Source of the DNA: Thermoplasmata archaeon
GTDB taxonomy: Archaea; Thermoplasmatota; Thermoplasmata; Lutacidiplasmatales; UBA184
Direction: 5' to 3'
DNA length: 64,000 nucleotides
NCBI GenBank assembly: GCA_035502455.1
Contig: DATJUI010000015.1
Span: forward strand, 50,249 to 114,248
Shown here: positions 1-64,000 of the stretch, piece by piece
Numbering within the stretch: the first letter of the stretch is position 1
How the letters are laid out: each line of letters starts with the position of its first letter
The notes under the pieces: model-generated
What the model saw: the letters and a program-made list of their open reading frames with translations, nothing else
Told to the model about the DNA's origin: nothing
Databases searched by the model: none
Program-made: the position numbers and the translations under genes

Positions 1-193
1 CGACGGGACCTGGGCGCTCGACGCCGACCACCCCGACCTCGATCCCGAGCGCGGAGGGTACGCGATCCGCCGCCCGGTCCTCCCCCTGCGGCTCGAGCCG
101 ATCGGCCGGCCGAGCCGCTGGGCGACGGTGGAGGCCCTGAGCGTCCTCGCCCGCGTGGACGCCGCCCGCCGGACCGGACGCGCTCCGGCGTAG
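1..193 (+). CDS. C-terminal end of a gene that begins upstream of the window (hypothetical protein)
   Basis: Open frame running in from the window edge to TAG at 191-193, with GC3-rich codon usage typical of the real genes here; no family assignable from 63 aa. Confidence 0.3.
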   Translation, partial: DGTWALDADHPDLDPERGGYAIRRPVLPLRLEPIGRPSRWATVEALSVLARVDAARRTGRAPA

Positions 194-214
194 GGCGCGG
201 CGCGCCCCCGTCGC

Positions 215-439
215 CTACGTGCCGCGCTTGCGGCGCATGTACCGGGTCGCGTACCCGGCGATTCGGTTGGCGAGCTTCTTGTGCGTGACCTGGATCTTCC
301 CGTCGACGACGACGCCGAGGTCGGTCAGCTCGAGGACCTTCTGCTTGTTCTTCGCGAAGTCGCCCGAGAAATCGTTCGGATAGTGACGGATCAGCTCGAT
401 CGCGACCCGCTTGATGTACGTCTGGCGGATGTTGCCCAT
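215..439 (-). CDS. rps17e: 30S ribosomal protein S17e
   Basis: The C-terminal 74 aa of minus ORF 215..1066 (MGNIRQTYIKRVAIELIRHYP...KKLANRIAGYATRYMRRKRGT) match the archaeal S17e family. ATG at 437-439; the upstream part of the listed ORF is GC-driven read-through. Confidence 0.85.
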   Translation of the reverse strand: MGNIRQTYIKRVAIELIRHYPNDFSGDFAKNKQKVLELTDLGVVVDGKIQVTHKKLANRIAGYATRYMRRKRGT

Positions 440-463
440 GCGGGGGCGCGGACCCAGGTGCCG

Positions 464-470
464 TTTATAA
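464..470 (-). promoter_or_regulatory. TATA box (TTATAAA on the minus strand) about 25-31 nt upstream of the rps17e ATG
   Basis: AT-rich TTTATAA island in otherwise 70% GC DNA at canonical archaeal spacing for a leaderless transcript. Confidence 0.45.
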
Positions 471-653
471 CCGTAGCTCTCCCGCCGGTCGTTCCGCCTC
501 GTGCGGGGGCCGCCGTCGCCGGCCCGGCCGGCCGTTCGGCGGAACGCACAAATACCCAGCCCTGGGTAATTGTTGACCGTGCGCAACGGCGGAGCCGTCC
601 GGGGGGGCTCCCGGTCCGGGTAGGACCGGCTCTTCGGACCCCGCGCGCGGTCG

Positions 654-2165
654 ATGCCGGACGACACAGCTTCCTCCAACCCTGTTCCCGCACGGGAACG
701 GAACGTGCTCCTGCTCGACCTTTCGAAGAGCATGCTCGCCCCGCTGCCGGACTCGGAGAACGGGTCGTCGGTGGAGCGGCAGAAGATCGAGGTCGCCCGC
801 ACCGCGGTCTTCCAGATCCTGCAGGACGCGGTGAACGCGAGCTCGCTGTTCGGCCTCGTGACCTTCACCGAGACGGTCCGGGTCCCCGTGCCGCTCGGCG
901 AGATCCACCGGGAGAACCTCCCGTACATCGAGAACCTGATCGCGCTCCTCCAGCCGAGCGGCCGGTCCGCCATCTGGGACGCCCTGGCCGTCGGCGCGGA
1001 CCTGCTGCGGTCGGGGACGAACGGGGTCCGCGGCAACCTCGTGCTCGTCACGGACGGCTGGGACAACGCGTCGACGCGGTTCGACGTGCGCGCGAAGCCG
1101 GACGCCGCGCTCGGCGCGGGCCGGGTCGACCTGGTCCCCTACGTCCTGCCGGCGAACTCGAAGGTGACGCTGCGGATCATCGGGATCGGCAGCGGCGCCG
1201 AGCGCGACAAGGGCGTCGACGTCGGGCGGATGGGCCAGTTCCTCGAGCAGATGAACGGGCGCGCGTCGTCCCTCGGGCTCCCGGCCGCGTTCACCTTCCA
1301 GGAGGTGACGACCGGCGGCCAGCTGTTCGCGCAGATGGTCAACGCGTTCGTCGACGTCGGCTACGACGACGACGCGCCGATCGAGGACCTCCATCCCGAG
1401 GAGCTCGCGCGCCACGCGGCGAACGCCGCGCGGGCGCTCAAGGAGCCGCAGCAGCACGCGACGGTCGCCAAGATCCACGCCGGGGCGCCCGCGTCCCGGG
1501 CCGACCCGGACACCACGTTCTCGGAGGCACCCGACCTCGAGGTCGACGTCGTCGCGACGGCGACCCACGGGGGCGCCCCGATCTCGCTCAAGGAGCGGTA
1601 CGGTCCGCTCGGCGAGGTGATCGAGGCGTACCAGGCCGGCGACTTCGACACCGCGCTCCAGTTGATCGGTCGGACCCAGGGCGTGGTGCCGCCCGTCACC
1701 CGACTCTACTGGGAGGCCCGCATCCAGTACGCCCGGCGCGCGATCGTCGAGGCGGCGCGCGCGCTCCTGCAGGCGTGGACCGAGGCGGAGAAGCTGCCGC
1801 CGGCGACGCAGGCGCGGATCCTGCGCCGGCTCGCGCTGCTCCAGGCGCGCATGCAGAACGACAAGGAGACGGAGACGCTCGTCCGGTTCATCGACGAGAC
1901 GGAGCACCGGCTCGGCAACGGCGACCCGAAGGGCCGCGAGCGGCTCATGGACCTGTTCACGAAGCTGATGGAGCTGCGGGGAACGTACCAGCTCACCCAG
2001 CTCGCCGGCGAGGGCGACCTCCAGGACGCCGCCTTAAAGCACGAGGCGGCGGTCGAGGAGGTCTTCGGCCTCCTCCAGGACGCCCGCCTCGACCTCTCGT
2101 CGTCCGGCTCGGTCGTCGAGGGGGCGCTCGACTTCATCGAGATATGCCTCGCGGAGATGCGGTAG
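654..2165 (+). CDS. von Willebrand factor A (vWA) domain protein with a helical C-terminal region
   Basis: N-terminal MIDAS signature (VLLLDLSKSM ... GRSAIWDAL ... LVLVTDGWDN), i.e. the DxSxS...T...D metal-site pattern of vWA domains. The C-terminal ~250 aa are predicted helical. Confidence 0.8.
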   Translation: MPDDTASSNPVPARERNVLLLDLSKSMLAPLPDSENGSSVERQKIEVARTAVFQILQDAVNASSLFGLVTFTETVRVPVPLGEIHRENLPYIENLIALLQPSGRSAIWDALAVGADLLRSGTNGVRGNLVLVTDGWDNASTRFDVRAKPDAALGAGRVDLVPYVLPANSKVTLRIIGIGSGAERDKGVDVGRMGQFLEQMNGRASSLGLPAAFTFQEVTTGGQLFAQMVNAFVDVGYDDDAPIEDLHPEELARHAANAARALKEPQQHATVAKIHAGAPASRADPDTTFSEAPDLEVDVVATATHGGAPISLKERYGPLGEVIEAYQAGDFDTALQLIGRTQGVVPPVTRLYWEARIQYARRAIVEAARALLQAWTEAEKLPPATQARILRRLALLQARMQNDKETETLVRFIDETEHRLGNGDPKGRERLMDLFTKLMELRGTYQLTQLAGEGDLQDAALKHEAAVEEVFGLLQDARLDLSSSGSVVEGALDFIEICLAEMR

Positions 2166-2175
2166 GGAGAACGGG

Positions 2176-3342
2176 ATGCCCGCGGTGAAGGTGACCACAC
2201 GGACCCGACGCCCGGCCGGCGCGAAGCGCGAGATGAAGCGGGGCCCGGACACGGCGCGGATCGCCGTCGTCGGGATCCCGGCCTCGGGCAAGACGACGTA
2301 CTTCAGGTTCCTCTCGGGGCATTTCGGGCTCAACCTGCCGATCCTGTACATCCCGGCCCGGGTCGACAACGGGACGATGCCGCTGTACGGGGACCTCGAG
2401 AACGACGTCGCGCTCGAGGAGACGACGTACGAGACGACCGACCCCACCGACCCCGAGGGGAGCCTCGAGACGACGACCCGGTACTACGTCAATCGGCCGA
2501 TGGAGGACCGGCGCAAGCTGTGGGTCGAGCTCTCGGCGGGCCGGGAGGACCAGGGGATCCTCACGAAGTACCCGCTGCCGACCAAGTTCAACCAGTTCGT
2601 CGAGATGAAGCTCCGCTTCCGCTACGGGGCCGCCGACGGCGACGCCGGCTCGCGGCCGATGGAGCTGCAGACGATCGACGAGGCGGGCGGGATCATCGCC
2701 GACTACTTCACCTACGATCGGCTCTGGCTCGACTCGACCGACGCCGAGGTCTCCGAGAAGTCGTGCCGGGTGATCCCGCACTTCGACTCGTGGCGCCCCG
2801 ACCGCCGGGACCTCTGGCGCCGCGGGCTCACCCTGCTGGGACGGTTCGTCCAGGAGGCCGACGCGATCATCCTCCTGCTCGCCCCCGGGCTCCCGTCGCT
2901 GCGCGACCAGGCCCAGCAGGTCAACCTCGCCCGCGGCGTGTTCCGGTACGTCCGGGCCCGCAACCTCCCGCTCGTCATCGCGATCTCGAAGTCGGACAAG
3001 CTCAACGAGTTCTACGGCGAGGTCGAGCAGTCCGTGCGGGACCGCACGTTCCGCAGCGCGTTCGATCCCGTCGACTTCCTGCTCCGGCGCGACGGGGCCG
3101 GGATGGGCACGATCCTCGTCGCCCAGGAAGGGCGGGGGATCTCGGTGAAGGAGGACGTCTACCTGATCGCGTCCGCGGTCTCGACCGGCGAAGGGCACCC
3201 GCTGTTCATCGGCGAGACCGGTCAGGAGGCGCCGACGTCCGGCACGACCACGCTGGGGGTCCCCGTGATGGTCAACACGACCCTGCCGCTCGCGCGCGCC
3301 TGCGAGCGGATCCTCGCGCTCCGCGCGACCAAGGGGTCGTGA
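2176..3342 (+). CDS. Divergent Ras-like small GTPase (P-loop NTPase) with a long insertion between G1 and G3
   Basis: G1 GIPASGKTT, G3 IDEAGG (DxxG), G4 AISKSDK (NKxD variant SKSD) and G5 ASAV in canonical order. It starts 10 nt after the vWA gene, and its stop overlaps the next start (ATGA). Confidence 0.7.
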   Translation: MPAVKVTTRTRRPAGAKREMKRGPDTARIAVVGIPASGKTTYFRFLSGHFGLNLPILYIPARVDNGTMPLYGDLENDVALEETTYETTDPTDPEGSLETTTRYYVNRPMEDRRKLWVELSAGREDQGILTKYPLPTKFNQFVEMKLRFRYGAADGDAGSRPMELQTIDEAGGIIADYFTYDRLWLDSTDAEVSEKSCRVIPHFDSWRPDRRDLWRRGLTLLGRFVQEADAIILLLAPGLPSLRDQAQQVNLARGVFRYVRARNLPLVIAISKSDKLNEFYGEVEQSVRDRTFRSAFDPVDFLLRRDGAGMGTILVAQEGRGISVKEDVYLIASAVSTGEGHPLFIGETGQEAPTSGTTTLGVPVMVNTTLPLARACERILALRATKGS

Positions 3343-6332
3343 TGGCCGCGGCCGAGCCGCGCGCCGTCGGGACCCTCGCGCCGATCGCGGTCGTCTGGTG
3401 CCGGCAGGTCGACAACGAGGCGGAGAGCCCGGGCTACACGACGATCCCCGAGGAGTTCCCCGGCCGGCGGGACACCCTGGAGACGATCCGGCACGTCGGG
3501 AACCTCACGATCAACGTCGCCGACACCCACGACTACTGGGACCCCGAGCCCGGGCAGACGCTGTCGTACTACCCGAACCTGTTCCTGTACCCCACCGCCG
3601 GCGGACGTCACATCTGCGTCGGCCGGATGTTCCTCTCCACCGAGGACCGCCCGCGGCTCGGGATGAAGACGCTCGTCTTCGACACCGCCACGCTGGTCGA
3701 GTCCGGGGACTTCGGCGGGGCCCTCCTGCGCGCCCACGCGACGATGGGGTCGAGGTCCGAGGGGCCGCGCAAGGCGGAGGCCGAGCCCGACCCGTCCGTG
3801 ATCGCGGCGGTCGGCGAGGGGTTCCTCTTCCACCGCGGCTCGACCGAGGCGGTCGTCCTCGTCGCCGCCGAGCAGTGGGAGGCCGCCAACCGGGTGCTCG
3901 CCGAGCTCGTGCGGCGGCTGCCCGTCTCGCTCGTCGCCCTCGGCGCGTTCCTGTCGTTCCCGTACTTCCTGCCCGAGGCGAAGGTGAACCTCCACGAGTT
4001 CACCGAGTCGCTGCCGCTCGCGCTGGCGATCATGCGCGTCCCCCGCGGCGAGGCCCAGGGCGAACGGCACGCGAAGCGCCTGTCGAGCTGGGAGGCCGGC
4101 CCCGTCGCGGTCCGCGACCTCACCCGCCCGTCGCCCGGCCGCGCGAAGGAGACCCTCCCGACCGTCCTCCAGTACGTCCGCGACCACGCCGACGACAAGC
4201 TCGCGGAGATCGCCCGGCGCGTCGATCTCGTCGAGCTGCCCCGCCTGCGCTCCTCCGGGACGGATCCCGAGCACCAGACCGGCCGCGACCGGCGCAAGGA
4301 GATGTGGCGGATCGGGACGGCGATGGAGACCGCCGCGCTCCTGATCGCGCGCCCGAAGGGCCGGACCGTGCCCGTGAGCGCCGACGCGAGCCGGCGGGCG
4401 AACGAGTACCTGCGCGCCCGTCCGGCCGACGGCGTCGGCCCGGTCGAGCCGACCGCGCCGCCCCCGCTCGATCTCCCCGCCCCGGCGGCGTCGCCCCTCG
4501 TCGCCCAGCTCCCGCCGTGGCTGCAGCGGCCGGCCGAGGTGACGCTCCCGCCGGCCGGCCCGGTCGCCGTGCCGGTGTCGATCAGCGACGACCCGTCGCT
4601 CCAGCGCAATCCGGCGCCGCCCGCCGTCGCGAGCGGCCCGACCCCGGGCGCCCCGCCCGGGGCGAACGACCCCGACCTCGAGGCCTGGCTCCGCCGGGAG
4701 GTCGAGGCCCGGTTCCAGGAGCTCAGCCGCGCGCTGCCCCCGAGCCCCGGCACCGCCGCCTTCGAGCAGCGGATGCAGGAGCTCGGCCGCGAGCTCGAGT
4801 CGAAGTGGACCCGGGCCCTCGAGACCCGGGTGCGCGAGGTCGCCGAGGTCGAGGCCCGGGCGATCCTGTCGCTCCAGCACGACCTCTCGGGCCGGCTCAA
4901 CGCCGTGGAGGCGCGGCCGGTCCCCGTGCTGCCGCCGAGCGCCGACGAGACAGCCCAGCAGATCCGCACGGCCGTCGAGGCGCGGGCGCAGCTGCTCGCC
5001 GAGACGCTGCGCGAGAGCGTCCGCCAGTCGAGCGAGATGTGGGCGGCCGCGCTCAAGCTCGAGCTCCACCGGTCCGTCGACGAGCTCGCGGCGAAGTCGG
5101 CCCGCTCCGAGGAGGAGCTCCGCGCCGGCCTCGTCGCCCAGCTCGACCTCGAGCTGCGGGAGACGAAGGAGCAGGCGACCGCGCTGCGCGAGGAGGTCGA
5201 AGGGCGGGTGCGCGACCTCCTCAACGAGCGGTGGAACGAGATCGACCAGCGGCGCCAGAAGGAGGTCCGGGACGTGGAGCAGCGGCTCACGCTCCTCTCC
5301 GACGGGCGCGCGAAGGACCTCGAGGCGAAGCTGACGTCGATGATCGCCGCGGAACGGGAGCGCACCCAGGCCGCCTTCGAAGAGCGGGTCCAGGCCGCCG
5401 AGCGCCGGCTCGCCGTCGAGCAGGAGTCCCGGGCGACCGAGGTCTCCGAATCGCAGGGCCAGTCGCTCGCCGGGTTCCAGGTGAGGATGCAGGCGTTCTT
5501 CGAGCAGAAGCTCCGGGAGAACCAGGAGCGGGAACGCGAGAAGTACGTGGAACTGCTCGCCCGCTTCAAGGGCGAGGTCGACTCGGCCCTCGGCCGCACG
5601 ATCGACTCGACCAAGTTCGACGCGGCCGTTCGGGAGCGCGTCGCGCGCGTCCTGGACGCGGCGCGCGCGGACCAGGAGAAGACGATCGCCTCGCGCGTCA
5701 CCGACGCCGAGGTCCGCCTGCGCTCGGCGCAGGAGGAGGCCGCGCTGCGGCTCGAGCGGGTCGAGTCGAAGCTCCAGCAGCGGGAGACCGACCTCGCGCG
5801 CATCGAGCGGTCGGTGCGGCACGACGCGGAGGAGATCGAGCGCCGGGTGCAGGTGCTGACCGACCGGATGCTGCCGCTCGTCCGCAAGACGTGGCTCAAG
5901 GTCGGCGAGCTCGAGAAGGCCGGTCCGATCCCGGGCGACGTCGAGGCCCGGACCGAGGCGATCCGGCGGGAGATGACCCGCGAGCTGCGCCGCATCGAGG
6001 GCGAGATGCTCGAGCAGACGACGGAGCTCCGCGACCGGCTCGAGACCACGATCTCCCAGCAGGGCCGCATCTGGCTCAACTTCGTCCACCAGCTCGCGGA
6101 GGCCGGCGCGAACCTGATGCCGGCCGATGCGTCGAGCGGCCGCTCGTCGCGCCGGCTCGCGCCGCGGCCGAACCTCGGCCGCGCCGAGGACGCGGACGTC
6201 GACCTGCGGGCGACCGCCGGGGTCGACGCGTTCGCCGAGGACCCCGCGAACCCGCTCGACCCGGATCCGCTCGCCGATCCCGAGGCGGGCCGGGACGTCC
6301 GCCGCCGCAGCCGCCCCCGGACGGGCGGCTAG
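3342..6332 (+). CDS. Large (~996 aa) protein: globular N-terminal region, Pro/Ala-rich linker, ~450-aa coiled coil
   Basis: Internal ATG at 3342 overlaps the upstream stop, so the listed ORF 2520..6332 is over-extended at the N-terminus. Residues ~480-930 are continuous heptad-like charged, Ala/Leu/Glu/Arg-rich sequence (EARAILSLQHDLSGRLNAVE... ELRAGLVAQLDLELRETKEQ...). Confidence 0.7.
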   Translation: MAAAEPRAVGTLAPIAVVWCRQVDNEAESPGYTTIPEEFPGRRDTLETIRHVGNLTINVADTHDYWDPEPGQTLSYYPNLFLYPTAGGRHICVGRMFLSTEDRPRLGMKTLVFDTATLVESGDFGGALLRAHATMGSRSEGPRKAEAEPDPSVIAAVGEGFLFHRGSTEAVVLVAAEQWEAANRVLAELVRRLPVSLVALGAFLSFPYFLPEAKVNLHEFTESLPLALAIMRVPRGEAQGERHAKRLSSWEAGPVAVRDLTRPSPGRAKETLPTVLQYVRDHADDKLAEIARRVDLVELPRLRSSGTDPEHQTGRDRRKEMWRIGTAMETAALLIARPKGRTVPVSADASRRANEYLRARPADGVGPVEPTAPPPLDLPAPAASPLVAQLPPWLQRPAEVTLPPAGPVAVPVSISDDPSLQRNPAPPAVASGPTPGAPPGANDPDLEAWLRREVEARFQELSRALPPSPGTAAFEQRMQELGRELESKWTRALETRVREVAEVEARAILSLQHDLSGRLNAVEARPVPVLPPSADETAQQIRTAVEARAQLLAETLRESVRQSSEMWAAALKLELHRSVDELAAKSARSEEELRAGLVAQLDLELRETKEQATALREEVEGRVRDLLNERWNEIDQRRQKEVRDVEQRLTLLSDGRAKDLEAKLTSMIAAERERTQAAFEERVQAAERRLAVEQESRATEVSESQGQSLAGFQVRMQAFFEQKLRENQEREREKYVELLARFKGEVDSALGRTIDSTKFDAAVRERVARVLDAARADQEKTIASRVTDAEVRLRSAQEEAALRLERVESKLQQRETDLARIERSVRHDAEEIERRVQVLTDRMLPLVRKTWLKVGELEKAGPIPGDVEARTEAIRREMTRELRRIEGEMLEQTTELRDRLETTISQQGRIWLNFVHQLAEAGANLMPADASSGRSSRRLAPRPNLGRAEDADVDLRATAGVDAFAEDPANPLDPDPLADPEAGRDVRRRSRPRTGG

Positions 6333-6364
6333 GCTAAGCCCGCGCCCGCGCTGCCCGCGGCCCC

Positions 6365-6553
6365 GTGACCGTTCCCGACGACCACCGGCACTGCAAGGTC
6401 TGCGGACGGGCGTGCGCGCCGGAGTCCGAGACGTGCAGCCGGGCGTGCGCCCAGCGCCGGGCCGACCAGCTCCAGACCCGCCGGATGTACAGCTACCTCA
6501 TGTATGGCGCGATCGCGCTCCTGGTCATCGTGCTGGTCTCGCACTACCTGTAG
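6365..6553 (+). CDS. Small zinc-ribbon protein with a C-terminal transmembrane helix
   Basis: CKVCGRACAPESETCSRAC (CxxC...CxxxC) followed by a hydrophobic tail YLMYGAIALLVIVLVSHYL. Short, so uncertain. Confidence 0.4.
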   Translation: MTVPDDHRHCKVCGRACAPESETCSRACAQRRADQLQTRRMYSYLMYGAIALLVIVLVSHYL

Positions 6554-6565
6554 GGGCGGCGCGCG

Positions 6566-7363
6566 ATGCCTCGGTTCGGGACGGCGGTCCTGGGCGGCAC
6601 GTTCGACCGGTTCCACGTCGGCCACGCGGCCCTGCTGGCCGCGGCGTTCGCCGCCGGACGGACCGTCGCGATCGGCCTCACGACCCCGGGGTACCTCGCC
6701 GCCCACCCGAAGCCGGACGGCGGCCGGATCCAGCCGTACGCGACGCGGCGAGCGGCCGTCGTGCGCTGGATCCGCCGGGCCCGGCCCCACGCCGCCTTCC
6801 GGATCGTGGCGCTCCGCGACCCGTTCGGCGGGTCGGTCGGCCCCGGGGTCGACGTGCTGGTCGTCTCCGCGGAGACCCGGCGCGGCGGGGCGGCGGTCAA
6901 CCGGGAGCGCCGGCGCCGCGGCCTCCCCGCCGTCCCCGTCGTCACCGTCCCGATCGTGCTCGCCGACGACCTCGGTCCGGTCAGCTCCCGGCGGATCCGC
7001 GCGGGCGAGATCGACCGGTCGGGGGGGCGACGCGCACCGATCGCGATCGGGCTCTCGGTCCCGCCCGCGCTCCGCGCGTCGGCGGTCCGCGGCGTGCGGC
7101 GGGCGTTCCCGACCGCCCGCCTCGCGCTCCTCGGCGGGCCGTTCCCGCGAGCGGGCCCCCCGCGGCGCGGGCTCTCGAGGCTCGCCGCGGCGGCGGGCGC
7201 CGGCCGCGACCTGGGGGTCGCGGTCCGGGTCGGACCGGCGGGCGACGCGTGGGCCGCCGAGGCGACGGCGACCGTCGCGCTCGCCCCGACGCTCCTGACC
7301 CGGCCCGACGCGGGCCGGATCGCCGCCTGGCTGGCCCCGTCCCGTCGGCGCAAGTCCTTTTGA
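6566..7363 (+). CDS. coaD: Archaeal-type phosphopantetheine adenylyltransferase-like cytidylyltransferase with a ~110-aa low-complexity C-terminal extension
   Basis: N-terminal GGTFDRFHVGH (nucleotidyltransferase HxGH motif) and the ISxxxIR-like region SSRRIRAGEI. The C-terminal third is Ala/Arg/Pro-rich low complexity. Confidence 0.65.
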   Translation: MPRFGTAVLGGTFDRFHVGHAALLAAAFAAGRTVAIGLTTPGYLAAHPKPDGGRIQPYATRRAAVVRWIRRARPHAAFRIVALRDPFGGSVGPGVDVLVVSAETRRGGAAVNRERRRRGLPAVPVVTVPIVLADDLGPVSSRRIRAGEIDRSGGRRAPIAIGLSVPPALRASAVRGVRRAFPTARLALLGGPFPRAGPPRRGLSRLAAAAGAGRDLGVAVRVGPAGDAWAAEATATVALAPTLLTRPDAGRIAAWLAPSRRRKSF

Positions 7364-7385
7364 CGGGCGGCGCCTCGTCCGGGCG

Positions 7386-7607
7386 ATGGAAACCTACCTT
7401 CGGGTGACGTTCGACAGCGAGGGCGGCAAACCGAGCGAGGTCGGGAACCGGCTGCGCTCGTGCGGGTTCGTCCCGACCCAGGGGAACTACGACTTCGTCT
7501 ACGACTGGAACGGACCGGCGACCCGGGACCAGATCCTCGACCTCTCGGACGAGCTCACCCGGCAGCTCCGCTCGTACCGGGTGCTGTTCGAGATCGAGAC
7601 GATCTGA
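7386..7607 (+). CDS. Small conserved protein of unknown family (paralogue of 47374..47604)
   Basis: 73 aa; shares the pattern DSEG...GF.P..G.YDFVYDW..PAT.D..L...D......RV.F.IE with the ORF at 47374..47604. Confidence 0.6.
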   Translation: METYLRVTFDSEGGKPSEVGNRLRSCGFVPTQGNYDFVYDWNGPATRDQILDLSDELTRQLRSYRVLFEIETI

Positions 7608-7649
7608 GCGCCGGTAGGGCTTTTATCGCGTCCCACCCGTACTCGGCCG

Positions 7650-7967
7650 ATGCAGCGCTACCCGGTCCGGCCGACCCACCGCAAGGGACTCGCGGCCGAG
7701 CCGCTCGCGGAGCTCCTTCGGGCGTCGTTCGAGGAGGTGCGCGTGGAGGGAGACGGCGCGTCGGCGTCGTTCGGGGCGATCGTGCGGATCGTCGCGCGCC
7801 CCGAGGGCCGGGAGCTCGCGATCGAGGTCACGATGAACCCGAAGGTCCCCGAGGAGGTCGCCGCCGAGACGATCCAGCGGTACAACCGCTTCCTCGAGGC
7901 GGTGACCGGATACTCCGCGAAGGAGCGGGCGAAGCGCCTCCGCAAAACCGCCGCCGGTGGGGAGTAA
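7650..7967 (+). CDS. Hypothetical small protein
   Basis: 105-aa ORF with balanced composition in the gap between flanking genes; no recognisable motif. Confidence 0.45.
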   Translation: MQRYPVRPTHRKGLAAEPLAELLRASFEEVRVEGDGASASFGAIVRIVARPEGRELAIEVTMNPKVPEEVAAETIQRYNRFLEAVTGYSAKERAKRLRKTAAGGE

Positions 7968-9552
7968 CGGCGTGCCGGCCGGGGGTTCCGGTCCGCTCCC
8001 GTCGGGCGCCGGGGGTTCCGAGCTCGAGCGGATCCGCGCGATCGTCGCCGCCTACTTTCCGGTCTACGAGACCCGGGTCGGGCCCCAGTCGCTCCTGCTC
8101 GCGATCCACCCGGACCCCGCGACCCTCGAGACGAAGTTCGACGCGCTACGGCGCGAGCTGTGGCCGAAGCAGTACGTGCCGCTCCTGCGGCGGCAGTCCG
8201 GCGAGGAGTTCATCGAGGTCGTCCGCCGGCCGCCGGTCGGCCCGTCGCGGACCTGGATCAACCTCCTGCTGCTCGCCGGCACGGTCCTCACCACGACGTT
8301 CGCCGGCGCGCTGATCTGGCTCGCGTACGTCGGCAGCAACACCCTCGGCCTCGGGGACTTCGCCTACGGCGCGCTCTACTTCGCGGCGCCGGTGCTCCTC
8401 ATCCTCGGGCTCCACGAGTTCGCCCACTTCTGGATGGCCCGCCGCCACCACCTGGACGCGTCGCTCCCGTACTTCATCCCGGTCCCGCCGCCGCTCCTGT
8501 TCGGGACGCTCGGGGCGTTCATCTCGATCCGCGAGCCGTTCCCGGACAAGAAGGCGCTGTTCGACGTCGGCGTCGCGGGCCCGCTGGCCGGGTTCGCCGT
8601 CTCGATCCCGATCGCGATCGCCGGGCTGTTCCTCTCCGTGCACGCCCCGTCGGTCCCGGCGAGCTACTGCGGGCCGACGATCCTCGGGGTCAGCTACGGG
8701 AACCTGCTCATCGGCACGCCGCTCCTCTGGCTCGGGCTCCAGCTGTTCGTCCCCGTGAGCACGAGCCTGAGCCCGCTCGCGCTCGCGGGCTGGGTCGGGA
8801 TCCTGGTCACCGCGATCAACCTCCTGCCCGCCGGTCAGCTCGACGGCGGCCACGTCTTTCGGGCGCTGTTCGGCGACCGGGTCCGCTGGGTGAGCTACGG
8901 CGCCGTGCTCGTGATGTTCGGCATCGGGATCTTCTTCTACGCCGGCTGGCTGTTCTTCGCCCTCCTGATCCTGCTCCTCGGGGTCCGCCATCCGCCGCCG
9001 CTCAACGACCTCAGTCCCCTCGACTGGAAACGGGGGGCCATCGGCGCGTTCGCGATCGGGGTGCTCGTCGTCGGGTTCGTGCTGACGCCGCTCGCGACGC
9101 CCGCCGGGGCGGTCGCGTTCCAGAACAACGGGATCGGCTACCCGACGGCCCCGCCGGGGGCCGCCGTGTACACGAACCTCTCGACGCAGCTCGCCAACCA
9201 GGACCCGCTGCCGCACGGGTTCGTCGTCGCGGGGTCGGTCGTCAACGTCTCGGTGCCCGTGGGGAACTCGAGCGAGTACCTGACCGGGGCGGCGTTCGCG
9301 AGCTGGACCGCGAACGTGACGTGGACGGTCTACCTGCCGCACGGGGCGGTCTACACCGCCCGCGGGGCGTCGTTCGCGCTGCCGTCGAGCGACTTCCTGA
9401 CGATCAACGGGACGACCTGGGCGCCGCTCGCGATCGGCTTCGCGAGCCCCGCGGCGGCCACCAGCGCGGGGATCGACCTCTCGGCCTCGGAGTTCTGCGC
9501 GCTGACCGGCGGGTCCGCCTCGACCTCGTTCGCGCCGAGCTGGGACGCCTAG
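7957..9552 (+). CDS. Site-2 protease family (M50) membrane metalloprotease with a C-terminal extracytoplasmic domain
   Basis: HEFAHFWMARRH (HExxH inside a TM helix), the LDGG motif (LLPAGQLDGGHVF) and multiple TM segments. The C-terminal ~150 aa carry N-glycosylation sequons. Confidence 0.85.
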   Translation: MGSNGVPAGGSGPLPSGAGGSELERIRAIVAAYFPVYETRVGPQSLLLAIHPDPATLETKFDALRRELWPKQYVPLLRRQSGEEFIEVVRRPPVGPSRTWINLLLLAGTVLTTTFAGALIWLAYVGSNTLGLGDFAYGALYFAAPVLLILGLHEFAHFWMARRHHLDASLPYFIPVPPPLLFGTLGAFISIREPFPDKKALFDVGVAGPLAGFAVSIPIAIAGLFLSVHAPSVPASYCGPTILGVSYGNLLIGTPLLWLGLQLFVPVSTSLSPLALAGWVGILVTAINLLPAGQLDGGHVFRALFGDRVRWVSYGAVLVMFGIGIFFYAGWLFFALLILLLGVRHPPPLNDLSPLDWKRGAIGAFAIGVLVVGFVLTPLATPAGAVAFQNNGIGYPTAPPGAAVYTNLSTQLANQDPLPHGFVVAGSVVNVSVPVGNSSEYLTGAAFASWTANVTWTVYLPHGAVYTARGASFALPSSDFLTINGTTWAPLAIGFASPAAATSAGIDLSASEFCALTGGSASTSFAPSWDA

Positions 9553-10547
9553 GGCGCGCGGGCGTACGCCCGGAACGTCCGGGTCAGGCTGCGGTGGACG
9601 CGGACCGGCACCGAGACGACGGGCGTCCACGGCGGACCGAGCGGCTCGTAGCCGCCCGGGAAGATCACGACGACCCGGCCGCCGTCGCGGACGCGGTCCG
9701 CCCACCGGGGGAGCACGCGCGCGACGAGCTCGGCCGCGACGGCGCCGCCCGTGCTCGACGAGCGGCCGTACGGCGGGTCCGTGATCACCGCGTCGCACGG
9801 CAGGGCCCCGGTCTCGATCGTCCCGGCGTCCCCGACGTGGAGCTCCTCCGCGGAGAGTCCCAGGTGGGCGAGGTTGCGCAGCGCGCCCCGCACCATCGCC
9901 GGATCGACGTCGATCCCGACCAGCCGCGCGCCCAGCAGCCCGGCCTCGGCGAGCAGCGCGGCGGTCCCCACGAACGGGTCGACGACCCGATCCCCGGGCC
10001 GGACCCGGGCGAGGTTCACCGCGGCCCGGGCGAGCCGCGGCGGAAGGCCGACGGGGCGCTGGAACGGGAGCGTCGGCATCCGGCGCCGGCCCGGACCGGA
10101 CCGGTCGACGGGCGCGATCTCCTCGAACAGTGCGTCGCCGCCGTCGTCCGCGACGAGCCAGAACCTCCGCGCCGGGTCGTCGAGGTCGATGCGTCCCCCA
10201 CCGCTCCGGTACGCGGCACCGGCCGCCCCCACGCCGGGGTCCCGGCCGCCGCCCGTCGCGTGGCCGATGCGCCGCACGGCCGCGCCGGCCCCGCTGCGCC
10301 CTTCGATCGCCAGCTGGGCGGCGACCTCGCCGGGACCGGCGAGGCGCACGAGGCACCGGCGGGCGAGGGCGAGCCGGCCCGCGAGCTCGATCGCGGCCGC
10401 CCGGTCCGGGACGTCGAGGGCCACGAGGTCGGAGGGCGTTCGGGGCGCGGGCCCCGGGCGGCCGCCGACCGCCTCGGCGGCGGCGGCCGCCTCCGCCCCC
10501 GCGAGCGCCGGCGCCTCGAGCGACCGCTCCACGAAGACCCGGATCAT
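9549..10547 (-). CDS. THUMP-domain tRNA (guanine-N2)-methyltransferase, Trm-G10/Trm11-like
   Basis: The C-terminal 333 aa of ORF 9549..10952 carry VVDPFVGTAALLAEA (SAM motif I) and ITDPPYG (motif IV, amino-methyltransferase class). Start is the ATG at 10545-10547; the upstream part of the ORF is Arg/Ala junk. Confidence 0.75.
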   Translation of the reverse strand: MIRVFVERSLEAPALAGAEAAAAAEAVGGRPGPAPRTPSDLVALDVPDRAAAIELAGRLALARRCLVRLAGPGEVAAQLAIEGRSGAGAAVRRIGHATGGGRDPGVGAAGAAYRSGGGRIDLDDPARRFWLVADDGGDALFEEIAPVDRSGPGRRRMPTLPFQRPVGLPPRLARAAVNLARVRPGDRVVDPFVGTAALLAEAGLLGARLVGIDVDPAMVRGALRNLAHLGLSAEELHVGDAGTIETGALPCDAVITDPPYGRSSSTGGAVAAELVARVLPRWADRVRDGGRVVVIFPGGYEPLGPPWTPVVSVPVRVHRSLTRTFRAYARAP

Positions 10548-11020
10548 GGCCCGATCTCCGCGGACCACGCGGCGAGCCGCTGGCGCACGCGCGCCGTGTG
10601 GGACCCCTCCCAGTAACGATGGCCGCACCGGGCGCAACGGACGGTCGGTCCGCCCCGCGGCGCGAGCGGTCCGGCGGCGTCGGGGGCGCCGCCGGACGGC
10701 GGCGCGCCGACGTCCGGCACGAGCGGACCGTTGCAGAGCGTGCACCGCGTCATCGCGACGGTGCGGGGGATCTCGGGGAAGGCCCGGGCCACGGCGATCC
10801 ACTGGTCGCGGAGCGATCCGCTCGAAAGGAGCAGCGCGCGCGGCGCGCGGCGGGCGAGCGCGCGGTCGCGCGTGACGATCACCCGGCCCTCCTCCGCGGC
10901 CCGCCGCAGCACCTCGTCGTCGGACGCGCCCCGCACGTACTCCGTGTCGCACCCCTGGAAGCGGAGGTACCGGGCCAGACGACCGACCATCTCGTCCGCC
11001 AGGAGCCGGGGCCCGTCCAT
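10544..11020 (-). CDS. Mut7-C (DUF82/PIN-like) RNase-domain protein with a C-terminal zinc ribbon
   Basis: The C-terminal 158 aa of ORF 10544..12460 (MDGPRLLADEMVGRLARYLRFQGCDT... then CTLCNG...CARCGH). Its TGA overlaps the ATG of the downstream methyltransferase (ATGA). Confidence 0.6.
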   Translation of the reverse strand: MDGPRLLADEMVGRLARYLRFQGCDTEYVRGASDDEVLRRAAEEGRVIVTRDRALARRAPRALLLSSGSLRDQWIAVARAFPEIPRTVAMTRCTLCNGPLVPDVGAPPSGGAPDAAGPLAPRGGPTVRCARCGHRYWEGSHTARVRQRLAAWSAEIGP

Positions 11021-11095
11021 CGTCGACCGCGCGCGTCCGCGCAGGGCGGTCCGTGATATAGCGCCCAACCCGTGGGGGCGACGAACGGAGGTACG

Positions 11096-12478
11096 ATGGG
11101 CGAGCGCCTGTTCGGGACGAACGGGATCCGGCGGGTGGTCGGCGAGGAGCTCACGGCGCCGTTCGTGACCCAGGTCGCGGAGGCGATCGCGGCCACGGTG
11201 CCCCCCGGCGCGCCGATCGTCGTCGGCTGGGACGGCCGGACGTCGAGCGTCCCGTTCGCCCGGATCGTCGGGGCGTCGCTCGCGCTCGCCGGCCATCACG
11301 TGATCGAGGTCGGGCTGCTGCCGACCCCCGCGGTCCAGTTCAGCGTCCGGCGTCTCGGCGCCCAGCTCGGGGTGATCGTGACCGCGTCCCACAACCCCCC
11401 CGAGTTCAACGGCCTGAAGTGCATCGCGGCGGACGGGCTCGAGGTCCCCCGGAGCGTCGAGGAGGCGATCGAGACCGGCGTCGAGCGCCGGGTCACGGCG
11501 GTCGCTCCGTACCCGAAGGTCGGCACGATCTCGAGCGACGCGCACGGGGCGTCCCACTACCTCGACGGGATCCTCGCCCAGGTCGACGTCGCGCGCGTTC
11601 GGGAGCGCCGCTTCTCGGTGGTCCTCGACTGCGGGAACGGCGCGTCGGTCGTGACGAGCCCCACGCTGCTGCGTCGGCTCGGCTGCCGCACGGTCACGCT
11701 GAACGGACACGTCGACGGCACGTTCCCGGGCCACCTGTCGGAGCCGACCGAGGCGAACCTGAGCGATCTCCTCAAGGTCGTGCCGGCGTCCGGCGCGGAC
11801 CTCGGGATCGCGCACGACGGCGACGCCGACCGCGCGGTGTTCGTCGAGGCGAGCGGCCGGTTCGTGCCCGGCGAGGAGATGCTGACCCTCCTCGCCCGCG
11901 ACGCGGTCGAGCGGCACCCCGGGGGGCTCGTCGTCTCGCCGGTCTCCGCCTCGCAGGCGGTCGAGGACGCGATCCGACCGTTCGGGGGCCGGGTGCTGTA
12001 CACCCGGGTCGGCTCCCCGAGCGTCACGCACGCGATGCAGGAGCACTCCGCCGTCTTCGGCGGCGAGGAGAACGGGGGCCTCATCTTCCCCGCCTTCCAG
12101 CTCGCCCGCGACGGGGCGATGACCGCCGCCATGGTCCTCGACCTGCTCGCCCGCCAGGGCGGGTCCCTCACCGACCTGCTCGCGACGATCCCCCGCTACA
12201 CGATGGTGAAGGAGAAGACCGCCTGCCCGGTCGCCCTGCGCGAGCCCGTGCTGAGCGCCGTGCGCGCCGCGCTCGAGCCGGGGAGCGCGGGGATCGAGAC
12301 GATCGACGGGCTCAAGGTCCGCTTCGCCGACGGCTGGCTCCTGCTCCGCCCGTCCGGCACGGAGCCGCTGTTCCGCGTGTTTGCCGAGTCGAAGGACCCG
12401 GCCCGGGCCCGCGCCCTCGCCGACCGGGGGCTCGCGGCCGTCCGCAGCGCGCTCGAGCACGTCGGCTCCGTCGCGTAG
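11096..12478 (+). CDS. glmM: Phosphoglucosamine mutase / phosphomannomutase (alpha-D-phosphohexomutase)
   Basis: N-terminal LFGTNGIRR and the active-site loop TASHNPPEFNGLK. The start is probably the second ATG in the frame, at 11096. Confidence 0.85.
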   Translation: MGERLFGTNGIRRVVGEELTAPFVTQVAEAIAATVPPGAPIVVGWDGRTSSVPFARIVGASLALAGHHVIEVGLLPTPAVQFSVRRLGAQLGVIVTASHNPPEFNGLKCIAADGLEVPRSVEEAIETGVERRVTAVAPYPKVGTISSDAHGASHYLDGILAQVDVARVRERRFSVVLDCGNGASVVTSPTLLRRLGCRTVTLNGHVDGTFPGHLSEPTEANLSDLLKVVPASGADLGIAHDGDADRAVFVEASGRFVPGEEMLTLLARDAVERHPGGLVVSPVSASQAVEDAIRPFGGRVLYTRVGSPSVTHAMQEHSAVFGGEENGGLIFPAFQLARDGAMTAAMVLDLLARQGGSLTDLLATIPRYTMVKEKTACPVALREPVLSAVRAALEPGSAGIETIDGLKVRFADGWLLLRPSGTEPLFRVFAESKDPARARALADRGLAAVRSALEHVGSVA

Positions 12479-12493
12479 GCGCGCCGGGCCGCG

Positions 12494-12844
12494 TCAGCGG
12501 ATGAGCGGCCCGAGGACGAGCAGGCCGAACAGGAGCAGCGCGAGCACGGTCGCGGTGACGATCGTCATCCCGCGCTCCCCGGCCCGCTCGAAGTAGATCG
12601 AGCCGGAGAGGACGCGCACGAGCGGCGTCGCGACGAGCACGAGCAGCCCGAGGGTGAGGTACGCGCTCGGCTGGCCGCTCGCGAGGCCCGCGGCGAGGCC
12701 GGAGATCCCGAGGTACCCCAGGATCGGGTTCGTCGCGAGGACGTCGCCCGACGTCGCCCCCGGATTCGCGATCAGGTACGCGATCAGCGCGCCGAGGAGT
12801 AGGACGACGGCGGCGACGAGCCCGATGCGCAGCACCCGGGTCAT
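12494..12844 (-). CDS. DUF1634-like small membrane protein
   Basis: Three predicted TM helices (MTRVLRIGLVAAVVLLLGALIAYLI...); it sits immediately downstream of a TauE/SafE gene, a common pairing. Confidence 0.5.
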   Translation of the reverse strand: MTRVLRIGLVAAVVLLLGALIAYLIANPGATSGDVLATNPILGYLGISGLAAGLASGQPSAYLTLGLLVLVATPLVRVLSGSIYFERAGERGMTIVTATVLALLLFGLLVLGPLIR

Positions 12845-12918
12845 CCAGACGTACGCCGACGGGGCGAGCTGCCCCTCCTCCTCCTCGACCGTCGGGCCCG
12901 GCGGCGCCCCCGAGGCGG

Positions 12919-13785
12919 TCACGGCAGGCCCAACCCCCGCAGGATCACTTCGATCGCGAGCACCAGGATCACCGGCGCGAAGAGCAGGCGCACGGTGCGG
13001 TTGCGCAGCCCGGGGAGGACCCGGCTGCCGGCGTAGGCGCCGAGCGCCGTGCCGACCGCCGCGGGGGCGGCGATGACCGGGTTGACGAACCCCGCCGCGA
13101 ACAGGACGCCGGCACCGGCCGCCGCCGTGACCCCGATCATGAAGTTGCTCGTCGCGGTCGAGACCTTCATCGGGAGGTTCAGGAACCGGTCCAGCGCGAG
13201 CACCTTGAACACCCCGCCGCCGATGCCGAACATCCCCGAGACCAACCCCGCCCCGAACATCACCCCGAGCGCGGGCGACGTGTCGGCCGCCTCGTACGTC
13301 ACCTCCCGGTCGAGCGCCTGGTCGCGGTAGACCCCGCGCAGCCCGAGCGCCCGGGAGCGCGCATCGGGGGGCCGAGGCTCCGGCAGCTCCTGGCCCCGCC
13401 GCGCGAGGCTGCCGGGGACGATCAGGACCAGCACGACGCCGAGCGCGATCAGGAGCGCGTCGGAGAGGCTCGCGTGGACTAGGAAGACCGTCGCCGTCGC
13501 GCCGATGAGCGCGCCGGGCACGGTCGCGATCTCGAGGAACATCCCGATGCGCAGGTCGCTCAAGCGATCGCGGACGTAGGCCGCGCCGGTGGTCGAGGAG
13601 GTCGCGAGGATCGTGACCAGCCCGGTGCCGGCCGCGAGCGGGAACGGGACCGCGAACAGGACCACGAGCGCCGGGATGATCACCACCCCGCCGCCCAGGC
13701 CCGTCAAGGACCCGATGAGGCCGGCCGCGATCCCCGTCAGCGCGATGAGGAGCAGCAGCAGCCAGAGGTCCACGGCGGCGGACAC
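12919..13785 (-). CDS. TauE/SafE (DUF81) family anion exporter
   Basis: 288-aa polytopic membrane protein with duplicated halves and Gly-rich TM motifs (LTGLGGGVVIIP ... GMFGIGGGVF). Confidence 0.8.
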   Translation of the reverse strand: MSAAVDLWLLLLLIALTGIAAGLIGSLTGLGGGVVIIPALVVLFAVPFPLAAGTGLVTILATSSTTGAAYVRDRLSDLRIGMFLEIATVPGALIGATATVFLVHASLSDALLIALGVVLVLIVPGSLARRGQELPEPRPPDARSRALGLRGVYRDQALDREVTYEAADTSPALGVMFGAGLVSGMFGIGGGVFKVLALDRFLNLPMKVSTATSNFMIGVTAAAGAGVLFAAGFVNPVIAAPAAVGTALGAYAGSRVLPGLRNRTVRLLFAPVILVLAIEVILRGLGLP

Positions 13786-13880
13786 GCACTCCGCGGGAAA
13801 AGGCCGACGTTCGAGTCCGGGGGACCGGCGGTCCTGAAACTTGATGCGGGCCCGCCGCTACGGCGGTCGGAGCGTGGACG

Positions 13881-16349
13881 GTGGAGCCCCGGGGAACGCG
13901 GATCGCGAGCGGTGGGCCGGGGATGGCCCCGCGCTGGTCGCACAGCAACAAGGACGGCGTCGGCACGGCCTACAGCGCCGACTCGAGGATCTGGTACACC
14001 GTCTGGCGGGGCATCGTGACGGAGGTCTACTTTCCGACCATCGACCGCCCGCAGCTGCGGGACCTCGAGTTCCTGCTGACGGACGGGGCCACGTTCTTCC
14101 ACGAGGAGAAGCGGCTCCCGAACCCCGTGACCGAGCGGTCGGGGGAGCATGCGCTCTCGTTCCGGACGCGCGCGGGCGACGGGCAGGGGCGGTACCGGAT
14201 CCACAAGGAGATCATCGCGGACCCGCACCTCCCGTGCCTGTTGCTGCGGAGCCGGCTCGAGCTGCTCGCCCCCGAACTGGCCGGCCGACTCAGACTGTTC
14301 GTGCTCGCCGCGCCCCACCTCGACGTCGGCGGATGGGGGAACTCCGCGACCGTCTACCAGGTGCTCGGCCAGCAGATCCTCGCGGCCGAGAAGGACGGGG
14401 TCGCGCTCGCGCTGGGGGCCACGGTACCGTTCCTCCGGGCGAGCGCGGGCTACGTCGGCACGAGCGACGGCTGGACCGATCTCTCCCGGAACCTCGACCT
14501 CACCGAGGAGTTCGACCGCGCCCCCGACGGGAACGTCGCCCTGACGGGCGAGGTGCCGACCGCGGCCCACCGGGAGTTCACGCTCGGGCTCGCGTTCGGC
14601 GAGAACATCCAGGAGGCCGTCACCACGCTGTTCCAGTCGCTCAGCACGCCGTTCGAGCTCCATCTTCGACGGTTCCACGAGCAGTGGCGCCGGCTCGCGG
14701 TCCACGAGCGTCCGATCTCCGGCGTCGCCCACGACGGCGGCCGGCTCTACCGCGCGAGCCGATCGGTGATGCTCGCCCACGAGGACAAGGTCTACCCCGG
14801 TGCGTTCATCGCCTCCCTCTCGATCCCGTGGGGCGCCGCGAAGGGGGACGAGGACCGGGGCGGCTACCACCTCGTGTGGACCCGCGACATGGTCCAGACC
14901 GCGAGCGCCCTGCTCGCCTCGGGGACCCCCCAGGCGCCGTTGCGCGCGCTCGTCTACCTCGCGACCCGCCAGCAGCCGGACGGGGGCTTCCCGCAGAACT
15001 TCTGGGTGACCGGCGAGCCGTACTGGCGGGGGATCCAGCTCGACGAGGTCGCGTTCCCCCTGATCCTCGCCCACCGGCTGCGCGAGGCGAACGAGCTCGC
15101 GCAGTTCGACCCGTTGCCGATGCTGCGGGCCGCGGGCCGGTTCCTGATCCAGCACGGCCCGGCGACGGAGCAGGACCGGTGGGAGGAGGTCGGGGGATAC
15201 TCGCCGTCGACGATCGCGGTCTCGATCGCCGCGCTCACGGTCGCCGCGAAGCTGGCCGGCCAGCGGGGCCACGACCGGGACGCCGCGTTCATCCAGGAGT
15301 ACGCGGACTTCCTCGAGCAGCACGTCGATCGGTGGACCGTCACGGAGCGCGGCACGCTCGTGCCGGGGATCCCGCGCCACTACGTTCGGATCCGCCCCGT
15401 CGCGATGGACGACGTGACGCCGGACGAAGGGCCGGATCTCGGGATGGTGCGGCTGCCGAACCTGCCGCCCGGGACCCCCGGTCTGGTGCCGGCGGCGGAG
15501 GTCGTCGACGGCGGCTTCCTCGATCTCGTCCGCTACGGGATCCGGTCGCCGCACGACCCGCTCGTCGTCGACTCGGTGGCCGTGCTCGACCACGTCCTCA
15601 AGGTCGACACGCCGCTCGGACCGGTCTGGCGCCGGTACAACCACGACGGCTACGGCACCCGCGCCGACGGCGGCCCGTACGACGGGTGGGGCCAGGGGCG
15701 CGCCTGGCCCCTCCTCACGGGCGAGCGGGGCCACTACGAGCTCGCCGCGGGACGCGACCCGGTCCCGTACCTGCACGCGATGGAGCGGCTGGCGACCTCC
15801 ACGGGCCTCCTACCGGAGCAGGTGTGGGACGAGCCCGACCGACCGGCGCTCCACCTCGAGCTCGGCCGCCCGACCGAGTCGGCCGTCCCGCTCGTCTGGG
15901 CGCACGCGGAGTACGTGAAGCTGCTGCGCTCGTGCGCGGACGGGCACGTCTTCGACATGCTGCCCGAGGTCGAGTCCCGCTACCGGCATCGGCCCGGCCA
16001 CCTGCGCCGGTTCGAGGTCTGGAAGCGCAACCGCCAGCCGGCGACGGCCCGGACCGACGAGACGATCCGGATCATCCTCGACCGGCCGTTCGTCGTCCAC
16101 GCGAGCGACGACGGCTGGGCGACCGTCGTCGATCGGCCGTCCGAGGAGTCGATCCTCGGCCTCCACTACGCGGACCTCGCCCCCCTCGAACGCCCCGGTC
16201 GGGTCTGGCGGTTCACGTTCCACTTCCCCGGCCCCGGCACCTGGGAGGGGAAGGACTACGCCGTCCTCGCGGTCGACGGGGCGGCCTCGGCGGCGGCGGC
16301 GACGCCCGAGGCTCACTCCACCGCGAGCCACCGGCTCGAGACGAAGTAG
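13881..16349 (+). CDS. Glycoside hydrolase family 15 glucoamylase / glucodextranase-like enzyme with a ~180-aa C-terminal extension
   Basis: N-terminal beta-sandwich signature (WSHSNKDGVGTAYSADSRIWYT) and the catalytic (alpha/alpha)6 region (GGYHLVWTRDMVQTASALLASG). Alternative start at the ATG at 13923. Confidence 0.85.
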   Translation: MEPRGTRIASGGPGMAPRWSHSNKDGVGTAYSADSRIWYTVWRGIVTEVYFPTIDRPQLRDLEFLLTDGATFFHEEKRLPNPVTERSGEHALSFRTRAGDGQGRYRIHKEIIADPHLPCLLLRSRLELLAPELAGRLRLFVLAAPHLDVGGWGNSATVYQVLGQQILAAEKDGVALALGATVPFLRASAGYVGTSDGWTDLSRNLDLTEEFDRAPDGNVALTGEVPTAAHREFTLGLAFGENIQEAVTTLFQSLSTPFELHLRRFHEQWRRLAVHERPISGVAHDGGRLYRASRSVMLAHEDKVYPGAFIASLSIPWGAAKGDEDRGGYHLVWTRDMVQTASALLASGTPQAPLRALVYLATRQQPDGGFPQNFWVTGEPYWRGIQLDEVAFPLILAHRLREANELAQFDPLPMLRAAGRFLIQHGPATEQDRWEEVGGYSPSTIAVSIAALTVAAKLAGQRGHDRDAAFIQEYADFLEQHVDRWTVTERGTLVPGIPRHYVRIRPVAMDDVTPDEGPDLGMVRLPNLPPGTPGLVPAAEVVDGGFLDLVRYGIRSPHDPLVVDSVAVLDHVLKVDTPLGPVWRRYNHDGYGTRADGGPYDGWGQGRAWPLLTGERGHYELAAGRDPVPYLHAMERLATSTGLLPEQVWDEPDRPALHLELGRPTESAVPLVWAHAEYVKLLRSCADGHVFDMLPEVESRYRHRPGHLRRFEVWKRNRQPATARTDETIRIILDRPFVVHASDDGWATVVDRPSEESILGLHYADLAPLERPGRVWRFTFHFPGPGTWEGKDYAVLAVDGAASAAAATPEAHSTASHRLETK

Positions 16350-17089
16350 CCGATCGTCAGCATCGTGCCGGCGAACAGTCCGAGGTAGCCGAGGTACGCC
16401 CAGTTCGGCGCCGTCCCGAGCACGAAGCTGCGGCCGAGCAGCGCCGAGAACGTGATGGGGTTCACGTTCGAGATGTCCTGCATCCACGTCGGGAAGTGCG
16501 AGCTCCCGAACAGCGCCGCGCTCGCGAACATGAGCGGCATGGTGATGAAGTTCGAGACGACGCCCGGCGTCTGCCAGTCGGTCGAGCGGGCCGTGATCGC
16601 GAGGAACAGGCTGCAAAAGCCGATCGCGAGCAGCATGAGCGTGACGATCCAGGCGAACCAGTCGAGCGGCGAGAGGTGGAACGAGACGCCGAAGGCGATC
16701 GCCGCGGCGATCATCACCGGGAACTGCACGAGGCCCCGCGTCGCGGACCCGAGCGCCTTCGTGACGAACACGAGCCCCTTCGAGGTCGGCGTGATCAGGA
16801 TCCGCTTCATGAAGCCGAACCGCTTGTCCTGGATGGTGCTCATCGAGCCGAACATCCCGACGGTGAGCATCGACGTCGAGAGGACGCCGGGCAGCAGGAA
16901 CTGGATGTAGTTGCTCGCGCCGAACAGCGTTTCGAGCTCCGAAGCGGGAAGGAGCGAAAAGCTGCTGCCGAAGAATGCGAGCCACATGAACGGCTGCACG
17001 ATCGTGATCAGCAGCACGAACGGGTTGCGGAACGTCCGGAGGATCTCCCGGGAGTACAGGCCCCAGAACGGGCTCCACTGCAGCTTCAT
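16313..17089 (-). CDS. ABC-2 type transporter permease
   Basis: The C-terminal 258 aa of ORF 16313..19294 form a six-TM hydrophobic protein; the start ATG overlaps the stop of the ATPase gene (ATGA). Confidence 0.8.
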   Translation of the reverse strand: MKLQWSPFWGLYSREILRTFRNPFVLLITIVQPFMWLAFFGSSFSLLPASELETLFGASNYIQFLLPGVLSTSMLTVGMFGSMSTIQDKRFGFMKRILITPTSKGLVFVTKALGSATRGLVQFPVMIAAAIAFGVSFHLSPLDWFAWIVTLMLLAIGFCSLFLAITARSTDWQTPGVVSNFITMPLMFASAALFGSSHFPTWMQDISNVNPITFSALLGRSFVLGTAPNWAYLGYLGLFAGTMLTIGYFVSSRWLAVE

Positions 17090-18078
17090 CGACGGGCCCT
17101 CTGCATCTGGGCGTAGAACTTCCGGACGTCCCGGATCGGCTCGTCCTCGCCGATCCGCCGGCCGGTGATCTCGAGGAAGACCGTCTCGAGGCTGGGCTTC
17201 TCGACGCTGATCCGGCGGATCCGGTCGGGGTGGATCGCCGCGAACAGGCGCGGCAGCACCTCCTCGGACGAGGTCACCCGGAGCGTCCAGCCATCGCCCT
17301 GGCCGCGGACCTCCTGCACGCCGGGCACCGCCGCGAGCGCGCCCGAGTCGAGGGCTTCCGCCGTTTCGAGCTGCACGATGTCCGCCTTGACCCGCGCCTT
17401 GAGCTCGGACGGGGTCCCCTCGGCGAGGATCCGGCCCCGGTCGATGATGGCGATGCGCTCGCAGAGCGCATCGGCCTCCTCGATGTAGTGCGTCGTCAGG
17501 AGGACGGTCACGCCGAACTCCTTGTGCACCTGGGTGACGATGTCCCAGAGCATCCGCCGGGTGCTGACGTCGAGCCCGATCGTCGGCTCGTCCATGAAGA
17601 TCACGCTCGGCTGGTGGAGGAGCGCGAGCGCGATCTCGAGCTTCTTGCGCATCCCCGTCGAGAAGTGGCTGACCTTGTCGTCGGCGCGGTCCTTGAGCGA
17701 GAAGTACTCGAGCAGCTGCTCCGCCCGCTCCTCCCATCCCGTGAGGCTCTGCAGCTTCGCCTGCAACCAGAGGTTCTCGCGGGCGGTGAAGTCGTCGTCG
17801 AGTATCACCTCGGCCGCGACCCAGCCGATCCGGGCCTTCGCCTCCATCGGCTGGAGCTGGATGTCGAACCCGGCGACCAGGCCGTGCCCTTCCGTGATGT
17901 CGGTGATCCCCGTGAGGACCTTGATGAGGGTCGTCTTGCCGGCGCCGTTCGGGCCGAGCAGGCCGAAGACCATCCCCTTCGGGATCGTGAGGTTGACGTG
18001 GTCGAGCGCCTTCACGCCGCGCTCGGGCGAGCCGTAGATCTTGGTGAGGTTGTTCACCACGATCGCGGCCTCGGTCAT
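17086..18078 (-). CDS. ABC transporter ATP-binding protein (ABC-2 / drug-exporter type)
   Basis: Walker A GPNGAGKTT, ABC signature FSTGMRKK, Walker B IFMDEPT. Confidence 0.9.
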   Translation of the reverse strand: MTEAAIVVNNLTKIYGSPERGVKALDHVNLTIPKGMVFGLLGPNGAGKTTLIKVLTGITDITEGHGLVAGFDIQLQPMEAKARIGWVAAEVILDDDFTARENLWLQAKLQSLTGWEERAEQLLEYFSLKDRADDKVSHFSTGMRKKLEIALALLHQPSVIFMDEPTIGLDVSTRRMLWDIVTQVHKEFGVTVLLTTHYIEEADALCERIAIIDRGRILAEGTPSELKARVKADIVQLETAEALDSGALAAVPGVQEVRGQGDGWTLRVTSSEEVLPRLFAAIHPDRIRRISVEKPSLETVFLEITGRRIGEDEPIRDVRKFYAQMQRARR

Positions 18079-18629
18079 CGGCCGCCCCTCCCGCGCGCGG
18101 GGACGGCCCCGCCCCGACGCACCGGTCGCGTCCGATCGAGCCGCTGGACCGCCGCCGAGAGGTCCGCGATCGCGGCCTCGCGCAGCGGGATCGAGCCGAT
18201 CTTCGCGTCCGGGCGCCGCGCCAGGAACGTGTCGAGCCCCTCGAGGTGCCGACGCAGGTGCCGCAGGAGGTGGTCACCGGGGTCGTCCGAGCCGGCGATC
18301 TCGGCCCAGAGCAGGCCGAGATCCGGCGCCCCCGGACCGGGACCGGCCATCTGCTCGCGGATCCGGCGCAGCAGCGCGTGGCCCGCCGGCGTGATCGAGT
18401 AGACGCGGCGGCTGCCGTCGATCGAGGACCGAGCCGCCCCCCGCTCGACGAGCGAGCGGAGCGCGGGATAGATCGCCCCCGGGCCTGGCCGCCAGGTCCC
18501 GTCCGTCCGGTTCGCGATCCGATCGGCCAGCGAGTACCCGTACAGGCTGCCCTCCCGGTCGAGCGTCGCCAACGCGTACAGCCACAGGACGCGTCCCGGC
18601 ATCGGTCCGGGCGTCGAAGGTCGCGCCAT
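18075..18629 (-). CDS. padR: PadR family transcriptional regulator
   Basis: YGYSLADRI...GTWRPGPGAIYPALRSLVERGA...RRVYSITPAG matches the PadR winged helix. An internal start at Met10 is possible. It overlaps the downstream ABC ATPase by 4 nt. Confidence 0.8.
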   Translation of the reverse strand: MARPSTPGPMPGRVLWLYALATLDREGSLYGYSLADRIANRTDGTWRPGPGAIYPALRSLVERGAARSSIDGSRRVYSITPAGHALLRRIREQMAGPGPGAPDLGLLWAEIAGSDDPGDHLLRHLRRHLEGLDTFLARRPDAKIGSIPLREAAIADLSAAVQRLDRTRPVRRGGAVPARGRGGR

Positions 18630-18661
18630 ACAACGGACTCTGTATCGAGTTCGATATATAA
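18628..18661 (-). promoter_or_regulatory. padR promoter: TATA box (18654-18661) plus dyad ATACA-N8-TGTAT (18628-18645) overlapping the start codon
   Basis: TTATATAT island 25-32 nt upstream of the ATG, and a perfect 5-nt inverted repeat with an 8-nt spacer, the spacing typical of PadR operators (ATGT-N8-ACAT class). Confidence 0.4.
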
Positions 18662-18826
18662 CTCCTCACTGAACCCCGATGGACGGGATGGGCCGACGGG
18701 CGCCCCGCCGGTCCCGGTCGGTCCTCGCCGCGCCGCAGGAGCCCCGGGGAGGGGGGCCCCGCGGACGCTCGCCCCCCGGTAAACCATTAACGGAGCGGGC
18801 CCCTCGAACCGGACGGTCGATCCCCC

Positions 18827-21595
18827 GTGTTCCGCCGGAACCGTTCGCCCCTCCGCGTCGTCGACGGCCCGCGTCGGGGTCTCCGCGGCGCGGTCGCCGC
18901 GCTCGTGGTACTGCTCGTCGTCCTCGGCGGATGGCCCGCGCTGGCCGAGGGGCTCCCGTCGGGCGGATCGCCAGCTGCACCGGCGAGCGCTCCCGGTCCC
19001 TCGGCGCTGTGCGCGGCGCCCGGGTCGCGCGAGGCCCCTTCCGCTCCCGGGCCGAGCTGTCCCGCCGTGGGCCCGGCGGCCCCGGGAGCCTCGGGCGACC
19101 CCTCGGGCCAGCACGTCTCGTGGGCGCAGCTGCCCGGCGCACCGGTCGGCGTCGGACAGGGCACGGGGATGGCCGCCGATGCCGCGGGCGCGGAAGCGGT
19201 CGTGTTCGGCGGGAACGTTTCGGGCGCGCTCTCCAACACCACGCAGGTCTACGACGAGGCGATCGCGAGCTGGTCGACCGTGGCGACGACGCACGCGCCC
19301 TCCCCCCGCAGCGACTTCGGCTTCGCCACCAACGACTCGGCGCGGCTGGCGGTGCTGTTCGGGGGGGTCGTGGACCTCGCCTCCCGGGCCGTCGACAACT
19401 CCACCTGGCTGTTCGACTTCGGGTCGAACACCTGGACGAACGTCTCGGGGCCAGTGGCCCCCCCCGCGCGCGCGGATCCCGCGCTCGCGGTCGATCCGAG
19501 CTCCGACCTCGCGCTCCTGTACGGCGGGTGGGACCAGGACTACCGGTCGAGCGGCACCCTCACGTTCGGCGATCTATGGGCGTTCAACTTCTCGACGGAC
19601 GCCTGGACGCAGTGGCAGCCCAGCGGCCCGAGCCCTCCTCCGCTCGAGGGGGCGTCCTTCGGCTGGGACTCTCAGAGCGGGACGTTCCTCCTGTACGGGG
19701 GCTGCTACCCGTGCAGCTCCACGGTCTGGCAGCTCGATCCGGTCTCGCGGACCTGGTCGGTGGTCTCCCCCGCGGACGCGGCCCCGACGCCGCGCGCGCA
19801 GAGCGCCGTCGCCTGGAATCCGATCGACAGTGCGCTGACCGTGTTCGGCGGGACGAACGGCGCCGTCGCCTTCAACGACACCTGGGAGTTCGCCCCCGCG
19901 ACCGGCAACTGGACCGCCGAGGCGGCGGGGACCGCCCCGGCGGCGCGATGGAGCGCCGCGTCCGCCTGGCTGAACGTCCCGGGCAATCAGACCCTCCTGA
20001 TGACGGGAGGGACCGGGGCCGGCACGCTCCCGAACGCACTGTGGCGGCTCGCCCCGACGGCGAACCTGACCCTGCTCGTCGAGAACGCCTCGAGCGGGCT
20101 GCCCGTCGCCTCCGCGAAGGTCGTCCTGGGGAGCGGTCCGGCCGCATCGACCAACGCGTCCGGCTACCTCAACCTCACGGCCGTCACGGCCAACGAGACG
20201 ACCGTCAATGTCTCGCACATCGGGTTCGCGGACAGCCAACGGTCGTTCTGGATCGCCCCCGACTCCACCGCCTTCGAGCAGTTCCTGCTCTCCCCCGTGC
20301 CCGACGGCAACGTGAGCGTGCGGATCGTCAACGAGTCCGGTGCCCCGGTCGCGGGCGCCGCCGTGAGCCTTCGGATCGCCGGCGCGTACCTCCCGGACTC
20401 GAACGGGACGTCCGACCTCCAAGGGTACGTGAGCTACCCGAACGTCCCGAGCGGGGTCCCCGCGCCGACGGGCGTCGTCACCGCGTCGGGCCCGGGCAGC
20501 TACTCGAACTCAACGGCGTTCGTGCTCCCCCCCGGGGCCCGCGTCTCCGTCGTCGTCGTGCTCGTGTCGTACCCCCGGCTGGTGATCCAGGTGACCGGGG
20601 CGCTCGCGAACCTTCAGCTGGCCGACGTCGCGCACGCCAACATCAGCGAGAACGACCTGTTGCTGGGCTCCACCGACGCGGCGGGCTGGCTCAACGCCAC
20701 CTCGATCCTGCCCGGCGGAACGGTCCAGCTCGCGATCGTCGCCGAGGGGTTCTCGGTCCTGGGGAGCAAGATCGTCCTGCCGCACTCGGGCACCCTCAAC
20801 GAGTCGTATCGGCTCTCCGGGCTCGAGTTCGGCCGGATCGCGGTCGCGGTCGACGACGGCTCGACGGGCGACCCGATCGGCGGGGCGACGGTGGCGGCGA
20901 CCGCCGACCCGTCCGTGTCGAGCGTCGCGTACACCGACTCGCACCCGACGACCGACGCGGGGTCGGTCACGCTGAGCGTGCCGCAGGGCGCCTACTGGGT
21001 CAACGTCTCTTCGTACGGCTACTATCCGGACGACATCGGACCGGTCTGGGTGCCCTCGGCCGGCACGGTGAGCCTCGGCGCGAACCTCTCGCTCGAACCG
21101 GGGGCGAACGTGAGCGTCTTCGTCCGGGTCTACCACCACGGGCCGCCGGTCGTCGGGGCCCGGGTGCTGGCCGGGGCCGCCCTGCCGGTCAACACCTCCG
21201 ACACGGGGTGGGCGAACTTCACGGACCTTCGCTTCGGGCCGACGCTCGTGAACGTGACCGCGGTCGGCTTCCTGCCCAACGAGACGCTCGTCGTGCTCGC
21301 GCCGTTCGAGACGATCTCGGAGTACCTCGTGAACCTCACCCCGGCGCCCCTCGTCCCGGGCCACACGTCGAACGGGACGTACGCGTACGGCGGGGTCCTG
21401 CCGACCCTCGCGGCGCTCCCGGCGTACCTCGTCCTGCTCGCGCTCGCCGTCGGGGGCGCGCTCGTCTTCCTGCTGTATTTGCGGATCGACCGGGGCGCCG
21501 CCCCGGACGATCTCCCGCCGCCGCCGTTCGAAGGGGCCGGCCCCGGGCCCGCCGCGGCGCCGGAGGCACCGGGCGAGGCGCCGGGGCCGCCCTAG
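18827..21595 (+). CDS. Secreted Kelch-repeat (beta-propeller) surface protein with tandem Ig/PEGA-like domains and a C-terminal TM anchor
   Basis: Signal peptide; repeated ...LFGG/LYGG...W...propeller blades (VLFGGVVD, LLYGGWDQ, LLYGGCYP, TVFGGTNG); about 45 N-x-S/T sequons; C-terminal TM helix plus Pro-rich tail. GTG start. Confidence 0.75.
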   Translation: MFRRNRSPLRVVDGPRRGLRGAVAALVVLLVVLGGWPALAEGLPSGGSPAAPASAPGPSALCAAPGSREAPSAPGPSCPAVGPAAPGASGDPSGQHVSWAQLPGAPVGVGQGTGMAADAAGAEAVVFGGNVSGALSNTTQVYDEAIASWSTVATTHAPSPRSDFGFATNDSARLAVLFGGVVDLASRAVDNSTWLFDFGSNTWTNVSGPVAPPARADPALAVDPSSDLALLYGGWDQDYRSSGTLTFGDLWAFNFSTDAWTQWQPSGPSPPPLEGASFGWDSQSGTFLLYGGCYPCSSTVWQLDPVSRTWSVVSPADAAPTPRAQSAVAWNPIDSALTVFGGTNGAVAFNDTWEFAPATGNWTAEAAGTAPAARWSAASAWLNVPGNQTLLMTGGTGAGTLPNALWRLAPTANLTLLVENASSGLPVASAKVVLGSGPAASTNASGYLNLTAVTANETTVNVSHIGFADSQRSFWIAPDSTAFEQFLLSPVPDGNVSVRIVNESGAPVAGAAVSLRIAGAYLPDSNGTSDLQGYVSYPNVPSGVPAPTGVVTASGPGSYSNSTAFVLPPGARVSVVVVLVSYPRLVIQVTGALANLQLADVAHANISENDLLLGSTDAAGWLNATSILPGGTVQLAIVAEGFSVLGSKIVLPHSGTLNESYRLSGLEFGRIAVAVDDGSTGDPIGGATVAATADPSVSSVAYTDSHPTTDAGSVTLSVPQGAYWVNVSSYGYYPDDIGPVWVPSAGTVSLGANLSLEPGANVSVFVRVYHHGPPVVGARVLAGAALPVNTSDTGWANFTDLRFGPTLVNVTAVGFLPNETLVVLAPFETISEYLVNLTPAPLVPGHTSNGTYAYGGVLPTLAALPAYLVLLALAVGGALVFLLYLRIDRGAAPDDLPPPPFEGAGPGPAAAPEAPGEAPGPP

Positions 21596-22491
21596 TCGAG
21601 CGGGCGGCGCTCGACGACGACGACCGCGCCGACCGATGCGACCACGGCGATCGCGAGCGCGAGCAGGAAGGCGGCCGGCAGCCCCGCGTCGGCGATCAGG
21701 ACCCCGGCGCCGGCCGCGGCGGCGCCGAGGAGCGCGGCGAGCCCGGGGAGCCGGCCCATCGGGGGTCCGACGGCGGACGACCGGCTCTCGAACAGTCCGC
21801 GGAAGCGCGGCGTGAGCCGCCGCGCGATCGCGGGATCGATCGCGGGCCCGGGGCGCTCCGCCCCGGCGGTCGGCAGGACGATCCCCCGGCCCGTGACCGG
21901 GCGCAGGAAGGTGACGAACGTCGCGAGCACCGCGAGGCCGGCGAGCCCCGCGAACCACGGGTCCCCCACCCCGGCGAGCGGCAGGCTCGCGGCCGACCGC
22001 CCCACGAGCAGGTGAGCGACGCCGACGAGCTGCGCGTCCAGCGCGGCGAAGGTGTTGCGGACGAGGAGGCCCGGTTGGCCCGCCGAGCCGGCGGCGACGG
22101 CCGCCAGGAGCAAGAGCCCGAGCGCGAGCGCGAACTGCAGCCCGACGACCCGCGTCCCCGCACCCTCGTTGGGGGCGACGAACGTGAGGAACAGGAGCGC
22201 CGGACCGGCGAGCAGGGCCCCCCACCCGACCGCGTCGAGCACGAGGCCCGCGCCGACCGGGTCGATGCTGACCACCATCAGCACCACCAGGAGGGCGAGC
22301 AGCCCGAGCGCCCCGAACCGGGGTCCGTGCACCGGCTCGACCAACGGATAGGTGGCGAGCCCGAGCGCGACCAGGAACGCGGCGAGCGAGACCCCGATCG
22401 CGGCGCCGGGCAGGTGGCGCATCCCGGCCGCGGCCACGTACAGGAACGGCGGCAGACCGAGCGCCACCGCGGCGAGGAACCACCGGTTCAC
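21592..22491 (-). CDS. Polytopic membrane protein (last gene of the MoxR operon)
   Basis: 299-aa hydrophobic protein; GTG start whose codon overlaps the TGA of the DUF58 gene (GTGA). Confidence 0.5.
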   Translation of the reverse strand: MNRWFLAAVALGLPPFLYVAAAGMRHLPGAAIGVSLAAFLVALGLATYPLVEPVHGPRFGALGLLALLVVLMVVSIDPVGAGLVLDAVGWGALLAGPALLFLTFVAPNEGAGTRVVGLQFALALGLLLLAAVAAGSAGQPGLLVRNTFAALDAQLVGVAHLLVGRSAASLPLAGVGDPWFAGLAGLAVLATFVTFLRPVTGRGIVLPTAGAERPGPAIDPAIARRLTPRFRGLFESRSSAVGPPMGRLPGLAALLGAAAAGAGVLIADAGLPAAFLLALAIAVVASVGAVVVVERRPLD

Positions 22492-23834
22492 GGCGAGACC
22501 ACCCCGAACCGGACCCCCGCGTAGCCCCGGGTCACCTGGTCGATGAGATCGCTCCGTCCGAACAGCTGCGTCGTGACCCCCGCCTCGCGCAGCCGCCGCG
22601 CGGCCTCGTGCCGGAGGGCCACGAGCGGATCGGCCGCGAATCGGACCGCGCGCTCGGCGAGCGGGTCCGGGAGCGGCGGGAACAGCGCGAGCGGGTCCGG
22701 CGCGTGGAGGAAGAGGCGGTGACCGGCCCCGCGGAAGGCGGAGAGCCCTCCGCGCGTGAGATCCGGCGGGGGGTCGAGCGCCGCGAAGGCGAAGACGGCC
22801 GAGGGGTGACCGAGGTTCCGCGCGAGGAACTGCGCGGCGTCCTCGATCTCGAACTTCCCCGGGACCACCACCGCGGCGCTCAGGGTCCGATCGATCTCGA
22901 ACGCGTGGTCGACGGTGCGGCCGAGCGGCAGGAACTTCCGCGCGCCGTCGGCCCACAGGAGCAGCGCGGTCCGGTCGCCCTGGCTGAACGCGTAGCGGGC
23001 GAGCAGCAGGGCGGCATCGACCGCGAGGTCGAGGGCCTCGCCGCCGGGCGGCCCCTGTCCCATCGGACGGCTCACGTCGAGGACGAGGGCGATGTCGAGA
23101 CGGTTCTCGGTCTCGTTCTCCTTCACGAGCAGCCGCTCGTAGGTCGACCGCTTCCAGACGATCGACCGGAAGTCGTCCTCGGGCTGGTACTCGCGGAGGG
23201 ACCGGAACTCGGTCCCGCTGCCGCGGGGCCCCGCGAGGATCCGCCCGACCATCTCGTGGCGCAGCCGCTCCGTGATCTCCGACTTCCAGAGCGCGACGTC
23301 CGGCAGCACCTCCACCGGCCAGCGGTCCTCGACGACCGCCGTGCGGAAGGCGAGCCCGAAGGCGTCGTGCGCGATCGCGACCACCGGGCCGAGCTCGAGG
23401 GCGCCCCGCTTGGTCCCGCGGTAGACGTACGCCACCGTCCGGGTCGAGCGCGCCTCGACCCACGACAGCACGTTCGGGGAGCCCGCGACCGGCACGAGCC
23501 CGTCCGGCACCCGATCGTAGAGCTCGAGGTAGAAGCCGGCGGCGCGGCGGACCTCGATCCGCGTCGCCATCGTGCCGTGGCCCCCGACGGGAAGGAGGGC
23601 CGTGTTCTCGGTGCGCTGCACCGCGAGGTCGCTGGACCGGAACCCGCGTGTCCGCCAGGCGAACGCGAGCACGTCCACGAGGACGAACGCGACGACGATC
23701 GCCCCGACGAGCAGCAGGAGGAGGTTGACCGCGAGGAGCCCGACCGTGAGCGCCGCGAGCCCGCCCGCCAGCAGCCCCCACCCGCGCGGAGTATGGACGA
23801 CCCGCGACTCGGTCACCGACGGCTCCCCGCCCAC
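22488..23834 (-). CDS. DUF58 (vWA-like) protein, MoxR partner
   Basis: N-terminal TM helices, then the signature GTEFRSLREYQPEDDFRSIVWKRS and the vWA-like core. Confidence 0.85.
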   Translation of the reverse strand: MGGEPSVTESRVVHTPRGWGLLAGGLAALTVGLLAVNLLLLLVGAIVVAFVLVDVLAFAWRTRGFRSSDLAVQRTENTALLPVGGHGTMATRIEVRRAAGFYLELYDRVPDGLVPVAGSPNVLSWVEARSTRTVAYVYRGTKRGALELGPVVAIAHDAFGLAFRTAVVEDRWPVEVLPDVALWKSEITERLRHEMVGRILAGPRGSGTEFRSLREYQPEDDFRSIVWKRSTYERLLVKENETENRLDIALVLDVSRPMGQGPPGGEALDLAVDAALLLARYAFSQGDRTALLLWADGARKFLPLGRTVDHAFEIDRTLSAAVVVPGKFEIEDAAQFLARNLGHPSAVFAFAALDPPPDLTRGGLSAFRGAGHRLFLHAPDPLALFPPLPDPLAERAVRFAADPLVALRHEAARRLREAGVTTQLFGRSDLIDQVTRGYAGVRFGVVSP

Positions 23835-23838
23835 TCGC

Positions 23839-24903
23839 TCAGCGGGGCGCGTTCGATCGGGCGAGTACGGCCTCGAGGACCCCGCGGAGGACGGCGGACG
23901 ATCCCGCCGACCGATCGGTGGGGGTCGCCGTCCGCATCGCCTCGGGCCGCACCACGATCCGGTGGTTGAGGACCGGGTACGCGAGCTCCTGCACGTCGTC
24001 CGGGATCACGTAGCTCCGCCGGTCGAGCGCGGCCGCCGCTCGCGCGGCCAGGGTCAGGTGAACGCCGGCGCGCGGGGACGCCCCGACGAGGATCTTTGGG
24101 TCGCGCCGCGTCTCCCGGACGATCGCCGCGACGTACTGCAGGATGTCCGGGTGGACGTACGTCGCCCGGAGCGCGGCCCGCAGCTCGGTGACCTCGTCGG
24201 CCGAGACGACCTGCCGCGGCTCCGCCGGGACCGTTCCGGCGCCCTGGGTCTCAAGGATCCGCATCTCGTCGTGCGCCGCAGGGTACTGGAGCACCTCGCG
24301 GAACAGGAACCGGTCGAGCTGCGACTCGGGCAGCGGGTACGTGCCTTCCTGATCGAGCGGATTCTGGGTCGCGATCACGAGGAACGGGCGCGGCAGCGGG
24401 TACGACCGGCCGTCGACGGTGACCTGGAACTCCTGCATCGCCTCGAGCAGCGCGGACTGGACCTTGGGCGGCGCTCGATTGATCTCGTCGGCGAGCACGA
24501 TGTTCGCGAAGATCGGGCCGGGTCGGAACTCGAACTGCTGGTTCTTCGGATCGAGGATGACATTCCCGACGATGTCGAGCGGGAGCAGATCGGGGGTGAA
24601 CTGGATGCGATGGAACGAGAGGTCGAGCGCCCGGGCGAACGACCGGACGAGGTACGTCTTCGCGAGCCCCGGGAGGCCCTCCACGAGGACGTGCCCCTCG
24701 CAGGCCAGCGCGATCGTCAGGGCACGGATCGGATCGTCGTAGCCGATGACCGTCCGCCCGATCGCCTGCTGCAGCCGGGTGAGGAGGGCCCCCGGTTCGC
24801 CGGCGGACGGCGCCGGTCCCGCGGGGGCGGCACCCGTCCGTGCCGGGGCCGACGTCGACGCGGCCGGGGCGGCGCCGGGCACGGCTCCCGCGGGCAGCGT
24901 CAC
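23839..24903 (-). CDS. moxR: MoxR family AAA+ ATPase
   Basis: VIGYDDPIRALTIALACEGHVLVEGLPGLAKT (Walker A variant), ILADEINRAPPKVQSALLEAMQE (Walker B / sensor). GTG start overlapping the upstream stop. Confidence 0.9.
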   Translation of the reverse strand: MTLPAGAVPGAAPAASTSAPARTGAAPAGPAPSAGEPGALLTRLQQAIGRTVIGYDDPIRALTIALACEGHVLVEGLPGLAKTYLVRSFARALDLSFHRIQFTPDLLPLDIVGNVILDPKNQQFEFRPGPIFANIVLADEINRAPPKVQSALLEAMQEFQVTVDGRSYPLPRPFLVIATQNPLDQEGTYPLPESQLDRFLFREVLQYPAAHDEMRILETQGAGTVPAEPRQVVSADEVTELRAALRATYVHPDILQYVAAIVRETRRDPKILVGASPRAGVHLTLAARAAAALDRRSYVIPDDVQELAYPVLNHRIVVRPEAMRTATPTDRSAGSSAVLRGVLEAVLARSNAPR

Positions 24904-25418
24904 GTCGGAGCGCCCTCCGCGGACGGGGGCGCCCGCAGTGCGTCGAGCGCCGCGTCCAGGTCCGCGCGGGCCCGCGCGCGCCAGGCGTCGCGTCGCCAGC
25001 TGGCGAACGGGTCGTCGGGCGACGCCCCCTCCGCCCGGGCCGCCAGTCGGTGGGCGGTGACGAGCGAGCGTCGGATCTCGAGGAGCGATGCCTCGTCGGA
25101 CGACCGCGGACGATCGCCGCTAAAGCGCCGGGTCCGCTCCGTCCCGGTCGAGCCGGCGGGAACCGCCAGCAGCTCGTCGACCCGCGCGATCGTCGCCGTG
25201 ATCGCCGGGTCGATCCCGCCGTCGCGCAGGGACGCTTCCAGCGCGTCGATCGGCCCCTTCACCCATCGTCGGTCCGGGGGCACCGTCTCGAGCACGGGCG
25301 GCGGCCGGGCGAACCGGGCCAACGCCCAACCCGCGGTCAGCCCCGCCGTCAGCGCGACGGGGAGCCCGTACGTGACCGCGGTGGTGACGTCGCTCAGCAG
25401 CGACGACGCCCCGGTCAC
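24900..25418 (-). CDS. Membrane-anchored hypothetical protein in the MoxR operon
   Basis: The C-terminal 172 aa of ORF 24900..25967: one TM segment (VTTAVTYGLPVALTAGLTAGWALA) followed by a soluble domain. GTG start overlapping the upstream stop. Confidence 0.5.
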   Translation of the reverse strand: MTGASSLLSDVTTAVTYGLPVALTAGLTAGWALARFARPPPVLETVPPDRRWVKGPIDALEASLRDGGIDPAITATIARVDELLAVPAGSTGTERTRRFSGDRPRSSDEASLLEIRRSLVTAHRLAARAEGASPDDPFASWRRDAWRARARADLDAALDALRAPPSAEGAPT

Positions 25419-25876
25419 CAGCGGTTCCCCCCGGTCGCTTCGGGGAGGGGCCGGGTCGCGGGGAGCGGGGCGGGGACCCGGACCGAATAGGTGGGGACGG
25501 CCGGGGCGCCGCGCCGGGCGAGCACGGTGGACTCGTAGATCCGGCGGACGGTGGCGACGACGTCGCCCGGGGGGACCGCCTCGGGCGGTCCGAACCGGAC
25601 CGGCTCGTAGATCTCGTAAAGACGGAACAGCAGCGGGACGAGGCCGCCGGCGTCGGTCCGGAGGTCCTGGGCGAGCACCTGCCGGGCCGTGTGCGACCGC
25701 GGGAACGGCGAACCGAATGCCGCCTCGACCTCCCGCATCACGGTCGGGAACACCTCGAGTACGGCGCCGCGCGCGTCGCCGCGCCGGACCGCCTCCTCGA
25801 CCGTTCGGACCGCGGGCGGACCGACACTGGGAGGCGGTTGGGCGCCGTCCGGTCGGGCAGGCGTCCCCGTCGCCAT
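25415..25876 (-). CDS. DUF4129-like protein (first gene of the MoxR operon)
   Basis: Internal region RSHTARQVLAQDLR...LYEIYEPVRFGPP resembles the DUF4129 T.RE...YE.ARYG signature often found upstream of MoxR/DUF58. Confidence 0.5.
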   Translation of the reverse strand: MATGTPARPDGAQPPPSVGPPAVRTVEEAVRRGDARGAVLEVFPTVMREVEAAFGSPFPRSHTARQVLAQDLRTDAGGLVPLLFRLYEIYEPVRFGPPEAVPPGDVVATVRRIYESTVLARRGAPAVPTYSVRVPAPLPATRPLPEATGGNRW

Positions 25877-26118
25877 CCCTCGGCTTAAACCGCACCCCTA
25901 CATGTACGCGACGCGCGGGCCGGCGCGGTGCGGAAAACCCTCGCGCCGTCTCCCCTCGCACGCCCATCCGAATCCCCGCAACGCCGCACCGTTCGTCCGG
26001 GATCGGGCGATGAGCTCCGGGTTCGCCGCACGAATCCGCAGACGGAATTCTCGACGGGGCGCGACCCGGGCGGGAGGCGATAAGCCCTCAAACGCCGCCC
26101 TCCTGGGCCCTCTACTCG

Positions 26119-27009
26119 ATGGAACGCTTCGAGAGGCAGCTTCGGCAGGCGGAACCCGGGTTTCGCGAGCTGATCGACCGGATCCCGCTCCAGGCGACGC
26201 CCCCGCTCCCGCCGGAGTGGCTTCGCGTGGAGATGCTGGAGCGGAGCCTGCTCCTGCGGCGGGTCCCCGACCTCGAGGGTCGGACGGTCCTCGAGGTCGG
26301 ATCGGGGGCTCACGCCATCTCGACGGTTCCCCTCGCCTGGCGGGTCGGGGGCGCGGGACGGGTCGTCGCGCTCGAACGGTCGCGATGGGGCCAGTTCCGG
26401 CCGGTCGTGACCGCCAGCGGCCTCCTCGAGCGGATCCGACCCGTGGCGGGAGATGCCCGCCGGCTGCCACTGCGCTCCGACGCGGCGGACCTCGCGGTAT
26501 GCCTCCACGGGCTCCGATCCCTGCGGGGCGACGAAAACACCGTCCGGGTCGTCCGCGAGATGCTCCGGATCGCGGAGCGCGTCGTCCTCGCGGAGTCGCT
26601 TCCCATCGCGAGGACCGATGGCCAACGGGCCCATCTCGCCATGTACAACCTCCGCGCGGAGGTGTTCGGGGCGAGCCTGGGAGTTCGCGATGACCTACCG
26701 TACCTGCCGCTCGATCGTCTCGCCTCCTTGGTGGAGCGGGCCGGCGGCGCCGACGTAGAGGCCCGGACCGAGGAGATCGACCTCCCCCACTTCCTCGGCT
26801 ACTTTCCCCGGACGCTCGTGGAGGCGGTCCCTCGGGGCCGTCGACGGGAGGAGCTCCTGGAACGATGGGACGAGGCGGAGGCGATGCGGCGGAGATACGG
26901 CGCCGACCACCCCCCAGTGGGAATCGTCTCGGCGCGGCGGTCCCGGAGCCGGTTCACCCCCGGGGACCCGGAACGACCCCCACCCGGGGCGCGAGGTCCT
27001 GCGGACTGA
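26119..27009 (+). CDS. Class I SAM-dependent methyltransferase
   Basis: VLEVGSGAHAIS (motif I), VVALERS (motif II), DLAVCLHGL (motif III-like). Confidence 0.55.
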   Translation: MERFERQLRQAEPGFRELIDRIPLQATPPLPPEWLRVEMLERSLLLRRVPDLEGRTVLEVGSGAHAISTVPLAWRVGGAGRVVALERSRWGQFRPVVTASGLLERIRPVAGDARRLPLRSDAADLAVCLHGLRSLRGDENTVRVVREMLRIAERVVLAESLPIARTDGQRAHLAMYNLRAEVFGASLGVRDDLPYLPLDRLASLVERAGGADVEARTEEIDLPHFLGYFPRTLVEAVPRGRRREELLERWDEAEAMRRRYGADHPPVGIVSARRSRSRFTPGDPERPPPGARGPAD

Positions 27010-27261
27010 CCGCGCGGCTCGCAGAAGCGCGGCGCGACTTGCCTGGCCCTCCTTCGGACGGACGGGCGAGGGGTCCGGGTCGGGAGACGCCCGAGCAACT
27101 TCCGGCTCGAATTTCGCCATTTTCGTTCGCACCGATCCTCGATCAATGCATCCAGGAATTCTCTCGCAAACGGATTTCCTGCGAGCGGGACCCGCCACGG
27201 CGGGCTTCCGGGGCTCACTGGGCTCTCGGCGCCCGGCTCGAGCCACCTCGGGAGGACGGTT

Positions 27262-27864
27262 TCACCGAACGCTTCTGCGGACCAGCACGTTGCTCTGTCC
27301 GAACGGCCGGACGACGGCAAAACCTTCGCGTTCGAACATGCCGGCCGATCCGAACCAAGTGGCCACCGCCCTTTCGTGGGTCGCGGGATACGCCTCTACG
27401 ATACCCCCACCGTGCCGCCGAATCGCCTGGAGCGCGGCATGCAGCGCGAACCGCGCGACCCCCGACCTTCGGAACGGTCGGTCGACAAAGAAGCAGGTAA
27501 TCCTCCAGCTCGGCGCCGGACCGAGGCGGTCCGCTATCGACCGGTACTTTCGACCGCGATCGACTCGTGGCAGATCCTCGCGGCGACCGAACTGGCACCA
27601 TCCGACCGGTCGGCCACCTTGGTAGACCAGGATCCCGTGGGCGCGACCCCGCATCAGCAGGGCACGATGGTCACGTCGGTTTGCGTCCTGGCGAGCCCTG
27701 CTCTCAAGGGGCCCCGTGGGACCCCCTCGATGGTAGAACATGCACCAGCATCCGGCCTGGACCCCGCGGTACTTTCGAAACAGGGTTTCGAAGGCCGACC
27801 AGGTCGAGGGCGAAAGTTCGCGGGCCTCCAACGTCCGCTCGACCGGTCCGCTCGTTCGCGACAC
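27262..27864 (-). CDS. GNAT family N-acetyltransferase
   Basis: ITCFFVDRPFRRSGVARFALHAAL (acetyl-CoA binding motif A: Q/RxxGxG/A). Confidence 0.7.
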   Translation of the reverse strand: MSRTSGPVERTLEARELSPSTWSAFETLFRKYRGVQAGCWCMFYHRGGPTGPLESRARQDANRRDHRALLMRGRAHGILVYQGGRPVGWCQFGRREDLPRVDRGRKYRSIADRLGPAPSWRITCFFVDRPFRRSGVARFALHAALQAIRRHGGGIVEAYPATHERAVATWFGSAGMFEREGFAVVRPFGQSNVLVRRSVR

Positions 27865-27886
27865 GCTCTCGACTCAATGAGCCTGG

Positions 27887-28519
27887 ATGGCCGAAGAAGA
27901 TTCGCATCGGGTGGGGCTCGGTACCGTTCCGCCAGGTCTGCCCACCGTTTATGGCCGCATCGAAGTCTGTGCTCCCTGCCGGAGGACATCGCCCGTGACC
28001 GAACTGGACGCGTTACGAACGTTCTATCGCTACAATGCCAGGGTCCGACGCCGGTACCTGGCCGCGATCCTCGCCCTGCCTCCGGCCGAACGATTGAAGG
28101 ATCGAGGGGCCTCGTATCCCTCGCTCCAGGAGGTCTTCGTTCATGTTCTGGATGGGATCTTCTGGTGGTTGCAGTACGTCGCTCAGGACCGGACGAGCGA
28201 GGCCGAGCAGCTCCCGGCCCGCGAGCTGACCCCCGATCGGTTGGGCGCGGAACTAGCCCGGGCCGAACGGCTGGCGACGGAGTACCTGGACTCGCTCGAG
28301 GAGAGTGACCTTTCCGAAGAGATGGTTTGCCACCTCACCGAGGGCGGGAGCAGCTCCGAAGCGCGCTTCCCGATCGCCGACGTACTGTGGCATCTCGTGG
28401 AAGAAGAGCTCCAGCACCGGGGAGAGCTCAACGCCTTGCTCTGGCAGATGAACGTTGACCCTCCGATCGCCACGGTCGAGGACTGGAACGCGTCGAAGGG
28501 GACGGCGCTTCCCGGGTGA
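27887..28519 (+). CDS. DinB/YfiT-like (DinB_2) metal-dependent four-helix-bundle protein
   Basis: LRTFYRYNARVRRRYL ... EVFVHVLDGIFWWL ... WHLVEEELQHRGEL gives the His-triad spacing of the DinB superfamily. An in-frame GTG at 27995 with a TTTAT box ~45 nt upstream is a likely true start. Confidence 0.7.
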   Translation: MAEEDSHRVGLGTVPPGLPTVYGRIEVCAPCRRTSPVTELDALRTFYRYNARVRRRYLAAILALPPAERLKDRGASYPSLQEVFVHVLDGIFWWLQYVAQDRTSEAEQLPARELTPDRLGAELARAERLATEYLDSLEESDLSEEMVCHLTEGGSSSEARFPIADVLWHLVEEELQHRGELNALLWQMNVDPPIATVEDWNASKGTALPG

Positions 28520-28830
28520 CCTCGCTCTCAACCCATCTGCGACACCGATCCCGGGGCGTGGGGTGCGCCCGCACGGGGTAGGGCCGGACGGTTCCCGCAG
28601 GTTGAAGCCGAGCGGAGGGACTGGACCGAGTACGAGGACAGGTGAGGAGTCTCGGCACCGCTACGGTCGAGGATGGAGAACCTCGCGGCCGATACCTTGG
28701 AAGTTCGATCGCTCTTCGGCCGGCAGTCATCGCAGGAAGGAGGCGGCTGTTCGCCTCCGCTGGGACCGAATCGGCCAGGGCGGTCCACGGCGGATCCTGA
28801 GCCACCGCGAAGCAGCTCGTTCGCACGCGA

Positions 28831-29109
28831 TAGCTTTCGGTAGAAGCCCGGGCGTGCGCGGAATCCTCCAACCTTCACGGTCTCGCGGTCTACGATGTAG
28901 AACATGCGAAATCCGTTGACCTTCATCGCCCAAATAGAAAGGACGACCCCGGGAGGCGGAGATCGCGGCGATACCTCGTACCCCGGGCCGGAAGCGAACG
29001 GATCCCTCGCCATCCTTCGAATCCCCCGCTCGTCGACCGCCCGTACGTGCGGGGGCAGCGGAAAGAACTCCGGCGGGGCCCTGCGGTGACGAACGACCCG
29101 GAAGGGCAC
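28831..29109 (-). pseudogene. Possible degraded ParE/RelE-family toxin remnant
   Basis: Within ORF 28528..29109: ...RAVDERGIRRMARDPFASGPGYEVSP...GFRMFYIVDRETVKVGGF... echoes the ParE pattern (G.p...L.pg.R...YRiiYrv.ed.v.Ilrv.H). The catalytic His/Arg region is altered and there is no in-frame stop, so it reads through. Confidence 0.2.
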
Positions 29110-29342
29110 GCTGCCGGCCCCGGGCCCGGCGGGTGCGAGACTCCGCGAGCATTCCCTCGACCGGCTCGAACTCCTCCGAACGGCAGCGTCGGTGGAGCTC
29201 CGCTCAATTCGGGCGGTTCGGATGAGCCGCCGATCGCATCACGACGACGTCGTCGTACGACTCCTCGCCGGATTTGAGCATCCCCGGAAGTTCTCGGGTC
29301 CGTCGACTGACCGCTCGCGTCGTGCCCATACATCGAGACGCA

Positions 29343-29362
29343 CGCTATAATGGAAATAACAG
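29343..29362 (-). terminator. T-rich tract downstream of tRNA-Arg (putative archaeal terminator)
   Basis: Minus-sense TGTTATTTCCATTATAG shortly after the tRNA 3' end. Confidence 0.25.
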
Positions 29363-29382
29363 CGCGGACGGAGCCGGCGACA

Positions 29383-29457
29383 CGGGCGCGGAGGGATTTG
29401 AACCCTCGACCGCCGGGTTAGGAACCCGGTGCCCTATCCAAGCTAGGCTACGCGCCC
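29383..29457 (-). tRNA. tRNA-Arg (anticodon CCU), CCA not encoded
   Basis: Cloverleaf: acceptor GGGCGCG/CGCGCCC, D-arm GCCT-AGCTTGGATA-GGGC, anticodon stem CCGGG/CCCGG with loop TTCCTAA, variable CGGTC, T-arm GAGGG-TTCAAAT-CCCTC, discriminator G. T-rich stretch downstream. Confidence 0.85.
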
Positions 29458-29483
29458 GATCCCGTCCGACCCTCGGCGGGTTA

Positions 29484-30545
29484 TCATGACTTCGCGACCG
29501 CGCGACGGTCGCCGGACAGGAGACGGTCGTAGCGGTGGTCCATCGGGGCGGAGAAGTCGGTCGCCGCCTCCTGGGCGATCTCGATCCCCTCGAGATGCTC
29601 GCGGATCGTCGGGAGGACGGGACGACGGGGCGCGCCGTCGGAGACGGCCGGGGAAGAGCCCCCCAGCGCCCCCAGCAACCACCGGTCCTCCCCGACCACG
29701 AAGAGGAACGGGTACACCCGCGATTCCCGCGTGAGCGCGGCGAACAGGAGCTCGGGCCGGGCCCCGGAGCGCGGCGAACCCGACAGCAGCACGACCTGGT
29801 CGCCGGATCGCCCGCGGTACGGGGGGAGCCGGGCCGGGTCGAGCAGGGTCCGGTGCGTGATCCATCCCTTCGCGAGCATCCGCCGCTGCGAGAACGGGAG
29901 GCCGAACGGCCCGACCAGGTGGGGGCCCTTACCCTGCGCCGGGGCCACGAACGGTCGGTCGAGCAGCTCGCCGACCGCCCACCGTTGGTGGGCGGTGATC
30001 GGCACGGGCGTCCCGTCGTCCCGCTCCTCGGGCAGCGCGCCCCCCAACCCGTGCGGGTACGCGAGCGTGCCGGAAAGGCCCGCGAGATGGCACCAGAGCC
30101 CCTCGAAGTCGAAGTAGACGGGGACGGTCGGGGCGTCCGAACGGACGGTGATCGCGAGCGGGTTCGCCGCGAGGCGGTCCGTCCCGAGCTTCTCGGTGAG
30201 CTTCGCGCCGTCCTGCGGGCGCGCGTGGAGGACGACCGCGATCCCGATCTGGGAGCCCGTCCAGAGCACCACGTTCCCGGGTTCCCGGGTGATCCGTTGG
30301 ACGAACTCCTCGAACCGGTCGACGTACGGCCGGGCCACGACGAACGTGGCGAACGGAAGACCGAGCCGGCCCGGATGCGGGACGTACCGGTCCCGCAGCC
30401 ACCCTTCCTCGTACGCCCGGCGGCGGACGGCGTGGTAGGTCGACCGGGGGATCCCGACCTGGTGGAGTCGCTCCCGCTCCCGATCCGGCCGCGCGGCGAG
30501 GAGCACCGCGATCACGCGGGCCTCGGAGTCGGTCAGCGCCCGCAC
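29484..30545 (-). CDS. Lrp/AsnC-like winged-HTH regulator with duplicated C-terminal effector-like domains
   Basis: N-terminal HTH LTDSEARVIAVLL...GIPRSTYHAVRRRAYEEGWL followed by two similar halves (RYVPHPGRLGLPFATFVVARP... / RRMLAKGWITHRTLLDPARL...). Confidence 0.5.
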   Translation of the reverse strand: MRALTDSEARVIAVLLAARPDRERERLHQVGIPRSTYHAVRRRAYEEGWLRDRYVPHPGRLGLPFATFVVARPYVDRFEEFVQRITREPGNVVLWTGSQIGIAVVLHARPQDGAKLTEKLGTDRLAANPLAITVRSDAPTVPVYFDFEGLWCHLAGLSGTLAYPHGLGGALPEERDDGTPVPITAHQRWAVGELLDRPFVAPAQGKGPHLVGPFGLPFSQRRMLAKGWITHRTLLDPARLPPYRGRSGDQVVLLSGSPRSGARPELLFAALTRESRVYPFLFVVGEDRWLLGALGGSSPAVSDGAPRRPVLPTIREHLEGIEIAQEAATDFSAPMDHRYDRLLSGDRRAVAKS

Positions 30546-30677
30546 TGGGAAGGCTCCCTCCGGTTGCGACGGTCTAGCACGCGGTCCAACGCCCCGAACG
30601 GGGCGCGGAACTTTGCTTTAAGCGGTCCGCGCCGCATCGACGGCCCGAGTCGGGCCGGTAGGGGGCGGAACGCATCC

Positions 30678-32117
30678 ATGGCGCAGGTGGGCCGGGGCAT
30701 CACGGTGGCGGTCGCGCTACTGGTCGGGGTCCTCATGGTCTTTGTCCTCCCCGCGTCGGCGGCCGCCCCCGGCGCGTCCGCGTCCCCGTACGCGGCGGGT
30801 TCGACGTGGGCGTACGGCGGGGTGAAGACGGTCACCTACTCCGGAGCGGTCGGCAGCTGGCAGTACGTCGGCCAGGCGACCTTCGGATACTCCGTCCTTC
30901 TCGAAGAGAACTCGAGCAGCTCCCCGTTCGAGGTCTACGTCGACCGGACGATGGGGGCGCTCGTCACGACCGAGTTCTGCACCCCGAGCTGCGACCACCC
31001 GACCGACGCGGCGAACCTCACCTACCACACGTGGGAGACCGAGCAGGCCTGGGCGAACTTCACGACCGCGGGGTCGGTGACCGAAGGCTCGGCCTCGGTC
31101 GCCGCGATCGCCCTCGAGAACTCGCACGCGGTGGTCAACGGCTCCCTGACCGAGTCGTCGACGTCCGATCTCGCGGGCGTCGACCGGGCCCGGACGCTCA
31201 ACGTGACCGTCGGCGGCGACTCGAACGTCTCGTTCGACACTCCCCTCGGGCTGCTGCCGCTCTCGCTCTCCGCGGGCACCGGGCAGAGCTGGTCGTCGAC
31301 GAGCGCGTTCGCGGCCTCGGGCGGTTCGTCGTGGGCGCTCGTCTACACCGTGGTCGGACCGGCGGGCGGGATCGTCTCGGTCGCCCGCTCGGGAAACGGG
31401 ACGGTCAACTCGACGGGCGAGGTGGGCCTCGTCGGTATGTACGCGCCGGGCCAGTCGTTCTCGTACAACGGCACGACCTACCCCGCGGTGGCGATCCAGG
31501 TGACCGGACCGTTCGCGGTGCGCGAAGGGTTCATCTTCCTGCCGTCGGGCTCCGACCTCTTCGGCACGTCGGCCCAGCCGTGGAGCGGGAACCAGTCGGG
31601 CGCCGCGACGGCGTCGCTCGAGTTCGTCGACGCCCTCCCGTTCGTCGCGGGCCACTTGGGTCTCGTGGCGTCGGCGTGGCAGTACGCCCCGACCGCCTCG
31701 TTCGATACGGCCGCCCTCCAACCGGCCGGCCCCGACGGACCGGTCGCCGACGCGGCGCCGGTGAACGTCTCGCCGTCGCCGACGACCGTGCAGGGGCAGC
31801 CGCAGTCCCCCAACGATGCGGAGCAGGACCACAACTGCCTCGTCAACGGCCAGGGCTGCCCCTCGGCCGCGACGCAACCCGGCCCGGGTCCGTCGCTCCA
31901 TGGGCTGTTCGGCTACCTCCTGGTCGCGGTCGTCCTCGGGGCGATCATCGGGGCGGTCGTGGTCGTGGACCGCCGCCGGGTGCCGCCGCCGCAGTACCCC
32001 AACGCGGCGCTCTATCCCCCCGGCGAGAGCGGATCCACGGACCGCCCGACCGGGGCGCCGGCCCCGTCGGCGCCGGAGCCGCCGCCCGAGGACGACCCGC
32101 TCAGCCACCTGTGGTAG
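30678..32117 (+). CDS. Secreted, heavily N-glycosylation-sequon-rich surface protein with a C-terminal TM anchor
   Basis: Internal ATG of ORF 29535..32117; signal peptide MAQVGRGITVAVALLVGVLMVFVLPASAAAPGASA; about 20 N-x-S/T sequons; C-terminal TM helix (LFGYLLVAVVLGAIIGAVVVV) plus Pro-rich tail. Confidence 0.65.
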   Translation: MAQVGRGITVAVALLVGVLMVFVLPASAAAPGASASPYAAGSTWAYGGVKTVTYSGAVGSWQYVGQATFGYSVLLEENSSSSPFEVYVDRTMGALVTTEFCTPSCDHPTDAANLTYHTWETEQAWANFTTAGSVTEGSASVAAIALENSHAVVNGSLTESSTSDLAGVDRARTLNVTVGGDSNVSFDTPLGLLPLSLSAGTGQSWSSTSAFAASGGSSWALVYTVVGPAGGIVSVARSGNGTVNSTGEVGLVGMYAPGQSFSYNGTTYPAVAIQVTGPFAVREGFIFLPSGSDLFGTSAQPWSGNQSGAATASLEFVDALPFVAGHLGLVASAWQYAPTASFDTAALQPAGPDGPVADAAPVNVSPSPTTVQGQPQSPNDAEQDHNCLVNGQGCPSAATQPGPGPSLHGLFGYLLVAVVLGAIIGAVVVVDRRRVPPPQYPNAALYPPGESGSTDRPTGAPAPSAPEPPPEDDPLSHLW

Positions 32118-33417
32118 GCGCGGATCCGGGCGACGCCCCCGAGCGCGGGGGCACCGCGCGAGTGGCGAGCGGGTAGCGCAGGATCGCGGCGACCCCCTGG
32201 AACGCCTTCTGGAGCATCTCGCCCTCCTCGCTCTCCGTGGAGATCAGCCGGACGGTGGCGCCGGACTCCGCGGCGCGCCGGAACAGGCTCTCCACGAAGT
32301 CCTCGCGGCGCGCCTCGGTGAGCGACCGCTGGCCGCAGTGCGGGCACGGGCCGTCGAGGACGGCGTCGATCGCGTCGTCGGCGAGCGTGCGCACGAACTC
32401 CTGCTGGCACGCGGTGCAGCGGAAGGTGACGCGGTGCTGGCGGATCCCTTCGGAGATGAGCAGCGTGTCGACGGCGCCCGCGTCGAGCGCCCGGTTGACG
32501 TCGACCTCGCCGTAGGCGGCGAGCCCGCTCTCGGCCTTACGGATCTCGGCGAGCAGCCGCTGGATGATCCGCTTCTCCTCGGTGATCTCGAGCCCATGGA
32601 GGGTCTGGGTCGCCTTCTCCACGAGCTCGCGGAGGCCGTACTCGTCGGTGTAGCCGGTGTCGAACAGCGGCTGGACGACCTTCGCCTGCAGCTCGTGGTG
32701 GAGGTACCCTTCCTTGTAGAAGTACTCCTTCGTGGCGCCGGGCCCGCCGAGCAGGATCCCCTTGAGCTCGTCCTTGCGCGGCAGGAACAGCTCGCCCGCG
32801 ATCTCGCCGATGCGCACGAAGAACTCGTGGGCGGCGTGCTCGATCATCCGCTCGAACCGGTGGGCCGACTGGCCGCCCCGCCCGTGCTTGCTCGGCACCT
32901 GCGACTGGCGGTTCCGCAGCGGCTCCACGCGCTTGCCGCGGAGCAGGCCGAGGGTGACCTCCGCCCGGTCCATCACGATCAGTCCCCAGACGTCCGGTTC
33001 GTGGACCATCGCCAGGAGCGGGTCGAGGAAGAACGTCGAGTCGCAGCGGTAGAGGTAGGTGTTGAGCGGCTCGGGCGGCTCGACGATGAACGTCACGGGC
33101 TCCGACTTGTCGGCGCCCACCGCGCGGCTGCCGACGAAGAAGGCGACGCCGTGCGGCGGCGCCTCCCGGTACGCCCGGACGCGGCCCATGATCGACTCGA
33201 TCGCCCACATGACGTTCTTGCGGGTCGTGCGGCTCTTGATGTTCGAGCTCTGGGCGTACTCGTTGCGGAGGTACGCCATGACGTCCGAGATCTGCTTGCC
33301 CGGCGGCACGTAGAGCGAGATCAGCTCGGTCGCGCGCCCGCGGCACGCCGCGATCTCATCGAGCTTGCGCTGGAACGAGTAGCGGGCCAGCTGCAGCTCG
33401 GCGGACGGGAGGCTCAT
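32101..33417 (-). CDS. prf1: Peptide chain release factor aRF1
   Basis: NIKS motif (SSNIKSRTTRKN) and GGQ motif (HGRGGQSAHRF). The C-domain contains CTAC...CPHC. Start is the ATG at 33415-33417 within ORF 32101..33744. Confidence 0.9.
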   Translation of the reverse strand: MSLPSAELQLARYSFQRKLDEIAACRGRATELISLYVPPGKQISDVMAYLRNEYAQSSNIKSRTTRKNVMWAIESIMGRVRAYREAPPHGVAFFVGSRAVGADKSEPVTFIVEPPEPLNTYLYRCDSTFFLDPLLAMVHEPDVWGLIVMDRAEVTLGLLRGKRVEPLRNRQSQVPSKHGRGGQSAHRFERMIEHAAHEFFVRIGEIAGELFLPRKDELKGILLGGPGATKEYFYKEGYLHHELQAKVVQPLFDTGYTDEYGLRELVEKATQTLHGLEITEEKRIIQRLLAEIRKAESGLAAYGEVDVNRALDAGAVDTLLISEGIRQHRVTFRCTACQQEFVRTLADDAIDAVLDGPCPHCGQRSLTEARREDFVESLFRRAAESGATVRLISTESEEGEMLQKAFQGVAAILRYPLATRAVPPRSGASPGSAPTTGG

Positions 33418-33509
33418 CGCGCCCCCCGGCTCGACGGAGAAACCGGGCTCGGGGCTCGCTGCGCGCCCACCGGTCCCGCCGGCCGGCGCCCGTCCCCCGG
33501 GCGGGAGAG

Positions 33510-33827
33510 TCAGAGAAGACGGCGGATGTGCTCGTCGATGACCTCTTCGGGGTACGCGCCCACGATCCGGTCGACGAGCTTGCCCTGCTTGTAGAACAGC
33601 AGCGTGGGGATGCTCATGATGCCGAGCGCCCCCGCCTTGTCGCCGTTGTCGTCCGAGTTCATCTTGCCGAACGCGACCTGGCCCTGGTACTTCTGGCTGA
33701 GCCGGTCGACGATCGGCGAGACCATCCGGCACGGCCCGCACCACGGCGCCCAGATGTCGACCACGACCGCGCCGTTCTCCTGCGCGAACTTGTCGAAGTT
33801 GCTACTGCCGATCTCTTGAACGGACAT
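33510..33827 (-). CDS. trxA: Thioredoxin
   Basis: WAPWCGPC active site, 105 aa. Confidence 0.9.
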   Translation of the reverse strand: MSVQEIGSSNFDKFAQENGAVVVDIWAPWCGPCRMVSPIVDRLSQKYQGQVAFGKMNSDDNGDKAGALGIMSIPTLLFYKQGKLVDRIVGAYPEEVIDEHIRRLL

Positions 33828-33858
33828 GGAGTCCCACGGCGAGGGAAGGCGTGCGCGT

Positions 33859-33868
33859 CTATTTTATG
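33859..33868 (-). promoter_or_regulatory. TATA box (CCATAAAATAG on the minus strand) upstream of trxA
   Basis: AT-rich island 32-41 nt upstream of the ATG. Confidence 0.4.
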
Positions 33869-33994
33869 GTTCACGGAAGCGGGCGTAAGTTTCCGGCGGG
33901 ACCGGCCGCCTCCGGCGCGTCCGGTCGCGGCGCGCGCGCCGGCCCCCCTCGACCCCCCCAAGCGTCTTTGTAGAGCCGGCGCCTCTCCTCGCCC

Positions 33995-34813
33995 GTGACG
34001 TACGCACCCGCGGGCGGTGCGACGGGCGACGGGTTCCCCGCCCCGACGGGCGAGGCGGTGCCCGCGCTCGTGCGCGGCTCCCGGCGGCCGGCGCTGCTGA
34101 CGCCGTCCGCCCGCAAGGGGATCCGGCAGCGGATGCTGCGGTTCCGCCAGGCCGCGCTCGATCGGATCGTCGCGCTCACCGGCGTCGCGCCCGCCGAGCT
34201 GCAGCGGTTCCGGCGCGAGCTGCGCGAGAGCGACCTCCCCGACGTGCTCATCCAGCGCGGTGCCGGCGAGGCGTTCGCCCGGGAGCTGCCGCAGGGCGCG
34301 CTCCTCTACCTGCTCGTGCGGGCGCTGCGGCCGACGTACGTGGTCGAGACCGGGGTGCGCCCGGGCTACTCGACCGCCTGGATCCTGGCGGCGCTCGACG
34401 CGGAGGCGAACGGATCGCTGACCTCGGTGGGCCCGGGTCCCACGGCGGGCCGCAACCTCGGGGTGCGCGACGTCACCGTGGGACAGTTCGTCCCGCCCGC
34501 GCTGCGGGGCCGTTGGACCCTCGCGCTCGGGAACACCGAAGAGCGCGTCCGGGAGATCCTCGACCGCGCCCGGCACGTCGACCTGTTCTTCTACGACAAC
34601 GGACCCGACGCGGACCGGGCCCGGTTCGAGCTTCGGGCCGGCTGGGAGTCGCTCTCCGAGCGGGGGATCGTGCTGGCGCACCACGTGGAGGCGAACGCGG
34701 CGTGGGCCGACTTCTGCCGCTGGCAGGGACTGTCGCCCCAGCTGTTCGACCCCGGACCGCCGCCGATGGGCGCGCTCGGGGTCCGCGCGACGGCCCGCGC
34801 GCGGACGCGCTAG
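33995..34813 (+). CDS. Class I SAM-dependent O-methyltransferase (Methyltransf_24 / TylF-like)
   Basis: LLYLLVRALRPTYVVETGVRPGYSTAWILAAL ... VDLFFYDNGPDADRARFEL. Confidence 0.6.
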   Translation: MTYAPAGGATGDGFPAPTGEAVPALVRGSRRPALLTPSARKGIRQRMLRFRQAALDRIVALTGVAPAELQRFRRELRESDLPDVLIQRGAGEAFARELPQGALLYLLVRALRPTYVVETGVRPGYSTAWILAALDAEANGSLTSVGPGPTAGRNLGVRDVTVGQFVPPALRGRWTLALGNTEERVREILDRARHVDLFFYDNGPDADRARFELRAGWESLSERGIVLAHHVEANAAWADFCRWQGLSPQLFDPGPPPMGALGVRATARARTR

Positions 34814-35331
34814 CGCTCGAGCTCCTCGACCAGGTGGATCGCGGCGGGGACGATCAGCTTCTCGACCGCCGTGCGCACCGCGCGCTCGCTGCCCGGCAGC
34901 GCGAAGACCGGCTTTCCGTTGAGGACGAACAGCGAGGCTCGGCTGATGATCGCGAGCGGCCCCACCTCCTGGAAGCTCAGGGCCCGGTAGATCTCCCCGA
35001 ACCCCTCGAGCCGCTTGCCGCCCATCGTCTCGAGCGCCGTGACCGTGAGGTCGCGCGAGCTCACGCCGGTCCCGCCCACGGTGACGGCCGCCTCGACCCC
35101 GACGTCCTTCAGCCACGGGTCGAGGGCGTCGCGCACGTCGGCGACCGAGTTCGCGACCAGCCGGTAGTGCACGACCTGGTGGCCGCCGTGCTGGAGCAGC
35201 GCGCGCGCGAGGTGACCGGACGGATCGTCGTCCTCGGTGTGGGTGTCGGAGACCGACAGCACCCCGAAGCCGAGCGCCCGGGTGCCGCCGAGGTGGTGGC
35301 GCGACGTGGCCTGGGGCGGAGCGTCGGTCAT
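34810..35331 (-). CDS. moaB: Molybdenum cofactor biosynthesis protein B (MoaB/MogA family)
   Basis: GFGVLSVSDT...GGTGVSSRD (GGTG motif). Start is the internal ATG at 35329-35331 of ORF 34810..35439. Confidence 0.8.
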   Translation of the reverse strand: MTDAPPQATSRHHLGGTRALGFGVLSVSDTHTEDDDPSGHLARALLQHGGHQVVHYRLVANSVADVRDALDPWLKDVGVEAAVTVGGTGVSSRDLTVTALETMGGKRLEGFGEIYRALSFQEVGPLAIISRASLFVLNGKPVFALPGSERAVRTAVEKLIVPAAIHLVEELER

Positions 35332-35777
35332 GGGGTGCGGATCGCCTGCTTCTCCTTGCGCACCACGCGCACGGGCCCGAGGGCGGTGTGCGGGTAGAGC
35401 CCCCGCGCATCCTTCTCGAGGTACTTGACCATGTCCCATACGGTGAGCAGCGCGACGGTGGCGCCGACGAGCGCCTCCATCTCGACGCCGGTCGGGCCGA
35501 TCGACTCCGCCTCCACGCGGACGCGCACCCCGCGACGCGAGGGGCCGATCGTCACGGCGCTCGACGTGAGCGGGACGATGTGGCAGTGCGGGACCAGCTC
35601 CGCCGTGCGCTTCATCGCGAGCAGTCCGGCGACCTCGCCGGTCGCGATCGGGTCGCCCTTCGCCACCCGGCGCTGTGCGATCGCGCGGCGGGTGGCGGCC
35701 CCGAGGGCGAGCTCGCCGTCGACGACCGCCGTGCGGTGGACCGGGGGCTTCGCCCCGACGTCGCGCTGCCGGGCCAT
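35328..35777 (-). CDS. moaC: Cyclic pyranopterin monophosphate synthase accessory protein MoaC
   Basis: The C-terminal 149 aa of ORF 35328..37340 (KGDPIATGEVAGLLAMKRTAELVPHCHIVPL...) match MoaC; 4-nt overlap with moaB. Confidence 0.85.
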   Translation of the reverse strand: MARQRDVGAKPPVHRTAVVDGELALGAATRRAIAQRRVAKGDPIATGEVAGLLAMKRTAELVPHCHIVPLTSSAVTIGPSRRGVRVRVEAESIGPTGVEMEALVGATVALLTVWDMVKYLEKDARGLYPHTALGPVRVVRKEKQAIRTP

Positions 35778-35782
35778 CCGGG

Positions 35783-36769
35783 TCAGCTCCCGGCCGCCGG
35801 CGCGCCGGCGGCGAGATGGGCGAGCACCGCCTCGAGCTGGACCCGCTCCGAGGCGCCCTGCGCGAGCCGGAAGTCGACCTCGCCGAGGTACTCGACGAGG
35901 CGGATCTTGTCGCGCTCGGGGAGGAGCTCCGGGCTCAGGTCGGGGAGATACCCGTGGATGGCGTGCAGGATCTCCTCGCCGCTCGCCCCCCGGTCCGTGA
36001 GGAGCGCGTAGAGACGCTCGCGCGCCTCGCCGAAGCGGCCCGAGAGGGCGGCCCCGAGCATCGCCTCGACCTCGCGGCGCAGCGGGACCGTGGCGTACTC
36101 CTTCACCGTCTCGGGGGTGACGGTGTCCGAGTGGGTCGCGGTGAGCTGGAGCAGGTTCACCGCCCGTCGCATGTCGCCCGCCCCGGCCGTGACGAGCGTC
36201 GCGAGGGCGTCCGGCGTGATCCGCTTGCCCTCCGCCTTCGCGATCCGCTCGAGCTGCGTGCGGATCGCCTCGGGCGAGTAGCCGCGGAAGCGGAAGACCG
36301 CGCACCGCGACTGGATCGGGTCGATGATCCGGGACGAGTAGTTGCACGAGAGGATGAACCGGCACGAACCGGAATACCGCTCCATCAGGCGGCGGAGGGC
36401 GGCCTGCGCGTCCGAGGTGAGGTTGTCGGCCTCGTCCAAAAAGAGGATCTTGAACCCGACCTCCCCGATCGGGGCGGTCCGGGCGTACTCCTTGATCGTC
36501 GTCCGGACCGTGTCGATCCCGCGGGTGTCCGAGCTGTTGAGCTCGAGGAAGTTCTGCCGCCACTCGGCGCCGTAGAGGTCGTGCGCGAGCGCGAGCGCCG
36601 CGGTCGTCTTGCCGGCGCCGGGCGGTCCCGCGAACAGGAGATGGGGCATCGAGCGCTTCGCGGCGTACGCCCGGAGGAACGGGACGATCGACTCCTGGCC
36701 GACCATCTCCGCGAGCGACGTCGGCCGGTACTTCTCGACCCAGACGGCCTCGGTCGCGCGGTCCGGCAT
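35783..36769 (-). CDS. rfcS: Replication factor C small subunit (no intein)
   Basis: VEKYRP (RFC box II), Walker A GPPGAGKTT, DEAD-like FLDEADNL, SRC motif (IQSRCAVFRF); 328 aa from the ATG at 36767-36769. Confidence 0.9.
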   Translation of the reverse strand: MPDRATEAVWVEKYRPTSLAEMVGQESIVPFLRAYAAKRSMPHLLFAGPPGAGKTTAALALAHDLYGAEWRQNFLELNSSDTRGIDTVRTTIKEYARTAPIGEVGFKILFLDEADNLTSDAQAALRRLMERYSGSCRFILSCNYSSRIIDPIQSRCAVFRFRGYSPEAIRTQLERIAKAEGKRITPDALATLVTAGAGDMRRAVNLLQLTATHSDTVTPETVKEYATVPLRREVEAMLGAALSGRFGEARERLYALLTDRGASGEEILHAIHGYLPDLSPELLPERDKIRLVEYLGEVDFRLAQGASERVQLEAVLAHLAAGAPAAGS

Positions 36770-36807
36770 GAGCTCCGCGGCCGGTCTCCCGACCCGGGTA
36801 CTTAGGT

Positions 36808-37239
36808 TTAGCGCGGCGGGGGCGCCCCGCCCGCGGCGAACCGGCGCTCGTCCCGGCGGTGCCGACGGACCGCCTCCGCGAGGATCCGGCCGTACTGGCC
36901 GAGCGCCTGTCGATGCCCGCCGTGGTCCTCGGCGTCGACGACCGCGAAGAGCCCGCCGAGCTGATCGATCGAACCGAGGAACCAGGCGTGGTCCGAGCGC
37001 AGCCGCGCGGCGAGCTCCCGCTGCGCTCGCGGGGCCGACGGGCCGGGGTCCGGCACCTCCGTTTGCATGTGAGCGGCGAGGATCGACCGCGCGGCCCCCA
37101 CGGCGGCGCGAAGATCGTCGAGCGCGTACGCTTCCAGCAGGACCAGCCGAAGGCTCCAGGACTCGAGCCAGTCGACCGCCTCGTCGAACCCCGGGGGCGG
37201 GGGAGGGAGCGGCGGCGCCGCGTGCGCCGAGTCGTCCAC
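36808..37239 (-). CDS. Hypothetical protein, weakly hemerythrin/HHE-like
   Basis: 143-aa ORF filling the gap upstream of rfcS; the His/Glu/Asp spacing (H...E...DH...H) is suggestive only. Confidence 0.3.
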   Translation of the reverse strand: MDDSAHAAPPLPPPPPGFDEAVDWLESWSLRLVLLEAYALDDLRAAVGAARSILAAHMQTEVPDPGPSAPRAQRELAARLRSDHAWFLGSIDQLGGLFAVVDAEDHGGHRQALGQYGRILAEAVRRHRRDERRFAAGGAPPPR

Positions 37240-37541
37240 GCCCCCGGCCGGCGGCGCGAGGGGGTAACGGTTGCGCCGCCGTGCGCTCGCTCACCGGAAG
37301 TGAGCTTCGCGGGTGGTGTCTCGGGGTGCGTCCGGGGCATCCCCCACCAAGCGATCTCCCGATCGATGAACGCCCTCGTCCCCCGACCGCTGACCGAGCT
37401 GCCCGCGCTGACCCGAACGAACTTCGCCCGCTCGCCCGTCGAGAGCGGACGCCCGGCCCTTCTCCCGCGCGCCGGCGCGCGGGCGCCGCGCGCGGCGGAC
37501 CGGCGGACCCGCCGGCTCTGGAGCGAGTTCCTGGCACCGCT

Positions 37542-38567
37542 CTAGGGCGGGCCGCCCTCGCCGGCCGCCCCGCCGCCGGGGGGCCCGGGCGCGACGGCGG
37601 GGCGTCCGGCCCCGAGCGCGAGTCGTCGTCCGAGCCGGTACTGGAGATAGGCCATCACCGCCGCGACGAGCAGGACGCCCGGAACCGAGAGCTCGATCAC
37701 GCCGTCCCAGACGAACAGGACGAGCAGCATCCCGGTCGCGAAGTAGTACTCGGAACGGACGAGGTCGTCCTGGCCGGCCCGCGTCACCACGAGCGCGATC
37801 GCCACGAGGTCCGCGACGGCGAAGAGCACCGCCGGGACGGCGGCCGGCACCTGCGCGATCCCGGCGAACAGCAGGACGAGCACCCACGCGTCGAACGAGA
37901 GGGTGCCCACGAGCACCCACCCGAGCGGCCGGAGGCGCGACGGCCCGGGGCGGGCCGAGAGGAGGTGGGCGGGCGCGCGGAACGCGAGGACGATCAGGAG
38001 CGCGACGACCGCCAGGAAGAACCCGAACTCGGCCGGAGTGGGGCCGTGGCCGACGAGGAGCGCGAAGGCGAACACCACGAGGAGGTAGATCGCCGCCGTG
38101 AGGCCGACCGCGCCGCGGTCGAGCCAGCGGCGGCCCTTCGCCTCGGGGAACCAGAGGCCGGTGAGGAGGATCGGGAGCGCGATCGAGTACGTCGCGTGAA
38201 AGACGGTGAGGCCGAGCGCCCAGAGCCAGTTGACCCCGAACGCGTGCCCGTAGCTGCCGAGGGCACCGACCGGCGACCCGCCCGGCTGGAAGAACGTGTG
38301 GACGGCGAACCCCTCCTCCGCGATCCCGTACGCCGCCCCGAGGAGCAGCGTGGACGCCCATCCCTTGCGGTAGTAGACGACGAACTCCCGGATGAGGAGC
38401 GCGCCGGTCCCGTAGAGCCCGATGTCGATGCCGAACGAGACGAGGAACTGGACCGGGTCGACGAACAGCGTCGTGATCGGGGTCGAACCCGTGAGGAGCT
38501 CGGGGATCGTCGGCGCGAACAGGAGGAGCGCGAGGACCGGGAGACGCGGCCTCAGCAGGATGCGCAC
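37542..38567 (-). CDS. Polytopic integral membrane protein (8-9 TM), unknown function
   Basis: Strongly hydrophobic 341 aa with regular TM periodicity and conserved-looking Trp/Tyr/His residues. Confidence 0.6.
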   Translation of the reverse strand: MRILLRPRLPVLALLLFAPTIPELLTGSTPITTLFVDPVQFLVSFGIDIGLYGTGALLIREFVVYYRKGWASTLLLGAAYGIAEEGFAVHTFFQPGGSPVGALGSYGHAFGVNWLWALGLTVFHATYSIALPILLTGLWFPEAKGRRWLDRGAVGLTAAIYLLVVFAFALLVGHGPTPAEFGFFLAVVALLIVLAFRAPAHLLSARPGPSRLRPLGWVLVGTLSFDAWVLVLLFAGIAQVPAAVPAVLFAVADLVAIALVVTRAGQDDLVRSEYYFATGMLLVLFVWDGVIELSVPGVLLVAAVMAYLQYRLGRRLALGAGRPAVAPGPPGGGAAGEGGPP

Positions 38568-38661
38568 GCCCTCACCGGGGCCCGAGGGATAGAAGAACTA
38601 TCCGTACGGAACGCGACCCGTCCGACCTTAAGAACCCGGTCGGGCTCGTCGCGGGAGCCCC

Positions 38662-39456
38662 ATGCGCGAGCGTCTCGCCCAGGTCACGTTCCGCGGCACG
38701 ATCCGGGAGCGGTCGGTCGATCCGTTCGTCCGGCTGCTGAAGGGCCTTCGGACCCGGAGCCGGGTGAAGGGCGTTCTCCTCGACATCTCGAGCGGGGGCG
38801 GCGAGTCGGTGGCGTCGGAGGACCTGTACCTCGCCGTGAAGCGCCTCGACCAGGTGAAGCCGGTCTACGCGTCGATCGGCTCGATCGGGGCCTCGGGCGC
38901 CTACCTCGCGGCGCTGGGCGCGCGCCGGATCTTCGCCTATCCGGACTCGACGGTCGGCTCGATCGGGATCATCTACCCGCACCTCGCGGTGCGCGACCTC
39001 CTGCGCCGGCTCGGCATCGAGGTCGATCTCCTCCACAAGGGGGAGCACAAGGACGCCTTCCAGGGGCTCCGCCCGCTCACCGACGTCGAGCGCGCGAAGA
39101 TGCTCGAGGTCCTCGAGGAAGGATACCGCGACTTCATCGGCACCGTCGCGCGCGAGCGCAAGCAGTCCGACGACGCCGTCCGGGCGCTCGCGACGGGCGA
39201 GGTCTGGACCGGGGCCCAGGCGGTGCGGTTGGGCCTCGTCGACGCGCTGGCGGACCGCGAGTTGGCGCTCGAGGAGCTCGCGCGCTTCACCGGGGTGCCG
39301 GTGCGCAAGACGGTCCGCCTCAGCCCGCCGCGCCCGTTCCTCGACCGTCTACTGTCGGGCGGGTCCGCGTCCGCGGGGGGCGGACTCTCGGCGCGGTTCC
39401 ACGACGCGCTCGAGGACGTCCTCGTCGACTGGGGCGGCGGGGGCTTCCGCCGGTAG
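38662..39456 (+). CDS. sppA: Signal peptide peptidase SppA (S49 family)
   Basis: GVLLDISSGGGESVASE and GSIGASGAYLAALGA (catalytic Ser region), plus the HKGEHKDAF region. Confidence 0.8.
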   Translation: MRERLAQVTFRGTIRERSVDPFVRLLKGLRTRSRVKGVLLDISSGGGESVASEDLYLAVKRLDQVKPVYASIGSIGASGAYLAALGARRIFAYPDSTVGSIGIIYPHLAVRDLLRRLGIEVDLLHKGEHKDAFQGLRPLTDVERAKMLEVLEEGYRDFIGTVARERKQSDDAVRALATGEVWTGAQAVRLGLVDALADRELALEELARFTGVPVRKTVRLSPPRPFLDRLLSGGSASAGGGLSARFHDALEDVLVDWGGGGFRR

Positions 39457-39473
39457 CTCGGGCGCCGGCGGCC

Positions 39474-39482
39474 GTTAAATAG
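39474..39482 (+). promoter_or_regulatory. TATA box (GTTAAATAG) upstream of the Sec61-beta gene
   Basis: 25-33 nt upstream of the ATG at 39507. Confidence 0.4.
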
Positions 39483-39506
39483 CGCGACCGCGCTGGGACC
39501 GATGCG

Positions 39507-39668
39507 ATGCCGGACAACCGTCGGAGCGGCTTCTCGAGCGCCGCCGGGCTCATCCAATACTACGACATGGAGGAGTCGAAGGCGCTCAAGATCTCTCCCT
39601 ACCTCGTCTTCGGGATGGGGATCGGCGCCGCCTTCGTCGTCTCGATCCTGAGCTGGCGCGTGGTCTAG
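39507..39668 (+). CDS. secG: Preprotein translocase subunit Sec61-beta (archaeal SecG)
   Basis: 53-aa ORF not in the supplied track: MPDNRRSGFSSAAGLIQYYDMEE..KISPYLVFGMGIGAAFVVSILSW has the SSAGLIRY[YF]DEE signature and a single C-terminal TM. Confidence 0.8.
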   Translation: MPDNRRSGFSSAAGLIQYYDMEESKALKISPYLVFGMGIGAAFVVSILSWRVV

Positions 39669-40639
39669 GCGACCGCCATCGGGAGCGCGGCCCCGGTCGG
39701 GGTGCGACCGGGCAGGTACCGTCCCGCCTCCGTCCGTCCGAGCAGGTAGACCTTCGATTCGGGCGACTCGTCGAGCACGAGATAGCCCGTGCGCGCCGCC
39801 AGCCGGCGGGCGAACGCACCGATCTCCTCGTGCGACGGCACGTGGTCCCGCCCCAGCCGCTGGCGCGACTTGCCCATGTAGACGTACCCCTTCGGTTCGA
39901 TGAAGTCGGGGCGGGCGAGCGCGTCGAGCTCGGCGTACGCCGCGACCCATCCCAGGTTCCATCCCTTCACGAGGGTGTGGCGCACGACCCGACGGGTGGG
40001 GAGGTCGCGGACGATCGCGAGCGACTCGCGGAGGCGCTCGAACGCGTCGTCGTGCGCGGGCAGGGTGAGCCGGCGGAACACCTCGGCGTTCGGGGCCGTC
40101 ACCGAGACGTAGAGCTGCGTCGGCAGCGGGTCGAGCGCCCGCAGCGCGTCCGGGTTCGTCCCGTTCGTGACGAGGAAGGTCGTGATCCCGCGCGCGTGGC
40201 AGAGCTCGAGGAACCGGTTCATCTTCGGGTAGAGCGTCGGTTCGCCCGTCAGCGAGATCGCGATGTGGCGGGGCGTCTGGGAGTCGTCCCAGCGCGCGAC
40301 GTCGACCGTCGGATCGCCCTTGAACCCGGAGAGGATCCGCCGCTGCGCGTCGATCGAGCGGTCGAGCAGCGTCTCGGGGTCGTCGAACTCCGGCATGACC
40401 GCGTCGTTCTCCCAGCCCTGGTTCCGCCAGCAGAACCGGCAGTGGAGGTTGCACGAGTCGATCGCCGGCGACATCTGAAGGCAGCGGTGGCTCTCGATGC
40501 CGTAGAAGCGCCCCTTGTAGCAGTCGCGGCCGCGGGTCAGCGACTCGCGGGTCCAGTAGCAGAGCTTGACCGCGCTATGCCGGCCGACGAGCTGGTAGCC
40601 CTGACCGGCGAGCTCGTTCGAGAGGTCCTGGTCGCCCAT
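39665..40639 (-). CDS. taw1: tRNA 4-demethylwyosine synthase Taw1/TYW1 (radical SAM)
   Basis: The C-terminal 324 aa of ORF 39665..41395: HSAVKLCYWTRESL, CYKGRFYGIESHRCLQM, radical-SAM CNLHCRFCW (CxxxCxxC). Confidence 0.85.
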   Translation of the reverse strand: MGDQDLSNELAGQGYQLVGRHSAVKLCYWTRESLTRGRDCYKGRFYGIESHRCLQMSPAIDSCNLHCRFCWRNQGWENDAVMPEFDDPETLLDRSIDAQRRILSGFKGDPTVDVARWDDSQTPRHIAISLTGEPTLYPKMNRFLELCHARGITTFLVTNGTNPDALRALDPLPTQLYVSVTAPNAEVFRRLTLPAHDDAFERLRESLAIVRDLPTRRVVRHTLVKGWNLGWVAAYAELDALARPDFIEPKGYVYMGKSRQRLGRDHVPSHEEIGAFARRLAARTGYLVLDESPESKVYLLGRTEAGRYLPGRTPTGAALPMAVA

Positions 40640-40698
40640 CGGACCCGCGGTCGACGGGCCGCACCGCCATAAGCCTTTTCCGACGGCGTCGTCCCGGC

Positions 40699-41562
40699 CT
40701 ACGTGAACTGCTCGCGGTCGAACAGCCAGAGGCCCCCGAGCGTCGTGCCGACGAAGTAGCCGAGCATCACGGAGATCCCCTGGAGGTACGTCGGGACGAG
40801 GATGATCGATCGGGCGGCGATGCCGGCGCCGACGGGAAGCCCGGTGATGGGGTACGAGAGGGTCGCGGACGCCCAGGTGATGACGAACCAGGGGGTGATC
40901 CCGACCAGACCCTCGACGAGGCCCTCGACCACCGAGAACCCGAACAGGAACATGATCGCGACGAGGATCACGCCGTACATGCTCGTCTTGAACAGCGAGC
41001 TGAACAGAAACGTCGTGCCCAGCACCGCGGCGAGGTACAGGGCCGTGATCGCCACGGACTCGAACACGCCCGCGGAGAGCGAGTTGCCCCCCACGAAGTA
41101 GAGGCCCGCCAGCACGACCACGACGAAGTAGGCGAGGATCGTCACCAGCGACGCGCCGAACGCCGCGAGGTACTTCCCGGCGTAGACGGTCCAGCGCTTG
41201 ATCGGGAGCCCCATGAGGAAGTAGCCGGTCCGGTTCTGGAACTCCCCCGCGATCGCGTCGCCGCCGAAGATGATCGCCGCGAAGATGATCAGGATCTCCG
41301 CGCCGCCGATCCAGAGGCTGCCGTAGAACGCCGCGCCCGTCCCGATCAGTCCGGCCGGCCGATAGTAGCCGACCAGCGAGAGCAGGATGACGCACACGGC
41401 GGCCACGATGCTCATCATCAGGATGAACCGGTTCGATCGGAGGTAATCGCGGAACTGGTACCGCGACAGGAGCAACGACTGCGCGACGCTGCCGGGCACC
41501 CGACTTCCGTCCGGCACCGCGCCCGCCGCGGCCGACGGCGCGCTCGCCACGGCGGCGCTCAC
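40699..41562 (-). CDS. ABC-2 type transporter permease
   Basis: Hydrophobic 287-aa protein; GTG start whose codon overlaps the TGA of the upstream ATPase gene. Confidence 0.7.
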   Translation of the reverse strand: MSAAVASAPSAAAGAVPDGSRVPGSVAQSLLLSRYQFRDYLRSNRFILMMSIVAAVCVILLSLVGYYRPAGLIGTGAAFYGSLWIGGAEILIIFAAIIFGGDAIAGEFQNRTGYFLMGLPIKRWTVYAGKYLAAFGASLVTILAYFVVVVLAGLYFVGGNSLSAGVFESVAITALYLAAVLGTTFLFSSLFKTSMYGVILVAIMFLFGFSVVEGLVEGLVGITPWFVITWASATLSYPITGLPVGAGIAARSIILVPTYLQGISVMLGYFVGTTLGGLWLFDREQFT

Positions 41563-42503
41563 GCGTCCCCCTGGGAGATCTCGCGCAGATAGACCTCCTC
41601 GAGCGCGCTCCGCGATTCGCGGAAGCTCAACAGGCCCAAGTGCCGGGACGCGACGCTCTCGAGCAGTTGCACCTGCTCGGTCGGGCCCCCCTTGACAGCG
41701 AGCTGGAGGCGGTTCGGGCCGAGCCGGGTGCAGCCCGACACCCCGGGGAGCGTCGCGATGGGGCCGACCGCGGCGTCGTCGAGCGGGGCGGCGAACTCCA
41801 CCTCGACCGTCCGCGTCCCGCTGCCGAGCCGGCGCTCGACGTTCTCCAACCGATCGTAGAACAGGAGCTTCCCGCGGTCGAGCAGGGCGACCTCGTCGCA
41901 GACGTCGGTGACCTCGCTCAAGATGTGGCTGCTCATGAAGATCAGCCGGTCCTCCTTCTTGAGCGCCCGCACGATCGACCGCACCTCGGCCATCCCGCGC
42001 GGATCGAGGCCCGTGCTCGGCTCGTCCAGGATCACGACCTCGGGGTCCGAGAGGAGCGCCGCGGCGATGTTCACCCGCTGCTTCATCCCCTTCGAGAACC
42101 GCCCGACCTTCTGGTCCGCCCACTCGGTCATCTTGACCTCTTCGAGGACGGTCTTCGTGCGGTCCCGGATCTCGGCCGCGCTGAGCCCGCGGAGCGCCCC
42201 GCTCATCTCGAGCGCCTCGCGGGGCGAGAGGGACGGGTAGATCTCGGGAGTCTCGATGAGGTCCCCGCAGCTCGAGAGCGCGCGCTTGCGGTCGCCCTGG
42301 ACCGAGATCCCGTTGACGAACGCCTCGCCCTCCGTCGGGAAGATCAGGTCGGTGAACATCTTGAGGGTCGTCGTCTTGCCCGCGCCGTTCGGACCGAGGA
42401 AGCCGATGCACTTCGACCCCTCGATCTTGAGATTGAGATGGTCGACCGCGACGAAGCTGTTGAACCGCTTCGTGAGCTGGACCGCTTCGAGACTCGGCGC
42501 CAT
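41559..42503 (-). CDS. ABC transporter ATP-binding protein
   Basis: Walker A GPNGAGKTT, signature FSKGMKQR, Walker B ILDEPSTGLD. Start is the ATG at 42501-42503 inside ORF 41559..42605. Confidence 0.9.
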   Translation of the reverse strand: MAPSLEAVQLTKRFNSFVAVDHLNLKIEGSKCIGFLGPNGAGKTTTLKMFTDLIFPTEGEAFVNGISVQGDRKRALSSCGDLIETPEIYPSLSPREALEMSGALRGLSAAEIRDRTKTVLEEVKMTEWADQKVGRFSKGMKQRVNIAAALLSDPEVVILDEPSTGLDPRGMAEVRSIVRALKKEDRLIFMSSHILSEVTDVCDEVALLDRGKLLFYDRLENVERRLGSGTRTVEVEFAAPLDDAAVGPIATLPGVSGCTRLGPNRLQLAVKGGPTEQVQLLESVASRHLGLLSFRESRSALEEVYLREISQGDA

Positions 42504-42531
42504 ACTGACGTTGCGGGGTCTCGCAAGCCGG

Positions 42532-42539
42532 GTTAAAAG
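42532..42539 (-). promoter_or_regulatory. TATA box (GCTTTTAAC on the minus strand) upstream of the ABC ATPase gene
   Basis: 29-36 nt upstream of the ATG. Confidence 0.35.
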
Positions 42540-42641
42540 CGGAGCGGCCGAGTGCGTCGCCGGCGCACGACCCCGGCGTCTCCCGGCCCGGCCCCGTCCC
42601 GGCACCGAAACCTACTCACGCCGCCGGGAGTTCGCGGTCGC

Positions 42642-42968
42642 GTGGTCGAGGAACTGGAGCCCGAGGAGGTCGTCCGCCGGCTGAAGCAGGATCCGCACGG
42701 CGTGCTGCTGCTCGACGTGCGGGAGCCGTTCGAGCGCGAGCTCGCGGTCATCGAGCCCTCGGTGCACATCCCGATGGGCGAGGTCTCCCAGCGGCTCGAC
42801 GAGCTCCCGCGGGACCGGCCCATCGTGGTCTACTGCCACGGCGGGGGCCGTTCCGCGATGATCGCCGCGTACCTGGAGAGCGAGGGGTACCGATCGGTCG
42901 CGAACCTGAGCGGCGGCATCGACGCCTGGTCGCTCACGGTGGACCCGAAGGTCCCGCGGTACGGCTGA
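42642..42968 (+). CDS. Single-domain rhodanese (sulfurtransferase) protein
   Basis: VYCHGGGRSAMIAAYLESEGY...NLSGGIDAW (active-site Cys loop). The ORF as listed starts at 42552 in Arg/Pro junk; GTG at 42642 is the proposed start. Confidence 0.6.
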   Translation: MVEELEPEEVVRRLKQDPHGVLLLDVREPFERELAVIEPSVHIPMGEVSQRLDELPRDRPIVVYCHGGGRSAMIAAYLESEGYRSVANLSGGIDAWSLTVDPKVPRYG

Positions 42969-42977
42969 GGCGCCCGC

Positions 42978-43310
42978 TCAGCGGCGCCGGACCGGTCCCG
43001 CGGACGGAGGGCGCTCGAGCAGCTCGACGTAGCCGCGCATCTTCCAGTAGGTGTCGAGGAACTCCTGCCCGCGCGGTGTGATGTCGTACGCGGGGCGCCC
43101 GTCCACCTCCTCGGCGCGCAGGAGACCGAGCGCCATCAGCCGCTCCACGAAGGTGCGCAGCCGGTCGACCGGCATCCCCGCGCCGTACGAGACGCGCGTG
43201 ATCCGCGCGGCCCCGTGGTAGCGCTTCACGACCTCGAGGACGGTGGCGTAGAGGTCCGTGGCCTCGCGACGACGCGCCGTGCGGGCGCCGTCGTTCGGCC
43301 CGACCGCCAT
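42978..43310 (-). CDS. Winged-helix DNA-binding protein
   Basis: LYATVLEVVKRYHGAARITRVSYGAGMPVDRLRTFVERLMALGLLRAEEVDGRPAYDITPRGQEFL looks like a wHTH with a beta-hairpin wing. Confidence 0.5.
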   Translation of the reverse strand: MAVGPNDGARTARRREATDLYATVLEVVKRYHGAARITRVSYGAGMPVDRLRTFVERLMALGLLRAEEVDGRPAYDITPRGQEFLDTYWKMRGYVELLERPPSAGPVRRR

Positions 43311-43319
43311 CGTCGCCCC

Positions 43320-44537
43320 TCAGAGCGGAAACGCGGGCAGGCTATCGGCCTTCAGGGGACCCGAGGTGACCGTCGCGCCCTGGCCGACGTCCACCTCCCC
43401 CGTGTACGTGACCTCCCCGACCCGGGCCCGGTCGCGCAGGCGGACGACCCGCGCGAAGATCCGCCGGGCCTCCGCCCGCTCGTGCAGCTCCACCTCGTCG
43501 GCGTAGATGTCCTCGGCCTCGGCGCGGCTGCGCAGGACGACGCTCCGTCCGACGAGCGGGCCGTGCGCCCGCGAGCGGCTGTTGAGCTCGATCCGGTCGG
43601 CCTTGAGCCCGTCGCGGGTGCTGACGGCCCCTCCGATCTCGGCCTCGCCGGCGAAGACCGCCCGCTCCGCCTCGAGCGAGCCGCCGACCGTCGCCGTGCG
43701 GCCGGAGAGCGGGCCGCGCACCTCGATCGATCCGCCGACCTCGAGGTGGTCGGTGAGCTCGAGCGGACCCTGGACCTCGAACCGTCCCCCGATCTCGACC
43801 GACCCTCCCTGGCCCCGCCCTCCGATCGAGCCGATGCCGCCGATCGAGAGCTTTTGGAACGTGAGGTCGGAGCGGGCGGTGAGCATCCCGCCGACGTCGA
43901 TCGACCCGCCCGTCGCGGGGCCCCGGAACTCGACGAAGCCGCCCACATCGAGCGCGCCGAACGTCAGCGCGGACTCCGCGAGGAATTTGCCACCGGCCTC
44001 GATCGAGCGACGGACCGCACCGCCGCCGATCCGGGCGAGGCCCCCGACCTCCAGCGAGTCGAGATCGACCTCCCCGAGCTCGATCGTCCCCCCGGCCTCG
44101 ATCGAGCCGGCGGTGACCTTGCCGGCCGCCGCGAACCGCCCGCCGACCGAGACCGTCTTCGCGTCGAGCGTGGAGCGCGCCTCGAACTGGCCGCCCACCT
44201 CGAACTCCTCGGCGGTGGCCGCACCTCCGATGATCAGCTTGCGGTCGACGTCGACGCGGCCCCCCGAGAGCGCACCGGTCGTCTCGATCCCCCCGTCGTG
44301 GTACTCGAGCCGTCCCGCGACCTTGAGCCCGCCCTCGATGCGGAGCGTGCCATCTTCGCCCTCCAGGCGGGCGCACTCGAGGTCGCCGTGGACTTCGCAG
44401 CTGCCGCGGAAGCGCGCCTCGCCGGCCACCACGATCTTCCCGTCGGCGTCGAGGCGGGCGTTCGGCTCCACGCGGAGGTCCCCCTCGACCGCGCCGAGGC
44501 GGACGTGCGCCCCGCGGGGCACGTGGGTCTCGCTCAT
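43320..44537 (-). CDS. Bactofilin-like polymer-forming beta-helical repeat protein
   Basis: About 15 tandem repeats of ~17-19 aa with the h-x-h-G-G periodicity (KVAGRLE, IIGGAAT, VGGQFEA, VGGRFAA, IEAGGTIE, EVGGLARIGGG, VGGFVEF, VGGMLTA, IGGIGSIGG, EIGGRFEV, VGGSIEV, VGGSLEA, IGGAVST) typical of the bactofilin/CcmA fold. Confidence 0.6.
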   Translation of the reverse strand: MSETHVPRGAHVRLGAVEGDLRVEPNARLDADGKIVVAGEARFRGSCEVHGDLECARLEGEDGTLRIEGGLKVAGRLEYHDGGIETTGALSGGRVDVDRKLIIGGAATAEEFEVGGQFEARSTLDAKTVSVGGRFAAAGKVTAGSIEAGGTIELGEVDLDSLEVGGLARIGGGAVRRSIEAGGKFLAESALTFGALDVGGFVEFRGPATGGSIDVGGMLTARSDLTFQKLSIGGIGSIGGRGQGGSVEIGGRFEVQGPLELTDHLEVGGSIEVRGPLSGRTATVGGSLEAERAVFAGEAEIGGAVSTRDGLKADRIELNSRSRAHGPLVGRSVVLRSRAEAEDIYADEVELHERAEARRIFARVVRLRDRARVGEVTYTGEVDVGQGATVTSGPLKADSLPAFPL

Positions 44538-44560
44538 CGGAACTCCTCAGGGGGACCCCC

Positions 44561-44569
44561 TTCTATAGG
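44561..44569 (-). promoter_or_regulatory. TATA box for the bactofilin-like gene
   Basis: CCTATAGAA (minus sense) 24-32 nt upstream of the ATG at 44537. Confidence 0.4.
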
Positions 44570-44624
44570 AGTGAGTCACGTGGAGTGAGCACCGGCGGCG
44601 CGGAGGCGGCGGGGGGCCCGATCC

Positions 44625-44632
44625 TCTATAGT
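44625..44632 (+). promoter_or_regulatory. TATA box for udg
   Basis: CTCTATAG 20-27 nt upstream of the GTG at 44652. Confidence 0.4.
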
Positions 44633-44651
44633 CGCCCCGCGCTGGGGGAGC

Positions 44652-45365
44652 GTGGGCGATTCGCTCGAGGGGCTCCGCCGGGAGATCGTCGAGTGCCGCC
44701 GATGCCCCCGGCTCGTCGCCTACCGCGAGCGGGTGGCGCGCGACCGCAAGAAGGAGTTCCGCGCGCAGAGCTACTGGGGCCGGCCCGTGCCGGGATTCGG
44801 GGACCCCCGCGCCCGGCTGGTGGCGGTCGGGCTCGCCCCGGCCGCGCACGGCTCGAACCGGACCGGCCGGGTGTTCACGGGGGACCGGTCGGCCGCCTTC
44901 CTCGTCCGGGCGTTCTACGAGGCCGGCCTCGCGAACCAGCCCACCTCGACCCATCGGGGAGACGGCCTCCGGTACCGCGATCTGTACCTGACCGCGGCCG
45001 TCCGCTGCGCGCCTCCGGACAACCGGCCTACCCCCGAGGAGCGGGTCCGGTGCGCCCCCTACCTCGAGCGGGAGCTGCGCCAGCTCCCCGAGGTACGGGC
45101 GATCCTCGCCCTCGGCGGGTTCGCCTGGGACGCGGTCCGCGACCTCGTCCCCCCGGTCTACGGCGTCGCCCGTCCGAACGTGGCGTTCGCGCACGGCGCC
45201 TGCGCCCCGCTCGGTCCGGGGAAGCCGATGCTGTGGGCGTCGTACCATCCGAGCCCGCAGAACACGCAGACCGGCAAGCTGACCCCGGCGATGCTGACGG
45301 GCCTCCTGCGCACGATCCAGGGATCGTACGGGGCCGCCCCGGTGGGTCCGGGGCGGCACGCTTAA
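44652..45365 (+). CDS. udg: Uracil-DNA glycosylase, family 5 (UdgB-like)
   Basis: CRRCPRL (motif A region), GLAPAAHGSNRTGRVFTGD (family 5 GLAPA motif) and the late HPSPQN motif. Confidence 0.8.
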   Translation: MGDSLEGLRREIVECRRCPRLVAYRERVARDRKKEFRAQSYWGRPVPGFGDPRARLVAVGLAPAAHGSNRTGRVFTGDRSAAFLVRAFYEAGLANQPTSTHRGDGLRYRDLYLTAAVRCAPPDNRPTPEERVRCAPYLERELRQLPEVRAILALGGFAWDAVRDLVPPVYGVARPNVAFAHGACAPLGPGKPMLWASYHPSPQNTQTGKLTPAMLTGLLRTIQGSYGAAPVGPGRHA

Positions 45366-45377
45366 CGCGCGGGCCGC

Positions 45378-47333
45378 GTGGCCGCTGGGATGGTCGACTT
45401 CGAGCTCCTCGAGCGCGACGGCCTCGCGCGGCTCGGCCGGTTCTCGACCCCGCACGGGACGGTCGAGACCCCGAGCCTCCTCCCGGTCGTCCACCCGGAT
45501 CCGGCGCGGCAACCGGTCGCGCCGACGCGCATGCGCGAGGAGTTCGGGCTCCGTGCGCTGATCACATCCGCGTACATCACCTGGCGGACCCCGCCGCTGC
45601 GGGCGGTGGCGGAACGCGACGGGATCCACGGACTGGTCCATTTTGACGGGCCGATCATGACCGACTCGGGCGCCTTCCAGCAGCACGCCTACGGCTCGGT
45701 CGAGGTCGGCCCGGACGAGATCATGGACTTCCAGCAGCGGATCGGTTCCGACATCGCGACGGTGCTCGATCGCTTCACCGAACCCGAGTCGCCCCGGGCC
45801 GCGGCCGAAGCGGCCCTCGCCGAGACGCTCGACCGGGCGGTCTCCGCCCGGGCCCGGCACCCCGGCCTCCTCGCCGTGCCGATCCAGGGGGGCGCCTTCG
45901 ACGACCTCCGGGTCCGCTCGGCCGCCGCCGCGAGCGAGCTCGGCGACGTGCTGGCGCTCGGGGGCGTCGTTCCGCTGCTCGAGCAGTATCGGTTCGTCGA
46001 TCTCGCGCGCGCCGTCGCGGCCGCGCGTCCGTCGATCACCCCGGGCGCGCCGCTGCACCTGTTCGGCGCCGGGCACCCGCTCGTCTTCGCGTTCGCGGCG
46101 CTCGCCGGGGTCGATCTCGTCGACTCGTCGGCCTACCACAAGTTCGCCCGGCGCGGCGAGCTCCTCTTCTCCGAGGGGACCGTCGCGCTCGATGACGTAC
46201 GCGAGGAGATCTGCCGGTGCGCGCTCTGCCGCGAGCGACCGCTGCCCGAGCTGCGGCGGCGGCCGGCGGCGGAGCGGGAGGCCCACCTCGCCGCGCACAA
46301 CCTGCTCGTTTCGTCCGAGGAGATGGCGCGGGTCCGCCAGGCGATCCGGGACGGCACCCTGTGGGAGCTCGCCGAGCGGCGGGCGACCGCCCACCCGGCC
46401 CTGCGCGCCGGCCTCGAGGAGCTCGCGCGGCATCCCGAGATCTTCCTTCCAGTGGAGCCGGAGTCGCGGCGCGCCTTCCGCGAGACGGGACCGGGTTCGC
46501 TCGGTCGGCCGAGCGCCGTGCGGTTCCGTCGTCGCCTCTCCGCCTTCGGTGGCTCCGCCCCGACGGCGCACCGCGTCCCCCGGGTCGCGCTCACTCCCGA
46601 GTTCCTCGGCCGGATCCCGCCCGACGATCCGAACGGGCGTCCGGTCCGCTGGGAGGTCGACTCCCCGTTCGGCCCGGTGCCGATCGAACTGTCCGACCTC
46701 TACCCGGTCGGCCCGTTCCTCGGGATCTCCGAGTTCCTCGGGGAGCGGCGCCGCACCTCCCCGGGCGAGCTCGGCCGCATCGCGGCCGCCGAACGGGGCG
46801 CCACGCCCTCCCCGGACCGCGACTGGTCCGCGGAGTGGGACCGGCGGCAGGTCGACGCGCTCCTGCGCTGGCAGTACGGCCCGGAGGTCGCGGCCGGCCT
46901 GGGGGCCGAACTGACCGCGGAGCGGTCCCGCCGGACGGGGCGGATCCGCCGGCTGGTCGCCGGGCACGCCCCGTGGTTCGTCGTCGGGGACGACGGCCTC
47001 CCGCGGCCGACGTTCCGCGGCGCGACGCGCCTCCACGCCCTGTGGACCCACGGGGAGCGCCGCGTCGCGGTCGCCGACGACGCGGTCCCGTTCGTCCGGG
47101 CCGGGCGGAGCCTGTTCGCGCGGTTCGTGGTCGGGGCCGACCCGGCGCTGGTGCCCGACGCGAGCGCCCTCCTCGTCGACGGGGACGACGCCCTCCTCGC
47201 GGTGGGCCGACTCCTGCTCGCGCCGCACGAGATCCCTCGGTTCCGTCGGGGGGTCGCCGCCCGGGTCACGAGCCACGCGGCCGCGCCGGACGTCGCCGAC
47301 GACGCGCCCGACGCGCCCGAGTCGGACCGGTGA
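45378..47333 (+). CDS. tgtA: Archaeosine tRNA-guanine transglycosylase (ArcTGT) with C-terminal domains
   Basis: RLGRFSTPHGTVETP, FDGPIMTDSGAFQ (TGT catalytic core), zinc site CRCALCRE...H; 651 aa. Confidence 0.85.
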   Translation: MAAGMVDFELLERDGLARLGRFSTPHGTVETPSLLPVVHPDPARQPVAPTRMREEFGLRALITSAYITWRTPPLRAVAERDGIHGLVHFDGPIMTDSGAFQQHAYGSVEVGPDEIMDFQQRIGSDIATVLDRFTEPESPRAAAEAALAETLDRAVSARARHPGLLAVPIQGGAFDDLRVRSAAAASELGDVLALGGVVPLLEQYRFVDLARAVAAARPSITPGAPLHLFGAGHPLVFAFAALAGVDLVDSSAYHKFARRGELLFSEGTVALDDVREEICRCALCRERPLPELRRRPAAEREAHLAAHNLLVSSEEMARVRQAIRDGTLWELAERRATAHPALRAGLEELARHPEIFLPVEPESRRAFRETGPGSLGRPSAVRFRRRLSAFGGSAPTAHRVPRVALTPEFLGRIPPDDPNGRPVRWEVDSPFGPVPIELSDLYPVGPFLGISEFLGERRRTSPGELGRIAAAERGATPSPDRDWSAEWDRRQVDALLRWQYGPEVAAGLGAELTAERSRRTGRIRRLVAGHAPWFVVGDDGLPRPTFRGATRLHALWTHGERRVAVADDAVPFVRAGRSLFARFVVGADPALVPDASALLVDGDDALLAVGRLLLAPHEIPRFRRGVAARVTSHAAAPDVADDAPDAPESDR

Positions 47334-47373
47334 TGTTATCCCGCGATATCCGTAGCTCGTCGTTCGCGGCCCG

Positions 47374-47604
47374 ATGACGAAGACCTTCCTCCTGCTCCAG
47401 CTCGACAGCGAGGGGGCTCCGTACTCCTCGGTCGCCGAGGTCCTCGAGGACCTCGGCTTTCGGCCGGAGACGGAGGGCTACGACTTCGTCTACGACTGGC
47501 AACGGCCCGCGACGATCGACGAGTCGCTCGCGTTCGCCGACCGGATCCAGGAAGCGCTGCGCGGGAAACGCGTCCGGTTCCGGATCGAGTCGACCGACGA
47601 CTGA
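47374..47604 (+). CDS. Small conserved protein of unknown family (paralogue of 7386..7607)
   Basis: 76 aa: LDSEGAPYSSVAEVLEDLGFRPETEGYDFVYDWQRPATIDESL...RVRFRIES. Confidence 0.6.
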   Translation: MTKTFLLLQLDSEGAPYSSVAEVLEDLGFRPETEGYDFVYDWQRPATIDESLAFADRIQEALRGKRVRFRIESTDD

Positions 47605-47623
47605 ACTCGAACCGACCCCGTCC

Positions 47624-47631
47624 GTTATAAT
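47624..47631 (+). promoter_or_regulatory. TATA box (GTTATAAT) upstream of kae1
   Basis: 22-29 nt upstream of the ATG at 47653. Confidence 0.45.
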
Positions 47632-47652
47632 CCGACCCCCGGTTCGCCGCCG

Positions 47653-48639
47653 ATGATCGTCCTCGGGATCGAGTCGACGGCGCACACGGCGTCCGTCGGC
47701 ATCGTCGACGGGACGGCGACGGTCCTCGGGCTCGCGTCGGACATGTACCGACCGCCCGCGGGCGGGATCCACCCGCGCGAGGCGGCGAACCACCATGTCG
47801 AGCGGTTCCCGTCGCTGGTCCGGGGCGCGCTCGAGGCCGCCCAGGTGCGGCCGTCGGAGATCGACGCGGTCGCGTTCGCCCAGGGGCCCGGACTCGGCCC
47901 GTGCCTGCGGGCCGGCGCGACGGTCGCCCGGGTCCTCGCGCTCTCGTGGGACCGGCCGCTCGTCCCGGTCAACCACTGCGTCGCGCACGTGGAGATCGCG
48001 CGCGTGCTGAGCGGGCTCGACGACCCGCTCTTGTTGTACGCGAGCGGCGGTAACACCCAGGTGATCGCCCACGGCCGCGGGCGCTACCGCGTCCTCGGCG
48101 AGACGCTCGACATCGGCATCGGGAACTTCCTCGACAAGCTGTGGATCGACCTCGGCGGGGTCTTTCCGGGCGGCCCGGCGATCGAGCAGGAGGCGAAGCT
48201 CGGGCAGTCGCTCCTGCCGCTCCCGTACTCGGTGCACGGCATGGACGTCGCGTTCTCGGGGATGCTCACCGCCGCGCTCGCGCTCCGCGAGAAGGGGGCG
48301 AGCCGGCCCGACCTCTCGTACTCCGTGGAGGTGACCGCCTACGCGATGCTGACGGAGATCACGGAGCGGGCGCTCGCCCACCGCCGGCGCGACGGCGTCG
48401 TCCTCGGCGGCGGGGTCGCGTGCAACGAGCGGCTCCGCGGGATGGTGCGCGCGATGGTGGAGAGCCGCGGCGGCACGATGTTCGCGCCGCCCCGCAGCCT
48501 CTGCGTCGACAACGGCGCGATGATCGCCTGGACCGGCCTCCTCGGGCACCGCGCGGGGCTGCGCGTCGCCATCGCCGATTCCGCGATCCAGCCCCGCCAG
48601 CGGACGGACCTCGTGGAAACGCCGTGGCGCGGGAGCTGA
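47653..48639 (+). CDS. kae1: tRNA N6-adenosine threonylcarbamoyltransferase Kae1 (KEOPS catalytic subunit), not fused to Bud32
   Basis: LGIESTAHTASVGIVD, HHVERF (metal-binding His pair), GGGVACNERLR. Confidence 0.9.
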   Translation: MIVLGIESTAHTASVGIVDGTATVLGLASDMYRPPAGGIHPREAANHHVERFPSLVRGALEAAQVRPSEIDAVAFAQGPGLGPCLRAGATVARVLALSWDRPLVPVNHCVAHVEIARVLSGLDDPLLLYASGGNTQVIAHGRGRYRVLGETLDIGIGNFLDKLWIDLGGVFPGGPAIEQEAKLGQSLLPLPYSVHGMDVAFSGMLTAALALREKGASRPDLSYSVEVTAYAMLTEITERALAHRRRDGVVLGGGVACNERLRGMVRAMVESRGGTMFAPPRSLCVDNGAMIAWTGLLGHRAGLRVAIADSAIQPRQRTDLVETPWRGS

Positions 48640-48682
48640 GCCGCCCCGGACCCTCCTTATACCGAGCTCCGCTCGGCCGGCC

Positions 48683-49927
48683 GTGGAGACGGTCGACGTC
48701 CTCGTGGTGGGTGCGGGACCCGCCGGCTCCACGGCGGCCGAGGCGCTCGCGCGGGCCGGCCACCGCGTCCGGGTCGTGGAGGAGCACCCTCGGGTCGGCT
48801 ACCCGGTCCAGTGCGCCGGCCTCGTCTCGCAGCGGGTGCTCGATCTCGCCGGCGACCGGTCGTTCGTCCGCCGGCCCGTCGTCGGCGCCTCCGTCTTCGG
48901 TCCGGCGCTCGCCGCGGTGTCGTTCAAGGCCCCGGATCCCCGGGCCTACGTGATCGACCGGGGGGCGCTCGACGTCCACCTCGCCGACCGTGCGGCCCGG
49001 GCGGGGGCCGAGTTCGAGACCGGCGCGACGTTCCGTCGCCGCCGACCCTCGGCCGACGGCCACGAGGCGATCGAGCTGCGCCGCGACGACGGGACGACCG
49101 CCGAGGTCGCGGCCCGGGTCGTGGTCGGGGCCGACGGCGTCGCGAGCGCGGTCGCGCGCGCCTACCGGCTGCGGCGCCCGATCGAGATCCTGCCCGCGTT
49201 CGAGGCCGAGTTCCCCCATAGCCCGGGCGACCCCGACACGGTCGAGGTCTACCTCGGGCGGCGGATCTCGCCCGGGCTGTTCGGCTGGTGGATCCCCGAC
49301 GGCGCCGGCGGGGCGCGCGTGGGGGTCGCCGCCGACGCGGACGGCACCTCCGCGCGCCGCTACTTCGATCGCCTCGTCGCCCGGCTCGAGACGCGGTTCG
49401 GAGTGCGCCTCGCGAGCCCGACCGCGTACCTCGCGTCCGGGATCCCGATCGGCGACGTCCCCCGGACCCACGGCGACCGCGTGGTGCTCGTCGGGGACGC
49501 CGCGGCGCAGGTGAAGCCGCTGTCGGGCGGCGGCATCTTCACCGGCATGCGCTGCGCGGCCCTCGCGGCCGCCGCGATCGACCGCGCGCTCCGCGCCGGG
49601 GACGTCTCGGCGGCCGGCCTCGCGCCGTACGAGGCCGCGTGGCGCGCCGAGTTCGGTGAGGAGTTCCGCCGGGCGCTCCATCTTCGGCGGGTGCTCGCCC
49701 GGCTCACGGACCGCGATCTCGACGCGGTCGTGGAGGCGCTCCGGACCGGGCGCCACGGGCCGACGATCGTGGCGTTCGGCGACATCGACTTCCCGACCCA
49801 CCTCGCGCGGCGGCTGCTCGCCGACTCGCCACGGCTCGTCCGGCTCCTGCCGAAGGCGCTCGGCGCGTGGTTCTCGTCCGGCGACTACCGCACGCCCGAG
49901 CTGGATTTCGAGGTGCGCCGGAAGTAG
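48683..49927 (+). CDS. Geranylgeranyl reductase family FAD-dependent oxidoreductase
   Basis: VLVVGAGPAGSTAAEALARAGHRVRVVEE (FAD Rossmann GxGxxG), VVGADGVAS, GDAAAQVKPLSGGGI. GTG start. Confidence 0.85.
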   Translation: METVDVLVVGAGPAGSTAAEALARAGHRVRVVEEHPRVGYPVQCAGLVSQRVLDLAGDRSFVRRPVVGASVFGPALAAVSFKAPDPRAYVIDRGALDVHLADRAARAGAEFETGATFRRRRPSADGHEAIELRRDDGTTAEVAARVVVGADGVASAVARAYRLRRPIEILPAFEAEFPHSPGDPDTVEVYLGRRISPGLFGWWIPDGAGGARVGVAADADGTSARRYFDRLVARLETRFGVRLASPTAYLASGIPIGDVPRTHGDRVVLVGDAAAQVKPLSGGGIFTGMRCAALAAAAIDRALRAGDVSAAGLAPYEAAWRAEFGEEFRRALHLRRVLARLTDRDLDAVVEALRTGRHGPTIVAFGDIDFPTHLARRLLADSPRLVRLLPKALGAWFSSGDYRTPELDFEVRRK

Positions 49928-50631
49928 ACGTACGCGCCCGCCCCGACCAGGACGACCCCCGCCCCGGCGACCGCGGCGAGCGCCCAGTCGATCCCGTTCG
50001 AGCTCACGAGGACGGCCGTCTCGGCGAGGACGCCCGACACCCCGAGGCGGGTCAGGTTGATCGTCACGCTCCCGTTCGGCAGCTCGGTCGCGTTGGCCCA
50101 CTCGCTCGCGGAGAACCAGCCCCGCGACGCGAGCCGGTAGCCCGTGCCGTTCTCGGTGAACGTGAGGGCCGTCCGGATCGCGTACGTTCCGCTCGGGGTC
50201 GTCGCGGAGGTCGCGATCGCCACGGCGCCCGGGACGGAGGCGTGCGGGGCCACGCTGCCCAGCGAGACGTTCACCGTGGGGCCGGACGCCGTCGCATTGG
50301 CGAGCACGGGAGGGGCCGAGCTCGGCAGCACGCCGGTCGCGTTCCCCGGGAACCCGTTGAAGGCGTACAGGCCGACGGTGAGGACGGCACGAACGAGCGG
50401 CGCGTCGAGCGGATTGCCGACGGTGAACGAGACGGAGCCCCCGCCGCCCGGCGCGAGCGACGGCGCGGAGAGGTTCGAGAGGAACTCCCGGTCGTCGCCG
50501 ATCGGGAGCGGCGGGTAGCCGGCCGCCGGCGCGGCCGCGCGGGCCGCCCCGGGCGCGATCAGCAGCAGCGCGGCGACCGCGAGCGAGAGGGCGAGGGTCC
50601 CGGACCGCGCGAATCGACGCCGGTCAGCCAC
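49885..50631 (-). CDS. Secreted N-glycosylation-sequon-rich protein with a C-terminal TM anchor
   Basis: Signal peptide (LALSLAVAALLLIAPGAARA), about 10 N-x-S/T sequons, C-terminal TM (WALAAVAGAGVVLVGAGAYVYF) plus basic tail. Confidence 0.5.
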   Translation of the reverse strand: MADRRRFARSGTLALSLAVAALLLIAPGAARAAAPAAGYPPLPIGDDREFLSNLSAPSLAPGGGGSVSFTVGNPLDAPLVRAVLTVGLYAFNGFPGNATGVLPSSAPPVLANATASGPTVNVSLGSVAPHASVPGAVAIATSATTPSGTYAIRTALTFTENGTGYRLASRGWFSASEWANATELPNGSVTINLTRLGVSGVLAETAVLVSSNGIDWALAAVAGAGVVLVGAGAYVYFRRTSKSSSGVR

Positions 50632-51517
50632 CGGGCTCCTCCGGGTATCGTCCGCTCTCCGCGAGGGCGACGAGTCGCCGGATCCGCTCGACGGCCTGAC
50701 GACGGCCCCGGGCCCCGCCGACGCCGAGCAGGCCGGCCCCGAGTCCCGACATCGGCGCGACCCGGCTCGCCTTGAAGAGCGCCCGGGCGAGCGCCCGCGG
50801 GTGGTGCGTGAGCTCGACCGCGTCCCAGTCGGCCCGGAACTCCTCGCGCGCGGTCAGGGCGCTCGCCACGTAGCCGAGGACGGGGTCCCAGCGCATCATG
50901 CGGGCGAACGTGCGCAGGAACGTGAGGTAGCGGCCGTCGAGCTCCCGGGCGTGGCCGAGCTCGTGGGCGACGACCGCCGCCTGCTCGTCGTCGGTGAGGA
51001 GCTCGAGGAGCCCCTCCGAGATCAGCACGACGTCGCGGCGTCGGAGGCCGCCGGACGCCCCGCGCTCGAGCAGCGTGAAGGTGAACGCGTTCGGTTCGGG
51101 CCCGGCGTACGAGAGGAGGGAGGTCGGCGTGGCCGGCGCCGCGACGGCGGCCGGCCACGGGAGCGGGCGGGGGCGGAGGGCGAGGAGGAATCCCCGGCCG
51201 ACCGCCTGGCTCAGGAGGAAGGCGGCGAGGAAGACCCCGAAGGCGCCGGCCGCCCCCGCGACCCAGAACAGGTAGTACCGCGACTGGAACGGGGTGAACG
51301 GCGCGCGGGCGAGCACGAGGACCGCGCTCCAGCCCCCGTCCAGCGCGACCCAGACGAGCGCGGTCGTCGCAAAGACGGCCCACCCCGCGACGAACAGCAC
51401 CGCGAGCCGAAGGGCGGTGGCCGACGAGGCACGTCGCACGGCGACGGCGAGGCCGAGCCCCGCGGCGAGCCATCCCGCGACCGGTAGAAGCACCCAGACC
51501 AGGTCGGTCGCCTGCAT
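50624..51517 (-). CDS. BlaR1/M56-like (or M48) membrane zinc metallopeptidase
   Basis: Four N-terminal TM helices then HELGHARELD (HExxH...E). Confidence 0.7.
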   Translation of the reverse strand: MQATDLVWVLLPVAGWLAAGLGLAVAVRRASSATALRLAVLFVAGWAVFATTALVWVALDGGWSAVLVLARAPFTPFQSRYYLFWVAGAAGAFGVFLAAFLLSQAVGRGFLLALRPRPLPWPAAVAAPATPTSLLSYAGPEPNAFTFTLLERGASGGLRRRDVVLISEGLLELLTDDEQAAVVAHELGHARELDGRYLTFLRTFARMMRWDPVLGYVASALTAREEFRADWDAVELTHHPRALARALFKASRVAPMSGLGAGLLGVGGARGRRQAVERIRRLVALAESGRYPEEPGG

Positions 51518-51539
51518 GCCTCGGCTTCGATCCGGCCGT

Positions 51540-51905
51540 TCACTCGAGGCCGAGCCGACGGCGCAGCTCGCGCTCCTCCTTCGGATGGAGCTTCGCGATC
51601 TCCTCGTTCAAGTGGACGACCCCCGCGGGCCCGAACAGGGCCACGACCCCCTTAAGGAGGTTGATGAGGTACTTCTCCTCCACGTTGCCGGTCCGGTAGA
51701 CGTACCGCTCCCCGCCCCGGCAGGTCTCCCGGCGACGCCGGACGAGCCCCTTCGCATGGAGCCGGCCCAGGATCGTGGCGACCGTGGTGTAGGCGACCTT
51801 GGTCCCGCGCTTTTCGAGCGAGGCCCGGACGTCGCGGGCCGGCGCCTCTCCGAGGTCGCGGAGGCACGCGATCACCTGCGCCTCCAGCTCGCCGAGCATC
51901 TCCAC
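51540..51905 (-). CDS. BlaI/MecI/CopY family transcriptional repressor
   Basis: MLGELEAQVIACLRDLGEAPARDVRASL...AYTTVATILGRLHAKGLV is the penicillinase-repressor winged helix; it is immediately upstream of the M56-like peptidase. Confidence 0.8.
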   Translation of the reverse strand: MEMLGELEAQVIACLRDLGEAPARDVRASLEKRGTKVAYTTVATILGRLHAKGLVRRRRETCRGGERYVYRTGNVEEKYLINLLKGVVALFGPAGVVHLNEEIAKLHPKEERELRRRLGLE

Positions 51906-52031
51906 GCGGGGACGACCCGAGCGCCCGCCTTAAGGCATACGGCGGAGACGAACGAACCAGTACGTACCGTGCGATTTCCGGCGGCCCCGACCGTCCGCCC
52001 GGCCCCGCGGGGGCCGCCGCGACGACAATTG

Positions 52032-52039
52032 ACTTATGG
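52032..52039 (+). promoter_or_regulatory. TATA box (ACTTATGG) upstream of the CBS gene
   Basis: 22-29 nt upstream of the GTG at 52061. Confidence 0.35.
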
Positions 52040-52060
52040 GGAGGCCCCCTCGCGGCGCCG

Positions 52061-53458
52061 GTGACCGGGGCCCCCCGCCCGCAGAGCATCCTCGACCTGG
52101 TCGGCAACACGCCGGTCGTCCCGCTGCGCCGGGTGTCGGCGGGCGCCCCGTACCGGCTCCTCGCGAAGCTCGAGTATCTCAATCCGGGCGGCTCGGTCAA
52201 GGACCGCATCGGCGCGTCGATGATCGACGAGGCCGAGCGCAAGGGCCTGTTGAAACCGGGCGGGACCATCGTCGAGGCGACGAGCGGCAACACCGGGGTC
52301 GGCCTCGCCCTGATCGCCGCCGTGCGCGGCTACCGCTCGGTGTTCGTCCTCCCCGACAAGATGAGCTCGGAGAAGATCCGGCTCCTGCGGGCGTACGGGG
52401 CGCGGGTGATCGTCACCCCGAGCCAGCTCCCGCCGGACCATCCGATGAGCCACTACTCCGTGGCCCGCCGGCTGGCGCGGGAGATCCCGGGCGCCTACTA
52501 CCCCAACCAGTACGAGAACCCGGGCAATCCGGACGCGCACTACCGCACGACCGGGCCCGAGATCGACCGGGACGGCGGGGACGACCTTGCGGCGGTCATC
52601 GGCACCGTCGGCACCGGGGGCACGATGAGCGGCGTCGGCCGCTACTTCAAGGAGCGGCGGCCGACGGTGCGGATCGTCGCGGTCGACCCGGTCGGCTCCG
52701 TGCTCGGGCCGTTCTTCCGGACCCACGAGCTCACCCGGGCGGTCCCGTACCAGGTGGAGGGGATCGGCGAGGACATGGTCCCGAAGACGATCCACTTCCA
52801 GTACCTCGACGAGTTCGTGGAAGTGAACGACCGGCAGTCGTTCCAGATGGCCCGTCGGCTCGCCCGCGAGGAAGGGATGTTCGTCGGCGGGTCGGGCGGG
52901 GCCGCCGTCGCCGGCGCCCTCAAGTGGCTCGCCGACCGTCCCGTCCCCGAGGGGTCGACGGTCGTCGTGATCCTCCCCGACTCCGGGGACCGGTACCTGT
53001 CGAAGTTCTACTCGGACGAGTGGATGCGCGAGAAGGGGTTCGTGGAGGTCGGCTCGACGGCGCGGGACCTGATCGGCCGGAAGGCGGGCACGCCGTTCCT
53101 CGTCGCCGCCGATCCGACGACGGTCGTCCGGGACGCCCTTGCGATGCTGCGCCACTACGACATCGCGCAGATGCCGGTGATCGCCGGCACGACGAACGTG
53201 GGCAGCTTCCAGGAGGACGAGGTCCTGCGCCGGGCCCTCGCCGACGACACGGTCCTCGAGCGGACGGTCTCCGCCGTGCTCTCGCCGCCGTTCGCGGAGA
53301 TCGCCGCGGACGTGCCGGTCGGCGAGGTGCTGCACCGCCTCAAGGAGGAGAAGGCCCTGCTCGTCCGGGACGCGGCGACGGACACGCCGATCGGGGTCCT
53401 CACGCGGCACGATCTCCTCGGATTCCTGTCGGAGCAGGAGGGCGGCCATGCGGTTTGA
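52061..53458 (+). CDS. Cystathionine beta-synthase (PLP fold type II) with a C-terminal CBS-domain pair
   Basis: GGSVKDRIGASMI (PLP lysine), EATSGNTGVGLALIAA, GGTMSGVGRY, then a tandem CBS (Bateman) region. GTG start. Confidence 0.85.
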   Translation: MTGAPRPQSILDLVGNTPVVPLRRVSAGAPYRLLAKLEYLNPGGSVKDRIGASMIDEAERKGLLKPGGTIVEATSGNTGVGLALIAAVRGYRSVFVLPDKMSSEKIRLLRAYGARVIVTPSQLPPDHPMSHYSVARRLAREIPGAYYPNQYENPGNPDAHYRTTGPEIDRDGGDDLAAVIGTVGTGGTMSGVGRYFKERRPTVRIVAVDPVGSVLGPFFRTHELTRAVPYQVEGIGEDMVPKTIHFQYLDEFVEVNDRQSFQMARRLAREEGMFVGGSGGAAVAGALKWLADRPVPEGSTVVVILPDSGDRYLSKFYSDEWMREKGFVEVGSTARDLIGRKAGTPFLVAADPTTVVRDALAMLRHYDIAQMPVIAGTTNVGSFQEDEVLRRALADDTVLERTVSAVLSPPFAEIAADVPVGEVLHRLKEEKALLVRDAATDTPIGVLTRHDLLGFLSEQEGGHAV

Positions 53459-54590
53459 CACGCGCCTCATCCACGCGCGCCAGCCCGCGGACGCGCTCAC
53501 GGGAGCGGTCAACCCGCCGATCTACCTCTCCTCGACCTTTCGGCAGCGGGCGCCGAACCGGAACCAGGGATACGTCTACTCGCGTTCGGGCAACCCGACC
53601 CGGACGGTGCTCGAGGGGATCCTCGCCGACCTCGAGTCGGGGGCCCGGGGCCTCGCCTTCGCGTCGGGACTCGGGGCGCTGACCACCGTCCTCGAAGCGT
53701 TCCCGTCCGGGAGCCGGATCGTCTCCGTCGACGACGTCTACGGCGGGACGTGGCGCCTCTTCGAGCACCACCGTACGCAGTTCGGGATCCGGGTCGACTA
53801 CGTCGACCTCACCGACGCCGCGGCGACGGACGAGGCGCTCGCCACCCCGGCCGATCTCGTCTGGATCGAGACGCCGACCAATCCGCTCCTCAAGGTCGTC
53901 GACCTGAAGCGCGTGGTCCGGCGGGCCCACGCCGCCGGCGGGCTCGTGGGGGTCGACAACACGTTCGCCACGCCGGCGCTCCAGCGTCCGATCGAGTACG
54001 GCGCCGATCTCGTGCTCCACTCGACGACGAAGTACCTCGGCGGCCATTCGGACATCATCGGCGGGGCTCTCGTGCTCGCCCGCCCGCGGGACGGCGAGCG
54101 GTTCGCCTGGCTGCAGAACGCGGTCGGCGCCGTGCCGAGCCCGGTCGACGCGTTCCTGGTCGTGCGGGGCCTCCACACGCTCGGCCTGCGGATGCGCGCC
54201 CACGGCGCGGCGGCCGCCGCCGTCGCGGCCGCCCTCGACGGCCACCGGGCGGTCCGCACCGTGCACTACCCCGGCCTCTCGAGCCATCCGCAGCACGCCC
54301 TCGCCCGGCGCCAGATGTCGGGGTACGGCGGCATGGTGAGCGTCGAGCTCGCCGGGGGCGGGCGGGCCGCGCGGGCGTTCCTGCGACGCCTGAAGATCTT
54401 CACGCTCGCCGAGAGCTTGGGCGGGGTCGAGTCGCTGGTCGACCACCCGGCCTCGATGACGCACGCGAGCGTCCCGCGCGCCGAGCGGGAGGCCCACGGG
54501 GTCACGGACGGGCTGGTCCGCCTCTCCTGCGGCATCGAGGACCCGGCCGATCTGGTCGACGACGTCACCGCCGCCCTCCGGGACCCGTAG
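53448..54590 (+). CDS. Cystathionine gamma-synthase/gamma-lyase (Cys/Met metabolism PLP-dependent enzyme)
   Basis: TRLIHAR...PPIYLSSTF, HSTTKYLGGHSD (PLP lysine). Overlaps the CBS gene by 11 nt. Confidence 0.9.
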   Translation: MRFDTRLIHARQPADALTGAVNPPIYLSSTFRQRAPNRNQGYVYSRSGNPTRTVLEGILADLESGARGLAFASGLGALTTVLEAFPSGSRIVSVDDVYGGTWRLFEHHRTQFGIRVDYVDLTDAAATDEALATPADLVWIETPTNPLLKVVDLKRVVRRAHAAGGLVGVDNTFATPALQRPIEYGADLVLHSTTKYLGGHSDIIGGALVLARPRDGERFAWLQNAVGAVPSPVDAFLVVRGLHTLGLRMRAHGAAAAAVAAALDGHRAVRTVHYPGLSSHPQHALARRQMSGYGGMVSVELAGGGRAARAFLRRLKIFTLAESLGGVESLVDHPASMTHASVPRAEREAHGVTDGLVRLSCGIEDPADLVDDVTAALRDP

Positions 54591-54591
54591 C

Positions 54592-56040
54592 ATGCACCGG
54601 TTCACCGTCTACGACACGATGGCCCGGGCGCCGCGGGCGTTCGCGCCCCTCGTCCCGCCGTACGTCCGGATGTACGTCTGCGGGCTCACCCCGTACGCGG
54701 AGGCCCACATCGGGCACGGCCGGTTCGCGGTCGTCTTCGACATCGTCGCCCGCGCCCTGCGGCACTGGGGGTACCGGGTGCTCTACGTCCAGAACATCAC
54801 CAACCTCGACGACAAGCTGATCGCCCGGGCCGCCGAGCACGACGACGAGCCGCTCGCGCTCGCGGACCGGAACGCCGCCGAGTGGTTCCGCCTGATGGAC
54901 CGGCTCGGGGTGCGGTCGGTCGACGTCTACCCGTTCGCGACCGACTTCGTGCCCGAGATCCTCGCCCAGACCGCGCGGCTCGTGGAGCGGGGGTTCGCGT
55001 ACGTCGCCCGCGACGGCTCGGTGTACTTCCGGGTCGCGAAGTTCCCGGCGTACGGCCGACTCTCGGGGCAGCGGGTCGAGGCGCTCCAGCCCGGCGCCCG
55101 CGTCGAGATCGACGCGCGCAAGGAGGCGCCGGAGGACTTCGTGATCTGGAAGGCGGCGACGCCGGGCGAACCGAGCTGGGAGAGCCCGTGGGGCCCCGGC
55201 CGGCCGGGCTGGCACATCGAGGACACGGCGATGACCCTGCGGCTGTTCGGGGACCAGTACGACCTGCACGGCGGCGGCCTCGACCTCCTGTTCCCCCACC
55301 ACGAGGCCGAGATCGCCCTCGCCGAGTCGACGACGGGCGTGTCGCCGCTGGTCCGCTACTGGGTGCACAACGGTCTCCTGACGATGAACGGCGAGAAGAT
55401 GTCGAAGTCGATCGGCAACGTCTCGTCGCTCGCGGGGGCGATCGAGACGTACGGCGCGATGGTCGTGCGGTTCTTCTACGCGAACGCCCACTACCGCAGC
55501 CCGCTCGAGTTCCGCCCCGAGACGAGCCTCACCGAGGCGCGCGAGGCGTACCGTCGGCTCGCGGGGCCGGCCGAGCGGATCGCGGAGCTGCGGGCCGCCG
55601 GCGGCGACGACCGCCCCGGCCGCGACCTCCCCCCGACGCTCGCGCTCGAGGCCGAGCGGACGGTCGAGTCGCTCGACGCCGCGCTCGCGGACGACTTCAA
55701 CACCCGCGAGGCGATCGCGCAGCTGTTCGGCTGGGGGCGGCGCCTCGCGGAGGAGCTGCCGCGGCTCGCCGAGTACTCGGGGGAGGCGCTCGCGGAGCTG
55801 GACGCCCCGTACGTCTGGGGGCGCGAGGTGCTCGGGCTGTTCGAACGGCCCGGGGGCGGACCGTCCGGCGCGCTCGCGCGCATCGTCCCGGTCCTGCTCG
55901 ACGCCCGCGCCCGGGCCCGGGCGCGGGGCGACTACGCGGAGGCGGACCGGATCCGCGACGAGCTCCGCGCCGCGGGCGTCGAGATCGAGGACGACGCTTC
56001 GGCGACGCGCTGGCGCCTCGTCGAAACGGGCGGCGGGTGA
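54592..56040 (+). CDS. cysS: Cysteinyl-tRNA synthetase
   Basis: HIGH motif (PYAEAHIGHGR), KMSKS, and zinc-binding Cys in MYVCG. Confidence 0.9.
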   Translation: MHRFTVYDTMARAPRAFAPLVPPYVRMYVCGLTPYAEAHIGHGRFAVVFDIVARALRHWGYRVLYVQNITNLDDKLIARAAEHDDEPLALADRNAAEWFRLMDRLGVRSVDVYPFATDFVPEILAQTARLVERGFAYVARDGSVYFRVAKFPAYGRLSGQRVEALQPGARVEIDARKEAPEDFVIWKAATPGEPSWESPWGPGRPGWHIEDTAMTLRLFGDQYDLHGGGLDLLFPHHEAEIALAESTTGVSPLVRYWVHNGLLTMNGEKMSKSIGNVSSLAGAIETYGAMVVRFFYANAHYRSPLEFRPETSLTEAREAYRRLAGPAERIAELRAAGGDDRPGRDLPPTLALEAERTVESLDAALADDFNTREAIAQLFGWGRRLAEELPRLAEYSGEALAELDAPYVWGREVLGLFERPGGGPSGALARIVPVLLDARARARARGDYAEADRIRDELRAAGVEIEDDASATRWRLVETGGG

Positions 56041-56041
56041 C

Positions 56042-57082
56042 GTGCGCGGCTTCGGGTTCGCGGAGCACGGCGGGCTCGACCGCCTCGCCTACGTGGAGGT
56101 GCCCGAGCCCGTGGCGGGTCCAGGCGAGGTGCGCGTGCGCGTGGGCGCCTCCGCCTTCAACCGGCTCGACCGGTTCACCCTCGCCGGGATCCCGGGCGTT
56201 CCCGTGGAGCGGCCGCACGTGCTGGGCTCCGACGGGGCCGGATCCGTCGATGCGGTCGGCGACGGGGTGACAGGCTGGTCGCCGGGCGACCGGGTGCTCC
56301 TCAATCCGGGACTCTGGGACGGCACCTGCGACGAGTGCCGCGCGGGGCGCGAGGCGCTCTGCCGCTCGTTCCGGATCGTCGGCGAGCACACCCAGGGGAC
56401 CGCGGCGCCGTACGTCGTCGTGCCGGCGCGCAACGTCCACCGGCTGCCCGCCGGCTGGAGCTTCGCCCAGGGCGCCGCCGTGCCGCTCGTGTTCCAGACC
56501 GCATGGCGGGCGCTCGCCTCCGTGGGCGAGGTCGCGGCCGGCGAGCGCGTCGCGATCGTCGGGGCCGGCGGGGGGGTCCCGACGGCCGCCGTCCAGGTGG
56601 CGAAGCTGCTCGGGGCGCGGGTCGTGGTCGCGGCGCGCGGAACGGCCAAGGAAGCGCGGGTGCGGGCGCTCGGCGCGGACGACTTCGTCACCTTCGACGA
56701 AGAGCATCCGCTCGATCGCGTGCTCTGGCAGTGGAGCGAGAAGCGCGGCGTCGACGTCATCTTCGACTCGGTCGGGACGCCGACGGTGCCGCGGTCGCTG
56801 AAGGCGATCGGGCGCGGGGGTCGGATCGTCGTGATCGGGGCGACGGCCGGGCCCGTCGCCGAGGTCGATCTCCGCACCCTGTTCTGGCGTCAGGCGTCGA
56901 TCCGGGGCAGCACGATGGCGAACGCCGCCGAGTTCGCGACGGTGCTCGGCCACCTCGCGGCCGGCCGGCTCCGACCGGTGATCGACACCGCGTTCCCGTT
57001 CGACCGCGCTGCGGAGGCGTTCCGCCGGTTCGACGCCCCCGAGCTGTTCGGCAAGATCGTGCTGGAGCTGCCGGCCCCGTAG
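56042..57082 (+). CDS. Zinc-type alcohol dehydrogenase / quinone oxidoreductase (MDR superfamily)
   Basis: PGEVRVRVGASAFNRLD, the cofactor site VAIVGAGGGVPTAAVQVAKLLGARVV. GTG start 2 nt after cysS. Confidence 0.8.
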   Translation: MRGFGFAEHGGLDRLAYVEVPEPVAGPGEVRVRVGASAFNRLDRFTLAGIPGVPVERPHVLGSDGAGSVDAVGDGVTGWSPGDRVLLNPGLWDGTCDECRAGREALCRSFRIVGEHTQGTAAPYVVVPARNVHRLPAGWSFAQGAAVPLVFQTAWRALASVGEVAAGERVAIVGAGGGVPTAAVQVAKLLGARVVVAARGTAKEARVRALGADDFVTFDEEHPLDRVLWQWSEKRGVDVIFDSVGTPTVPRSLKAIGRGGRIVVIGATAGPVAEVDLRTLFWRQASIRGSTMANAAEFATVLGHLAAGRLRPVIDTAFPFDRAAEAFRRFDAPELFGKIVLELPAP

Positions 57083-57130
57083 CGCACCGCCGGAGAATCG
57101 CCGCCGGCGGCGGCCCTTCGAAGAAGGTCA

Positions 57131-57140
57131 TTTTTAAATA
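57131..57140 (+). promoter_or_regulatory. Strong TATA box (TTTTTAAATA) upstream of the giant surface protein gene
   Basis: The longest pure-AT run in the window, 25-34 nt upstream of the ATG at 57165. Confidence 0.5.
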
Positions 57141-57164
57141 CAGGGACTCCGCCTTTCTTCGGTC

Positions 57165-60100
57165 GTGAACCGTTCTTTGGGCCAGCCCTCGTCGACCGGG
57201 GGACCGGTGCTCTGGGACCGTCGATCGACCCGAGGAGCCGTCGTGGCCCTCGTGATCCTGTGCGTCGTGATGGGCGGGATCGCCGGCGTCGCGACCGCGA
57301 CCCACGCGGCCCCCGCGGCCGCGCCGGCTCCGCGCGGCGCCTCGGCCGTGCCGCTCGCCCCGGCCGTCACGAACGGCGACCTCAACGTCACGGGCACGGC
57401 GCCCTACATCATCGGACCGTCCCAGGGGCACGGGACCTACTACCAGGGAGGGAACATCACCGTCCAGCCCGGCGCGACCCTCATCGTCCGCAACACGACG
57501 CTCTCCTTCGTCCAGTACATCGGCTCTCAGGGCTCGATCCCCGAGCGCCTTTCGCACATTTACCGGTTCGTCGACCTCGGGACCGTCGAGTTCTACAACT
57601 CCACCCTCACGACGTTCACGCAGGTCCTCAACCTCTCGGCGAAGCTGTTCGTCTCCGTCACGGGCACGTGGACGGCGTGGAACAGCTCCTTCGAGTTCCC
57701 GGGCTGGTTCAACGTGGCCGGGGCCGGCGCCGTCGCGACGTTCAACGACTCGGCCATCGAGGCGAACCCGGCGATCCCGTTGCTCCCCGAGCCGGCGACC
57801 CTCGTCGGCGACACGGAGTACGCCCCGGTCCTCAACGTCTCGGCCGAAGGCGAGCTCAACCTGTTCGGCAGCTCCTACACCCAGCTCTACGCCGACAACT
57901 GGACGACGAACGGCCAGCCGACGATCCAGCCGCTCGACTACGCGCCCGTTGGCGGCATTGCGATCCCCGTGGCGGGCGTGAACGTGTCGGGCGTGGCGCT
58001 CACCTCGCAGCTCGTCGCGAACTCGACGCAGCTCGCCGAGGACATGCTCTACCCCGCCCAGGCGAGCTCGCTCGTCCTGGCGGTCGACTACACGAGCTCC
58101 AGCGGGACCGCGCAGACCTCCACGATCTACGCCTGGTACGACGGGGCCCGCTACGAGGTCGGCGTCGCCACGTTCGCGGCGGGCACCTCGGCCCAGCTGA
58201 CGTTCCCGCTCGGCGAGGGCTCTGCCCTCGTGCAGGCGATGGCGCGCACGGGCGTGCCGTTCTACGCGCTCGACGACCTCCAGTTCGCCGCGCCGAGCGG
58301 CACCGGCGTCACCCTCAACTCGATCGACGCCACGATGACCCCCGCGCCGAACTTCAACATCACCGCCTACGACCCCGGCGCGACGATCAACGTCGTCGGC
58401 TCCACCCTCGGGCTCAACTGGACCCCGACGATCGCCCAGACGACGATCGCGCCGTGGGAGTCGAACAAGATGGTCGTCACCGACTCCGCGCGCGCCTACC
58501 TCGCCGCGATGTCCGTGCCGTCCGTGATCCCGCAGGTCTCCAGCACCTCGGCGGTCCTCACCACGGACAACGGCGCTGCCGCGTTCTACCGGTGGGCTCA
58601 GTTCAACCTCACGGGGAAGGGCGGGTACCTGCCGATCGACGGGGCGCAGGTCGTCGCCTACCCCGGTCTCAACGCGAGCCAGGGCGCGAACGCGACCGCG
58701 ACCGAGCTCAACGCGCTCGCGACGACGGTGCCGGCGATCTGGCACTATGTCGAGTACCTCGACGCCTCCGCCGGCGCCCCCGGGTACGGGGAGTCGGGCC
58801 GCTCGGGGATCGCGTCGCTCCTCCTCGCCGCCGGTTACCTCGTCGAGCCGACGCTGCCGAACGGCAACTACACGGGCAGCTACCACGTCGGCATCACGAT
58901 CCCGACGCCCACGCCGGCGACCTCCTGGTTCAACTGGACCGTGACCCCCTACCCCGCCGGCGTCGCGAACGGCACGGTCGGCTACGGCACGGCGGACTTC
59001 GCGCCGCCCCAGACGTTCCCGTCGTACTTCGCGTCGATCGGCGTCGCGACGAGCGCGGTGACGTCGAACGGCACCGCCCTCGTGAACAACACCGTCGACG
59101 ACTACCGCGTGCTCGGGATCAACCTCACGATCACGGCGACCGGGACCGCGGACATCTTCAACCTCACGGGGAACCTGAGCTACGGCGGGTCCCCGCCGAT
59201 CGGGATCGCGTCGTTCCCGTTCACGAACGTCACGCTCGCGCCGGGGGCCTCGACCTCGATCCTGTTCACCTGGCTCGTGAACACGAGCGTGACGGGGCTC
59301 CAGGGCTCGGTGAACCACGCGTTCGACGCGACGATCGTCTATAACGGCGGGAGCGCGAAGTACGGCGGCGGCAACGTCTCCCACACGACGCTCGTGAGCA
59401 TCTCGCCGTACGTCGCCCACCTCGCGCCGACGTTCGTCCTCACGGGCAACGGCACCCTGCTGCCGAACAACGACACCGTCCGGATCGGCCAGCGGCTGGG
59501 CGTCAACGTGACCCTCGCCTTCAGCGGGGCCGCGACCGTGACGAGCATCTACGCGGCCGTGTACTACGGCAACACCAACGCCACGACGAAGCCGCTCGGC
59601 ACGTACAACGCGACGCACCTCGCGCTCGACACGCCCGGCGCGACCGTCGCGTTCCAGGTCGACTGGGTCGTGAACGACACGACGGTCGGGCTGCAGACGA
59701 AGACGATCGCCACGAACCTCTACCTGACCCTCGTCTGGAACAACGCCCAGACCGCCGTCGGGGGCAACACCTCGCGGACCGCCGAGCCGATGAACGTCGC
59801 GCCGTCCCAGGTCCGGTTCGTCTCGTTCAACCCGCCGCCCACGACCCTCTCGCTCTCGGGTTCCTACGAGTCGAGCGGGTTCGTCCAGTACAACGGGTCG
59901 GAGTACGCGACGATCACCGTCTCGGCGACCCCCCTGAGCGGCGGGCCGTCGGTCGATGTCGCCTACGGCCTCGCGGGTCCGGACCCGCACGGCGGCCCGG
60001 TCGACTTCGTCGTCGGCTGGAGCACGCTGAGCGGCATCCTGTCGCCGGGGACGACGTACACGCTCACGGCGAACATCTCCTACAACGGGGTCTACCAGGA

Positions 60101-60926
60101 CTATGTCGTGCCGGGCCAGTACTCGGTACCGCCCTCGAGCTCGCCGACGACGGGCATCCTGTTCGAGAAGTTCCTCGGTCTTCCCCTCTGGATCTGGCTC
60201 GCCATCGCGGCCGCGATCGTGGTCGCGATCGTCGCGCTCCTGCTCGTCTCCCGCCGCTCGGCGGCCGGGCGGCTCGTCGAGTGCGGGGAGTGCGGCAACC
60301 TGATCCCCGAGGACGCGACGGTCTGCCCGAAGTGCGGGGCCGAGTTCGAATCGGACCTGATCCGCTGCAGTCGATGCGCCTCCACGATCCCCGCGAACTC
60401 GAAGTTCTGCCCCGAGTGCGCCGCGCAGCTGCTGGGCAAGGCCGGCGAGGGCGGCGAAGAGGCGGAGCGCCAGGGCTACGCGGACTTCACCGAGAAGTAC
60501 CGGGCCGAGGCGAAGCGGGAGCTCGGCGAGAACTACACCGAGGGCTCGTTCTGGGACTGGTGGAAGCGCCAGCCGTCGTACGTCTCCTACAGCCAGTGGA
60601 AGCTCCAGCAGGGCGGCACCTCCCGCGTGGGGATGAGCGCCCCGCCGAGCGGCACCGAGACGAACCCGGCCGCGGCCCCGGGCGCGACCCCGGCAGCCCC
60701 CTCGCCGCCCACCCTGCCGCCGAAGGGCGGCGCGGGCGGCGCGGCCGCCGCGCCGGCGGCCGGCCCGATGACGCCCCCGCCCGCCGCGCCCCCGAAGGCG
60801 GGGGCGCCGCCGCCCGCCGGTGCGGCCGCCCCGAGCGGCGGGGCGCTCAAGCCGTGCCCGAACTGCGGCAACGAGATCCCGCCCGAGTACCTCGTCTGTC
60901 CGTTCTGCGGATCGGTGACGCAGTAG
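57165..60926 (+). CDS. Giant (1253 aa) surface glycoprotein candidate with a C-terminal TM anchor and a cytoplasmic double zinc-ribbon tail
   Basis: Signal/anchor segment; ~1000 aa rich in N-x-S/T sequons and Thr/Ser/Asn/Gly/Val with beta-helix-like repeats (NITVQPGATLIVRNTTLSF); TM helix LWIWLAIAAAIVVAIVALLLV; cytoplasmic CGECGN...CPKCGA...CSRCAS...CPECAA; a Pro/Ala-rich segment; final CPNCGN...CPFCGS. Confidence 0.8.
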   Translation: MNRSLGQPSSTGGPVLWDRRSTRGAVVALVILCVVMGGIAGVATATHAAPAAAPAPRGASAVPLAPAVTNGDLNVTGTAPYIIGPSQGHGTYYQGGNITVQPGATLIVRNTTLSFVQYIGSQGSIPERLSHIYRFVDLGTVEFYNSTLTTFTQVLNLSAKLFVSVTGTWTAWNSSFEFPGWFNVAGAGAVATFNDSAIEANPAIPLLPEPATLVGDTEYAPVLNVSAEGELNLFGSSYTQLYADNWTTNGQPTIQPLDYAPVGGIAIPVAGVNVSGVALTSQLVANSTQLAEDMLYPAQASSLVLAVDYTSSSGTAQTSTIYAWYDGARYEVGVATFAAGTSAQLTFPLGEGSALVQAMARTGVPFYALDDLQFAAPSGTGVTLNSIDATMTPAPNFNITAYDPGATINVVGSTLGLNWTPTIAQTTIAPWESNKMVVTDSARAYLAAMSVPSVIPQVSSTSAVLTTDNGAAAFYRWAQFNLTGKGGYLPIDGAQVVAYPGLNASQGANATATELNALATTVPAIWHYVEYLDASAGAPGYGESGRSGIASLLLAAGYLVEPTLPNGNYTGSYHVGITIPTPTPATSWFNWTVTPYPAGVANGTVGYGTADFAPPQTFPSYFASIGVATSAVTSNGTALVNNTVDDYRVLGINLTITATGTADIFNLTGNLSYGGSPPIGIASFPFTNVTLAPGASTSILFTWLVNTSVTGLQGSVNHAFDATIVYNGGSAKYGGGNVSHTTLVSISPYVAHLAPTFVLTGNGTLLPNNDTVRIGQRLGVNVTLAFSGAATVTSIYAAVYYGNTNATTKPLGTYNATHLALDTPGATVAFQVDWVVNDTTVGLQTKTIATNLYLTLVWNNAQTAVGGNTSRTAEPMNVAPSQVRFVSFNPPPTTLSLSGSYESSGFVQYNGSEYATITVSATPLSGGPSVDVAYGLAGPDPHGGPVDFVVGWSTLSGILSPGTTYTLTANISYNGVYQDYVVPGQYSVPPSSSPTTGILFEKFLGLPLWIWLAIAAAIVVAIVALLLVSRRSAAGRLVECGECGNLIPEDATVCPKCGAEFESDLIRCSRCASTIPANSKFCPECAAQLLGKAGEGGEEAERQGYADFTEKYRAEAKRELGENYTEGSFWDWWKRQPSYVSYSQWKLQQGGTSRVGMSAPPSGTETNPAAAPGATPAAPSPPTLPPKGGAGGAAAAPAAGPMTPPPAAPPKAGAPPPAGAAAPSGGALKPCPNCGNEIPPEYLVCPFCGSVTQ

Positions 60927-60963
60927 GCGGCCCGCGGCCCCGGGACCCGCTCCTTCCGCGCAC

Positions 60964-60971
60964 CTTTATCC
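60964..60971 (+). promoter_or_regulatory. TATA box (CTTTATCC) upstream of ahcY
   Basis: 26-33 nt upstream of the ATG at 60997. Confidence 0.4.
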
Positions 60972-60996
60972 CGCGGCCGGCTTCCGCCGGACGCCG

Positions 60997-62229
60997 ATGC
61001 CGGGCGATCTCGAGCGGGGCCGCCAAAAGGTCGCCTGGGCCGAGGGGCACATGCCGGTCCTCGCCGGCATCCGTCGTCGGTTCGAGGCGGAGCGCCCGTT
61101 CGCCGGCCTCACGGTCTCGATGGTCCTCCACGTCGAGGCGAAGACCGCCGCGCTCGCGCTCGCCGTCCGCGCGGGCGGCGCCGACGTCCGCCTGGCCGCC
61201 GGCAACCCGCTCTCGACCGACGACGACGCCGTCGCTGCCCTGCGGGCGGCCGGCGTCGAGACCCTCGCGGAGAAAGGGGAGTCGCTCGCCGCGTACCGGG
61301 CCGGCATCGAGGCGATGCTCGCCGCCGACCCGGACGTGATCGTCGACGACGGCGCCGACCTGGTCGCCCTCGTCCACACGCGTCGGCACGACCGCGGCAA
61401 GATCCGGGGATCGACGGAGGAGACGACCACGGGCGTGACCCGGTTGAAGGCGCTCGAGCGCGAGGGCCGCCTGCTCTTCCCGGCGATCGACGTCAACGAC
61501 GCCCGGATGAAGCACCTGTTCGACAACCGCTACGGGACGGGCCAGTCGACGCTGGACGGGATCCTCGCGGCGACGAACCTGCTCGTGGCCGGCCGGACCT
61601 GCGTCGTCGCGGGGTACGGCTGGTGCGGCAAGGGGGTCGCCTCGCGCCTCCGCGGCCTCGGGGCCGACGTCGTGGTGACCGAGATCCAGCCGATCCCCGC
61701 GTTCGAGGCGCGCATGGACGGCTTTCGCGTGATGCCGATGCTCGACGCCGCCGCGATCGCCGACCTCATCGTGACCGTGACGGGGAGCGTGGACGTCGTC
61801 CGCGAGCCGCACCTGAGGGTCCTCAAGGACGGCTGCCTGCTCGCGAACGCCGGCCACTTCGACGTCGAGGTCTCGAAGCGCGACCTCGCCGGGCTCGCGG
61901 TCCAGCGCGCGATCGCGCGGCCAAACGTCGAGGAGTACCGGTTCGCCGACGGGCGGCGGGCGTACCTGCTCGGCGACGGCCGCCTCATCAACCTCGCCGC
62001 CGGCCAGGGCCACCCGGTCGAGATCATGGACCTCTCGTTCTCCCTGCAGGCGCTCAGCGCGGAGCACCTCGCGAAGCACGGACCGTCGATGGCCGCGAAG
62101 GTCCACGCCGTCCCGGACGCCCTCGACCTCGCGGTCGCGCGGGCCGCGATGCCGAGCCTGGGGGTCCGGCTCGACGAGCCGACCGAGGCGCAGCTGCGCT
62201 ACGCCGCGAGCTGGGAGGGAGGAACCTGA
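60997..62229 (+). CDS. ahcY: Adenosylhomocysteinase (S-adenosyl-L-homocysteine hydrolase)
   Basis: N-terminal KVAWAEGHMPVL, NAD-binding GYGWCGKGVA, HFDVE. Confidence 0.9.
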   Translation: MPGDLERGRQKVAWAEGHMPVLAGIRRRFEAERPFAGLTVSMVLHVEAKTAALALAVRAGGADVRLAAGNPLSTDDDAVAALRAAGVETLAEKGESLAAYRAGIEAMLAADPDVIVDDGADLVALVHTRRHDRGKIRGSTEETTTGVTRLKALEREGRLLFPAIDVNDARMKHLFDNRYGTGQSTLDGILAATNLLVAGRTCVVAGYGWCGKGVASRLRGLGADVVVTEIQPIPAFEARMDGFRVMPMLDAAAIADLIVTVTGSVDVVREPHLRVLKDGCLLANAGHFDVEVSKRDLAGLAVQRAIARPNVEEYRFADGRRAYLLGDGRLINLAAGQGHPVEIMDLSFSLQALSAEHLAKHGPSMAAKVHAVPDALDLAVARAAMPSLGVRLDEPTEAQLRYAASWEGGT

Positions 62230-62624
62230 TGGAGACGTCGAAGGCACCGGACGACCGGAAGTACACGAAGTCGCACGAGTGGGTCCAGCTGGACGGCGAC
62301 CGCGCGACGGTCGGGATCACCGACCACGCCCAGGGCGAGCTCACCGACATCGTGTTCGTCGACCTGCCCGCGCCCGGGAAGTCGTACGCCGCCGGGGCGA
62401 GCGTGCTCGTGCTCGAGTCGGTGAAGACGGTCGCCGACGTCTACGCGCCCGGCGAGGGAACGCTCGAGGCGGCGAACCCCGACCTCAAGTCGCACCCCGA
62501 GTACATCAACCAGGACCCGTACGGCAAGGGCTGGGTCTTTAGGCTCCGCCTCACGCAACCGATCGATCCGGCGACGCTGCTCGACGCGGCCGGCTACCTC
62601 GCGTTCGTCGCCGGCGGGGGTTAG
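62229..62624 (+). CDS. gcvH: Glycine cleavage system H protein (lipoyl carrier)
   Basis: YTKSHEWVQLDGDRATVGITDHAQ and the lipoyl-lysine motif ESVKTV. The ATG overlaps the ahcY stop (TGATG). Confidence 0.85.
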   Translation: METSKAPDDRKYTKSHEWVQLDGDRATVGITDHAQGELTDIVFVDLPAPGKSYAAGASVLVLESVKTVADVYAPGEGTLEAANPDLKSHPEYINQDPYGKGWVFRLRLTQPIDPATLLDAAGYLAFVAGGG

Positions 62625-62626
62625 GG

Positions 62627-64000
62627 CTACTTCCCCTCGAACTTCGGCGGCCGCCGCTCGAGGAAGGCGCGCATCCCCTCGGTCCGGTCCGACGTCCCGA
62701 ACGTCTGGCCCGCCGAGACCCCTTCCAGGTGGAGCGCACCGGCGAGCGACGCGTCGATCCCCTGGTCGATCACCTTCTTCACCCAGCGGACCCCGAGCGG
62801 CGCCCGGCTCGCGATCGTCGTCGCGAGCGCCCGGGTCTCCGCGCGGGCCGTCGCGGCGGGGTAGACCTTCACCACGAACCCCATCCGGTACGCCTCCTCG
62901 GCGGAGACCGGCACGCCCGTGTACGTCAGCAGCTTCGTGCGGGCGCGGCCGATGATCCGGCCGAGCCGGGTCGCGCCGCCCATCCCGGGATGGATGCCGA
63001 CCGTGACCTCGGGGAGGCCGAGCTGCGCGCCCTCGGCCGCGACGATGAAGTCCGCCGCGAGGGCGAGCTCGAGGCCGCCGCCGAGCGCGTACCCCTCGAC
63101 GAGCGCGATCACCGGCGCGGGGAACCGCTCGACCCGCTCGGCGACCCGCTGGCCGACGAAGCCGAAGTCGATCCCCTCGGCGAGCGTCTTGCGCTCCATC
63201 TCGGCGATGTCGGCGCCGGCCGCGAACACCGGCGACGAGCCGGCGAGGACCACGACCCGCACGCCGTGGTCGTGCTCGAGCGAGCGGAACGCGGCGTCGA
63301 TCTGCTCGAGGAGCTCGCTGTTGAGCGAGTTCAGCACCTCGGGTCGATCGAGCAGGACCCAGGCGATCGGTCCGTCGCGCTCGACCCGCACGAGGCGCAG
63401 CGGCCAGCTCCGCTCCCCCCGGGCGGCCCGCTCGCGCAACGACTGGGAGACGGGGAAGTTGCCCGGCCACCGGTGCGCGTACGCCTCGACGAGGGCCAAT
63501 CCCTCGGGAACGCCGATCTGGGAGAGCTGGGCGAACGGACCGACGGACCGTCGCAGCCCGACGACCGCCCCCCGATCGACCGCTTCCGGCGTCGCCACGC
63601 CCTCCTCGACGAGGCGGGTCGCGATGCCCAGCGTCAGCCCGAGCAGCCGGTCCCGGACGGCCGCCTTCTGGGCCGGGTCGACCTCGGTCGTCCGCCACGG
63701 CCACGGCTGCCCGGCCCGGAACTGCTGCTCGAGGAGCCGGGCGGGGGCGTAGGCCGGGCCGAACGACCGGTAGAGCGAGCTCTCGGCGTGGAAGGCGATC
63801 GGGATGCCGGTGACGTTCATCAGCTCGAACGGCCCGAGCGAGGCGCCGAACGTCTCCCGCCCGACCTCCTCGATCGTCGCGAGGCTGGCGACCCCCTCCT
63901 CCGCGAGCCGGGCCGCCTCGTTGAGGTACGGCACGAAGTAGCGGTTGACGCAGAACCCGGCGGCATCGAGCGTCCGGATCGGGATCTTGCGGAGCAGGAA
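62627..64000 (-). CDS. 3-hydroxyacyl-CoA dehydrogenase / enoyl-CoA hydratase fusion protein; its N-terminal part lies past the window end
   Basis: The window-proximal part carries the 3HCDH C-terminal domain (GFCVNRYFVPYLNEAARLAEEG, the in-frame translation continues past 63934 to the window end) followed by the crotonase fold (VVLAGSSPVFAAGADI, ALVEGYALGGGLELALAAD). Confidence 0.8.
   Translation of the reverse strand, partial: FLLRKIPIRTLDAAGFCVNRYFVPYLNEAARLAEEGVASLATIEEVGRETFGASLGPFELMNVTGIPIAFHAESSLYRSFGPAYAPARLLEQQFRAGQPWPWRTTEVDPAQKAAVRDRLLGLTLGIATRLVEEGVATPEAVDRGAVVGLRRSVGPFAQLSQIGVPEGLALVEAYAHRWPGNFPVSQSLRERAARGERSWPLRLVRVERDGPIAWVLLDRPEVLNSLNSELLEQIDAAFRSLEHDHGVRVVVLAGSSPVFAAGADIAEMERKTLAEGIDFGFVGQRVAERVERFPAPVIALVEGYALGGGLELALAADFIVAAEGAQLGLPEVTVGIHPGMGGATRLGRIIGRARTKLLTYTGVPVSAEEAYRMGFVVKVYPAATARAETRALATTIASRAPLGVRWVKKVIDQGIDASLAGALHLEGVSAGQTFGTSDRTEGMRAFLERRPPKFEGK

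Follow-up and report, generated by a model that had tools for sequence, protein, structure and literature searches.

The window analysed here, a stretch of 64,000 nucleotides from a Thermoplasmata archaeon, carries close to its beginning three adjacent genes on the forward strand. They encode a protein of 503 aa that has a vWA domain at its N-terminus and is helical in its C-terminal half (654..2165), a divergent GTPase-like P-loop protein of 388 aa that appears to represent a new family (2176..3342), and a downstream partner of ~996 aa whose long helical region probably forms a coiled coil (3342..6332). The middle ORF is a genuine gene. It starts with an ATG that has GGAG ahead of it, its product has more than 350 homologues, and its GC content by codon position (0.65/0.47/0.97) identifies the coding frame. 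Two other ORFs at the same place, one antisense and overlapping the gene (2134..3198) and one on the forward strand starting at position 2520 within it, were rejected as shadow ORFs in a genome of 72% GC.

The three genes are found together well beyond this genome. Their order (vWA, GTPase, coiled-coil protein of ~1000 aa) is the same in 80/80 testable loci, and the vWA gene immediately precedes that of the GTPase at every locus whose contig extends there. The stop codon of the GTPase gene overlaps the ATG of its partner (TGATG), with an in-frame GTG at 3339 as an alternative start, and this overlap or abutment is kept in 53 of 63 loci; the triad is translationally coupled. The most distant locus (L001) retains all three genes, at 60%, 40% and 41% identity, the 40% being that of the vWA protein. 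Throughout, the locus is syntenic, fixed and set among housekeeping genes. No other gene nearby is as conserved as that of the GTPase, whose median identity is 85% versus 74% for the vWA protein and 71% for the N-terminal domain of the coiled-coil protein; its neighbours are under weaker purifying selection. None of the triad proteins has a transmembrane segment, and when all three were searched by sequence against PADLOC, Pfam, NCBIfam and the PDB, the vWA domain was the only one with matches above threshold.

The GTPase family is recorded only in a single group of uncultured archaea from soil and is present in 156 species genomes. Among the 80 genomes listed (of these 156), which include Lutacidiplasmatales, every titled record belongs to Thermoplasmata or Thermoplasmatota, except for one "bacterium", which is a mislabelled record. 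A phmmer search over 1.84 billion representatives returned 14 matches, all to the family itself except one artefact. This outsider (P0132) is a tandem-repeat protein of 51 aa, in which a chance match of 26 aa was counted 20 times. Literature searches on the GTPase family, on DENN in Thermoplasmatota and on TagF/DENN found no description.

The motifs of the GTPase were judged by the definition of the TRAFAC class, which reportedly goes back to Leipe et al. in 2002, and their conservation was assessed in an alignment of 46 homologous sequences reaching down to 56% identity. G33, P35, S37-T41, T166, D168-G172, S271, K272, D274, S333 and A334 are invariant across this alignment. The G1 motif, or Walker A (GIPASGKTT, aa 33-41, 2272..2298), keeps the pattern GxxxxGK[ST] (G33-IPAS-G38-K39-T40) in all 46 sequences, is invariant save for position 36 (Ala or Ser), and aligns with the P-loops of FeoB, Der and MMR_HSR1. 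A candidate switch I, or G2, lies directly before the predicted strand β2 (LTKYPLPTKF, aa 130-139, 2563..2592). Its consensus is L-T-K-Y-P-L-P-T-K-[FY]-N, and T130, K131, Y132, P133, L134, P135, T136, K137 and N139 do not vary; T136, which stands four residues ahead of β2, is likely the Mg-coordinating threonine of switch I. The G3 motif, covering Walker B and switch II (TIDEAGG, aa 166-172, 2671..2691), shows the pattern hhhhDxxG at the end of the predicted β3, with MELQTI-D168-E-A-G171 invariant and an equally invariant Glu (E169) after the Asp. An invariant Gly (G172) occupies the position of the catalytic Gln61 of Ras, where small GTPases have Gln. The G4 motif (VIAISKSDKL, aa 267-276, 2974..3003), at the end of the predicted β5, has the Lys and Asp of [NT]KxD (K272 and D274), whereas its first residue is an invariant Ser and not Asn or Thr. 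As position 273 is Ala in most homologues, the conserved form of this motif is SK[AS]D. Other G4 variants are TKxD in dynamins, HKxD in Rag proteins and AKAD in septins. Finally, S333 and A334 of the G5 motif (LIASAVS, aa 330-336, 3163..3183), at the end of the predicted β6, match the "SA" of the SAK motif of Ras.

The protein is larger than a compact small-GTPase domain of ~170-200 aa, since it has 388 aa and is enlarged at three places. The main addition is a family-specific insert between α1 and switch I (aa 54-129, 2335..2562; EETTYETTDPTDPEGSLETTTRYYVNRP), in which 20 of the 76 columns are invariant and for which AlphaFold predicts five strands (54-56, 70-72, 78-87, 97-108 and 115-119); the β2/β3 hairpin comes after it. 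The two other elaborations cover aa 289-327 and a loop of low confidence at aa 337-362. At the other end, the N-terminal tail (aa 1-26, 2176..2253) is basic (K+R 0.31), has zero invariant columns and is modelled by AlphaFold with a pLDDT below 50. In homologues it differs in length, reaching about 130 aa, and is rich in Pro, Ala and Lys.

These results can be set against the first-pass annotation of the gene, which described a GTPase with G1, G3, G4 and G5 in the canonical order and an NKxD-to-SKSD substitution. The four motifs are indeed present in that order, and the substitution is real. The conservation of Ser for Asn, which the annotation proposed to check in homologues, holds throughout the 46 sequences. 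Its description of the inserted region as acidic and Thr-rich fits aa 54-129, where D+E make up 0.21 and T 0.12 of the residues versus 0.13 and 0.08 in the whole protein. The same annotation placed an insertion of ~130 aa between G1 and G3. The long spacing was correctly seen, with 129 residues from K39 to D168 compared with 41 from K16 to D57 of Ras (textbook numbering), but the size was overstated, as this difference implies about 80-90 aa of true extra sequence. It also missed T136 when it reported no obvious Thr-containing switch I. The evidence supports the view that these two slips leave the GTPase reading intact.

The structural evidence comes from an AlphaFold model of moderate quality (pLDDT 63.5, below 50 in the region of the P-loop and α1). 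It predicts β2 at aa 140-150, β3 at 160-169, β5 at 266-271 and β6 at 328-334, and puts G3, G4 and G5 at the C-terminal ends of β3, β5 and β6. A loop of 9 residues links β2 and β3, which are therefore predicted to form a hairpin before DxxG. As modelled, the order of elements is that of the Ras-like/TRAFAC layout, the order of the strands in the sheet being read solely from the DSSP elements of the AlphaFold model. The best 50 Foldseek matches are all TRAFAC NTPases, with no kinase among them. The highest probabilities (0.98-0.99) are those of MglA and Rab27, with a TM of about 0.5 by the target and of 0.27-0.29 by the query, whose pLDDT is 63.5. Other matches are FeoB, GBP2, YcjX and kinesin, and the query TM is low across all of them (0.14-0.29).

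Sequence searches with the GTPase gave no Pfam, NCBIfam, PADLOC or PDB model at threshold, and no Pfam match of the family to Ras, Arf, Roc, Gtr1 or SRPRB even at E<=1. Below threshold, the GTP_EFTU HMM places its NKxD strand on SK[AS]D in 37 of the 46 members (best E 0.006), the RsgA and ATP_bind_1/GPN HMMs do the same, and Der from the PDB (E=0.006) aligns its NKWD on SKAD. TIGR00231 (E 0.03) and MMR_HSR1 (E 0.065) were also matched below threshold. When the full family profile was compared with H-Ras by hhalign, the P-loop alone was aligned. With a profile from which the insert had been trimmed, the best scorer was ARF1 (probability 76%), with plausible registers for G2 and G4 and PLPTKFN placed on IPTIGFN. 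Its score of 39.7 compares with 34.3 +/- 1.7 (maximum 39.6) for shuffled versions of ARF1 that keep only β1 and the P-loop, and E. coli adenylate kinase reaches 32.6, on par with Ran. Since the shuffled sequences nearly equal ARF1 and adenylate kinase scores like Ran, we do not claim membership of the Arf family. The predicted topology, the sub-threshold GTPase HMM matches on the G4 strand and the Foldseek matches to MglA and Rab27 argue for a new GTPase family of TRAFAC type and against a P-loop kinase.

The upstream protein is a more conventional case. Its vWA domain matches the Pfam models VWA_2 (3e-9) and VWA (6e-7), both above their cut-offs, and its residues for the metal-ion-dependent adhesion site, or MIDAS (D22-x-S24-x-S26, S105 and D134), fit the pattern DxSxS ... 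T/S ... D and are intact and invariant in 73 orthologues. It also matches the cobaltochelatase subunit model TIGR02442 with E 4e-5, far below the cut-off of that model.

The downstream partner begins with a globular module of ~335 aa (3342..4343), which AlphaFold models with good confidence (pLDDT 84.7, pTM 0.87) as a longin-like α/β lobe, a Rossmann-like α/β lobe and a helical bundle. Conservation within the module is highest in the blocks WCRQVDNEAESP and GRMFLSTEDRPRLGxKT. The best Foldseek match in the PDB, and the sole one over the full length, is 7mge_C, from the entry of the C9orf72:SMCR8:WDR41:ARF1 complex (E 1.8e-4, probability 0.90, TM 0.22-0.23). Weaker matches include the longin domain of Lst4, a Roadblock-Longin protein of Lokiarchaeota and TagF, those to the longin lobe only having E values of 0.36-0.5. 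The order of DSSP elements would fit a tripartite DENN module, with a longin-like lobe, an α/β c-DENN and a helical d-DENN, a fit that goes with one full-length structural match. FLCN, DENND1B and SMCR8 are absent from the best 50 Foldseek matches of this module. By sequence, the module has no Pfam or PDB match, none of the DENN, uDENN, dDENN, FLCN or C9orf72 models reaches E<=10 in 24 members of the partner family, and a comparison by hhalign between the partner profile and human C9orf72 (a query sequence confirmed against the PDB) gives a probability of 0.3%, that is, no signal. The rest of the protein was delimited by composition (4347..6116). A linker at aa 336-445 with 25% Pro leads into ~480 aa of charged helical sequence, probably a coiled coil, in which a stretch of 312 aa is free of Pro. 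The length of the partner is 936-1220 aa in the close clade and about 555 aa in the distant one, and its C-terminal ~100 aa are conserved. Matches to the helices of Wzz chain-length determinants (E 0.002-0.014, one protein in several entries) are confined to helical aa 259-365 of the partner and were discarded as compositional or coiled-coil noise.

On this evidence, we find it fairly probable that the gene at 2176..3342 belongs to an uncharacterised TRAFAC-type GTPase family with a Ras-like fold, carried by Thermoplasmata of the Lutacidiplasmatales/TMEG group and their relatives, and that it acts as the nucleotide switch of a three-protein module. Four other explanations were weighed. The protein could be a P-loop NTPase other than a GTPase, kinase-like or a generic ATPase, in which the strings resembling G3, G4 and G5 serve another role. 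Such a protein would agree with AAA_18, a kinase-type P-loop model, being the best Pfam match in 46/46 members (best E 4.7e-5), with the adenylate kinases among the weak PDB matches and with the score of the E. coli enzyme against the trimmed profile. However, the kinase-type matches span essentially β1, the P-loop and α1 alone, while the predicted elements follow the order of GTPases: DxxG is preceded by the β2/β3 hairpin, SKxD ends β5 and SA ends β6; in addition, four GTPase HMMs put NKxD on SK[AS]D and kinases are missing from the best 50 Foldseek matches. We regard this explanation as distinctly unlikely. The first-pass annotation had named coincidental motifs in a P-loop kinase as the outcome that would overturn it, and the Ras-like order of elements, the placement of the GTPase HMMs and the TRAFAC matches in Foldseek speak against that outcome. 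Its proposal of a lineage-specific clade, instead of a standard Arf, Rag or MglA homologue, agrees with the lack of any curated family at threshold and with a phmmer search that finds only the family itself. Somewhat less improbable, although still unlikely, is a self-assembling large GTPase activated by dimerisation, or a motor-like NTPase, with a mechanical role in the cytoskeleton or in membrane remodelling together with the coiled-coil protein. The lowest Foldseek E-values are those of kinesin motor domains, YcjX and the G-domain of GBP2, which likewise carry large inserts after the P-loop helix and ahead of switch I. As in dynamins (TKxD), G4 has a hydroxyl residue. The catalytic Gln is missing, a trait of dimerisation-activated GTPases, the coiled coil of the partner is long and varies in length, and the conservation is very high, as in structural proteins. 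Yet the TM to kinesin, YcjX and GBP is only 0.14-0.29, with an rmsd above 11 A and probabilities lower than those of MglA and Rab27. Kinesins in particular stand at 0.14-0.23, and their motifs SSRSH in switch I and DLAGSE in switch II are missing here; SKxD and SA are present, and motors of the kinesin/myosin class have no NKxD. Moreover, the family gives no Pfam signal for Dynamin_N, GBP or YcjX at E<=1, carries neither a stalk nor a helical domain in cis and shows no evident membrane-binding element.

The remaining two explanations start from the neighbouring genes. DO-GTPases are TRAFAC proteins defined by a Glu conserved in their Walker B motif, and their genes are followed by that of a large multi-domain partner (Kaur, Burroughs, Iyer and Aravind 2020; PMC7159879). 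The GTPase described here, with its invariant E169 in D-E-A-G-G and a large multi-domain protein encoded next to it, could thus be a conflict or defence switch of the DO-GTPase/GAP1 type, in which the partner would be a GAP1-like sensor and the vWA protein an accessory, as vWA proteins occur in related systems. The Pfam entries for DO-GTPases are PF19975 and PF19993; DO-GTPase2 matches 16/46 members, but weakly (E 0.03-0.19) and at model positions 3-16 only, which correspond to the P-loop. A GAP1/effector search of the partner and 23 homologues detected no GAP1-N/M/C, GASH, FNIII, EAD or effector domain; the GTPase has neither an N-terminal zinc ribbon nor a paralogous second GTPase, and PADLOC returned nothing significant. 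The family is archaeal and its locus is fixed and syntenic, with a median identity of 85%, the opposite of sporadic and variable conflict systems. We set the defence reading aside because of this genomic context and conservation, and consider it highly improbable. The vWA gene could alternatively indicate an analogue of the MoxR-vWA, CoxD-CoxE and BchI-BchD pairs, where the NTPase would drive a MIDAS vWA protein so that a substrate is remodelled or loaded, in this case the coiled-coil protein or a metal centre. The pairing of an NTPase with a vWA protein is a recurrent theme (PMC7159879), and here a vWA gene with an invariant MIDAS and a match to TIGR02442 (below cut-off, as given above) lies directly upstream. 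On the other hand, the locus has no linked gene for a chelatase, an oxidoreductase or another client, and the longin/DENN-like partner would be left unexplained. To our knowledge, all known pairs of the MoxR-vWA type use AAA+ ATPases and not Ras-like GTPases. This analogue seems very unlikely.

Among known systems, those closest to the family include the extended Ras-like GTPases in the branch of MglA, Arf, Sar, SR-β and Gα, of the TRAFAC class. The family shares with them the order of G1-G5 and has a predicted Ras-like order of elements with an antiparallel β2/β3 hairpin, and its PLPTKFN in switch I resembles the IPTIGFN of Arf, a likeness marginally above the P-loop-only control. The insert occupies the site, between α1 and switch I, at which Gα carries its helical domain, and MglA is encoded beside MglB, as the GTPase is beside a longin-like partner. 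Unlike members of this branch, the protein is double in size, with a β-rich acidic insert and two further elaborations, has SKxD at G4 and a Gly in place of the catalytic Gln. The Era/Der/FeoB (TEES) proteins share the G-x-P-x-S-G-K-T P-loop, and FeoB gives the best sequence matches. HAS-GTPases have a small or hydrophobic residue instead of the catalytic Gln, as with the Gly here. In contrast to the Era/Der/FeoB type, the P-loop has Ala (A36) and no Asn, and therefore lacks the K+-loop signature; the family also lacks the KH domain, the membrane part of FeoB and tandem G domains, and the matches are sub-threshold (E 0.006-0.4).

How the module might work can be outlined from these features. 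Guanine nucleotide would probably be held by K39 and T40 of the P-loop, T136, D168 and G171 of DxxG, K272 and D274 of SKxD, and S333 and A334 of SA. The change from Asn to Ser at G4 is a conservative variant that should not abolish guanine specificity, as the Asp that determines it is retained. The invariant Gly at the position of Gln61 makes slow intrinsic hydrolysis probable, and the catalytic residue would probably be supplied in trans or through dimerisation. The longin/DENN-like module of the downstream protein would likely bind the GTPase, either as its regulator (a GAP or a GEF) or as its effector. In general, longin and roadblock domains serve as platforms for GTPases (PMC3747258, PMC3521125). 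The MIDAS of the vWA protein could clamp an acidic side chain, for which the acidic insert beside switch I of the GTPase is a candidate ligand. We infer that the three proteins interact physically and that their role is one of housekeeping, structural or positional, and not of defence.

A further and more tentative proposal, which we think doubtful as it stands, is that the triad is an archaeal counterpart, outside Asgard archaea, of the eukaryotic and Asgard logic that joins small GTPases to longin-DENN proteins. A divergent Arf/MglA-like GTPase would be under the control of a true but extremely divergent longin-DENN module, which is fused to a long coiled-coil tether and would be coupled through a MIDAS-vWA adaptor, rather as Sar1 is engaged by the vWA-like trunk of Sec23/24. 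The likeness to longin-DENN regulators (DENND, FLCN-FNIP, C9orf72-SMCR8) lies in the adjacent GTPase gene and in the tripartite N-terminal module of the model. The WCRQVDNEAESP motif of the partner falls on β1 and the next loop, the region of the WD/GP motifs of C9orf72, SMCR8 and FLCN, which belong to their catalytic pocket (PMC12290439). Asgard archaea have an operon with a Roadblock protein, a Rab-like GTPase and a DENN protein (bioRxiv 10.1101/2020.10.19.343400). The triad differs from these systems by the lack of any sequence match, a fused coiled coil of ~500 aa, a vWA protein in the place of Roadblock and a host of euryarchaeal type. We know of no DENN proteins reported so far outside eukaryotes other than those of Asgard archaea. 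GTPase switches and their longin, roadblock and DENN regulators are central to debates on the origins of eukaryotic membranes and cytoskeleton. If the proposal is true, DENN-type regulators and tether-like GTPase effectors would be older or more widespread in Archaea than the Asgard-eukaryote lineage, and the role of the module in Lutacidiplasmatales would be to organise a structure of the cell (for division, shape or a membrane domain). The triad provides a compact and testable system in another archaeal lineage, where the same regulatory architecture may be in convergent or ancient use.

Current annotations of the GTPase reflect its divergence. Family members are recorded as "hypothetical protein", and JGI pipelines inconsistently name some of them "SAR1 family" or "SRP receptor beta". 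Curated models do not recognise the family, which merits an HMM of its own, and the conserved SKxD together with Gly at the catalytic position makes it a natural case for studying how much divergence G4 and G3 can undergo.

The gene under study lies at 2176..3342 (+) and encodes a protein of 388 aa (hereafter the GTPase), starting at an ATG that has a GGAG ahead of it and lies 10 nt beyond the stop codon of the gene before it. The window has a G+C content of 72%, and GC at codon positions 1, 2 and 3 of this ORF is 0.65, 0.47 and 0.97. At such a GC content, a pattern dominated by the third position marks the coding frame. Two long ORFs overlap it, 2134..3198 (-) and 2520..3338 (+), both with a GC peak at codon position 1. 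Because this peak is misplaced, we regard them as shadow ORFs, typical of a genome at 72% GC, and not as genes. The N-terminal tail (2176..2253, +) is basic, rich in Pro, Ala and Lys, and unconserved, with lengths of ~20 to 130 aa among homologues (protein-search matches P0144, P0146 and P0192). It is probably disordered and may possibly contact membranes or nucleic acids.

The first-pass annotation had read this protein as a divergent small GTPase, and the motifs that it listed are all in place: G1 GIPASGKTT (aa 33-41), G3 TIDEAGG (aa 166-172), G4 VIAISKSDKL (aa 267-276) and G5 LIASAVS (aa 330-336), a GTPase-type set. In alignments of 18 close homologues (84-93% identity) and of a broader set of 46 sequences (down to 56% identity), the residues invariant in both are G33, P35, S37, G38, K39, T40 and T41 in G1, T166, D168, E169, A170, G171 and G172 in G3, and S271, K272, D274, S333 and A334 in G4 and G5. 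Hence, the replacement of Asn by Ser in G4, whose conservation had been left for checking, has no exception among the 46 sequences; the middle residue is mostly Ala, giving a family motif SK[AS]D. The long spacing between G1 and G3 is real, with 129 residues from K39 to D168 vs 41 in Ras, which leaves an excess of only ~80-90 residues and not the insertion of ~130 aa proposed earlier. The insert is acidic and Thr-rich as described (D+E 0.21, T 0.12), with 20 of 76 positions invariant. Contrary to the view that no Thr-containing switch I is apparent, T136 is a good candidate: it lies within the invariant L-T-K-Y-P-L-P-T-K-[FY]-N (aa 129-139), four residues ahead of the strand that the AlphaFold2 model predicts to pair with the Walker-B strand.

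This model, built with the 46-sequence alignment, is of moderate quality (pLDDT 63.5, pTM 0.72), and the P-loop/alpha1 region and several loops have a pLDDT below 50. It starts with beta1 (27-33), the P-loop, alpha1 and five short strands (54-119), followed by beta2 (140-150), beta3 (160-169, ending in DEAGG) and helices (173-226). Then come beta4 (230-235), alpha3 (242-262), beta5 (266-271, ending in SKSD), alpha4 (273-288), three short helices (298-327), beta6 (328-334, ending in SA), a long loop, a short strand (364-366) and the C-terminal helix (369-385). The predicted order is Ras-like, with the G motifs all at the strand ends where they are expected, and the sheet order would follow from this order of elements rather than from coordinates. 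Beta2 and beta3 are joined by 9 residues, which implies an antiparallel hairpin, the hallmark of TRAFAC GTPases. The same order places the main insert, a beta-rich element in the model, between alpha1 and switch I. The helical domain of G-alpha proteins occupies the same site.

The GTPase has no significant match in Pfam, NCBIfam, PADLOC or PDB sequences. Its weak matches are P-loop alignments to AAA_18, GPN/ATP_bind_1, FeoB and adenylate kinase, the sort of hits that a P-loop kinase or ATPase would give. We find this reading improbable: in individual scans, 37 of 46 members had weak matches to GTP_EFTU over model positions ~90-150, i.e., beta4-alpha3-beta5-NKxD, and some had weak matches to RsgA and GPN on the same beta5/G4 strand. 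The family profile ranked Der first among PDB sequences, with IIAVNKWD on VIAISKAD, at a sub-threshold E of 0.006. Foldseek searches of the PDB with the model returned only TRAFAC NTPases. The lowest E-values were those of kinesin motor domains, YcjX and GBP2, each with a large insert past the P-loop helix, as might be found in a dimerisation-activated or motor-like large GTPase. Such an assignment is unlikely; the highest probabilities (0.98-0.99) were those of MglA and Rab27, with a best target-normalised TM of ~0.5. TM-scores relative to the query were all <=0.29, as expected for a model of 388 aa that is partly of low confidence. We conclude with good confidence that the protein is a TRAFAC-type GTPase. 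Once the insert was excised from the profile, the best match was ARF1 (probability 76%; PLPTKFN on IPTIGFN, SKSD on NKQD), and adenylate kinase scored 32.6. The ARF1 score of 39.7 was nearly matched by shuffles keeping only beta1 and the P-loop (34.3 +/- 1.7, maximum 39.6), and we claim membership neither in Arf nor in any other named family.

The genomes nearest to the window in the databases are Thermoplasmata assemblies from metagenomes, some of them named Lutacidiplasmatales, an order of uncultured soil archaea (formerly the TMEG group) with genomes of ~69% GC (PMC9287336). A phmmer scan of 1.84 billion cluster representatives gave 14 matches, of which 13 belong to the family, mostly as fragments, the most distant full-length member having 61% identity. 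The other, P0132, has 3189 aa with tandem repeats of 51 aa, and we rejected it as an artefact: its E of 7e-14 arises because 26 aa that match the C-terminal helix region of the GTPase by chance recur 20 times, a caution against summed-domain E-values. Word-indexed searches found ~350 clusters, whose organism-bearing source names are all Thermoplasmata or Lutacidiplasmatales. When one genome per GTDB species was scanned, 156 species proved to carry relatives, and the titles of the best 80 of these are Thermoplasmata/Thermoplasmatota except for one 'bacterium'. In locus L015 (DAIDCO010000028.1), on a record titled 'bacterium isolate clean3188', the GTPase and its two neighbours are 75-86% identical to Thermoplasmata genes, and this MAG is probably mislabelled. 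The identical protein is called 'GTPase domain-containing protein' at NCBI; in JGI a few members are 'SAR1 family' or 'SRP receptor beta' and most are 'hypothetical'. Our literature search found no paper describing the family. In essence, the first-pass observation is correct, and its interpretation as a lineage-specific GTPase holds; we regard it as a new, narrowly distributed family.

Of more interest than the GTPase itself, with moderate support, are the conserved unit of which its gene is the middle member and the possible longin-DENN-like regulator encoded there, both beyond what the first-pass annotation could see. Upstream, at 654..2165 (+), lies a gene for a protein of 503 aa whose vWA domain scores above the Pfam cut-offs. 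Its MIDAS is intact (in 73 orthologues, D22-x-S24-x-S26, S105 and D134 do not vary), its C-terminal half is helical and possibly TPR-like, and no PDB sequence relative was found. Downstream, at 3342..6332 (+), lies the gene of a coiled-coil partner of ~996 aa, whose start overlaps the GTPase stop (TGATG) at 3339-3344 (G-TGA-TG; in-frame GTG at 3339). The two genes overlap or abut in 53 out of 63 orthologous loci, implying translational coupling. The triad is complete and in the same order in all 80 loci whose contig permits the test, and it is also found in the most divergent locus, L001 (identities of 40% for vWA, 60% for the GTPase and 41% for the partner), and the partner family is seen only beside the GTPase gene. 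None of the three proteins has transmembrane segments. The following run (6365-9552, +) encodes unrelated, housekeeping-type proteins: a DUF2116 zinc ribbon, a cytidylyltransferase-like protein that may be a PPAT, a strongly conserved orphan of 73 aa that shares 68-88% identity between loci and matches no Pfam family, DUF5611 and a membrane protease of the Peptidase_M50 family. It is syntenic in most, not all, related loci, and since these genes drop out of some, it is the triad that forms the stable unit. Conservation in the region is highest for the GTPase (median identity 85%), ahead of vWA (74%), the partner N-domain (71%) and M50 (67%).

The partner head (the first ~335 aa, 3342..4343) shows good conservation, and its blocks WCRQVDNEAESP, DTxDYWDP, GRMFLSTEDRPRLGxKT and FPYF are invariant. 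It is followed by a linker with 25% Pro and then by ~480 aa of charged helical sequence, 312 aa of it in a Pro-free stretch; depending on the clade, the whole protein measures ~555 to 1220 aa, and the C-terminal ~100 aa are conserved. The AlphaFold model of the head is confident (pLDDT 84.7, pTM 0.87) and has an N-terminal beta-alpha-beta4-alpha2 lobe, a beta/alpha Rossmann-like lobe and a helical bundle. Its sole Foldseek match below 1e-3 is 7MGE chain C (E 1.8e-4, probability 0.90, full-length alignment, TM 0.22). This entry contains the C9orf72:SMCR8:WDR41 complex together with bound ARF1; the presence of C9orf72 in it was confirmed, and size and composition suggest that chain C is one of the two longin-DENN subunits. 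TagF and the longin domains of Lst4 and of a Lokiarchaeota Roadblock-Longin protein match more weakly. Other DENN proteins are absent from the top 50, and sequence comparisons gave no support. We put the chances that the predicted head is longin/DENN-like at about even. Its most conserved motif maps to beta1 and the loop after it, where the GAP-type longins C9orf72, SMCR8, FLCN and NPRL2 have WD/GP pocket motifs beside an arginine finger (PMC12290439), a suggestive parallel. Longin and roadblock domains serve as platforms for GTPases in general (PMC3747258; PMC3521125), and Asgard archaea have a conserved operon of a Roadblock protein, a Rab-like GTPase and a DENN protein, DENN being described there as otherwise eukaryote-specific (bioRxiv 10.1101/2020.10.19.343400).

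In the mechanism that we propose, GTP would be bound via K39/T40, T136, D168/G171, K272/D274 and S333/A334, and the Ser of G4 would be a tolerated variant. This first G4 residue is Thr in dynamin, His in Rag and Ala in septins. Because the position of Gln61 is an invariant Gly, efficient hydrolysis would need a residue in trans, for which the adjacent longin/DENN-like head, with invariant arginines R22, R96, R104 and R106, would be the natural candidate. The insert beside switch I should shift with nucleotide state and, being invariant and acidic, is a plausible ligand of the vWA MIDAS. With its coiled coil, the complex would form a long tether or scaffold. A MoxR-vWA-like remodelling pair would account for the vWA neighbour; we consider it very unlikely for a TRAFAC-type protein whose unit also holds the partner. 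We give least weight to a conflict system of the DO-GTPase/GAP1 type: DO-GTPase2 matches occur in 16 of 46 members and are confined to the P-loop, and the strict vertical conservation and housekeeping neighbourhood would favour a role in cellular organisation over defence.

The sole tRNA found within the 64-kb window is a tRNA-Arg (anticodon CCT) at 29382-29458 (-). The C-terminal part (~215-440) of an ORF at 215..1066 (-) reads MGNIRQTYIKRVAIELIRHYPNDF... and may, by its resemblance to the family motif, be ribosomal protein S17e.

Follow-up and report, generated by a model that had tools for sequence, protein, structure and literature searches.

A conserved VWA-GTPase gene string in soil Thermoplasmata and its third product, a candidate GTPase regulator or effector with a putative helical scaffold

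Behind a divergent GTPase gene in a Thermoplasmata archaeon lies a long open reading frame; where does it begin, and what might its product do for the GTPase? The features of this locus, found in a window of 64,000 nucleotides (the whole stretch of DNA that was analyzed), are collected in Table 1, in which the three main genes are numbered in their order. The initial annotation placed the true start of gene 3 at 3342, touching the upstream stop. The ATG at 3342 is strongly supported as the start, because codon-position GC, the candidate starts, the N termini of homologues, and conserved stop/start overlaps all agree. No in-frame start codon other than GTG 3339 and ATG 3342 lies near the junction, and the string VMAAAEPRAV, by which the start had been located, is present but is read from 3339. 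The junction, ...TCG TGA TGG..., is a TGATG with 1 nt shared, not the ATGA overlap that had been proposed; the sole possible 4-nt overlap would be GTGA, via GTG 3339. A shared start Met, followed by ∼12 variable residues and then an invariant PVAVVWCRQVDNEAESPGYTTIP, was seen in 22/22 aligned homologues. The stop/start overlap is kept in most related loci: the 1-nt form T[GA]ATG occurs in 61 of 78 and recurs in loci L086 and L089, ATGA occurs in 5, and most others have the two genes 0 to 5 nt apart. A purine-rich AAGGGG/AAGGAG is located 6 to 10 nt upstream. Translation from 3342 to the stop TAG at 6330-6332 yields a product that is 100% identical over 100% of its length to the 996-aa GenBank record MAG TPA hypothetical protein VMG99_05535 (Thermoplasmata archaeon). 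The over-extension attributed to the annotated gene is thus limited to the six-frame ORF.

That ORF (2520..6332, + strand, 1,270 aa) exists as described, starting 345 nt into gene 2 and overlapping it by ∼820 nt. It is next to impossible that it is genuine and encodes a 1,270-residue protein in an out-of-frame overlap with the GTPase gene, even though the frame is open from 2520 and has a GTG at its beginning. GC by codon position over 2520..3341 is 0.98/0.67/0.46 in the ORF frame, whereas the GTPase frame over the same DNA has a third-position GC of 0.97 and every real gene here has 0.93 to 0.98 (gene 1, 0.72/0.44/0.97). The translated extension is of low complexity and rich in Arg, Pro, and Gly (67, 41, and 36, respectively, per 274 residues). 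Homologues that start upstream of 3342 with conserved sequence in this frame were looked for; none carries the extension, and the alignment holds no conserved N-terminal extension. By its sequence properties, this stretch is a high-GC reading-frame artifact. In this 73% GC DNA it is normal for more than one register to contain a long open frame, which also counts against the longer protein. The ORF 281..2188, in a frame other than that of gene 1, was likewise rejected as an artifact (third-position GC, 0.49).

Table 1. Features of the locus, with coordinates in the window
Feature	Coordinates	Strand	Basis or detail
Gene 1, VWA protein, 503 aa	654..2165	+	Intact MIDAS D22-L-S24-K-S26, T70/T72, D134; ∼300-aa helical C-terminal part
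Gene 2, divergent P-loop GTPase (by motifs), 388 aa	2176..3342	+	G1, G3, G4, and G5-like motifs
Spurious 5′ extension of the six-frame ORF	2520..3341	+	Noncoding in this frame
Translational-coupling junction	3331..3344	+	AAGGGG 3331-3336, stop TGA 3340-3342, start ATG 3342-3344
Gene 3, 996 aa	3342..6332	+	GenBank identity; GC by codon position 0.77/0.50/0.98
Longin-like subdomain, residues 14-135	3381..3746	+	AlphaFold2; weak Foldseek longin matches; invariant columns
Alpha/beta subdomain, residues 150-262	3789..4127	+	AlphaFold2, block pLDDT mostly 90-97
All-helical subdomain, residues 263-362	4128..4427	+	H274-280, H284-305, H314-336, H347-358; invariant GRDRRKEMWRIGTAMETAALL
Pro-rich linker, residues 363-445	4428..4676	+	29% Pro, 16% Ala
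Glu/Arg/Ala/Leu-rich amphipathic helical region, residues 446-925	4677..6116	+	Length varies across the family
Conserved C-terminal helical module, residues 790-925	5709..6116	+	RMLPLVRKTWLKVGELEK ... LRREMTRELRRIEGEML ... QGRIWLNFVHQL; alignment, tblastn in loci
Low-complexity tail, residues 926-996	6117..6329	+	Acidic patch, conserved PNPLDP, basic RRRxRR end
DUF2116-like zinc-ribbon protein, 62 aa, C-terminal hydrophobic helix	6365..6553	+	ORF and sequence; 32 nt past the gene 3 stop

Gene 1 matches the Pfam families VWA_2 (37.8 bits; cut-off, 27) and VWA (30.2 bits; cut-off, 23.8), and its MIDAS residues are invariant in the alignment. Going by its motifs, gene 2 is called a GTPase because G1 (GIPASGKT, residues 33-40), G3 (DEAGG, 168-172), G4 (SKSD, 271-274), and a G5-like SAV (333-335) are invariant in 15 orthologues (60 to 91% identity) and in four further lineages, and because weak GTP_EFTU, FeoB, and Der matches fall on the right segments. 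Its Pfam matches are all subthreshold: the P-loop is matched by ATP_bind_1 and AAA_18, residues 253-300 in the G4 region align with positions 111-151 of the GTP_EFTU profile, and DO-GTPase2 scores ≤15.6 bits. The PDB profile matches, to Der and FeoB, have E values of 0.06 to 1, and the spacing from G1 to G3 is ∼125 residues.

The order VWA, GTPase, gene 3 is found in all ∼80 genome loci with sufficient flanking DNA, the VWA gene lying 5′ of the GTPase gene wherever the locus DNA is long enough, and also in six more divergent lineages whose gene 3 N-domains are 36 to 54% identical. Among the three proteins, conservation is highest in the GTPase (78 to 91% identity across nearly all main-clade loci). 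Strong purifying selection acts on all three genes, which have a housekeeping character. The string has been inherited vertically in Lutacidiplasmatales-like Thermoplasmata, and the three-gene set is found only in this one group of soil archaea. In most lineages it holds a fixed chromosomal position beside the genes for S19e, L39e, L31e, aIF6, and S17e. This adjacency looks like plain synteny, because all three genes persist without the ribosomal neighbors at two loci (L083 and L086). A DUF2116 gene lies directly 3′ of the gene 3 homologue in L002, L083, L084, and L086-L089 and is a possible fourth member of the module. None of the VWA, GTPase, and gene 3 proteins contains a transmembrane segment.

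The gene 3 family is narrow. It comprises 152 GTDB species, all Thermoplasmata metagenome-assembled genomes, and 46 clusters among 1.84 billion representatives; at E ≤ 1e-3, 333 homologues were found, mostly of 980 to 1010 aa within a range of 556 to 1323 aa. The protein had no sequence match in Pfam, NCBIfam, PADLOC, or PDB, and although it is in GenBank as a hypothetical protein, it is undescribed. It can be divided into five parts: a head of 360 residues, a linker rich in Pro, a helical amphipathic rod of variable length, a conserved C-terminal helical module, and a charged tail.

The AlphaFold2 model of residues 1-362 (m4f073d720f59; pLDDT 88.2, pTM 0.89) predicts an order of beta-beta-alpha-beta-beta-beta-alpha-alpha, as in longin domains, followed by alternating beta/alpha units and then helices. 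The longin-like subdomain would consist of a strand at 16-21, a short strand at 31-32, a helix at 42-57, strands at 74-76, 81-85, 90-99, and 105-114, and helices at 115-120 and 124-134. Its three invariant loops are 14-36 (WCRQVDNEAESPGYTTIP), 58-72 (NvADTHDYWDP), and 98-110 (LSTEDRPRLGMKT). In the alpha/beta subdomain, the predicted elements alternate as H151-162, E170-175, H179-192, E202-206, H217-223, E226-232, H240-251, and E255-259. With 9 His and 2 Cys in its 362 residues, the head is not His-poor, contrary to the earlier description of it as Cys/His-poor.

The Pro/Ala linker string quoted in the initial annotation occurs verbatim at residues ∼379-444. In the main clade, the linker conserves the motif PPWL...VPVSxSDDPS (invariant P391, W393, L394, P403, P411, S413, and D417), which is missing in 18 of 152 family members, some of them GTPase-linked. 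The composition of residues 446-925 (Glu 15.4%, Arg 14.0%, Ala 12.5%, Leu 11.7%, and 10 Pro in all) bears out the reported Glu/Arg/Ala/Leu-rich stretch, and composition and periodicity together suggest that it is helical. Heptad analysis does not support the canonical coiled coil that had been claimed: hydrophobic periodicity peaks at 3.6 to 3.75 (z of 7.9 at 3.6 and 7.1 at 3.75) with a z of −0.1 at 3.5, and the heptad a/d enrichment has a z of 3.3. Tandem duplications with periods of 15, 19, 37, 45, and 56 residues account for the variation in rod length. The C-terminal helical module, whose Q-G-R-x-W-like motif is present in 142 of 152 members, is the sole part of the rod retained in the shortest and most divergent members, as seen in the sequences of P0148-P0156. 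The tail (invariant P968, N970, P971, P974, and R988) does carry an acidic patch (EDADVDL, DPANPLDPDPLADPE) but then a basic end, RRRSRPR, and its net charge of −1 does not make it the acidic tail described earlier.

One locus, L084, is a natural experiment on the head loops and the GTPase gene. Both its VWA gene (MIDAS DLSRS) and its gene 3 homologue are intact, and a 156-bp spacer is all that occupies the expected place of the GTPase gene. Across the other 41 sequences, 44 positions are invariant; the gene 3 protein of L084, P0156, is changed at 19 of these, which amounts to 17/26 positions in the three invariant loops versus 2/18 elsewhere (Fisher p = 5e-4), in a comparison drawn from one 9.2-kb contig of a genome that may hold the GTPase gene elsewhere. 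Three proteins of comparable divergence (P0154, P0155, and P0148; 36 to 45% identity versus 36% for P0156) keep the GTPase gene and are changed at 0 to 5 of the 44 positions. A search for further loci with a gene 3 homologue and without a GTPase gene found none.

Our preferred reading, to which we assign a probability of about 0.5, is that the gene 3 protein, cytoplasmic and translationally coupled, joins a GTPase regulator or effector to a scaffold. The target of the head is probably the GTPase of gene 2. Contact with this partner would be made by the invariant loops, all three of which lie at one end of the longin sheet, and the head would either control the nucleotide state, acting as a GAP or GEF, or be an effector that senses this state. 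Together, the rod and the C-terminal module would oligomerize or lie on a surface, providing a scaffold or output, and the VWA protein may dock by its MIDAS site onto an acidic motif. The analysis shows the gene model, the operon, its conservation and motifs, the predicted fold, and the pattern of co-loss; physical binding, the choice between GAP and GEF, the part played by the VWA protein, any membrane association, and the cellular process served are inferred.

Other readings of the locus were weighed against this one. The gene 3 protein could be mainly structural, a cytoskeletal or membrane-surface scaffold with the head as an assembly or anchor domain and with the GTPase and VWA protein only aiding assembly. 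Amphipathic helix with a strong 3.6-to-3.75 period makes up about half of the protein, the duplications let rod length drift in the manner of filament or spacer proteins, a precomputed Apolipoprotein (PF01442) match exists for one homologue, and the small zinc-ribbon gene that encodes a hydrophobic helix is always adjacent. We consider this reading unlikely: the rod is only 35 to 64% identical, versus 65 to 79% for the head and 78 to 91% for the GTPase, and the shortest members (556 to 580 aa) are nearly rodless but retain the GTPase gene and, in the protein itself, the head and the C-terminal module. The decay of the head loops at the locus missing the GTPase gene and the lack of transmembrane segments in all three proteins also argue against it. 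An NTPase-VWA chaperone pair, resembling MoxR-VWA, CoxD-CoxE, magnesium chelatase ChlI/ChlD, or midasin, would have the 996-residue protein as its adaptor or substrate and would act in the remodeling or maturation of a large complex, for which the neighboring genes make the ribosome a possible candidate. Known NTPase-VWA pairs serve as chaperones (PMC7159879), and here a VWA gene with an intact MIDAS adjoins a P-loop NTPase gene, with the ribosomal genes alongside in most lineages. This is nevertheless very improbable, since the NTPase has the GTPase motifs SKxD and DxxG and not an AAA+ fold, the three genes outlast their ribosomal neighbors as noted above, and searches including Pfam scans found no link of the head to ribosomal factors.

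It is also quite improbable that the string is related, distantly or through domestication, to the bacterial DO-GTPase/GAP1 conflict (defense) systems, with the rod or tail as an infection-triggered assembling sensor or effector. Those systems pair a TRAFAC GTPase with a following multidomain GTPase-associated protein and sometimes include vWA proteins. Gene order and logic are the same here, where the partner encoded after the GTPase has three globular subdomains. The Walker B motif of DO-GTPases contains a conserved Glu (PMC7159879), and gene 2 has an invariant DEAGG; in certain GAP1-N2 neighborhoods, vWA genes occur along with a GAP1 that carries a polar C-terminal extension; and DO-GTPase2 is matched weakly in 4 of 15 orthologues (best E 0.013, 15.6 bits). 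That score is, however, far under the 27-bit cut-off, and its coverage is mostly P-loop. No GAP1-N/M/C match was found in Pfam for the whole protein at E ≤ 0.1, and a scan of 10 diverse N-domains at E ≤ 10 returned nothing. No PADLOC family matched, the best hits being chance-level ZorA and PtuA (E 0.007 to 0.04). Mobility and effector components that vary greatly characterize the published systems (PMC7159879), unlike this locus, which has a constant chromosomal position, a single copy per locus, no effector genes, and a GTPase that is highly conserved in nearly all main-clade loci.

For the GTPase regulator or effector reading, the closest comparison is with longin and DENN proteins. The search for longin or GAP-like folds suggested earlier for residues 1-330 succeeded in part: strands and helices follow the longin order in the model, but the structural matches are weak. 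None reached E ≤ 1e-3 in a Foldseek search of the head against 350,542 PDB chains; the best was 7mge_C, a chain of the C9orf72-SMCR8-WDR41-ARF1 complex (E 1.9e-3, full-length alignment, probability 0.38, TM-score 0.17), with the longin domains 8yqg (E 0.32) and 4zy8 (E 0.66) ranked lower down. A BFVD search gave similarly weak matches, to viral ATPases. Neither Pfam, the PDB profile search (0 matches), nor hhalign against human C9orf72 linked the head by sequence or profile to DENN, longin, folliculin, or C9orf72. The gene 2 GTPase is distant from Arf, Rab, Rag, and MglA, the families known to be regulated by longin and DENN proteins. In longin-type GAPs, the catalytic pocket lies at beta1-loop-beta2, with W33-D34 and G38-P39 in C9orf72 (PMC12290439); the corresponding segment of the gene 3 head has invariant W19, R21, D24, N25, P30, and G31, with PG in the place of GP. 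The DENN module as published combines a longin domain with a DENN domain of three alpha/beta layers and a d-DENN domain that is all alpha (PMC3521125), and the predicted subdomain order of the gene 3 head matches this description.

At ~73% G+C, the window contains long open frames in several registers. The mechanically called ORF at 2520..6332 is a real open frame, and its first 822 nt lie inside the upstream gene in a different frame. Along this extension (2520..3341), the GC contents at codon positions 1, 2, and 3 are 0.98, 0.67, and 0.46, and the translation is rich in Arg, Pro, and Gly; the same DNA in the frame of the upstream gene gives 0.66, 0.47, and 0.97, and the values for 3342..6332 are 0.77, 0.50, and 0.98. 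All 22 aligned homologs share the same initial Met, followed by approximately 12 variable residues and then an invariant block. The 1,270-residue reading from 2520 was excluded on the basis of its third-position GC, its translation, and the homolog N termini. Close to the junction, the frame offers just two start codons, GTG at 3339 and ATG at 3342; the junction reads AAGGGGTCG TGA TGG, so that the ATG (3342-3344) and the upstream stop TGA (3340-3342) have one base in common. This 1-nt overlap is kept in 61/78 related loci and is preceded by AAGGGG or AAGGAG; the product begins (M)AAAEPRAVGTLAPIAVVW. The initial annotation was right to place the true start at 3342, on which codon-position GC, homolog N termini, and the overlap agree, and homologs starting upstream with a conserved 2520-3341 frame were not seen. 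It had described the junction as an ATGA overlap, which the sequence TGATG corrects, and the annotated ORF as over-extended. The 996-residue product is identical over its full length (100%) to a GenBank hypothetical protein of a Thermoplasmata MAG; the public annotation therefore already uses the 3342 start, and the start correction is routine.

Counting both strands, window 3222..6337 holds four ORFs longer than 800 aa that overlap the real gene in frames other than its own. The third-position GC of the antisense ORF 3608..6079 is also 0.98, because its third codon positions coincide with those of the real gene; this ORF was rejected on its inverted first- and second-position GC (0.48/0.77) and on homology. 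In this genome, the coding strand cannot be recognized from third-position GC by itself. Upstream of the GTPase gene, the longest ORF (281..2188, + strand, 635 aa, GTG start) was likewise discarded as being in the wrong frame, with a third-position GC of 0.49; the real gene there is the VWA gene, an ATG ORF in another frame. A scan for promoters and terminators used bacterial models and was uninformative for this archaeal host. In the 214-bp spacer between the S17e and VWA genes (440..653), TTTATAA at 464-470 is a candidate archaeal TATA box that would serve one of the two transcription units diverging from it. A tRNA-Arg gene (CCT; 29382..29458, − strand) is the sole RNA gene detected in the 64-kb window.

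Positions of the three-gene string and its immediate neighbors in the window
Feature	Position	Strand	Remarks
Ribosomal protein S17e	215..439	−	Divergent from the three-gene module
VWA protein	654..2165	+	503 aa; intact MIDAS motif
P-loop GTPase-type protein	2176..3342	+	388 aa; G1, G3, G4, and G5-like motifs
996-residue protein	3342..6332	+	Third gene of the tight string
DUF2116-like zinc ribbon	6365..6553	+	62 aa; CKVCG...CSRAC; C-terminal hydrophobic helix

The first gene of the string encodes a VWA protein by both profile and motif: VWA_2 matches at 37.8 bits against a cutoff of 27, and the MIDAS residues, DLSKS and the downstream Thr and Asp, are conserved. The second carries G1 (GIPASGKT), G3 (DEAGG), and G4 (SK[SA]D) in that order, all invariant in 15 + 4 orthologs, and its motifs identify it as a putative TRAFAC-class GTPase. 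In G4, Ser replaces the Asn/Thr of [NT]KxD (SKSD in the window protein), and the G5-like motif is SAV. No Pfam GTPase family passes its cutoff on this protein; the sub-threshold matches are GTP_EFTU at the G4 region and FeoB, Der, and the GPN-loop family (ATP_bind_1) at the P-loop. Between the P-loop and DEAGG lies an unusually long invariant segment of ~125 residues (41-167), which includes the blocks EETTYE, TTTRYYVNRPMED, and LTKYPLPTKFNQFVEM and has no family match; it may serve as switch I or as an insert that binds a partner. The VWA protein, the GTPase, and the 996-residue protein all lack predicted transmembrane segments. The DUF2116-like gene, which could encode a membrane anchor for the module, begins 32 nt past the stop of the third gene. 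A DUF2116 gene lies immediately 3′ of the homolog of that gene in loci L002, L083, L084, and L086 to L089, even where the upstream neighbors have changed. Farther downstream in the window are a cytidylyltransferase-like gene, a 73-aa gene, a DUF5611-like gene, and an M50 peptidase gene.

A scan of GTDB at one genome per species detected relatives of the 996-residue protein in 152 species. Of the 80 loci listed, nearly all carry the label of Thermoplasmata or Thermoplasmatota MAGs of soil and peat, including "Ca. Lutacidiplasma silvani," the exceptions being one labeled only as a bacterium and one as Methanobacteriota. The Lutacidiplasmatales have ~69% GC and genomes of ~2.1 Mb (PMC9287336). 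When the N-terminal domain was run by HMMER against 1.84 billion representative proteins, only 46 clusters were returned, and all credible matches were at least 37% identical; thus, the family is narrow and lacks detectable distant relatives. The order VWA, GTPase, and 996-residue protein was found at every locus with enough flanking DNA and likewise in six lineages of greater divergence. Measured against the window proteins, identity is 78 to 91% for the GTPase at nearly all main-clade loci, 52 to 83% for the VWA protein in full-length matches, 65 to 79% for the N-terminal head (residues 1-362) of the third protein, and 35 to 64%, seldom higher, for its C-terminal helical module. The three genes are present as a single copy per locus and, in most lineages, hold a fixed place beside ribosomal protein genes; in two lineages the upstream neighbors have changed, and the module and the downstream DUF2116 string are retained. 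As far as the literature searched shows, the family and the three-gene module have not been described. In genomes of ~2 Mb, this is a strongly conserved module of 5.7 kb whose large proteins are undescribed, two of the three belonging to no recognizable family.

With 14 close homologs, AlphaFold2 gave an unusable model of the head (pLDDT 45), whereas an alignment deepened to 42 sequences, with members at 36 to 46% identity included, yielded a model of residues 1-362 with a pLDDT of 88.2 and a pTM of 0.89. The N-terminal subdomain of the model consists of strands 16-21 and 31-32 (short), helix 42-57, a four-strand meander (74-76/81-85, 90-99, and 105-114), and two helices (115-120 and 124-134). 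This predicted order matches that of longin domains, β-β-α-β-β-β-α-α (PMC3521125). It is followed by an α/β subdomain (150-262) with four β-α units (170-259) and a helical subdomain (263-360) with four helices (274-358). The DENN module is defined as a longin domain, a three-layered α/β DENN domain, and an all-α d-DENN domain, and its DENN core has a five-stranded sheet and a minimal P-loop-like α/β topology (PMC3521125). The predicted domain order of the head is that of the published definition; on this basis, the topology supports calling the head longin-like, and DENN-like is a lead rather than a finding.

In a structure search with the head against 350,542 PDB chains, Foldseek returned nothing at E ≤ 1e-3. 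The initial annotation had pointed to residues 1-330 as a place to look for a longin fold; the strand and helix order of the model agrees with this, and the structural matches are weak. The best match was to 7mge_C (E 1.9e-3, probability 0.38, TM 0.17, 421 columns, full length), from the C9orf72-SMCR8-WDR41-ARF1 complex; C9orf72 is present in this entry, and the matched subunit is known here as chain C only. Isolated longin domains came next at E 0.3 to 0.8, namely 8yqg (a Lokiarchaeota Roadblock-Longin protein) and 4zy8 (Lst4). Matches to viral predicted structures were ATPases and unnamed proteins at chance level, as weak as those to the PDB; the ATPases fit the P-loop-like topology ascribed to the DENN core, but they indicate that Foldseek scores at this level are not decisive. 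By sequence, Pfam at E ≤ 10 gave nothing relevant on 10 diverse heads, and the uDENN/DENN/dDENN, folliculin, SMCR8, C9orf72, and longin families gave no profile match. A PDB sequence-profile search with the N-terminal domain gave 0 matches (E ≤ 10), and the family alignment, compared by hhalign with human C9orf72 (the sequence of the PDB entry, 481/481 identical), gave a probability of 0.2%. NCBIfam gave nothing meaningful for the 996-residue protein, and PADLOC assigned no family, its ZorA and PtuA matches being at chance level. The head had been described as poor in Cys and His, but it contains 9 His.

A single locus offers a natural experiment on whether the head is linked to the GTPase. 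In L084 (a Logan SRR21169165 contig, 2067..6242), the VWA gene is intact (MIDAS DLSRS), as is P0156, its homolog of the 996-residue protein, and a 156-bp spacer occupies the place of the GTPase gene between them; no GTPase-like sequence is present anywhere on the 9.2-kb contig. It is the sole locus of ~88 without a GTPase gene in this position, and a metagenome scan confirmed no further loci of this type. At 44 head positions the other 41 aligned sequences are invariant, and 19 of these are changed in P0156, compared with 0 to 5 in comparably divergent members that retain the GTPase. Seventeen of the 19 changes fall in loops 14-36, 58-72, and 98-110, at one end of the longin sheet (17/26 positions in these loops versus 2/18 elsewhere; Fisher p = 5e-4). 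Longin-type GAPs build their catalytic pocket from β1-loop-β2 (W33-D34 and G38-P39 in C9orf72); a GP motif precedes β2, and the pocket holds a catalytic Arg or else WD (PMC12290439). Its counterpart in this family, VVWCRQVDNEAESPGYT, is conserved more strongly than any other part and contains W19, R21, D24, N25, P30, and G31, reading PG instead of GP. The genetic ties between head and GTPase thus comprise the invariant operon, translational coupling, and the decay of the longin loops in L084; the co-loss, observed on one contig, is suggestive, not proof, that the head acts with the co-encoded GTPase.

C-terminal to the head, a linker (363-445) with 29% Pro leads into a rod (446-925) in which Glu, Arg, Ala, and Leu are abundant and Pro and Gly are few. 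The linker motif PPWL...VPVSxSDDPS is conserved within the main clade only, and the PPW motif was dismissed as a GTPase-binding element because it is missing in 18/152 members, some of them GTPase-linked. The rod had been taken for a coiled coil, but it does not show the periodicity of a canonical heptad one: over residues 446-925, hydrophobic periodicity peaks at 3.6 (z = 7.9) and 3.75 (z = 7.1), with no signal at 3.5 (z = −0.1), and heptad a/d enrichment in the best register reaches a z of only 3.3 against shuffles. From this pattern, the rod may be either a noncanonical (hendecad- or pentadecad-like) coiled coil or a set of surface-seeking amphipathic helices. Lineage-specific tandem duplications with periods of 15, 19, 37, 45, or 56 residues expand it (37 in homolog P0015, 56/15 in P0037, 45 in P0095, 15 in P0140, and 19 in P0006), and family members consequently range from 556 to 1,323 aa. 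The duplicated units align to window residues ~520-680, some punctuated by an "EARP" turn, and the shortest members retain just the last ~130 rod residues, the conserved module RMLPLVRKTWLK...QGRIWL. The charged tail (926-996) contains PNPLDP and RRRxRR; an acidic patch is present, as the initial annotation had noted, but a basic RRRxRR end follows it and the net charge is −1.

In the most likely mechanism, to which we give about even odds, the head would bind the co-encoded GTPase through the three longin loops and either control its nucleotide cycle, as a GAP or a GEF, or act as an effector that reads this cycle. Oligomerization or surface attachment would fall to the rod and the C-terminal module, the VWA protein would dock through its MIDAS onto an acidic motif, and the neighboring DUF2116 protein, which is tail-anchored, could hold the assembly at a membrane. 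The analysis directly shows the operon, gene model, motifs, co-loss pattern, and predicted fold; binding and its regulatory direction, the ligand of the VWA protein, and any membrane link or cellular role are inferred. We assign a probability of roughly one in four to the further reading that the 996-residue protein is a complete longin-DENN-dDENN-type regulator of a non-Asgard archaeon, tied by its operon to its own divergent GTPase and to a MIDAS adaptor and fused to a non-heptad rod. The alternative that the protein is mainly a structural rod is improbable, given that the rod is its least conserved and most dispensable part. It is very unlikely that the module is an NTPase-VWA chaperone for the assembly of ribosomes or another complex, a notion whose sole basis is adjacency, which is gone in two lineages.

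A distant relationship of the three genes to the DO-GTPase/GAP1 conflict systems (Kaur, Burroughs, Iyer, Aravind 2020) would account for the common logic, in which a TRAFAC GTPase with a Walker B Glu, present here in DEAGG, is followed by a co-evolving multidomain partner, and vWA genes occur in some of the known systems, as one does here. The matches of PF19993 (DO-GTPase2) to the GTPase are weak, the best reaching 15.6 bits against a cutoff of 27, and they occur in 4/15 orthologs, mostly at the P-loop only. This relationship is distinctly improbable: the Pfam thresholds were failed, GAP1-N1/N2, GAP1-M, and GAP1-C had no Pfam match (whole protein, E ≤ 0.1; N-terminal domains, E ≤ 10), and the locus lacks effectors, mobility, and a paralogous second GTPase. 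Its conservation is housekeeping-like, and the same housekeeping genes, with no effector domains, flank it across loci.

If the longin-DENN-dDENN reading is true, the three genes would encode a self-contained machine that unites GTPase switch and scaffold and that the DUF2116 anchor may place at the membrane, and the DENN-type architecture would either be older than both eukaryotes and Asgard archaea or have evolved twice. A head that is a longin/DENN-like regulator of the neighboring GTPase would mean that a simple, operon-encoded, one-to-one pair of GTPase and regulator exists outside the eukaryote-Asgard lineage, offering a tractable system in which to ask how GTPase switches are read or driven by longin-type domains and how old the DENN architecture is relative to eukaryotes, as well as a handle on the cell biology of the Lutacidiplasmatales, which are abundant in soil and uncultured. 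Confirmation of a DENN-like fold and of GTPase regulation would raise the importance of the module considerably.

Among known systems, the predicted domain order is shared with longin-DENN regulators, which include DENND1B-type Rab GEFs and the GAPs C9orf72-SMCR8, folliculin-FNIP, and GATOR1. As in longin GAPs, the most conserved head residues lie at the β1-loop-β2 end, where the GAPs have their catalytic pocket, and as in longin-DENN regulators generally there is a tie to a GTPase, here by gene linkage. The head differs from those regulators in several respects: it has no detectable sequence or profile similarity to them, and no structural score reaches significance; its cognate GTPase is divergent and belongs to none of the Arf, Rab, and Rag types; it continues into a helical rod of ~480 residues and has a VWA protein as partner; and the host is a non-Asgard archaeon, whereas DENN and d-DENN domains have so far been described only inside the DENN module, the origin of which has been placed in the ancestral eukaryote (PMC3521125).

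MglA-MglB (small GTPase plus Roadblock GAP/GEF) and the Asgard longin/Roadblock proteins likewise pair a GTPase in an operon with a PAS-like longin/Roadblock partner, and the action proposed here would be similar, with the sheet edge of the partner contacting the GTPase switch regions. Unlike MglB, the head has in its model the longin order and not the circularly permuted Roadblock order, and it belongs to a much larger protein with extra domains; the GTPase is not MglA-like in sequence. MglAB operons have been described as mobile (PMC3521125), whereas the string studied here holds the same chromosomal place in related genomes and does not occur beyond one clade. NTPase-VWA pairs (MoxR-VWA, CoxD-CoxE, ChlI-ChlD, and midasin) also encode a MIDAS VWA protein together with a P-loop NTPase and have Pro-rich and acidic linkers in the partner, but the NTPase here is of the GTPase type and not AAA+, and the third component has no counterpart there. 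The rod of the window protein has no family-level sequence match; it resembles non-heptad rods, namely hendecad/pentadecad coiled coils and apolipoprotein-like repeats, in its hydrophobic period of 3.6 to 3.75 and in the family's tandem repeats of 15, 45, or 37 residues, certain of which are punctuated by Pro, and one homolog has an Apolipoprotein Pfam match. The pairing of a GTPase with an operon-encoded longin-type partner follows a known logic, to which this module makes unusual additions: a non-heptad rod, a MIDAS partner, and what may be a full DENN-like architecture in a host that is neither a eukaryote nor an Asgard archaeon.

What the first reader, a model, noticed from the sequence alone, without database searches (positions are those of the whole stretch)
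7386..7607. Two paralogous ~75-aa proteins of unknown family in one window (7386-7607 and 47374-47604)
Both share DSEG..(S)EV....GF.P...(G)YDFVYDW..PAT.D..L...D......RV.F.IE over their full length, and each sits in a short slot between tRNA- or CoA-related genes. The second lies 49 nt upstream of kae1, where KEOPS accessory subunits are sometimes encoded, but it does not resemble Pcc1, Cgi121 or Gon7. Duplicated, conserved, tiny proteins suggest a real but unannotated family.
Basis: seen in the sequence. Interest (0 to 1): 0.55.

Follow-up and report, generated by a model that had tools for sequence, protein, structure and literature searches.

The report
Uncharacterised small archaeal protein family, duplicated
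The two ~75-residue proteins are real paralogues of a conserved archaeal protein family that no curated database describes; the family has a very common small fold, its function is still unknown, and its position next to kae1 holds only in one lineage.

Summary
ORF A (7386-7607, 73 aa) and ORF B (47374-47604, 76 aa) are 45% identical over 71 residues (E 3e-20).

- **Selection:** each has hundreds of close homologues in Thermoplasmata MAGs. B has dN/dS of about 0.3 across 66 species-level genomes.
- **Range:** 185 clusters at 50% identity, in Thermoplasmatota and Methanosarcinales (Methanosarcina, ANME-2c). All are called "hypothetical protein".
- **Database status:** no Pfam, NCBIfam or PDB sequence match.
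- **Fold:** AlphaFold gives a confident ferredoxin-like beta-alpha-beta-beta-alpha-beta fold (pLDDT 89). Foldseek finds only generic matches (MTH1187/DUF77, Cas2, ACT, Lrp RAM). Profile comparison gives a weak, in-register resemblance to stand-alone RAM domains through a shared G-x-x-D hairpin. This is inconclusive.
- **Domain partners:** rare relatives are tandem-fused (pTM 0.85) or fused to winged-helix or zinc-ribbon modules.
- **Gene order:** arcTGT-B-kae1 holds in almost all of 80 species-level genomes, decays below about 60% identity and is absent elsewhere. kae1 usually has its own TATA-like element. A-like genes lie beside the same M50 (site-2-type) protease in two distant lineages, on opposite sides.

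Best guess, at low confidence: a dimerising module that binds a small ligand or a partner protein. It is not a recognisable KEOPS subunit. Interest is modest; this is a discovery at the level of a "domain of unknown function".

The parts
7386..7607 (+). Paralogue A: 73-aa protein of the new family. This is the 'A-like', widespread subfamily that starts M[EK]TYL.
   Evidence: ORF from ATG to TGA with GC3 0.93. It has 265 homologue clusters at 74-89% identity, scores 3e-30 against the family profile, and is 45% identical to B.
47374..47604 (+). Paralogue B: 76-aa protein of the new family. This is the lineage-restricted 'B-type' subfamily that starts MTKTFLLLQLDSEG.
   Evidence: ORF with GC3 0.92. 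It matches NCBI VMG99_05760 'hypothetical protein' at 100%, and 339 clusters in all. dN/dS is 0.30 over 66 genomes. The AF2 model has pLDDT 89 and pTM 0.76, with a beta-alpha-beta-beta-alpha-beta fold.
47336..47351 (+). A/T-rich TATA-like elements (TTATCC, GATATCC) 23-38 nt upstream of the B start codon; inferred to be B's own promoter.
   Evidence: Read from the sequence. All 80 related loci have an A/T run of at least 4 nt within 70 nt upstream of B, against 16% of random 70-nt windows. Function is inferred, not shown.
7358..7361 (+). T-run (TTTT) 25-28 nt upstream of the A start codon, overlapping the stop of the upstream PPAT-like gene; a possible TATA-like element for a leaderless A transcript.
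   Evidence: Read from the sequence only; inferred.
45378..47333 (+). arcTGT (TGT + C2 + PUA domains), 40 nt upstream of B; a conserved neighbour of B-type genes.
   Evidence: Pfam TGT 3e-70, PUA and TGT_C2. It is adjacent to B in nearly all of 80 species-level loci.
47653..48639 (+). kae1 (TsaD/Kae1 family, not fused to Bud32), 48 nt downstream of B, with its own TTATAA at 47625-47630.
   Evidence: Pfam TsaD 9e-73. It is adjacent in most loci and displaced by 2-3.5 kb in the more divergent ones. A TATA-like run lies at -30..-26 in 34 of 65 loci.
7650..7967 (+). DUF5611 (Ta0095-like) gene between A and the M50 protease gene. It overlaps the M50 start by 11 nt and has its own TTTTAT at 7621-7626.
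   Evidence: Pfam DUF5611 1.6e-21. PDB 2JOI (Ta0095) 4e-7. The order A>DUF5611>M50 is conserved.
7957..9552 (+). M50 (site-2-protease family) membrane metalloprotease; the only neighbour that A-like genes share between two distant lineages.
   Evidence: Pfam Peptidase_M50 8e-19. It is 40% identical (E 1e-83) to the M50 that lies immediately upstream of the family gene in 65 of 70 sediment-metagenome loci.

Best explanation
A and B are two anciently diverged paralogues of an undescribed family of small (about 73-76 aa), mostly acidic, cytosolic archaeal proteins. The family occurs in Thermoplasmatota and Methanosarcinales, and each protein is a single ferredoxin-like beta-alpha-beta-beta-alpha-beta domain.

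My best reading is that the domain is a self-associating module, with a dimer as the basic unit. It would bind a small ligand or a partner protein through its two conserved polar clusters. The first cluster is the S-E-G loop after strand 1 together with the near-invariant G-x-x-D at the beta2-beta3 turn. The second is the Trp at the end of strand 3 together with the E/T at the end of strand 4. On this view it acts as a stand-alone regulatory or sensor subunit, in the way that stand-alone RAM, ACT or MTH1187/YkoF-type modules do.

A-like genes are the widespread form and are genomically tied to an M50 (site-2-type) membrane protease. B is a lineage-specific paralogue parked between arcTGT and kae1.

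What is shown: the paralogy, the conservation, purifying selection on B (not measured for A), the predicted fold, the fusions and the gene orders. What is inferred: dimerisation, ligand or partner binding, any regulatory role, and which protein is the partner.
For: - Real coding family: E 3e-20 between the paralogues; 339 and 265 homologue clusters; 185 clusters at 50% identity in an exhaustive HMM search; dN/dS 0.30; GC3 0.92-0.93.
- Fold: AF2 pLDDT 89, pTM 0.76, with strands at 2-10, 37-41 and 67-75 and helices at 17-26 and 48-62. Foldseek's best matches are all small ferredoxin-like ligand-binding or oligomeric modules: MTH1187/DUF77, Cas2, MzrA, ACT and Lrp RAM, with TM 0.5-0.69.
- RAM-like signal: hhalign of the family against archaeal stand-alone RAM domains aligns in register from strand 1 to helix 2. 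Scores are 18.8-25.6 and P is 2e-4 to 6e-3, against about 10 +/- 2 for 200 column shuffles and 12-14 for reversed profiles. The only invariant RAM columns (G35, D38) align with the family's most conserved G34 and D37.
- Dimer: natural tandem fusions exist (P0242, P0364, P0377). AF2 packs the two halves of P0242 with pLDDT 92 and pTM 0.85.
- Regulatory company: P0386 carries the domain plus a TrmB-type winged helix (32 bits, above the Pfam cut-off). P0352 carries a winged helix and P0284/P0291 carry zinc ribbons, all below cut-off.
- Not a typical nucleic-acid binder: pI 4.4-4.6 for the window pair and a family median of 5.6.
- RAM precedent: RAM pockets are formed between dimers, and stand-alone RAM proteins form hetero-oligomers with partners (PMC2995911).
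Against: - No member reaches significance against any known family. Pfam AsnC_trans_reg, ACT and Thiamine_BP hit none of 75 members at E<0.1.
- hhalign probabilities are only 6-45% for RAM.
- One subgroup scores about as well against MTH1187/DUF77 (score 22.8, 18%) as against RAM, so the RAM signal may be generic to the fold.
- Foldseek has no hit below E 1e-3 for the single domain.
- The tandem model does not superpose on known tandem ACT or YkoF arrangements (TM about 0.3).
- In the winged-helix fusions the domain is N-terminal, the opposite of Lrp.
- No ligand, oligomer or partner was observed, and model coordinates could not be inspected, so the clustering of conserved residues is deduced from topology alone.
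Confidence: 0.35

Rival explanations
1. These are neighbour-specific accessory subunits. B would be a lineage-specific small subunit or adaptor of the tRNA-modification machinery encoded on either side of it (Kae1/KEOPS or arcTGT). A would be a cytosolic partner or regulator of the adjacent M50 intramembrane protease. Both would act by protein-protein contact and need no ligand.
For: arcTGT>B>kae1 is kept in almost all of 80 species-level genomes. B stays within about 2-3.5 kb of kae1 in most loci even where other genes have been inserted. A-like genes sit next to the same M50 orthologue (40% identity, E 1e-83) in two lineages that share no other neighbour. The gene is on opposite sides of M50 in the two lineages: A>DUF5611>M50 here, and M50>gene in 65 of 70 sediment loci. 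The proteins are acidic, which fits protein-protein contacts.
Against: The link to kae1 and arcTGT disappears in more distant relatives and in Methanosarcina, so it may only be inherited gene order within one order-level clade. B, kae1 and DUF5611-M50 each have their own TATA-like element. There is no similarity to Pcc1, Cgi121 or Gon7. No fusion to Kae1, TGT or M50 was found among 1.84 billion representatives. hhalign against the M50 N-terminal region and against DUF5611 finds nothing.
Confidence: 0.2
2. The family is a general factor linked to RNA modification or RNA metabolism, for example a shared activator or hub for several RNA-modifying enzymes, as Trm112 is for methyltransferases.
For: In 4 of about 10 independent gene contexts an immediate neighbour is an RNA-modification enzyme: arcTGT plus Kae1; a SpoU methyltransferase (72 of 78 loci); TiaS; and FtsJ. 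Helicases (DEAD, Lhr), AlaX and ProRS also lie nearby. I estimate a chance rate of about 4% per context; that figure rests on my own assumption that about 2% of genes are RNA-modification genes.
Against: The category was chosen after seeing the data. The enzymes are unrelated to each other. Several orientations are convergent or divergent, so they are not operons. The Methanosarcina, P0393, P0465 and L080 contexts have no such neighbour. The acidic pI argues against direct RNA binding. Foldseek's top 50 contains no RRM, THUMP or Trm112-like hit.
Confidence: 0.1
3. The proteins are Cas2/VapD-like small nucleases or toxins, using the acidic residues at the end of strand 1 to bind a metal.
For: Cas2 chains give the highest TM-scores (0.65-0.69), and VapD also appears in the list. 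The conserved D-S-E after strand 1 sits where Cas2 has its metal-binding Asp; this last point is from my own recollection of Cas2.
Against: No cas genes, CRISPR arrays or antitoxin partners lie nearby, and the contexts are housekeeping and syntenic. Sequence identity is 9-14% and Foldseek E-values are at or above 7.6e-3. The genes are stable and vertically conserved, one per subfamily per genome, unlike mobile toxins.
Confidence: 0.03
4. These are chance ORFs or a non-coding similarity in GC-rich DNA.
For: High-GC genomes produce many long spurious ORFs, as the ORF lists show.
Against: E 3e-20 between the copies; hundreds of full-length homologues, including in low-GC genomes and cultured Methanosarcina; dN/dS 0.30; GC3 0.92-0.93; a confident AF2 fold.
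Confidence: 0.01

Closest known systems
Stand-alone RAM-domain proteins of the Lrp/AsnC (feast/famine) family, e.g. P. horikoshii DM1 (2E1A), S. tokodaii 2ZBC (Pfam PF01037)
   Same: Same size (about 72-83 aa) and the same beta-alpha-beta-beta-alpha-beta order. Both are archaeal stand-alone proteins. hhalign aligns them in register. Both have a G-x-[YF]-D motif at the beta2-beta3 turn that is the best-conserved feature. Some family members are fused to winged-helix DNA-binding domains. The physiological role of stand-alone RAM proteins is also unclear (PMC2995911).
   Different: There is no significant sequence match: PF01037 hits 0 of 75 members, and hhalign probability is 6-45%. The family has its own invariant S-E-G loop and Trp. 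In the fusions the winged helix is C-terminal, whereas in Lrp it is N-terminal. Octamer formation and amino-acid binding are untested.
MTH1187/YkoF (UPF0045, DUF77, Pfam PF01910) small ligand-binding proteins
   Same: These are the top Foldseek matches (1LXN at 4.4e-3, 2EKY, 1YQH; 17-21% identity, TM 0.57-0.59). They are small ferredoxin-like oligomers, and a tandem-duplicated form exists (YkoF), as this family has P0242.
   Different: They are about 25 residues longer. Profile comparison is mostly out of register and not significant (scores 13-18; one subgroup reaches 22.8). Pfam Thiamine_BP does not hit. The tandem arrangements do not superpose (TM about 0.35).
ACT domains (including tandem ACT proteins such as GcvR-like 1U8S, SerB2 and the AHAS small subunit)
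   Same: They share the ferredoxin-like fold and a conserved Gly-containing beta1-alpha1 loop at the position where ACT domains bind ligands; that ACT property is from my own knowledge. They are the best Foldseek matches for the tandem model (1U8S at 7e-4).
   Different: Global TM is only about 0.3 for the tandem model and 0.5 for the single domain, and there is no sequence signal.
Small KEOPS subunits Pcc1, Pcc2/Gon7 and Cgi121
   Same: They are small proteins that act with Kae1, and B is encoded 48 nt upstream of kae1.
   Different: No Pfam hit to the Pcc1, CGI-121 or Gon7 families even at E up to 10. No KEOPS chain is in Foldseek's top 50. The synteny is lineage-specific. The family also occurs far from kae1 and as a second copy next to an M50 protease.

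Membership tests
Stand-alone RAM / Lrp-AsnC C-terminal domain (PF01037) | Match to the Pfam AsnC_trans_reg model | tested here: not met
   0 of 75 diverse members hit PF01037 at E<0.1. A local RAM HMM gives a best E of 0.012 among about 480 family sequences.
Stand-alone RAM / Lrp-AsnC C-terminal domain (PF01037) | beta-alpha-beta-beta-alpha-beta fold of about 75 residues | tested here: met
   AF2 model with pLDDT 89 and elements E2-10, H17-26, E37-41, H48-62, E67-75. Lrp RAM chains appear in the Foldseek list with TM 0.57-0.63.
Stand-alone RAM / Lrp-AsnC C-terminal domain (PF01037) | Conserved G-x-x-D at the beta2-beta3 turn, aligned in register (profile-profile homology) | tested here: inconclusive
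   The motif aligns (family G34/D37 with RAM G35/D38). hhalign P is 2e-4 to 6e-3 and the scores exceed the shuffled and reversed controls. However, probability is only 6-45%, and one subgroup scores similarly against DUF77.
Stand-alone RAM / Lrp-AsnC C-terminal domain (PF01037) | Dimer-to-octamer assembly with an amino-acid pocket between dimers | not testable with these tools
   The only evidence is indirect: tandem fusions exist and the tandem AF2 model has pTM 0.85. The RAM property is taken from PMC2995911.
MTH1187/YkoF (UPF0045, PF01910) | Sequence or profile match to the family | tested here: not met
   No Pfam hit. hhalign scores are 13-18 and out of register for the main profiles. Foldseek E is 4e-3 with TM 0.59 only.
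KEOPS small subunits (Pcc1 PF09341, Cgi121 PF08617, Gon7 PF08738) | Sequence or fold similarity to a known subunit | tested here: not met
   No hit at E up to 10 in Pfam, and none in Foldseek's PDB top 50.
KEOPS small subunits (Pcc1 PF09341, Cgi121 PF08617, Gon7 PF08738) | Physical association with Kae1 or Bud32, and an effect on t6A | not testable with these tools
   Only synteny is available. It is conserved in one lineage, lost elsewhere, and kae1 usually has its own TATA-like element.
Cas2 / VapD | Association with cas1 and a CRISPR array, or with a toxin-antitoxin partner | tested here: not met
   The neighbours are housekeeping genes in every context examined. The resemblance is at fold level only (TM up to 0.69, identity 9-14%).

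The most novel reading that the evidence does not exclude
The family is a new RAM-like class of stand-alone metabolite sensors that plug into non-transcriptional machinery. The A-type would gate an archaeal site-2 (M50) intramembrane protease, whose physiological role in archaea is listed as unknown (PMC9263693). The B-type would couple tRNA modification (KEOPS t6A and/or arcTGT archaeosine) to metabolic state in one Thermoplasmata lineage.
Probability: 0.1. Interest if true: 0.65.

Novelty: new member of a known kind. Interest (0 to 1): 0.3.

Why it matters
If the family is what it appears to be, it adds one more conserved small-protein family to the archaeal "dark matter". It has a clear route to experiment, because a homologue exists in cultured, genetically tractable Methanosarcina (MSKOL_1168 and relatives).

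The recurrent pairing of A-like genes with an M50 site-2-type protease gives a concrete candidate partner for a class of archaeal proteases whose substrates and regulation are unknown. The B copy beside kae1 and arcTGT is a cheap hypothesis to test for lineage-specific accessory factors of tRNA modification.

As it stands, this is a finding at the level of a "domain of unknown function". It is useful for annotation (a Pfam or NCBIfam model could be built from alignment A2) but is not surprising in kind.

Tried and rejected
- **Curated libraries.** I scanned both paralogues against Pfam and NCBIfam, and 75 diverse members against Pfam. Only noise came back: TY-Chap3 at 0.023 and DUF1257 at 0.059.
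- **PDB sequence and profile searches.** Nothing scored below E 0.1. A weak partial match to an HMA-domain protein was noted (E 0.54).
- **Very long 'homologues'.** P0241, P0244, P0268, P0276, P0342 and P0355 from the representative search are summed matches to cell-surface repeats (GFTVQISNYDxxYTWAGTATASG). I rejected them as spurious.
- **Genome scan with the broad alignment A2.** The narrower A3 returned only B-type loci among the 80 kept, so the other 469 confirmed loci could not be inspected.
- **hhalign against neighbours.** The family profile against the M50 N-terminal region and against DUF5611 showed no similarity.
- **Larger RAM profile.** The fetched loci held only one RAM protein, so I took PDB sequences from printed alignments instead.
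- **MTH1187/DUF77 homology.** The alignment was out of register or no better than RAM, so I rejected family membership.
- **Tandem model against the PDB.** Only topology-level matches were found (TM about 0.3).
- **Literature.** There were no papers for 'DUF5611', and none of the 10 listed KEOPS/Thermoplasmata papers is, by title and abstract, about these small proteins; they were not opened.
- **tRNA and Rfam scan of the window.** Only tRNA-Arg(CCT) was found, and it is unrelated.

Full report
**1. The observation**

A is 7386..7607 (73 aa) and B is 47374..47604 (76 aa). Third-position GC is 0.93 and 0.92 in a window of 72.8% GC. A profile scan of all six frames finds exactly these two copies in the 64 kb.

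The neighbours are as described.
- Around A: DUF2116, a cytidylyltransferase-like (PPAT-type) gene, A, DUF5611, then an M50 peptidase.
- Around B: arcTGT (TGT+C2+PUA), B, Kae1/TsaD, then a geranylgeranyl-reductase-like flavoprotein.
- Gaps: 22 nt (PPAT to A), 42 nt (A to DUF5611), 40 nt (TGT to B) and 48 nt (B to kae1).

**2. It is a real, conserved gene family**

- B matches 339 database clusters and A matches 265. Nearly all are 73 or 76 aa, 74-89% identical, from Thermoplasmata MAGs, and named "hypothetical protein". B itself is NCBI VMG99_05760.
- The hits fall into two clean subfamilies: METYLRVTFDSEG... and MTKTFLLLQLDSEG....
- Both subfamilies occur on the same long contigs, about 36-56 kb apart, as in the window.
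- Over 66 B-type genes from species-level genomes, median dN is 0.225, dS is 0.774 and dN/dS is 0.30.
- An exhaustive HMM search of 1.84 billion representatives finds 185 clusters at E<=1e-3. Six very long hits are artefacts of a cell-surface repeat.
- A scan of GTDB species representatives confirms 549 loci.
- A profile search and cluster look-ups extend the range to Methanosarcina (MSKOL_1168; M. vacuolata), Methanosarcinaceae and ANME-2c (UniRef100_A0A7G9YHM3).
- None of 75 diverse members matches Pfam-A, neither window paralogue matches NCBIfam, and the family profile has no PDB sequence match.

**3. Structure**

AlphaFold2 on a 30-sequence alignment gives pLDDT 89 and pTM 0.76. The order of elements is beta1 (2-10), alpha1 (17-26), a short beta2, beta3 (37-41), alpha2 (48-62), beta4 (67-75). 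This is a ferredoxin-like alpha+beta sandwich.

Foldseek against the PDB has no hit below E 1e-3. The list is a catalogue of small ferredoxin-like modules: MTH1187/DUF77, Cas2, MzrA, S6 permutants, ACT, Lrp RAM, VapD and dimeric alpha/beta barrels, with TM 0.5-0.69.

The best-conserved positions across the family are T4, the S-E-G loop after beta1, G28-F29, G34, D37, W42, D56, L62 and E/T72-73. From the topology I infer two conserved polar clusters, one at each end of the sheet. I could not inspect coordinates, so this is inference only. The window pair is acidic (pI 4.4-4.6). The family median pI is 5.6 and 20 of 75 members are basic.

**4. Remote relationships**

*RAM domains.* hhalign of the family against a stand-alone RAM (AsnC_trans_reg) protein, found by chance in locus L098, aligned in register through S-E-G, helix 1 and G-x-Y-D-F.
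- Against a 4-sequence archaeal RAM profile taken from PDB alignments: score 25.6, P 2.2e-4, probability 45%.
- Against a 7-sequence profile that includes bacterial Lrp: score 18.8, probability 6%.
- Controls: 200 column shuffles gave 10 +/- 2 and none reached the observed score; reversed profiles gave 12-14.
- The only invariant RAM columns (G35, D38) align with the family's G34 and D37.

*MTH1187/DUF77.* This profile scored 13-18 and was out of register. One divergent "short" subgroup scored 22.8 against it, about the same as against RAM.

My conclusion is that the resemblance to RAM is the best lead, but homology is unproven. Filing the family under RAM, ACT or MTH1187 is not justified.

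**5. Domain combinations**

Rare relatives are tandem duplications (P0242, P0364, P0377). AF2 models P0242 with pLDDT 92 and pTM 0.85, so the two halves pack confidently as a pseudo-dimer. The arrangement does not match known tandem ACT or YkoF proteins (TM about 0.3).

P0386 carries the domain followed by a TrmB-type winged helix that scores above the Pfam cut-off. P0352 has a sub-threshold winged helix, and P0284 and P0291 have C-terminal zinc ribbons. This company fits a sensor or oligomerisation module.

**6. Gene neighbourhoods**

*B-type.* arcTGT>B>kae1>GGR holds in nearly all of 80 species-level loci. Below about 62% identity kae1 is pushed 2-3.5 kb away. At or below 59% identity arcTGT is no longer found next to B; it is replaced by a DEAD-type helicase in the loci inspected, and the order becomes B>MurJ>kae1. 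In L080, L081 and L084 both neighbours are gone.

All 80 loci have a TATA-like A/T run upstream of B, against a 16% background. kae1 has one at -30..-26 in 34 of 65 loci, including TTATAA at 47625-47630 here. B and kae1 therefore need not be co-transcribed.

*A-type.* DUF2116>PPAT>A>DUF5611>M50<UPF0020 methylase is conserved in two further genomes. In a different Thermoplasmata lineage sampled from sediments (80 loci, 64-81% identical to P0391), the gene lies immediately downstream of an M50 peptidase in 65 of 70 loci. It is convergent with a SpoU methyltransferase in 72 of 78 loci. That M50 is the orthologue of the window's M50 (40% identity, E 1e-83), and no other neighbour is shared. The link to M50 has therefore survived rearrangement, which is the strongest contextual clue.

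*Other contexts*:
- TiaS divergent from the gene.
- FtsJ>gene<Lhr.
- An epimerase divergent from the gene, followed by a 135-aa ORF, a GNAT and AlaX.
- DUF7121>gene<AP-endonuclease-2.
- Methanosarcina: a permease>gene<a metallophosphoesterase.
- L080: a membrane protein and an HTH protein.

Four of about ten contexts place an RNA-modification enzyme immediately next to the gene. This is suggestive, but I chose the category after seeing the data.

**7. Interpretation**

The family is a real, undescribed, single-domain ferredoxin-like protein family. A represents the widespread form and B is a lineage-restricted paralogue.

The best-supported mechanism, at low confidence (0.35), is a dimerising module that binds a small ligand or a partner protein and acts as a stand-alone regulatory subunit. 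Stand-alone RAM domains are the nearest analogy. The literature describes them as amino-acid-binding, hetero-oligomer-forming and physiologically unclear (PMC2995911).

The main rival (0.2) is a pure adaptor role towards the neighbours, Kae1 or arcTGT for B and M50 for A. Archaeal S2P/M50 functions are listed as unknown (PMC9263693), so an M50 partner would be useful to find. A KEOPS-subunit identity for B is not supported by sequence, by fold, or by synteny outside one lineage.

**8. Verdict**

Novelty is a new family with a very common fold. Interest is 0.3.

Noticed in passing
window 2520-6332 (+); also L187:920-4219: A very long ORF lies upstream of the DUF2116-PPAT-A cluster (1270 aa as listed; the true start is uncertain). 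It has an E/R/A-rich, probably coiled-coil, C-terminal half. The corresponding 1099-aa gene in a related MAG has no Pfam hit on record. It looks like a large conserved protein of unknown function.
   Followed up: no
window 6566-7363 (+): The PPAT-like cytidylyltransferase is 265 aa here and 266-315 aa in close relatives, but only 168 aa in a more distant MAG (L187). The Pfam domain covers residues 8-145, so the lineage carries a C-terminal extension of about 100 residues with no assigned domain.
   Followed up: partly
window 7650-7967 and 7957-9552 (+): DUF5611 (related to Thermoplasma Ta0095, PDB 2JOI, function unknown) overlaps the start of the M50 protease gene by 11 nt and has a TTTTAT about 24-29 nt upstream of its ATG. 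This is probably a two-gene DUF5611-M50 operon with a leaderless transcript.
   Followed up: partly
window 47625-47630, 7621-7626, 7358-7361, 47336-47351: Short A/T-rich elements sit about 23-38 nt upstream of the start codons of kae1, DUF5611, A and B, in DNA that is otherwise 73% GC. This is consistent with archaeal TATA boxes and leaderless or short-leader mRNAs.
   Followed up: partly
proteins P0241, P0244, P0268, P0276, P0342 (not in the window): Huge proteins (797-5285 aa) made of repeats with the motif GFTVQISNYD(A/S)xYTWAGTATASG matched the family profile only through summed weak hits to the YDxxYxW stretch. They are a separate, repeat-rich and probably surface-protein family.
   Followed up: partly
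L098:9209-9442 (-) / L084: A canonical 77-aa stand-alone RAM (AsnC_trans_reg) protein is encoded about 4 kb from a member of the new family in one Thermoplasmatota MAG. The two kinds of small protein therefore coexist in one genome.
   Followed up: partly
window 29382-29458 (-): The only RNA gene detected in the window is tRNA-Arg (anticodon CCT). There are no other Rfam matches at gathering threshold.
   Followed up: yes
L012 and L081 (GTDB records titled 'bacterium'): Two genome records labelled 'bacterium' carry typical B-type family genes. L012 also carries the Thermoplasmata arcTGT-B-kae1 arrangement. These MAGs are probably mislabelled archaea.
   Followed up: no
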